Positions 1 through 27,603 of a stretch of 27,603 nucleotides of DNA are shown here, piece by piece. The position numbers and the translations under genes were made by a program. Origin of the DNA: Paraphysomonas bandaiensis (taxonomy: Eukaryota > Protista > Chrysophyceae); assembly GCA_965644295.1 (NCBI GenBank), contig CBFFRP010000573.1, positions 1-27,603 of the forward strand. Reading direction: 5' to 3'. Numbering within the stretch: position 1 is the first letter of the stretch; every line of letters begins with the position of its first letter. Under the pieces are notes generated by a model. The model worked only from the letters and a program-made list of their open reading frames with translations. It was not told the DNA's origin and ran no database searches.

Positions 1-655
1 TTTCTGCGTAATATTCTTCGGTGCGGGAAGGTATACTCTCATCTGTGAGTATGTACACACGTAATTACCTTATCGGTTGCTGGGAGATACACCTGGTAAT
101 CCAACTTTATCTTCCGAATATCCCACTAGGTATCCAATCTTTGATTTATCGTCCCAGTCCTCTTCGCCTGTCCGCCTTAGGTGTCAATATATAAGCTTTG
201 CACCCCCATACTCTAAAATATTTCAAACTGGGTGGCTGACCTGTGACATACTCATATGGGGACATGTATCCTCTGTCCGTCCTTGTAGGGAGTCTGATCA
301 GTGTATAGCGAGCAGCATGATACGCGTCTAACCAGAATGGAACCGGTAGGCCTGACTGCAACAACATCGCCAACGCCATCTCTGATGCAGTCCTGAATTT
401 TCGCCTCCCTCTTACTGCATTCATTTCCGGACCATCTGTTGAAGACCAAGTATGTTTGTAGCAGCCTTGTGATCTCAAATAGCTCCTAAGTTCTTGATTT
501 ATGAGTTCTCCAGCTCCATCAGCGTGGCAGTGGTCCACTCTCAGCTTATATTGCCTAATCTCTCCTTCGAACACCCTCTCTAAAAAACTGAATCACTTTC
601 TTCTTTAGTACGCTGGTTTACGCCTTTTACCCAGAACATCCTACTCGGGTGATGA
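1..655 (-). mobile_element. Ty1/copia integrase fragment (frameshifted, truncated at the telomeric array, runs off the window start)
   Basis: ORF 146..574 has HADGAGEL, PEMNA, SGLP.PFW.DA, NRLPT-like IRLPT, SPYE and FRVWGCKAY, the rve core and following region of copia integrase. Broken frames continue to about 655 (HPSRMFWVKGV..). The order is colinear with the integrase of the full element at 20600-21100. Confidence 0.92.
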
Positions 656-664
656 GTTAGTTTG

Positions 665-1953
665 CCCTAACCCTAACCCTAACCCTAACCCTAACCCTAA
701 CCCTAACCCTAACCCTAACCCTAACCCTAACCCTAACCCTAACCCTAACCCTAACCCTAACCCTAACCCTACCCTAACCCTAACCCTAACCCTAACCCTA
801 ACCCTAACCCTAACCCTAACCCTAACCCTAACCCTAACCCTAACCCTAACCCTAACCCTAACCCTAACCCTAACCCTAACCCTAACCCTAACCCTAACCC
901 TAACCCTAACCCTAACCCTAACCCTAACCCTAACCCTAACCCTAACCCTAACCCTAACCCTAACCCTAACCCTAACCCTAACCCTAACCCTAACCCTAAC
1001 CCTAACCCTAACCCTAACCCTAACCCTAACCCTAACCCTAACCCTAACCCTAACCCTAACCCTAACCCTAACCCTAACCCTAACCCTAACCCTAACCCTA
1101 ACCCTAACCCTAACCCTAACCCTAACCCTAACCCTAACCCTAACCCTAACCCTAACCCTAACCCTAACCCTAACCCTAACCCTAACCCTAACCCTAACCC
1201 TAACCCTAACCCTAACCCTAACCCTAACCCTAACCCTAACCCTAACCCTAACCCTAACCCTAACCCTAACCCTAACCCTAACCCTAACCCTAACCCTAAC
1301 CCTAACCCTAACCCTAACCCTAACCCTAACCCTAACCCTAACCCTAACCCTAACCCTAACCCTAACCCTAACCCTAACCCTAACCCTAACCCTAACCCTA
1401 ACCCTAACCCTAACCCTAACCCTAACCCTAACCCTAACCCTAACCCTAACCCTAACCCTAACCCTAACCCTAACCCTAACCCTAACCCTAACCCTAACCC
1501 TAACCCTAACCCTAACCCTAACCCTAACCCTAACCCTAACCCTAACCCTAACCCTAACCCTAACCCTAACCCTAACCCTAACCCTAACCCTAACCCTAAC
1601 CCTAACCCTAACCCTAACCCTAACCCTAACCCTAACCCTAACCCTAACCCTAACCCTAACCCTAACCCTAACCCTAACCCTAACCCTAACCCTAACCCTA
1701 ACCCTAACCCTAACCCTAACCCTAACCCTAACCCTAACCCTAACCCTAACCCTAACCCTAACCCTAACCCTAACCCTAACCCTAACCCTAACCCTAACCC
1801 TAACCCTAACCCTAACCCTAACCCTAACCCTAACCCTAACCCTAACCCTAACCCTAACCCTAACCCTAACCCTAACCCTAACCCTAACCCTAACCCTAAC
1901 CCTAACCCTAACCCTAACCCTAACCCTAACCCTAACCCTAACCCTAACCCTAA
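665..1953. repeat. Telomeric (CCCTAA)n array, about 215 units, oriented as the left telomere of the sequence to its right
   Basis: Directly visible. One 5-nt unit (CCCTA) near 770, otherwise perfect. Confidence 0.99.
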
Positions 1954-2157
1954 TCGAATAGTTTGGTCTAATTACAGTGTACCGACTTGGGAGTCTTGGA
2001 AGACAGTGCGAGGTTCAGAGGCATTGCTAAGATACCTGAGGTCCCACTCTAACTATCTTGTTCGGGCCCTATTACCCAAGAGGGGAAAGAAGCGCTCCAG
2101 GTCAGTTGATTCGACGGAAGAAGATGCCCAGTCTGAGGAGGAGGGCTCGTCGAGTTA
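1954..2157 (+). pseudogene. C-terminal part of a chromodomain from a Ty3/gypsy (chromovirus) pol, 5'-truncated by the telomere
   Basis: Manual translation from 1955 gives RIVWSNYSVPTWESWKTVRGSEALLRYLRSH...SSS*, matching the chromodomain pattern V.W.GY...TWE.....AL..YL. A polypurine tract and TGT follow downstream. Confidence 0.75.
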
Positions 2158-2326
2158 GTTTAGGGATTATGAGTTTTGACGGTTAAAATCCGCTCTGTCC
2201 ATGTAGTGGACACCTATGATAAGGTTCTCGTAAGTCAGAATAATGCTTGGAGTGAGATGTAGGGTAGTAGTGGTGATTTTTTTTTTAGGAGTAGTAGTTT
2301 TCGTAGGCTAAATGCCGGGTTTTTTC

Positions 2327-2550
2327 AAAAAAAAAAGGAGGGAAGGGGTAGTGTGGCTTGAAACCCCTGCCTTTTGGGAAAACCTTAGGTTTTTAGATTT
2401 GCGATCACTCTCCTTCAGGGATTGCTTTGGGCACATCCCTTCAGGATCGTGATATAGCGATAGGCAGTTGCTTCATGCCAGTCTATACATACATGATTCT
2501 TATATGCATAATAACCATATATTCCTAGTCTTCTTTCTCTTGGTGTCTGT
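2327..2550 (+). mobile_element. Polypurine tract and start of the gypsy 3' LTR (right boundary uncertain)
   Basis: A10-GGAGGGAAGGGGTAG is immediately followed by TGTGGC at 2352, downstream of the chromodomain stop. No second LTR is present for comparison. Confidence 0.6.
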
Positions 2551-2551
2551 C

Positions 2552-4564
2552 AGCTACGGGGTAAAAAAAATTAAAAAATATCCCACTTTTACGAATATTT
2601 GGATCACCGTATAACGGCCTTGCCGAACAAAAAATGTTCGGAAAATCGGTTTATCTCCACCGTATAATTATGATATCTAGAATATCTCGATTTTACGAAC
2701 ACATTATTGTTCGGCATTTTTTTACCGTTTGGCCACTATCGCCATTCAAACCATACAACACCAATGCCCATAAACTGCAAGAACAAAGAACTTAGAACAA
2801 ACAAAGAACTTAGAACAAACCAAGCACAATGGATATTATTAGAGAGCAAAGTGAGTTCAGAGATGAGATTGCACAGCAAACCAAGCAGATGCGGTTAACG
2901 GATAGCACCCGCAGGCAATATGCAGACAGGGTCAGGGCCTTTGCACATTGGCTTGATGAGCATTACCCCGCCTGTACCTCATTTCGATGACACTAATGGC
3001 CCGGTTCTATCCGTTGAAGAATGGGAAGACATACTGCCTGGCTTCACATCATTCTATCCTGAGAATTTTAGAGTGGCTTTGCCTTATCTTCTTGCTTCGC
3101 TGGCATATCATCATGACTGGCTATTAGAAACTCTTTCACCAAATCATCCTCTGTTTCTTCAAAGAGTTTGGACAAGTGGTATACTACAACGTCTACGACC
3201 GAAAGTATTAACTGGTGTGTTTCGAAATGATGTGTCAAGAATGAATGCTACTGGTGTTCCACCCAATGTGATTCTAGCTAATCGTATGTCGTCGCTGGAA
3301 GCAAATGTCGGGAACTTATCTAGAGATATGCGAGGAATGCAAACGACATTACCGGAAGCATTGTGTACGAGAATGCTTGATAAGTTTACAGTTAATGGCG
3401 CGGTGCCAATAACTAGTACCGACATCGATAGTCTACGTGAAACACTTTTAGAAGAAATCAGAACAAGATGTACTCCACATAATGTGGAGCAAATATCTAC
3501 ACAAGAAGAGCAATCCACATCACAAGAGAAGCCTGGATTTTACACATGGGGAGGGCACCATCATTTGTTTCCAGAGGGCTTTCGTTTTCCAAAAGGTAAC
3601 ATAAAAATGCTGTGGGATCTGTGGTGGGGGGGAGAACCTCAGAGACATATATTACCCTACAGAAAAATCAAAGGCTTCGATTTATCCCGAACTGACCGGG
3701 TAAACTGGAGTAAATGTACCTGCATCATGAACGCACTAGTCTCCAAGGGCATAGAGATGAACGAGATCGGAGCAGTAGAGGATATTAGTAGCCTACTACC
3801 ACGACAAAGAGATGCGTTATTCAGCAAAGTGTTTATACCTTTCTGTATGAACATATTCGCGGTTGCTAATCCCGTTCTTCTCGATGATATAGGCATCGGA
3901 AAAATGTCATATACGACATTCTACGATTACATGAAGGGCCGCAAGAGAAATAAACGTAGACGGAATGAAATGGAGCAAACGGAAGAAGATAATTGACTGG
4001 CACATGTCTCTGTTTGTGTCGTATATACGTGAGGGGGTCTGTGAGACTATTAACAGTCACCTTCACGTATATACATGAACAGACATCGCATCAATGGAGG
4101 GGTTGATGAGAATATGACGCTCAAGTAGATAGCTATCGGCTTCTGGTGTAGATATCATCTTGTTTCATGGCACTACTGACAGTTTAAAGTAACATATAAA
4201 GATGAACGTTAGATGACATACACATACAACACCATTCTACAACAGTACTCTACCACAATTATACAACAGTATACAGCAGTAATACTACATAATACCGTTC
4301 TGTTCGTATACTGTTCGTAAAAGCGGACCTTCTATAAATATATCAGTAAACGCAGAATACCCACATTACTCTAGTAATAAAAGACGACCTTTGCCTAAAA
4401 AAATTATTCTCATAAGTTATGAGCTCAAAACGCTCACAGAGCCGTATTCACTGTATTCTATGTATTCTATATCAAGAATAATGCGCGATGGTAAACTTAC
4501 TTTTTTTGATTGGCTTAAATTTGATTGTTAAACAGATCCACACCTCAAATGGGTAAGGAGCTAT
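2552..4564 (+). mobile_element. Crypton-type (tyrosine recombinase) element, non-autonomous deletion derivative; boundaries tentative
   Basis: Contains YR N-terminal and C-terminal coding parts. AGCTA occurs as a direct repeat at about 2552 and 4559. Subterminal TTTTACGAA motifs on the left are mirrored by TTCGTAAAAG near 4314. Confidence 0.55.
2829..3996 (+). pseudogene. Crypton tyrosine recombinase lacking its catalytic core (53-aa N-terminal frame 2829..2990 plus out-of-frame C-terminal ORF to 3996)
   Basis: The N-part MDIIREQ..LTDSTRRQYADRVRAFAHWLDEHYP resembles a YR N-terminal helix. The C-part has PHF, ALPYLLASLAYH.DWL...L...HPLF, M.ATGVPP and YTWGG..H.FPEGFRFP..LWDLWW.G, recalled from stramenopile Crypton proteins. 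No R-H-R-Y catalytic segment lies between them. Confidence 0.7.
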
Positions 4565-4578
4565 CGGGGGACAGCGTA

Positions 4579-4632
4579 TAACCCTAACCCTAACCCTAAC
4601 CCTAACCCTAACCCTAACCCTAACCCTAACCC
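4579..4632. repeat. Interstitial telomeric tract (TAACCC)9
   Basis: Directly visible; preceded by GGACAGCGTA at 4569..4578. Confidence 0.97.
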
Positions 4633-5329
4633 TCCTCCATAATGATAACAATATAAATGTACAACAATGAATATAAATATGTATGTCTACAATTACAATG
4701 CTATCTACAAGCAATTTCAAGAGTGAGGAAATTGCATCTTATTATCAATAATTTATATAAACACTACCTACGATTCCGTGATCAATGGAATGAACATCAT
4801 TCATATTCAATACCAAACACATCAGTCTAACACAGTTGATCATAATAACTCATTACAACTGTATAAGGGAAGATACATTCAGTATTCTCATTGTAGTTGA
4901 AGCCTTGTATGCGTACTTCTAAGTACAATCAATCCCCAATAAGCACTGAAGGAAATACGTAATGTATAACTGTATTACTGGATAATCTGGCAATACACAT
5001 CTATCAGTGTGGATATCAAACCCGGAATTCTCCAGTAAACTTCTCCAGCCTTAAAATCAAGATATATATATATCATCCATCATCATTATCATCATTATGT
5101 CTCATTATTGATAATCATGTCTTTCTTTGTCTTTTGAATGATTATGTAAATATCAATGATAAGTATGAAATGTCATAGTCATAATATATCGTATATCTTA
5201 GTGTGAGTTATGACAATAATAATAATATTCAATCTATGTTGTACAAATAGTATGTACAAACCTAAGCATATACAACAGAGAGCTTGTAGAATAGAATAAC
5301 CTGATAGCTGGTTATTACAGGACAGCGTA

Positions 5330-5356
5330 TAACCCTAACCATAACCATAACCCTAA
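5330..5356. repeat. Degenerate interstitial telomeric tract TAACCC-TAACCA-TAACCA-TAACCC-TAA
   Basis: Directly visible; preceded by GGACAGCGTA at 5320..5329. Confidence 0.85.
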
Positions 5357-5429
5357 TAAAAAAAACTTTCGATTTCAGCTTGATTACACAAAACACATAT
5401 TGACAACACAGCAGTATGAACACTAACAG

Positions 5430-8400
5430 CTATATCAGCACAGTTTCGTCAGTCAATATGTTTGACATTTTGTCCGCATCAATGGCATAATTTACTCTAG
5501 CAGCTACCGCGCATGGAATATCAATATGACAGCGCTGTTGAATGATGCAGTTGTCTAACTCCATAATAATCTAAACGAACAATCAGTTAGATGGTCATCC
5601 ATTAAATTGAGGTAGACAATAACATACATCAGAAAAAGATGGTCTAGACGACGGATCAGCACACCAGCATTTCTCAATAAGTGAATAGAGCTCTGCATTG
5701 AGTTTTATTGGGGTGAACTAAATGAGAAATGTCAGTTTCACCTGAGGGAATACCAACTGGCATGGGAGGGCGTATATTCCTTTTGCACATCAGCTCTTCA
5801 GCAATTCTCATATCACTTATTTCAATCATAGTGAGGTCATCATCAGAAACAAGTGGAAAATCTCCGCCTCGACGTTCGGATATGCGATTCCTCTCAAAAA
5901 CTGCCGTAGGGGCGGAGTTGCTCTGTGAAGAATCAGGGGAATGCTTTGAGGGTTTTCCCCCAGCATATAACTCAGCTGGAACAATTAAACTTCCTGCAAT
6001 AGACTTCCTAGCGCTCACATGAGGGGCTGACGTATCAGATGATATCGCTACTTCCCTGTCAGGGTCTCCACTGAAGCTTCTAGAGCGTGATCTATGCTTG
6101 GATCTTGTTGTGTTAGTTTGTGAACGACTCTGATCACCTTGTCTAATGGAATATTCATAATTATATTGCCTTTACACAAGCAACTTACTTACTTTTGGGT
6201 CTTTTCCTGTGTTCGCTGTTTTGCAGGTGTTGCGCCCAGGGAACTCGAGTGGCTAAACACACCAAGAAACGACGAACCCTGTGATTGATGGGAAGCTTCT
6301 TTCCCACCACCCCGCTGCTCGCTAATTATCTTGAGTAGAGGGTGATCAAAAGTGGATGCATGACATCGCACAGAGTCCTCTTGCAACATTGCAACGGAAA
6401 TCATAACAGATGGGACGCGCCAGGTAAGTAGCTCCCATAGCACGATCCCAAAACTGAACACATCTGACGCCTTGCTTGCACCTTGACCCAAAATCATCTC
6501 AGGAGCAGCCCATCCTGCAGTTCCCATCTCACCCACACCACCTGATTTACTGGACAAAGAGTGGGCTTTGTTGGCACCAGATCTATCGATAATGCTTTCT
6601 CCGAAATCAGCAATCTTAGCGTTGAAATTCTCGTCTAGCAACACGTTCATCGACTGGGTAGCGCAAACATAAAACTATAAAAAGCATTTTCTATTAACAT
6701 TACCTTGAGGTCTCGGTGGGTAATGTTTTGAAAATGTAAATAGTTCATTCCGTTGGCGACCTACGTAAAATATATTACATAATATATCATTAAAACACTC
6801 CCCGAGTGGTACCTGCAAGGCACACAACAGTGGTTCAAATTCATTAGAATTCGCATTCAGGGTGGATTTATGCAGGAGACTACTCCGCAAACTAGGCAGT
6901 TTCGACGTGCCTATTCCTCCTCTCCAAATACTGCGTTGCGTACTTCGATTGGGCTCTTCGATCCCATCGTCAAGCTTGCTTTGAGCCATGGGGTTTTTTA
7001 CAGCTGCCGGGTCGTGGTCTGAGCCATCCGTAGCAGTCGTTGCTCGGTAGCTTTGTATATGATGAACATCAGTGACTAGCATGGATGCTCGGTTAGTGGT
7101 ATTAGCGCCAGAAGGAAGCACAGGTAAAGGACTCATTTCAGTGCTGCCGCCAGTCCCAGCTGAACGTGTACTTCCCCTGGAGGCCAATCTCTTCTCGAAT
7201 GCTTCTCGCTCAGCTTGAAGTTGCTTGAACACATCACCATTAGAGCAGAACTTCATAACGATGCCTAGAGACGGTGGGTCCACCAATACACCATAAAAAT
7301 CGACAATATTCTCGTGCGCCAAACGCTTGAAGATATTGGCTTCCGCTTTGAAAAATTTTATATTATCCCTTGTCAGAAGATCAAACTTGAAACGCTTTAC
7401 GACAGCTAGCTTCCTACGCCAGAGATGAATTTCTACACTAACGTCAACCTGTTCCATTATTTTAGATCGGTAGTAGAGTTCGGTCTTAGGGATGACAACA
7501 TCTTTGTAATTTGGAAGCTCTGACCAAGTCATCTGCTTGTAAATGAGCAGGACATATGTCACACGTACCCTGAACCACATACCTCATTGGTGTGGTGAAT
7601 CAACTGATCTTCTTCATCATCGTCTACATCAGTGCTCCAATACTGACAGTCTCGCTTTAAAGTAAGATATACCACAGGGCCAAAACTAAAGAAGTGGGCG
7701 AGCTCCGATAAATCTAAAGCACATATACCTAAACGAGAAGTAAAATTATTCCTCATAGGTAGGCCACTACATACGCACCGAAGTTAGCAAGCTGGAAATC
7801 TAATGACAGCTGACATCCACGACTTATCACAAGGGCTGTATATATCGCGATCATGTACTTGCTGTACCGAAGAATTGCATATCTATCGGAATTGGTGTAT
7901 CGAAAAAAAGCTAAGGCCAAAATGTTCATAACTACAGTGAGACATCCTCGCACTAGTAATGAAATCTCCATGTTACGGCTAATCCAATAATTAGACTCTG
8001 GCCCCGGCTTATAGACAATAATAAACAGTCCTGTGAAAAATGTAGTGGCCGCCCAAAAACTGTTAAGACATGGTAAGCGACAACCATATATTCCATTAAA
8101 AATCACCTGGCCACAAACCAAGCACGATAAAAGTTATTCTTCCCGATCGATGACGAGCATAACAGCAATATAACAAGCAACTCTACAAAACTTGAAACAG
8201 CAAAACAAAAGCAATGCGCCACTGCGAACATACGTTCGTCGCTTGTATTTAAATCATTCTTTTCGTCATCTTTGGTGTTTGTAACATCAAATATCATCAA
8301 CGCTCCCCAGCATATAGTCCAGCACCCCTGGTACACACTTGCCATCACACCAAATACACAAATATACAGTAACTTACCACCAACATCATTAAGCTCATAT

Positions 8401-8659
8401 GAACATCAATATTAATCTGTCGAAATATATTCCATTATATTAACACGTAAAGTGGCATTGAGTGTACCGTATTCTTCGTGTAGCCCGCTAATGCTCTTCT
8501 GTGGTTCTTGTTCATTTTACTGAGAACGTATACGAACATCGCAATACATAATAAGCCCTTTATGATGTTGACGAAAGAGCCAAAACACTCATATCTTTGT
8601 GGTTTGGCTTTATGCAACTCATAGCAGTATCCATGCTCCATAACATACTTACTGCTCAT
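5430..8659 (-). CDS. Seven-transmembrane (GPCR-like) receptor fused to a TKL-family protein kinase, 11 exons
   Basis: Ten GT-AG introns of 47-57 nt (e.g. 8417..8467, 8328..8377, 8060..8106) join the ORF pieces into one frame. It has seven hydrophobic segments ending in YLTLKRDCQYW, then VVK, HENIV.FYG, HRDLKSMN (split by an intron), DFG, GTAGWAAPE, DVFSFGIVLWEL and CW..DPSSRPSF. Stop TAG at 5430..5432. Confidence 0.88.
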
Positions 8660-8802
8660 TTTGATATCAAGGAATTGATAAGTTGTAACCCCAACTTAAA
8701 TATGCACCACAAATACTTCGGTGCTCTGTAGAGGTTAAGTATTGGGAGCGTTGTCTGTTGGTCGATCAACTAACTATCAATCCACTCGCTCCGATCTATA
8801 GC

Positions 8803-8941
8803 TGTGTTGTTGCTGTGTTGTTGCTATGTTTGTGTGTATGTGTTGTGTATGTGTGTATGTGTATGTGTGTGTGTATGTGTGTATGTGTATGTGTGTGTGT
8901 GTATATGTGTGTGTATGTGTGTGTGTGTGTATGTGTGTGTG
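8803..8941. repeat. Compound (TG)n/(TGTA)n microsatellite upstream of the kinase gene
   Basis: Directly visible; it accounts for the spurious CVCV and HTHT ORFs. Confidence 0.95.
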
Positions 8942-9313
8942 CCAGGAAGCCTACATATTCGTATTTGGATGTAGGTAGGGCAGTATGTACACCAGAATAC
9001 AGTATCCACACCAACAAGCATAGATATCGCTCAGATCATCATACACTGCAGTATCTAGATATGCTATCGACGTATATCTCCATCGTGGTTAGCATCAGCA
9101 TCCTGTCGATGCCACTTCATCATTGTATTTTTCATTCGTAGGAACACAAACTAGATAAACACAACTATACCAGCCAGTATAACTTCTCTATTTAGCAACG
9201 ATGACACAATTCTGTGTTGCACGAATATCCACGACTGCTGCTGCAGGAAGCTAGTCATTATGAGTATATTATCACTAAAGGTACTACACTGCCAAACAAA
9301 GACTACCTACTGC

Positions 9314-9880
9314 TTACTCATCCGCTGAGCCATCTTCGGTGACGTCATCATGACCCCATTCATTCAAAATTGATTAATATGCATGTATCGGTCGCAAGTA
9401 ACTGTTATCTTTCAGAAGCAATGTCTTATACAGTGCAATGTCGCAGGATAAGTTTAGCTGTGCTGAATATGCGTTCATATGTATTGGAATAACTGACTAC
9501 ATGACTCCTGCACCTGTACTTAGATGTCTCCTTTTTTGTAGTTTAGTTGGCCTGACTGATTTGATCTTTCCGCATAGCCGGTGACAGCGGCATCGTCAGA
9601 TTTCTTGACAGCACTATCGGGATGGGTATATAATATGACATATTCTTTCTCACAACTTGTCTACTCGTTTTCAAAATTTGGGTCATTAACAATGAAACTG
9701 ATATCGAAATGCTCATATCGGCTTTCTTGCGAGCAAAGAGAACCATGTCTTCATTCTTCGTATGCCTCATTCCCCATGAGGCGGTCTACTTGCCGAAGTA
9801 CAGGTCTATTTCTTCTTGTTTTACTGATAAATTCATTGGCACCAAGACTAAGTCGATGAGATGCACACCCAACTGCTGTA
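9314..9880 (-). pseudogene. Decayed hAT-superfamily transposase fragment
   Basis: Broken minus frames give VGCASHRLSL (CxxH motif), a damaged N.TRW.S-like segment, DPNFE and SNTYERIFSTAKLIL (hAT dimerisation ER.FS motif), in the expected order. Confidence 0.78.
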
Positions 9881-10392
9881 TACCTATATATTTGAAGGAA
9901 ATACGTTCGTAGTAGTAAATATAAACTATAAATAGTATATACTAGATACCAGCGTTGTGTACAATATATATTATGTTACACTACATTGTAAGTTAATTTC
10001 CCAACGATACTCTTTCTAAACGATCGAAGAATATATATTTAATTGGACAATATCAAAATATTATTCCTTATTCTCAAACTCTCATTCCAATAGTGTGATA
10101 GAATCAAAATAATTACTAAGCTGTAGTTATTACTATTACTCGGGGGGCACAATAGACAGTAATATAGTAGACACCGGGAAAATATAGTACTTAGTTAGCC
10201 TGATCACGCCACATCAAATTATCAAATTGCCTTCTCATCCGAGCTACCACGATATCACTCGCTACCATGTTAGAATTGGACATTACACTGAAGTTAGCCT
10301 TGCTTTGTTGAACACAATGTACTAACAATTGAAAATTATAATTATTAATCTGTATACTTCACTACATATGCATGTAAATATATATAAATATG

Positions 10393-10493
10393 GTGTTACT
10401 AAGTTGTTACTAAGTGTGAATAGAAGTAAGTGTTACTAAGTAAGTGTTACTAAGTTGTTACTAAGTGTGAATAGAAGTAAGTGTTACTAAGTG
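10393..10493. repeat. Subterminal tandem repeat of the foldback arm (51-bp unit x2, six TGTTACTAAGT cores); mirrored at about 14202..14302
   Basis: Directly visible. Confidence 0.9.
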
Positions 10494-11447
10494 TCGAAAG
10501 GTTATGTAAGTAAAAGTTACGTTGTATCGAATGTTAGTTAATGGTAAAAATGAAACAAACTAAGACTAAGGAACAGATAGCAAAAAATATTACTAAATAA
10601 GTAGAAACAAACGATGCAGGAAGCAGTGTTAAGTCAGCCGACGGAAATGAATTGGTTTCAGTGAGCTGGTCATGATACCGTGATGTCTCCAGTTCGGCTG
10701 TTCGAGCTGCCACATGCTGCTGCTCGTTTAAAGTATCCATTCCCTTGCGGCGAATATTAGTAACGAATCATTTCATCCAGTGTATCTGGACAAGTAAGAG
10801 CATGCAATGTCTGATAGAAGGGATCAGGACTGCGGTCTTCCATGATCGAACACTCTGCAGGATCGTCAGGCAAGGGAGTAAAATCTTCCTCAAGCTCCAG
10901 AGCGCAAGTAAAACTCCAGGATTGTCAGGCAAGGGAGTTTTACTTGCGCTCTGGAGTATATTCTGGATACGAGTGTATGGATGGGAGTTCTATGAGCTCT
11001 ACTGGGATGCCCTTCGCGCTAACGAGAACAAAAGCGTCGTTTTTCATCGTCTTGTCCAAAAAAATATACCGCAGAAGCCAATCAGAAATGGAGCATGCCA
11101 ATAAAGAAGTGTCACTCCAGGCAACACTCACTGTGAGGACACGAATCTTAGTCGTGATGATAACTCTGACTTGATTGCAGTGAAGTTGTGATTGTGTAGT
11201 AATCGCAAATGCGGCTGACTAAAGTGTGACGTCGAACAGAACATTGAAGTATGGGCAGGCACTGGTATGTGAACAGCGTTTTGGAACTCCAAGAAGCAGA
11301 TAGGGATGGTTTGAGGGAACAAGATACCATCATCCAGCTGAAATCTTGATGTCGTGCTGCAGAAACCGCAACTTCAATTTTGAAGTAGCGAATGCCACGC
11401 ACTTAGATAGTGATGTCTTGGAATTCCAATAAGGCAACAATTCTGTG

Positions 11448-11608
11448 TGTGGGAATATAAGATCCAGCAGAATATGTCGATCCAGCAAAAAAATCCAGGT
11501 TTTTTTGATGCATGCTGTTTTTTGACGAATATATTTCAGAGAAATAACGAAAAAAGGTCGATTTTTTTGCTGGATCGACATATTCCGCTGGATCGACTTA
11601 TTCCCACA
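11448..11608. mobile_element. 161-bp MITE-like element with about 50-bp imperfect TIRs (TGTGGGAATA...TATTCCCACA)
   Basis: The TIRs contain a repeated GATCCAGC and share GAATATGTCGATCCAGCAAAAAAATC in inverted orientation. No convincing TSD. Confidence 0.7.
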
Positions 11609-13086
11609 GAAGGAATTTGAGAGAGCGAATACACTGTGAATCGTGCCATTATTAACTGTGAGTTCGTATTGCAAGCTTCATCACTATGCGGGAGAGCTAT
11701 TGTGAAGGTTTATGCCTCATTATCGACAAAATGAGCGTGACAAGTGGGTTCCCGTGACCTGTAGAAAAGCGGAGAGTGTATGTCTCGAGGTTATTGAAGA
11801 CGACGCAAGCAAGCAGTATGCCTATTAGTATTGGAGGGGAGAAAAGCATTTGAAATGCGCAGTGAAAGTTCAGTCCGAGTACGTCGTTGATTCATGTGCT
11901 GATTTACAGCATGAAACCGTGTTTGAAATGGAAAAAGAAGACCATGCAGGTGAGGTAGTGGATATGCTCGACTTACTGAGCAATGCTCTCAGTCGTGGTA
12001 AAAAGAGAAATAATGTATCAGAAATGGCTTTAAGCTCCAGAGACTCCCGGCTAGTGTCAGGTAATAAGTATTGGTACTAGAGACTAGAGTAGTAGAGTGT
12101 GTAGCTGGAGTACTATTGGTCTGTTGAGTAATAATCAGTTCATTCATTGGGGTACAGTTATTGCTTTTCTGTTACATGCGCAAGCAATAATGAGAACTAG
12201 ATGGTGTACTGTAATGAACTATAAGATTAGGTGAAATTTAGCATATATCAAGATTTGTCGTTAATTTGCAGCAAACGCATGCATGTGTATGTAACATCTG
12301 GTGAACATCTGTTTTCAGCAACATCTGTTTATTATATGTTCACCAATTATATAGTATATAGTATATAGTCATAAGTCATACTTAGTCATACATCAGTAAG
12401 AGACATACACATGCATGCGTTTGCTGCAAATTAACGACAAATCTTGATATATGCTAAATTTCACCTAATCTTATAGTTCATTACAGTACACCATCTAGTT
12501 CTCATTATTGCTTGCGCATGTAACAGAAAAGCAATAACTGTACCCCAATGAATGAACTGATTATTACTCAACAGACCAATAGTACTCCAGCTACACACTC
12601 TACTACTCTAGTCTCTAGTACCAATACTTATTACCTGACACTAGCCGGGAGTCTCTGGAGCTTAAAGCCATTTCTGATACATTATTTCTCTTTTTACCAC
12701 GACTGAGAGCATTGCTCAGTAAGTCGAGCATATCCACTACCTCACCTGCATGGTCTTCTTTTTCCATTTCAAACACGGTTTCATGCTGTAAATCAGCACA
12801 TGAATCAACGACGTACTCGGACTGAACTTTCACTGCGCATTTCAAATGCTTTTCTCCCCTCCAATACTAATAGGCATACTGCTTGCTTGCGTCGTCTTCA
12901 ATAACCTCGAGACATACACTCTCCGCTTTTCTACAGGTCACGGGAACCCACTTGTCACGCTCATTTTGTCGATAATGAGGCATAAACCTTCACAATAGCT
13001 CTCCCGCATAGTGATGAAGCTTGCAATACGAACTCACAGTTAATAATGGCACGATTCACAGTGTATTCGCTCTCTCAAATTCCTTC

Positions 13087-13247
13087 TGTGGGAATAAGTC
13101 GATCCAGCGGAATATGTCGATCCAGCAAAAAAATCGACCTTTTTTCGTTATTTCTCTGAAATATATTCGTCAAAAAACAGCATGCATCAAAAAAACCTGG
13201 ATTTTTTTGCTGGATCGACATATTCTGCTGGATCTTATATTCCCACA
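13087..13247. mobile_element. Mirror copy of the 161-bp MITE-like element in the right arm
   Basis: Reverse complement of 11448..11608. Confidence 0.7.
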
Positions 13248-14645
13248 CACAGAATTGTTGCCTTATTGGAATTCCAAGACATCACTATCTAAGTGCGTGG
13301 CATTCGCTACTTCAAAATTGAAGTTGCGGTTTCTGCAGCACGACATCAAGATTTCAGCTGGATGATGGTATCTTGTTCCCTCAAACCATCCCTATCTGCT
13401 TCTTGGAGTTCCAAAACGCTGTTCACATACCAGTGCCTGCCCATACTTCAATGTTCTGTTCGACGTCACACTTTAGTCAGCCGCATTTGCGATTACTACA
13501 CAATCACAACTTCACTGCAATCAAGTCAGAGTTATCATCACGACTAAGATTCGTGTCCTCACAGTGAGTGTTGCCTGGAGTGACACTTCTTTATTGGCAT
13601 GCTCCATTTCTGATTGGCTTCTGCGGTATATTTTTTTGGACAAGACGATGAAAAACGACGCTTTTGTTCTCGTTAGCGCGAAGGGCATCCCAGTAGAGCT
13701 CATAGAACTCCCATCCATACACTCGTATCCAGAATATACTCCAGAGCGCAAGTAAAACTCCCTTGCCTGACAATCCTGGAGTTTTACTTGCGCTCTGGAG
13801 CTTGAGGAAGATTTTACTCCCTTGCCTGACGATCCTGCAGAGTGTTCGATCATGGAAGACCGCAGTCCTGATCCCTTCTATCAGACATTGCATGCTCTTA
13901 CTTGTCCAGATACACTGGATGAAATGATTCGTTACTAATATTCGCCGCAAGGGAATGGATACTTTAAACGAGCAGCAGCATGTGGCAGCTCGAACAGCCG
14001 AACTGGAGACATCACGGTATCATGACCAGCTCACTGAAACCAATTCATTTCCGTCGGCTGACTTAACACTGCTTCCTGCATCGTTTGTTTCTACTTATTT
14101 AGTAATATTTTTTGCTATCTGTTCCTTAGTCTTAGTTTGTTTCATTTTTACCATTAACTAACATTCGATACAACGTAACTTTTACTTACATAACCTTTCG
14201 ACACTTAGTAACACTTACTTCTATTCACACTTAGTAACAACTTAGTAACACTTACTTAGTAACACTTACTTCTATTCACACTTAGTAACAACTTAGTAAC
14301 ACCATATAGACTTTACTTCCTTTGTAACTGTATTCACCTGTAACACCTATGAGTTTATATTAACTATTGTACACTAGTAACTCACTTCAATTGCAGAATT
14401 GCAGTGTATATCGTAGAATCATACTGCAGAGCTCATCACAACCAAGAATTCAATACGCTCTCGATACTTCAATAACGGCTAACAAATATATTCAATATAT
14501 ATTCCACATATTTCTATTTAGATATCTATGCTAACAATACAGTTTTATGAAATATGACCTTTGTGTTTCGGTAAATATTGACGTTTTTATTAGGTTAATT
14601 CGAAGTGCCAACAAATAGCATCCACATGCAGCTTGCTCAAAAAAA

Positions 14646-15363
14646 CTAACGGTATCTGAGCATAGATTTAGTATTCCGTCTCTTCCAGGCAGCGGAAGCA
14701 GAGCCACCAATAATATTATTGGCCCTGTGTCCTCTCTTGCGGAGACCTCTACTCTTTCTGCCAGCGGATGTCAACCCACGTCTCTCGCGGTGCTTCATGA
14801 CGGGCTTGCAAATCCAGTTAATGCGAGGATCGTTGCGAATAACAATATGGGAAGGATCCACAAGGATGACCTCGTAGTACTTGTAAGTAGCATCCTGGTT
14901 GACCCAGTAAGAGTTCAACACGCGCAAGTTGCCGCATGCCCTGCCGGCACGCTCCTCAGCAACGCTACGAAGGTTTCGGCGAAACTTCAGCTCGTTAATT
15001 CCCTGGTTCTTTGGCTTTCCATGAACAATACCTTTGCTAAGTGGCCTCTTGCGGCCACCTCTACGCACAGCCACTCTGTAAATGACAAAACCCTGTAGTG
15101 TACACTAATTAATTCGAAAATAAGAATCTCTTAAACGCAAACCTGTTTGGCTTTATATCCTAGCTTGTGTGCCTTATCAGTGCGAGTAGGTCTAGCGACT
15201 CTCACGACCTTCTTAGCCTGTCTATACTCCCAAGCGCTATAGATTACGGTCAGCACTTAGAAGAATGCATTACCCAACTACCCTACCGAACACGCAAAAG
15301 AAATCGCAAAACATCACTTTGCTTTTTCCTCCAAACTTCCTCGAGATATTTGTAGGCACCCAT
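14646..15363 (-). CDS. RPL15: 60S ribosomal protein L15 (eL15), 205 aa; exons 15363..15287, 15236..15143, 15092..14646
   Basis: [89 protein letters not shown]. Two 50-nt GT-AG introns restore the frame. Confidence 0.98.
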
Positions 15364-15848
15364 CGTAATAAATTAACCTATTCGTATATTTCTATGAGAT
15401 GTTTGGTTGTTCACTGCAATCATTCTTCTCATCATGTTCATCGTAATATCTACTGCCACACTTTGTCACCACTGCACCACACCTCATAGCGAATCTTCAA
15501 GCGACGTCCTCAAAACTGAAATCCCGAATGTATTCTCCTACCTTGTCTGAACTACTCTGTATACACACTGCAGATATAGAATACTGTGTTGTAGTATACA
15601 GTATAGAGAAACCAATCAGAAGTGCTGGAATAAGAATCAGAAGAGGCGCTGTACATTCATCTCTCCACGACCATATAGCAATATGGATATAATGGAATGA
15701 TACTGTACTAGATCGAACCGTTTAACTTAAAACAAAAGGCATCAAAGTATAGTAAAGGAACCTTGTTAAGTCTACCCTATAGAGATAACTCAATAGTATT
15801 ATAATCAATCATAAATATACAGACAGTATACAGGAATTAAGAGCTATT

Positions 15849-17809
15849 ATGATCGAAAGGGAAGACACATCAGCGTTGACTGAATTGGACGCTCTAACTG
15901 CATCATTTTCGGAAATGAGTTTAAACTTACATGAAATCAAACGGAGACCAACTGCAAAAGAAGCGTTTGGAGACAATTGCGGTCTCTGTCCTCAAAGTCG
16001 AGATACTCAAATTCATAATATTTTGACCGCCATAAAGTTAATAGGCGAACCTTCAATTAAAAGTAAACGTGAATCTGTATTCTTTCATGCTTCGGAAAAC
16101 CTTCTCATTGTCTCAGTTGTACAGTCGTGATATACCAAATATTCATTTTTTTGTTGCAGACTTCAATAGATGTTCTTGTGATGAAGATGCACCACATAGT
16201 AGTGTGTTTTTGAACGACCCTGGACTCTTCATTCTACTTCGATTGTATTATGTTGAATTTGTAGATCAGTCGAGGCACCCATGGGAAGAATGTATCAACA
16301 GAGTTTTAGACAGATTGAGTACTGTTGACAAAAAGGAAAGTTTCAAAGAAGGAATTCGTAGAAAGTTGCGAGATAGGGTTGCAGAATCTGGCTGTTCACT
16401 ATCAGTGATATTGGTTGATGAAATTCAGAAAACGCAAGCAATGGGCGAGGGATCTGATGGAATTCTGTTTTCTAATCGGTGTCGTTCTTATCTATGTGGA
16501 ATGGCCGATTTACACAAAGACATCTGTAATGTCGTTGTATTCTCATCATTGGATGTGTCGTTTATGAAAAATGAAATTACAGCTTCCGGGCGCCCTATGA
16601 ATTCAGTTTGTACATTACCGCTACTGACTTTTGAACAGACATTAAACATTCTCCAAACTGAAGTTCAGTGCTCGTTTGTGGGTGAAGAAGATATTGATGT
16701 GGACCGTGATCAGAGCTTGAAACAGTTAGCCGACGTGTGCGGTGGACACCCGCGATCGATTGAGTATGTTGTTTCCATATGTCACAGTATCATGAACGAG
16801 GTCGATCGAAAGGATCTGTCTTACGTTATTTATTCCGCGGCGCACCGACTCATTGGGGCCTATCGACAAGTTGATCATCTAGATGTTTTATTGAAAGCGA
16901 TAATCCTGGGTAAAGAAGTGTGTGGCAGTGACCTTGTTGGGGATGAGACGTATGAGTCATTGGTGAACCGCGGCGTACTGCTGAATTCGCTGGATGGTAA
17001 CGGTCCACATAAGTTTGTACCTATGTGCCCTGAGTTATTTTTGCATGCCTGGGCGCAATCAAAAACCGTCAGTCGAGATTTGAGTCGTCTGCTTCGACAG
17101 ATACTGGACCTGCGCGGAAAATTTACTCGCAAGAGATTTGAGAATTTGCACTGCAGTTGGGAGCAGTTGGTACGGCATGCCCGGCCGGATAAAGACTATC
17201 AACAGATTCCGCTCCGTGAGGTTTATTGTGTTGCGCAGCGAGCTTATAATAATATGGAGCGAGCATCCGAAAATGTCGTGTCGTGTCCCGTGGATGCATC
17301 TGCAGAATTAACTCTACAACAATACCACAAAGGTGGCATGGTGAATGCTCAGCCAAACTTTATACTATCTCCTACCGATGATTATAATACTGGGTGGGAC
17401 CGACTAATTTTTTATGATGCATTTCCTTCTGGCAAACCGAAACGGAGAAAGTTTATCCTTCCAGTGTTCATCCAAAATAAGTTCAGTGCGGAGGGCGCGT
17501 CGACGAAACGGACACTTGAAACTGTGAATACAACTGTCCAACGTTGCAAAAAATTTGTTCAGGAGCAGTGTATTTTCACTGGTTACAAAAGCGTGGTATC
17601 GCTTTGGAAAGACCGGATATGAGTTTGTGGTGATATTTGTTGTCAAGCAAAGAGCTCATCACAACACCACATCTGAAGCGCCACCTAATGTGATATTCTG
17701 CTTTGAAGAAGATTTAAAGATCTTATACGGCAAAACTTTATCTGGATTCGTTAAGTACTTACTTCCAGATTCGACAATCTATGCCACAACAGAATTCGAT
17801 GACAACTAA
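15849..17809 (+). pseudogene. Crinkler-type P-loop NTPase + PD-(D/E)xK restriction-endonuclease-fold gene with two frameshifts
   Basis: Walker B VILVDE, sensor VVFSSL, STAND-like GGHPR, and a nuclease-like N.GWD...VFIQNK. Frameshifts near 16095 (probable Walker A remnant AS/G/KT) and near 17615. Confidence 0.7.
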
Positions 17810-18026
17810 AGGCAAGGGTAAACAGAGTAGTGGAGAGAATTAATCACGCTTTTGCTCGAGTAGCCTTCTTTTATTGAATTAATAATACTATACTTTAAAT
17901 AATGAAATATAATTTATCCACTTTATCCATTAAAAAGTAATACTATAGCCATTGAACGCCTACTAACAGCTGGCTTATGGCACTGGGGCTTTGTCCGGTG
18001 TACGACGGCCGCACCATACGAGCCCA

Positions 18027-18333
18027 TATTAATTTACGCTTTTAGTTAGTGCAATATTGACTGATTGATATTATAGGAGATATAGTAAGTTTATGATGTT
18101 GTAGCCCTATGAGTTAGGAACCACGTCATTCACCAACATCAACATTCTGTTCTACAAATCATATCTTTAACAGCTACTATATTTTCAGTTTCTTTGTATA
18201 CTTGTAATAGCTACTCCTATACTGTAGTCATGTATATTCTGTATTTCATTGCTACATAGAATACAGGATAACTACTAGCGATTGGCTTTACCAAACTTCA
18301 AGTACGCACGTAGGAGTTGGTTGTAGTTCAATA
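18027..18333 (-). repeat. 3' LTR (307 bp)
   Basis: Identical by eye to 22880..23186. Confidence 0.95.
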
Positions 18334-18343
18334 CTCCCACTCA
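18334..18343 (-). other. Copia polypurine tract (TGAGTGGGAG)
   Basis: Immediately precedes the 3' LTR on the minus strand. Confidence 0.85.
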
Positions 18344-18381
18344 ATGAACATATCAGAATATACTGTACTAAGCAGGTCTAC

Positions 18382-21300
18382 TTAGTGCGATACCATAGTG
18401 TGCACATGCTGATAGTGCAGCTTCTCGGACAAGGCTTTAGTCATCACGTCTGCTGTCATCTCTGCCGTTGGCACATGATTCAGCCTGACGATACAGCCTC
18501 CCACTTGCTCTCGAATCCAATGATACTTGATCCGAATATGCTTGGAACGTTTATGATTTACCGGGTTCTGAGCTAGATCAATCGCACTCTTGCTGTCCAT
18601 ATTCAAGATTGTTGGAGACGCATTCTTACTGAGCTCAAATCCACGAATTCCGAGCTCTGTCATCACCCCTCGTATCCATACAATCTCCTGAATTGCAGCA
18701 TATGCAGCCATATATTCAGCTTCCATAGTCGACGTAGCCACTGTTGGCTGCAGCCTGGACTGCCATGCAATTGGAGCACCCCACAGATATACGATATACC
18801 CTGTAGTGGATCTGCATGTATCCAGATCTCCGGCCCAATCTGCATCAGAGTACACACATAGAGGGTCTTCATCTGTGAAATTAGGAAATATGATACCTTG
18901 ATCAACTGTATTTTCTAAATACAATAAAGTATGCAGAGCAGCTTGACATGCAGCGTACGTGGGTCTTGTGGTGAACCGGGAGAGAAGATTTACTGTATAT
19001 GCCATGTCTGGTCTAGTATGCACTGCCAAATACATTAAGGCACCAATAACAGATTGATAGGGAAATGCATCAACGTATTCTCTCTGTTTTCGAGTTTCTT
19101 CCTCTTTTGCATCCTTGGACAACTTTAGGCCAGGTGGTAGAGGTGTGGTTGCCTTGCACCGTCTCTTCTTTTCTGACAACAAGTGATTGAATCTGGCCAC
19201 AACATCTTTAGCATATGCAGACTGATGTAACTTAATCTGGCCATTATGACGCTCAATGGTAAGACCTAAATAATGCTTAAGATCCCCCATATCTTGCATG
19301 GCATATTGAGTCTTAAAAGCGCTGATGACTTCTTCAATATGACGGCTGTCAGAGCTGAGCACAATGATATCATCTACATACACAAGTATCATGTGTAGGT
19401 TAGTATCAGTGCCCTTGAGGACAAATAAACATGGGTCAAGAACACATTGTTTATACCCCATCGCCTTTATACTGTCCTTCAGCATTGAATGCCAATTTCG
19501 AGGCGCTTGTTTTAGGCCATACAAACTCTTCAGAATCTTCAAACAACAGCCTTGTGGAATATCTATTCCTGCAGGTGGAGACATAAACACATCTTCGTCC
19601 AGATCTGCGTACGGAAATGCCGTTTCTACATCGAGTTGACGGAGTTGCAAATTGTATCGCAGAGCCAGTGCCAGTGCTAGCCTAAATGATACACCTTTAG
19701 CTACTGGGGAGAATGTCTCATTATAGTCGACTCCTTGTTCTTGAGTAAACCCTTTCGCCACAAGTCGAACTTTGAACTTCTTAATTTTTCCAAGATGGTC
19801 GCGCTTTACTTTAAAGACCAATTTAGATTTTATGATTTTTCGGTGTTTCGGCCTTCGGACAATCTTCCAGCATGTCCTTCGTTCAAGCTTGTGCACCTCC
19901 TTCCTGGTAGCTTCAATCCAGTATGTTCTCTGTGGAGTCTTCTTTGCTTCTGCTAGCGTCTGTGGCTCTTTAATTGTGCTGTTGGAGGAATCAAGAAACA
20001 ATGAGACATCGCCGAGGACACCAACGTTAACAATGTGCCGTTTTTTTCGAGGTCGTTTTTCAGTTCTGGGATTTCGATCTGCCCCACCTGTTGAAGATGC
20101 GCCCCGATATGAGCGGTCAGGAGTCCTCTGCTCATTGTCACTGTCATTACAAGTCTGATCCAACTCATTTCGCAAACTATTAAACTTGTCGGTCTGACAC
20201 TTTGTAGAGTGAGTCATCTTTACAACATCTTTGATATGAATTGGAGTTTGCTCCTCGGTAGTATTTCCTTCAGTATCTAGTTTCCTATATGCAACAATGA
20301 CTCCTCTTCTCTCTATCACTCTGGTGGTAACATAACGCAGGTGTCCATCAAGATGTCTAAGGCCCACCAGGTACTGATAATCATTTACACTCTCTGCTGT
20401 TTCTGAGGTGTCAATTTGTAGATTATCTATTTCGTCGAAATACTCCTGTGAACGCTCTGGAATAGACTCATCAAACTGTGCATTGACTGCAACAATAATA
20501 GCATTCAGGTCTGGAATATATATTTGGTGTCCAACAGGTTGTTGACATTGACCCATATAGTATCCAGGCTTTCCCTTTTCTTTCCACTCTTTGCGGCGCA
20601 GCTCCTTCGGCACGATAGCCCATGCCTTGCAGCCCCAGATCTTCAAGTCACTCACATCTGGTGCAGTTCCAGTAATATACTCAAAAGGTGAGATGTATCC
20701 TTTCGTTGTCTTCGTAGGTAACCTGTTGATCAGATATACAGCATGCAAGACAGCTTTGAACCAGAATACTGATGGCATGCCACTATCGAGCAATATAGCA
20801 AGAGCCATCTCCTTCACTGTACGATTTTAGTGCGTTCCGATAGCGAATTCATTTCGGGTGTATCACGTGGAGTCCAAGTAACCTGTACAGTCCTTGTGCT
20901 GGTGGTTTCACGTAAGTACTGCCTGACATGTTGCCCTACTAATTCTCCTGCGCCATCTGCATGATATCGTCGTAGTTGCAATCCTTCTTTGACAAGTTGG
21001 GTCTCTACCATGTCCTTCATACACTTTAACACTTCACTCCCAGTCTTGTTTTTCAACCCATAAGCCCATACATGTTTTGCATCACTGTGCTTGAATAGTA
21101 ACACATGTTTGTAGCCTTCCATCGATGGCGTGTTTAGGACTTCCATCGTATCTGCACTGAGCACCCCTCTCTCCTTTGGGTTGTTGTCTAAGTTCATCAA
21201 CTGGCGTGGAGTCCTGAAGTTCTTTCTAGTGAGTTTCGATCGCATGCAGGTATTACATTTGCATATCGTTTTTTTGTGTTTTTTTCTGAAATATTTCTTG

Positions 21301-22880
21301 TCCAGATTTATTCCATCAACTAGGCCTCGGCGGTCGGACTCAGTCAGTTTATCATAGTTGACATGGCCAAGTCTTTTGTGCCATAGAATTCGCTGGTCAT
21401 CAAACCCCTGCTCCTCAAGTGCTGCTGAGGATTCTTCTCCAAGCTGAAGTAAGTCTTCGAGTCGAACTGGATATAATCCATTAACACTTCTCTGTCTAAT
21501 GAGTGTCTTGTTCGTAGTCTTATTTCGAATGACGACTTCATCATTATCGAACGTCACAACACAGCCCCTATCTGTGATACTCTTCATATCTACGAGGTTC
21601 TTACTTGCTTCAGGTGCGTAGTACACCTTCTTAAAGCTTCCTACATCGCCAACACTGTGTATTGACAGTTTACCTTTGTTCGCTGTGGACATCTGCCTAT
21701 CAGCGCGCTGAAGGTTGGTCATGTGGTTTTTGGAGGTAAGGATCATCTTGTTGCACCCGCTGTCTAAATAAATAACATCTGACATGCTCTGTGCTAGATT
21801 CACCTCTTCTTCCACACATATCATCGATTCGTATCCCGCTTCATCTTCTGAATCATGTACAGACACTCGCGGTTTCTTCTTGTTCTTGTAGGGTGCCGTT
21901 TCCCTTCTAGAGTCTCGCCCCCGTTTAGAACTGACCACTGCAGCTTTAGCAGTCTTCAAGTGGAAGCAGTCTTTAGTCTGATGGCCTGGGATGTCACATA
22001 TCTCACACACAGGTAGCCTTGTTTTGTTATCACCCCTGTTTCTGTGATCTCTATCTTTTCTCTGTGATCTTGTCCCCTTCATCCTCTTTATGACATGTTC
22101 TGGAGTCTTGCACTCCCTAGCAAAGTGGCCAAGTTTTTTGCACTTATTGCATCTGCCCTTTCTCTTGTGCTCTTTCCATTTACTGTCATCCACTGCTTGA
22201 TTGACACTGTCTTCCCCTGAATTTTGCAACGCATGCTTGCCGAATGATGTGTTTTCATACCCTTTGATTAGGCTGCTTGCTCTTGCGTATGTCACATCGT
22301 TTGCTGTATACAGGCTGTGTGCTAATTGGGAATATCTCTTGTCTGTGAGACCTTCCTTTAGTCGAGTGAGCTTGTCGTCTTCCGTGACTTCACGACCTAG
22401 ATTCTCGAGAATCTTGGCCTGGGCTTCAACGCTGTTGAGGTAATCTTCATTGAATTGAACTTTGTGACCTCTGCCTGTACTGTATTCTTTTCAACATTGA
22501 GAAATCTCTCTTCCAGTGCCTGTAGTAACCCTTTTGCTGTACTTCCTTCGTAGAGAGCCGCTGTTGTGCCTGCTTTTGGGTGAGCATTGCACACTTCCAT
22601 CAGGAAGGAGTACGCGGTCTCGTTCCGGGTGTTCCAGAGTTTCTTCGCTTTGCCTAGCTAGTCGCTTCTTCTGTGCATCAGTCATATGAGCTCCCGCTGG
22701 GACTGTAGAGTCTAGATCATGAATGTGCCTTGGTTTATCCTTTGAGAGGACAAGATGAGCTCGATTGTGTCTCATGAGGAATGAGGTGAAGAACTTCTTG
22801 AATTTCTTAAAGTTCAGTTCCTCGAAGGGAGGTACCTTTGAGCCTGAGGCGACATTCGTGAAATTTCCATCCGCTGCCAT
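18382..22880 (-). pseudogene. Copia gag-pol polyprotein broken by three frameshifts (about 22640, 22435 and 20825)
   Basis: Two CCHC knuckles (CNKCKKLGHFAREC, CEICDIPGHQTKDC), protease YLDSG, WHKRLGH..CNTC, integrase D-D-E (SADT, HADG, SER), RT QLDV/LYGLKQAPR/YVDD and RNase H YSDADWAG/EAEY/ADVMTK. Confidence 0.95.
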
Positions 22881-23186
22881 ATTAATTTACGCTTTTAGTT
22901 AGTGCAATATTGACTGATTGATATTATAGGAGATATAGTAAGTTTATGATGTTGTAGCCCTATGAGTTAGGAACCACGTCATTCACCAACATCAACATTC
23001 TGTTCTACAAATCATATCTTTAACAGCTACTATATTTTCAGTTTCTTTGTATACTTGTAATAGCTACTCCTATACTGTAGTCATGTATATTCTGTATTTC
23101 ATTGCTACATAGAATACAGGATAACTACTAGCGATTGGCTTTACCAAACTTCAAGTACGCACGTAGGAGTTGGTTGTAGTTCAATA
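22880..23186 (-). repeat. 5' LTR (307 bp)
   Basis: Identical by eye to 18027..18333; followed on the minus strand by TGGCAGCGG. Confidence 0.95.
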
Positions 23187-24328
23187 GCCCACTTCAAACT
23201 GACTTTCAAGCACTTCACAATCAACGAACACTTGAGATCTACACTGCGCATCGAGATCAATGCTATGGACACAATCCCGACCGAGCGACAGTGGGGCACT
23301 TCTCCCGCGCAAACTAGCTCAAGCGGATGGAGGTCCATTCAAATATAAAGATAGCTCCCACATACGCCAGATAGTACTCAATGCAGCACTGACATGGGAC
23401 AAATCTTTTTGTATAGGACGAAACCGGGCTAAAGTCAAACAAGGTCTTGACCTGACCATATTGAATGTCTTATTATTTAGCAATAGGCGTTGTTGAAAAC
23501 CTGTACCAAGTAGTGGCTAGAGGAATGCTAGACATACTATTTAGACCTCTATCCGTAACTAATCAATACAAACTCTTTTATCCTACTATTTAACGCTACA
23601 GAAGATGCTTGTGCGTCGCCGCAAGCACCAAGGTGCAACCACTTCCGTTCTTTGTGAGTGTTATGAGGTTCGCCATTATCGTGTGCCCTGGGACTCACCG
23701 GCGCTTGTGATCTGCAGGTCTTCCCTTGGGACGAGACTCCACTGTGTTGGGGGTGGGCTCCGGGTTTTGTATTAAAGCCATATATAACTGTTCCGAGTTC
23801 GAGGTGAGTGGACTGAGTGTTGAATGGGGTGGTGGAATGAATTAAGAATATCTGATTACTACATGAGAACGGTTGTGTTCAGAGACTAGTTTTACATCTA
23901 TAGACTAACTAATAACTGGGCTTGCTATATACGACTCTAGTGGTGGGCAACCGTCTCGGGACTGCTTGTGCATCGCTGCGAGCACCATGATGGTGCAACC
24001 GATGGTGGAATGAATCATTAATTGTGTGGACACTGATGCTGTACTCTCTTTGGGCTTCTGGAGTAGATAGAGTTGTCGGAGTCGGCGTCTTTGTTGATTC
24101 TTTTGGGTTAGGTCGGTGAGTTAGGGGTGTGAGGCGGGGAGCGGTGCACAGGTGTGGGTCTTCGTTGGACCCCTAATAATCGTAGTACTCTTGTGGACGC
24201 TTCCATGGCTAAATGCGCTGCTGTCGCGTTCGCGGGGTAGCCGAGGCAGTCCTTTATTGTGCAGATAGAAATTATCGAAGCTAACCAGAATGCGTCACCA
24301 TCTGCGCGTTGTATGAAAGTGATATATT

Positions 24329-24571
24329 GTGCGCGAGTATGAATTGTATCGCGAAGTAAAGACTTTCCTGGAACAACAAGAAGTCCCGTTTATAAGAAAA
24401 CTTGTGGAAATGGAAGACATTCTTAACTCGGATAGTTGTGTGATCACGGAATCCCAATATGGTTATTATGGTTATTATGCAGAATTGATTTCGAAAGTGA
24501 AGGCCATGGATGCGGAGGTGAAACGGGTGTTTGCTGCAGCGAATGATCGTTTGATGGCTAATATAAGTTAA
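24329..24571 (+). CDS. Short intronless hypothetical ORF or gene fragment
   Basis: 80 codons with a helical, charged composition; no recognised family. Confidence 0.25.
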   Translation: MREYELYREVKTFLEQQEVPFIRKLVEMEDILNSDSCVITESQYGYYGYYAELISKVKAMDAEVKRVFAAANDRLMANIS

Positions 24572-27500
24572 GTATAAAGATTTGTTACGTTTAAGAAAGA
24601 AGAGGTCCCGATGCAATGTTTTTTTCACAAGGAGGTCATGTTTGTTGATTCCCAAAATTGTCTTGAATATGCTAGAAGTTTATAACATAAAACTTAATAA
24701 ATCCATTTGTGAAGTTTAACGTACGATAGCTGTGCGAGAAGAGGTATTATATCTATATTTCGTCTACAATATCTATCTTAGGTAACAAGGTACAATAGCT
24801 TTTAGTTGACGTATTATTATTATTATTATACTACGCGGGTATAGGTATAGTAGGCAGTTTGTAGACTACTTATTTTTTATACTTTACACAATGAACTGTT
24901 TCCTCGGACTTATTTTACAGCCAAAAAAGCATTCACGTTTTAATTCTTCCCCGTGGATATCATGGAACATCACAAGTCGTGTAAAAAATCCGCGACGTGC
25001 ACCATTTTTCCTCTAGAGCGTATATAGTAGGTTCTTGTGCGCAGCATCATGTCTTGGCCCCTCATTAACTTATCGACGACGTCTTGGTAGTAGTCTTGTA
25101 TATGATGTCATAAAACAAAGAAGCCGTTGGGACCTGAGACAACGTATTTACGAGAGAATCCCAGTGAGGGTCGTACTTGGCACATTCGCACACACGGTAG
25201 TAGACATAGTGTAAGTTATTCTTGTTTTCCGTGCTGTGGTCTTTGTAGCTTTAAAAATAATGAGGAGTGGGTGTGATAGAAAACAAGAGGGGAGTGGTGG
25301 AAATCGTTACCACCTGTTTAATGTGATGGAAATCGTTACCACCTTCTTATTAATTTGGAAGTGGGGTTAACGGATTACTTTTACTACATTACTGGAGGTA
25401 AATGCAACCAATAGGTGGAGGTAGATACCACCATTGGATTTGAAATCACGTGGGTGATTCTATCATTATTTTTTCATTTATTCAACGCAATACATTATAT
25501 TATGTACGTGTCAGAGCAAAAAAAGAGACCACCATAAAATGATGAAAACATAAGTTATAGATGGATTGGGCGACATATGTGTAAAAAGATGTATATAGGG
25601 GGGGAGTTGCAAATAGAATGTAAGCAGTGGAGGTAAAAGACCTTACACGTATGTATACCTTTATTGCATTAATAAGTCTACTTTATATCCACCCTTCTGA
25701 AAGATATTGTTTTGCTTTCAGAAACTGAAAAGGAGAGTCTTGATGTGGTGTGTAATATGCTAGTAGTCAATAATGTGTATTGGGGAATAATCCTATTCTA
25801 TGTATTAGGAAATTCGAAGTACGGGTGTATCTGACTATGGGTATATGTTCGCGCAAACCTGTTCATTGAATATTCTTCCGAGAAGAATAAATCCTTGGTT
25901 GGACAAGTATTTCGTATCCATGTGCCCCCAGTTTTGAGTTTGTTAGTCAAACGTGTTTTCGTCTGGAAAAAGTGGAGTTTCAAATGGATAATTATGAAGA
26001 AACAAAGTCAACCGTATAATATCTCAAATCAACTGCCCTCAACAAAGTCGGACTCGCACCTTTTCGTGGTGTTCTGGGGGATAAGTACCGGAGATATTTC
26101 TCCGGGAAACTAACGTGAGCCGCATATTATATAGTCAGCAGATATATTGTTCTGCCCACTCATAGCCAAATGCTTGTGTGGTACAAGGGACACTAATAAG
26201 TGTCACTTGTGTAGACGTCTTTGGGCCCTGACGAATAAACAGGCATCCGGGACAGGGCCCACCAGAAGGGTAACCGGGGTATTGGGCTGCCTGCTGAAGT
26301 TAAGCATCCGGGATGTTCACCTTAAGAACTCAAAACACCTGAAGTCAGCAGATGTCAGGTATATCAACATTCTGCTTGCTCCCTGCGTTTGCTTTGAGTG
26401 ATTGATGCTGAGTATGAGTTCACATTATTCGGTATCTGTGTGGCCGGCCAATGACCGAGGTAATGCGTCAAACTTTCCTCATGGATGCATGGCAATGGCA
26501 ATGATGTGATTAGACCTGTCATGTCTTCTCACACGTCTACTGCCTAGTCTTGGTTTCTCCTGACCCAGGTCATTGAGATTATATCAAGGCTCTGGCACTG
26601 TTCTCCAAGCAGTGTCAGGTACATTTGTGGTGCTTTTATGTTATTCTTGCTTAGTAGGTTTTCATCCGAGCGGGGAAGGTGCACGGTTTCCTACTAGTGT
26701 AAGTCACTCGGGAGAAGAGTGCAAGGTGGATGCATGTGCTGGACGAGTGCACACAATGGAGGGAAGACATTGGAGTCAGCTTGAATTTGTAACAGATTTT
26801 GGTAGATGTCTGTTTCATGCGTCAGTGTGCAAAATTGCACCAGTGAGACCGCTTCGTGACCGTGGGAGGACCCGGCGCTATAGCTACTTTATTCTCCCTT
26901 CCAGACTACCTGCTGCTGTGAACACCACCTTGAAGAGGGCCCTAAAGATCTGCCGCATATACAGGAGACATATGCCGAAGACACCGACCGCAAGTTGTTT
27001 GTGTTAGGACAAGTAGATTGGGCAGGAGCGTATGATCCGGCTTAAACACGCAACTCGTCGTATGCCCATGTAGCTAACTAAATCGTGTTGTATAGTTGAG
27101 CACTTGTCGGTGCATGCAATAGTAACTAGATGAGAGTCATGTTATGCATAGTGTCGCGCGAGTTGTTAGGTTGGTCGCGGCAACGCACAAGCTTGCGCTT
27201 CTTAATAATCAGATTTTCAATATCAAATCAACTGATATGAAATTAAATATAAACGGTTTACATTTTTAGTGTAAGAGTTGAACTACAAAGTATTGACTTA
27301 CATGGTGAATCGTAAATAATGATTAGAGATTACAGATGTAACATGTCGATACATTGTACTAAGTGTGTGAATATGCATGCATGTGATGTGATATCCATTC
27401 ATTCAAGATACGTCGTGCGTATGCAGTAAGGAAACTACGGAAGCGAAGTTTACACTTCAACTCCCCCCCTTAAACTAAGCGTACGTTTGAATGAAATGAA

Positions 27501-27603
27501 ATGCGTATCTATACTTTTAATACACAATAATATCACAACACAAAAGCATTTATTTAATGAAAGCAACCAAAAAGATTTGACCTGAAATGTTTAAATTCTG
27601 GCT

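Follow-up and report, generated by a model that had tools for sequence, protein, structure and literature searches.

A 10-nt tag at two buried telomere tracts of Paraphysomonas bandaiensis and its most likely origin from the edge of a chromovirus-derived repeated block

Two buried telomere tracts in Paraphysomonas bandaiensis carry the same 10-nt sequence (the tag) at their distal ends, and this tag is most likely the telomere-side edge of a repeated unit, namely the LTR-like 3′ end of a chromovirus-derived block (block E). The assignment follows from a contig of about fourfold single-copy depth that carries the LTR-like end into the tag. We tentatively regard both junctions as copies of one junction type, the second being a 10-nt relic that dates from the arrival of a high-copy repeat (repeat B); this view is given somewhat less than an even chance. 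The DNA segments enclosed by the tracts, cargo A and cargo B, are multi-copy transposon DNA rather than unique captured genes. Direct observations are the layout of the locus, the origin of both cargos from transposons together with their copy numbers, the natural end of repeat B at position 5319 and the occurrence of both tag regions in independent contigs. The analysis covered the window, i.e. the whole stretch of 27,603 nt, and assembled contigs from the runs X1, X3, X4 and X15.

The tag and the layered chromosome end

Within the whole window, the tag is present exactly twice, and both copies run straight into TAACCCTAACC, so that 21 nt are identical at the two sites. The window contains no further site at up to one mismatch, and sites with two mismatches are devoid of telomeric context. 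The 400-nt upstream flanks of the two copies are unrelated, with a local alignment score of 17 compared to 17.6 +/- 3.0 for shuffled sequences. Exact counts and an alignment no better than shuffles hence bear out the initial annotation, which had reported GGACAGCGTA-TAACCCTAACC at 4569 and 5320 behind unrelated sequences. At both sites the tag lies on the distal (left) side of its tract (tracts 2 and 3), co-oriented and in identical register, and the G-strand reads (GGGTTA)n-TACGCTGTCC. Site 2 comprises exactly the last 10 nt that precede the site-1 tract, followed by a tract in identical register. By our own arithmetic, 10 nt would be common to two of three distal junctions by chance with a probability of about 3 x 4^-10, roughly 3e-6. 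The junction reads likewise agree with the earlier description of a constant non-telomeric 10-mer located 3′ of the G-strand repeats, in fixed register and with differing DNA beyond it, which argues for copying from a common template rather than for independent end-joining.

Table 1. Features of the left part of the window
Feature	Position	Strand	Basis or remarks
Ty1/copia-type integrase fragment	1..664	- (antisense to + strand)	joins tract 1 distal end without tag
Tract 1, (CCCTAA)215, nearly perfect	665..1953	+ (C-strand)	one CCCTA variant unit at ~770
8-mer TCGAATAG between tract 1 and start of chromovirus homology	1954..1961	+	once in window
C-terminal chromodomain end of Ty3/gypsy (chromovirus) integrase, 5′ side cut	1962..2158	+	stop codon 2156-2158
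Polypurine tract AAAAAAAAAAGGAGGGAAGGGG	2327..2348	+	read from sequence
LTR-like region, first part, starts TGTGG	2352..2575	+	depth step; abundant RNA end
Crypton-like (tyrosine-recombinase) element, nested, internally deleted, 1760 bp	2576..4335	+	insertion-free joint; ORF relatives
LTR-like region, second part, ~4-10 copies per genome	4336..4568	+	depth
Tag copy 1, GGACAGCGTA	4569..4578	+	sequence
Tract 2, (TAACCC)9, perfect	4579..4632	+	
Cargo B, 5′-cut copy of high-copy AT-rich repeat	4633..5319	+	own 3′ end at 5319
Tag copy 2, GGACAGCGTA	5320..5329	+	sequence; X4 and X15 contigs cover without differences
Tract 3, degenerate, TAACCC TAACCA TAACCA TAACCC TA	5330..5355	+	
Single-copy protein-kinase gene	5299..7726	-	Pfam Pkinase on ORFs 6189-6650 and 6675-7580

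The three C-strand telomere tracts are co-oriented (Table 1) and become ever shorter and more degraded inward from tract 1 to tract 3, as would be expected for successive layers. Starting from the chromosome, the order is tract 3, cargo B, tract 2, cargo A, tract 1 and then further DNA. The distal junction of tract 1 is different: gttagtttg precedes CCCTAA there and the tag is absent. In the copia-type fragment on its distal side, ORF 146-574 (- strand) matches Pfam SH3_retrovirus and is 51% identical to the pol of a copia element at 18382-20817. On its 5′ side, cargo B adjoins telomere repeats directly (4632/4633), whereas 8 nt separate cargo A from the repeats 5′ of it (1953/1962). These 8 nt, TCGAATAG, are foreign to the chromovirus element, since other copies of its family read ...GAGGTGT before 1962 (contig loose ends). 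At 4578/4579 and 5329/5330, 3′ ends join the distal tract ends via C-rich repeats. A tandem duplication of the two sites was rejected as an explanation: the two tracts are followed downstream by unrelated sequences, and neither cargo recurs in the window.

Independent contigs cover both tag regions. An X4 DNA contig spans 5291-7900 with zero differences and a spliced X15 RNA contig spans 5299-5570; as both cross junction 2, this junction is real. At junction 1, an X3 contig of 615 nt joins 2213-2575 to 4336-4572, i.e. to the first 4 nt of the tag, and continues for 15 letters more. It probably crosses the whole tag and 9 nt of the repeat, provided that these last 15 letters, which fall in a masked stretch, are collinear as assumed. 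Its depth is 18.2 compared to about 3-6 for single copy, so that about four insertion-free copies of block E extend into the tag by 4 nt or more. In X1, the contig covering the LTR-like region stops at 4532, and copies of E may therefore differ 36 nt before the tag. Positions 4573-4663 were masked as repeat in the run comparison and the interior of tract 2 is consequently without read evidence; with this masking, no tract-skipping joint for either tract was found among the best-supported joints listed for the four runs. The link between junctions 1 and 2 across the 54-bp tract is given by the assembly alone, as short-read contigs cannot bridge it.

Outside the window, the 21-mer and the 19-mer (tag plus repeat) gave no match in JGI metagenome contigs or GTDB genomes. 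A pattern scan of IMG/VR with both yielded one match, located within a coding region without telomere context and taken as chance. Likewise, CCCTAACCCTAATCGAATAG and a composite of both tags gave no match in public contig pattern scans.

Composition of the two cargos

Cargo A (1954-4568) represents the 3′ portion of a Ty3/gypsy chromovirus with a nested Crypton-like element. It shows the arrangement typical of chromoviruses, in which an integrase with a C-terminal chromodomain precedes a polypurine tract, behind which an LTR-like region lies. The chromodomain reading frame is open from 1955 on the + strand. In phmmer searches this piece matched P0075, which carries six Pfam Chromo domains (E 9.6e-13), as well as P0077, P0078 and P0079, and P0078 resembles the Ty3 Gag-Pol integrase 7q5b_A; on the 67-aa piece itself, Pfam Chromo stayed below threshold. 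DNA depth approximately doubles from the bin starting at 2352, where the LTR would begin, and a very abundant X15 RNA terminates inside 2352-2575. For 4336-4568 the depth is 272 vs 40 in X1 and 996 vs 102 in X4, and cargo A reaches 7-30 times the single-copy kinase region in X1 and more in X4. The limits of the LTR were drawn from depth alone; the candidate ends TGTGG...GGACA fit the TGT...ACA rule, so that half of the tag would fall inside block E. If this rule holds, the first 5 nt of tag copy 1 (GGACA) may be the tip of the LTR.

The nested element is absent from other copies, as a joint from 2575 to 4336 (1760 nt skipped, 6 nt shared) occurs in X1, X3 and X4 at about fourfold single-copy depth. 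ORF 2920-3996 aligns with residues 381-589 of relatives of 590 aa. Sub-threshold matches were obtained to Pfam NDC10_II for these Crypton-like relatives and to Phage_int_SAM_4 for an N-terminal piece (2829-2987). The best relative in the protein collection searched is just 42% identical, so that the organism's own proteins seem to be absent from that collection. Five window ORFs, among them some that span a junction, had no exact match in this collection, and a word search with the junction ORF gave eight candidates, none of them scoring. Short tag-only matches were also excluded by an E-value ceiling of 10. No telomere repeats or tag are present on the contigs of the Crypton-like relatives, and judged from these contigs the element appears to have no telomere specificity.

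Cargo B belongs to a family with 25-65 times single-copy depth in X1 and up to 210 times in X4. Its 3′ end consists of a 7-bp hairpin (AATAACC...GGTTATT) followed by ACA, and its left side has been lost at tract 2. In all four runs, 3-5 contigs each show loose ends of the family behind 5319 with differing continuations, which identifies this position as the structural end of B itself and implies that B came to lie beside the tag only later. The tag is not found behind other copies of the family. Local RNA folds are no better than those of shuffled sequences. On the chromosome side, the 3′ UTR of the kinase mRNA crosses tract 3 and tag copy 2, and the spliced X15 contig, whose introns measure about 50 nt, extends to 5299.

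Proposed copying of a repeated block edge

The origin of both junctions from one junction type could be pictured as follows. Several copies of block E would lie immediately distal to an interstitial telomere tract. A shortened telomere would pair with such a tract and extend along it, and the first non-telomeric bases to be copied would always be the edge of E, in fixed register. Recombination-dependent copying of the kind seen in telomere-attrition-induced replication could bring about this extension; a less likely route would be the reverse transcription of an E-type RNA whose tail is complementary to the telomere. For the present locus, a copy of E would first have joined tract 3, and repeat B would then have been inserted or joined 10 nt from the edge of E. 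A break inside B could have been healed by telomerase to give tract 2, onto which a second copy of E, already with its Crypton-like insertion, may have been copied. This second copy would finally have been cut in the integrase gene and healed again, giving tract 1.

A 10-nt relic of E accounts for the tag at the end of B as well as an adapter does. On the other side, the left edge of the motif shared by both sites is the natural end of B, and a free adapter needs no insertion event. The suggestion of a telomere-capture system in the initial annotation stands with respect to its anatomy; a constant adapter for unrelated cargo is not supported, as cargo A and the tag appear to behave as one repeated unit with about four copies in X3.

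Comparable structures have been described in Pyricularia, where very short 5′-truncated relics of telomere-inserting retrotransposons adjoin interstitial telomere tracts (PMC8381367). The arrays of this fungus are attributed to failing telomeres that invade interstitial tracts and copy what lies distal to them (PMC8381367). The MoTeR relics and TAIR arrays of Pyricularia oryzae (PMC8381367; bioRxiv 10.1101/845669) resemble the present locus in the short 5′-truncated retroelement 3′ ends beside interstitial CCCTAA tracts, in subterminal repeats with LTR-like parts that are bounded by interstitial telomeres, and in the proposed route of invasion and copying. In contrast, the repeated unit described here is chromovirus-derived instead of a MoTeR-type non-LTR element and its host is a marine protist. 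Furthermore, the window revealed no autonomous element targeting telomeres, and the relic at site 2 is deduced. In yeast and human subtelomeric duplicons, boundaries are marked by co-oriented, inward-degrading interstitial telomere tracts between blocks common to several chromosome ends. The blocks found here differ from these duplicons in being transposon fragments, with one junction reduced to 10 nt.

Alternative origins and significance of the tag

Among the alternatives, the one that survives best is telomerase read-through, which we regard as possible but unlikely. Telomerase would not stop at the 5′ boundary of its template (UAACCCUAA) but also copy the 10 adjoining nt of the RNA (5′-GGACAGCGUA) and add TACGCTGTCC to the G-strand, possibly by running off the 5′ end of the telomerase RNA. 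End joining or template jumping would then connect the non-telomeric end with transposon cDNA or RNA. A run-off or a boundary stop accounts for the fixed length and register at both junctions, and the start of tag copy 2 coincides exactly with the natural 3′ end of repeat B, which would follow from the joining of a discrete end. In addition, TCGAATAG lies directly proximal to tract 1, and reading from the two tags through a tract yields GGACAGCGTA-TAACCCTAA-TCGAATAG, a template of 1.5 repeats with both flanks. Read-through also has a published precedent in the TERC-ITS of type B (PMC8537989). In these vertebrate sequences, a short segment stemming from the part of the telomerase RNA that adjoins the template on its 5′ side is located 3′ of the G-strand repeats (PMC8537989; PMC2246262), the same orientation as that found here, and both junctions of the window have the orientation by which type B is defined (PMC8537989). 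However, published cases of TERC-ITS are rare, each being a single insertion at an internal break whose orthologous site is empty, whereas the present tracts are stacked layers near a chromosome end and the tag is located on a repeated block. Since the tag appears to travel with E (about four copies in X3), read-through would need a later duplication, and the distal junction of tract 1 lacks the tag. Read-through leads one to expect a single-copy transcribed locus GGACAGCGUAUAACCCUAA(UCGAAUAG), with the 5′ end of the RNA at GGACAGCG in the case of run-off; an Rfam scan of the window detected no telomerase RNA, and the 19- and 21-mers are missing from the JGI, GTDB and IMG/VR data apart from the chance coding match.

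An extended form of read-through, which is still unlikely and a little more so, takes the 10-mer GGACAGCGTA and the 8-mer TCGAATAG as both flanks of the telomerase RNA template (5′-GGACAGCGUA/UAACCCUAA/UCGAAUAG). Telomerase would then often overrun both boundaries on healing or over-extending ends and hand the end to transposon cDNA or RNA. If this were true, chromosome ends would grow by telomerase-tagged capture of mobile-element copies, and the genomic scars would give the template neighbourhood, perhaps even the 5′ end, of an unknown telomerase RNA.

Quite improbable is an origin of the tag as 3′ tag of an endonuclease-less Penelope-like (PLE) or Terminon-type element or of a non-autonomous partner. 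An RNA ending in ...GGACAGCGUA(UAACCC)n would pair with the G-overhang, which primes reverse transcription, and the two sites would be extremely 5′-truncated or template-switched copies. Orientation and register match the attachment of Athena, Coprina and Terminon elements, in which C-rich 3′-side repeats face a buried telomere tract, units are 5′-truncated by telomere repeats and arrays are interspersed with other genes (PMC8557442; PMC6431247). As in these elements, 3′ ends sit on distal tract ends via C-rich repeats, and both cargos are capped at their 5′ sides by telomere repeats. The coding sense of cargo A lies on the + strand, as an RNA template would require, and GAC AGC GTA TAA reads D-S-V-stop, the stop codon opening the repeat. 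Against this, and unlike PLEs and Terminons, the window has neither a hammerhead beside the repeats nor an endonuclease-minus PLE reverse transcriptase, two features for which the initial annotation had called (Rfam on the whole window, E up to 5; Pfam on eight window ORFs, including all those longer than 301 aa). In these eight ORFs, Pfam detected only the copia RVT_2 reverse transcriptase, integrase parts and the kinase, the copia enzyme being the sole reverse transcriptase. A CUGANGA core is absent from the + strand upstream of 4569 and 5320, with the nested insertion in place or removed. Just 10 nt are common to the two sites, and random 5′ truncation is not expected to stop at the identical 10 nt twice. 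Moreover, cargo A appears to hold LTR-like sequence past the end of the abundant RNA, which points to DNA rather than RNA as source.

Least probable, and in our judgement very unlikely, is a one-off local event, such as short templated synthesis during end joining by which junction 1 took the tag from junction 2, 750 bp off, or else a primer-binding-site remnant common to two LTR elements or a misassembly of unrelated reads within telomere repeats: the two sites are only 751 bp apart, the 54-bp tract is bridged by the assembly and not by short-read contigs, and both left flanks may be natural retroelement ends, but E with the tag appears to be multi-copy and is found in X3, both X4 and X15 contain junction 2, the tag does not follow other copies of family B, a polymerase stop exactly at the natural end of B would be a coincidence, the 10-mer has no TGG start and no tRNA was found in the window.

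The reading preferred here, the edge of block E, and its alternatives differ in what they imply for chromosome ends. Should the tag merely be the edge of a subterminal repeat, the locus, which consists entirely of transposon fragments, would document in a clear but unremarkable way how a chromosome end of a marine protist was repeatedly lost, healed and extended again. If the tag stems from telomerase RNA or from a telomere-attaching retroelement, it would provide a fixed k-mer handle on every past attachment event and could possibly lead to the telomerase RNA of a lineage in which none is known.

A shared 10-mer at two buried telomere tracts

The window contains three telomere tracts, all in the same orientation. 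Since CCCTAA lies on the plus strand, the chromosome end is located on the left, and the 10-mer GGACAGCGTA (the tag) is therefore distal to tracts 2 and 3. It occurs twice in the window, starting at 4569 and 5320, and each copy is directly followed by TAACCCTAACC. No third site was found in the window at up to one mismatch, and sites with up to two mismatches lack a telomeric context. By our own arithmetic, 10 shared bases at two of three distal junctions have a chance probability of about 3e-6. The initial annotation, which had described the same 10-mer in the same register at the distal end of two buried tracts, with unrelated upstream flanks, was thus borne out: the 400 nt that precede one copy align to those preceding the other with a score of 17, compared with 17.6 ± 3 for shuffled sequence. 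A local tandem duplication as the source of both sites is excluded, because the sequences downstream of tracts 2 and 3 are also unrelated to each other. The 19-mer GGACAGCGTATAACCCTAA has one match in IMG/VR, within what appears to be coding sequence on a viral contig of 57.9 kb (L005:1180-1198) with no repeat after it, and this match is taken as chance.

In tract 3, the C-to-A change common to the two adjacent units looks templated or duplicated rather than the result of two independent mutations. The distal junction of tract 1 differs from the other two and lacks the tag; it was either made differently or is an assembly join within telomere repeats. The sequence distal to this 1.3-kb tract (1-664) is a piece from the interior of a copia integrase, in antisense direction and likewise without the tag. 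Directly proximal to tract 1, the 8-mer TCGAATAG (1954-1961) precedes a cut chromodomain. In other copies of this chromovirus, position 1962 is preceded by ...GAGGTGT, in the window by TCGAATAG and, further left, tract 1; the 8-mer is foreign to the element.

Features of the window
Feature	Position	Strand	Characteristics
Tract 1	665-1953	CCCTAA on +	215 units, 1 variant unit
Polypurine tract	2327-2348		22 nt, 3′ of the chromodomain frame
Nested insertion	2576-4335		1760 bp, inside the LTR-like region of cargo A
Tract 2	4579-4632	C-strand on +	9 units, all perfect
Cargo B	4633-5319		AT-rich, non-coding, very high copy number
Tract 3	5330-5355	C-strand on +	degenerate, 2 identical TAACCA units
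Kinase gene	5299-7726	minus	6 introns of 49-57 nt (X15 contig)
Foldback	10388-14307		1905-nt arms, 100% complementary; 110-nt spacer; 49-nt tandem repeats at outer ends; either a genuine palindrome or created by the assembly
Ty1/copia-type retrotransposon	18014-23166	minus	direct repeats of 300 nt with 99% similarity; 2 long ORFs, one of 493 aa (gag/protease/pre-integrase) and one of 811 aa (integrase-SH3/RT); looks young

Repeated elements between the tracts

Cargo A, the sequence between tract 1 and the first tag copy (1954-4568), begins with an open frame that spans 1955-2158. A search of its peptide against 1.8 billion representative proteins gave matches to chromodomains: one (P0075) carries six Pfam Chromo domains, three (P0077 to P0079) are C-termini with the same terminal WxGY..PTWEPW motif, and P0078 has a PDB match as well, to the integrase portion of Ty3 Gag-Pol. 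Pfam applied to the 67-aa piece of cargo A itself remained below threshold. The DNA depth rises about twofold from 2352 onward, as expected at the start of an LTR. Because of the chromodomain and Ty3 integrase matches, the polypurine tract and this depth step, cargo A is identified as the 3′ part of a chromovirus, cut within the integrase chromodomain. In X15, a sequencing run whose labelling as RNA is a guess, summed contig depth reaches 1.4e5 to 6e5 over 1954-2550, compared with about 83 for the neighbouring kinase mRNA and about 16 past 2550. Few transcripts in this sample thus seem to be more abundant than the RNA of the chromovirus family, which ends inside its LTR.

The LTR-like region of cargo A is interrupted by a Crypton-like element. 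Contigs from three runs join 2575 straight to 4336 at about 4x single-copy depth. The insertion codes for an internally deleted relative of proteins of about 590 aa that occur widely in marine metagenomes, in many cases on contigs ~3.0-3.2 kb long; no telomere association was found on the contigs carrying these relatives. Full-length relatives show sub-threshold matches to NDC10_II, a tyrosine-recombinase-like fold. In the window, an N-terminal piece (2829-2987) with a sub-threshold match to a SAM-like integrase domain is followed after a frame change by the C-terminal third (2920-3996), the last 210 residues giving 44% in alignment to the 590-aa relatives. The catalytic core is lost and the element is non-autonomous.

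Cargo B has a depth of 25-65x single-copy in run X1 and up to 210x in X4. Position 5319 is the natural end of the family, because three to five contigs in each of four runs match to this position and then diverge into differing sequences; the 10-mer lies outside the family. The 3′ end (5295-5319) forms a 7-bp hairpin (AATAACC, 8-nt loop, GGTTATT) followed by ACA. On the left side, this copy is cut at 4633, beside tract 2, since the homology of other copies runs past 4682.

Junctions in independent sequencing runs

Junction support was taken from run contigs, not raw reads, with 4573-4663 masked as repeat. Junction 2 (5329/5330) is covered, with single-copy depth and no differences, by an X4 contig over 5291-7900. 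A spliced X15 contig of the minus-strand kinase mRNA, with introns of about 50 nt, also extends to 5299, and tract 3 and the second tag copy therefore lie within the kinase 3′ UTR, as a transcribed old telomere. At junction 1 (4578/4579), a 615-nt X3 contig combines 2213-2575 and 4336-4572 with 15 extra letters, at a depth of 18.2, where single-copy sequence has about 3-6. If these letters are collinear, about four insertion-free LTR-like copies pass unbranched through the tag and nine repeat bases. The contig would then end ~21 nt short of the 31-mer-graph prediction for a unique flank, which hints, as inferred from contig ends only, that the copies diverge right after TAACCCTAA. The corresponding X1 contig ends at 4532. 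The assembly is the source for the connection between the two junctions, because the 54-bp tract 2 is unbridgeable by contigs.

Origin of the tag

Tentatively, with somewhat less than an even chance, we read the tag as the telomere-side edge of E, a repeated chromovirus-derived block comprising an LTR-like end and the tag, so that the two junctions would be of a single type and each a copy of it. As candidate LTR termini, TGTGG...GGACA are in line with the usual TGT...ACA rule, under which bases 1-5 of the tag would belong to the LTR and GCGTA would be flank. A shortened telomere would pair with an interstitial tract adjoining E, and extension would copy the edge of E first, in fixed register. 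Site 2 would be a 10-nt relic, repeat B having arrived 10 nt from the E edge; a later break within B may have been healed to give tract 2, to which copying would then have added another E. DNA-level copying is favoured over an RNA route because cargo A appears to keep the LTR-like region past the end of the abundant RNA.

Read-through of telomerase RNA is unlikely as the source of the tag, although the anatomy equals that of the vertebrate TERC-ITS type B, in which the last repeat is followed by a copy of the sequence that adjoins the template on its 5′ side (PMC8537989). The fixed tag length would follow from a stop at a boundary or by run-off, joining of a discrete end would explain the tag start exactly at the natural end of B, and a 9-nt template UAACCCUAA would be flanked on its 3′ side by TCGAATAG, seen beside tract 1. 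However, several E copies carry the tag along, the distal side of tract 1 is without it, and neither Rfam in the window nor pattern scans of public contig collections found a telomerase RNA. Still less probable is the 3′ tag of an endonuclease-less Penelope-type retroelement. Orientation and 5′ capping fit, and in translation the tag gives D-S-V-stop, the repeat starting with the stop codon, but the same 10-nt truncation is not expected twice, and the window holds neither the defining hammerhead fold adjoining the repeats nor a Penelope-like reverse transcriptase, both proposed as checks in the annotation. Local templated copying, a primer-binding-site remnant and misassembly together have a slight chance.

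The copying of E proposed here resembles processes in Pyricularia, where interstitial tracts are accompanied by very short 5′-truncated relics of telomere-inserting retrotransposons, interstitial telomeres border subterminal repeats that have LTR-like parts, and a failing telomere is proposed to invade an interstitial tract and copy the distal sequence (PMC8381367). Of the telomere-capture system suggested initially, the tag pattern is real and the system itself unproven; the data are accounted for at least as well by chromosome-end dynamics of a known kind.
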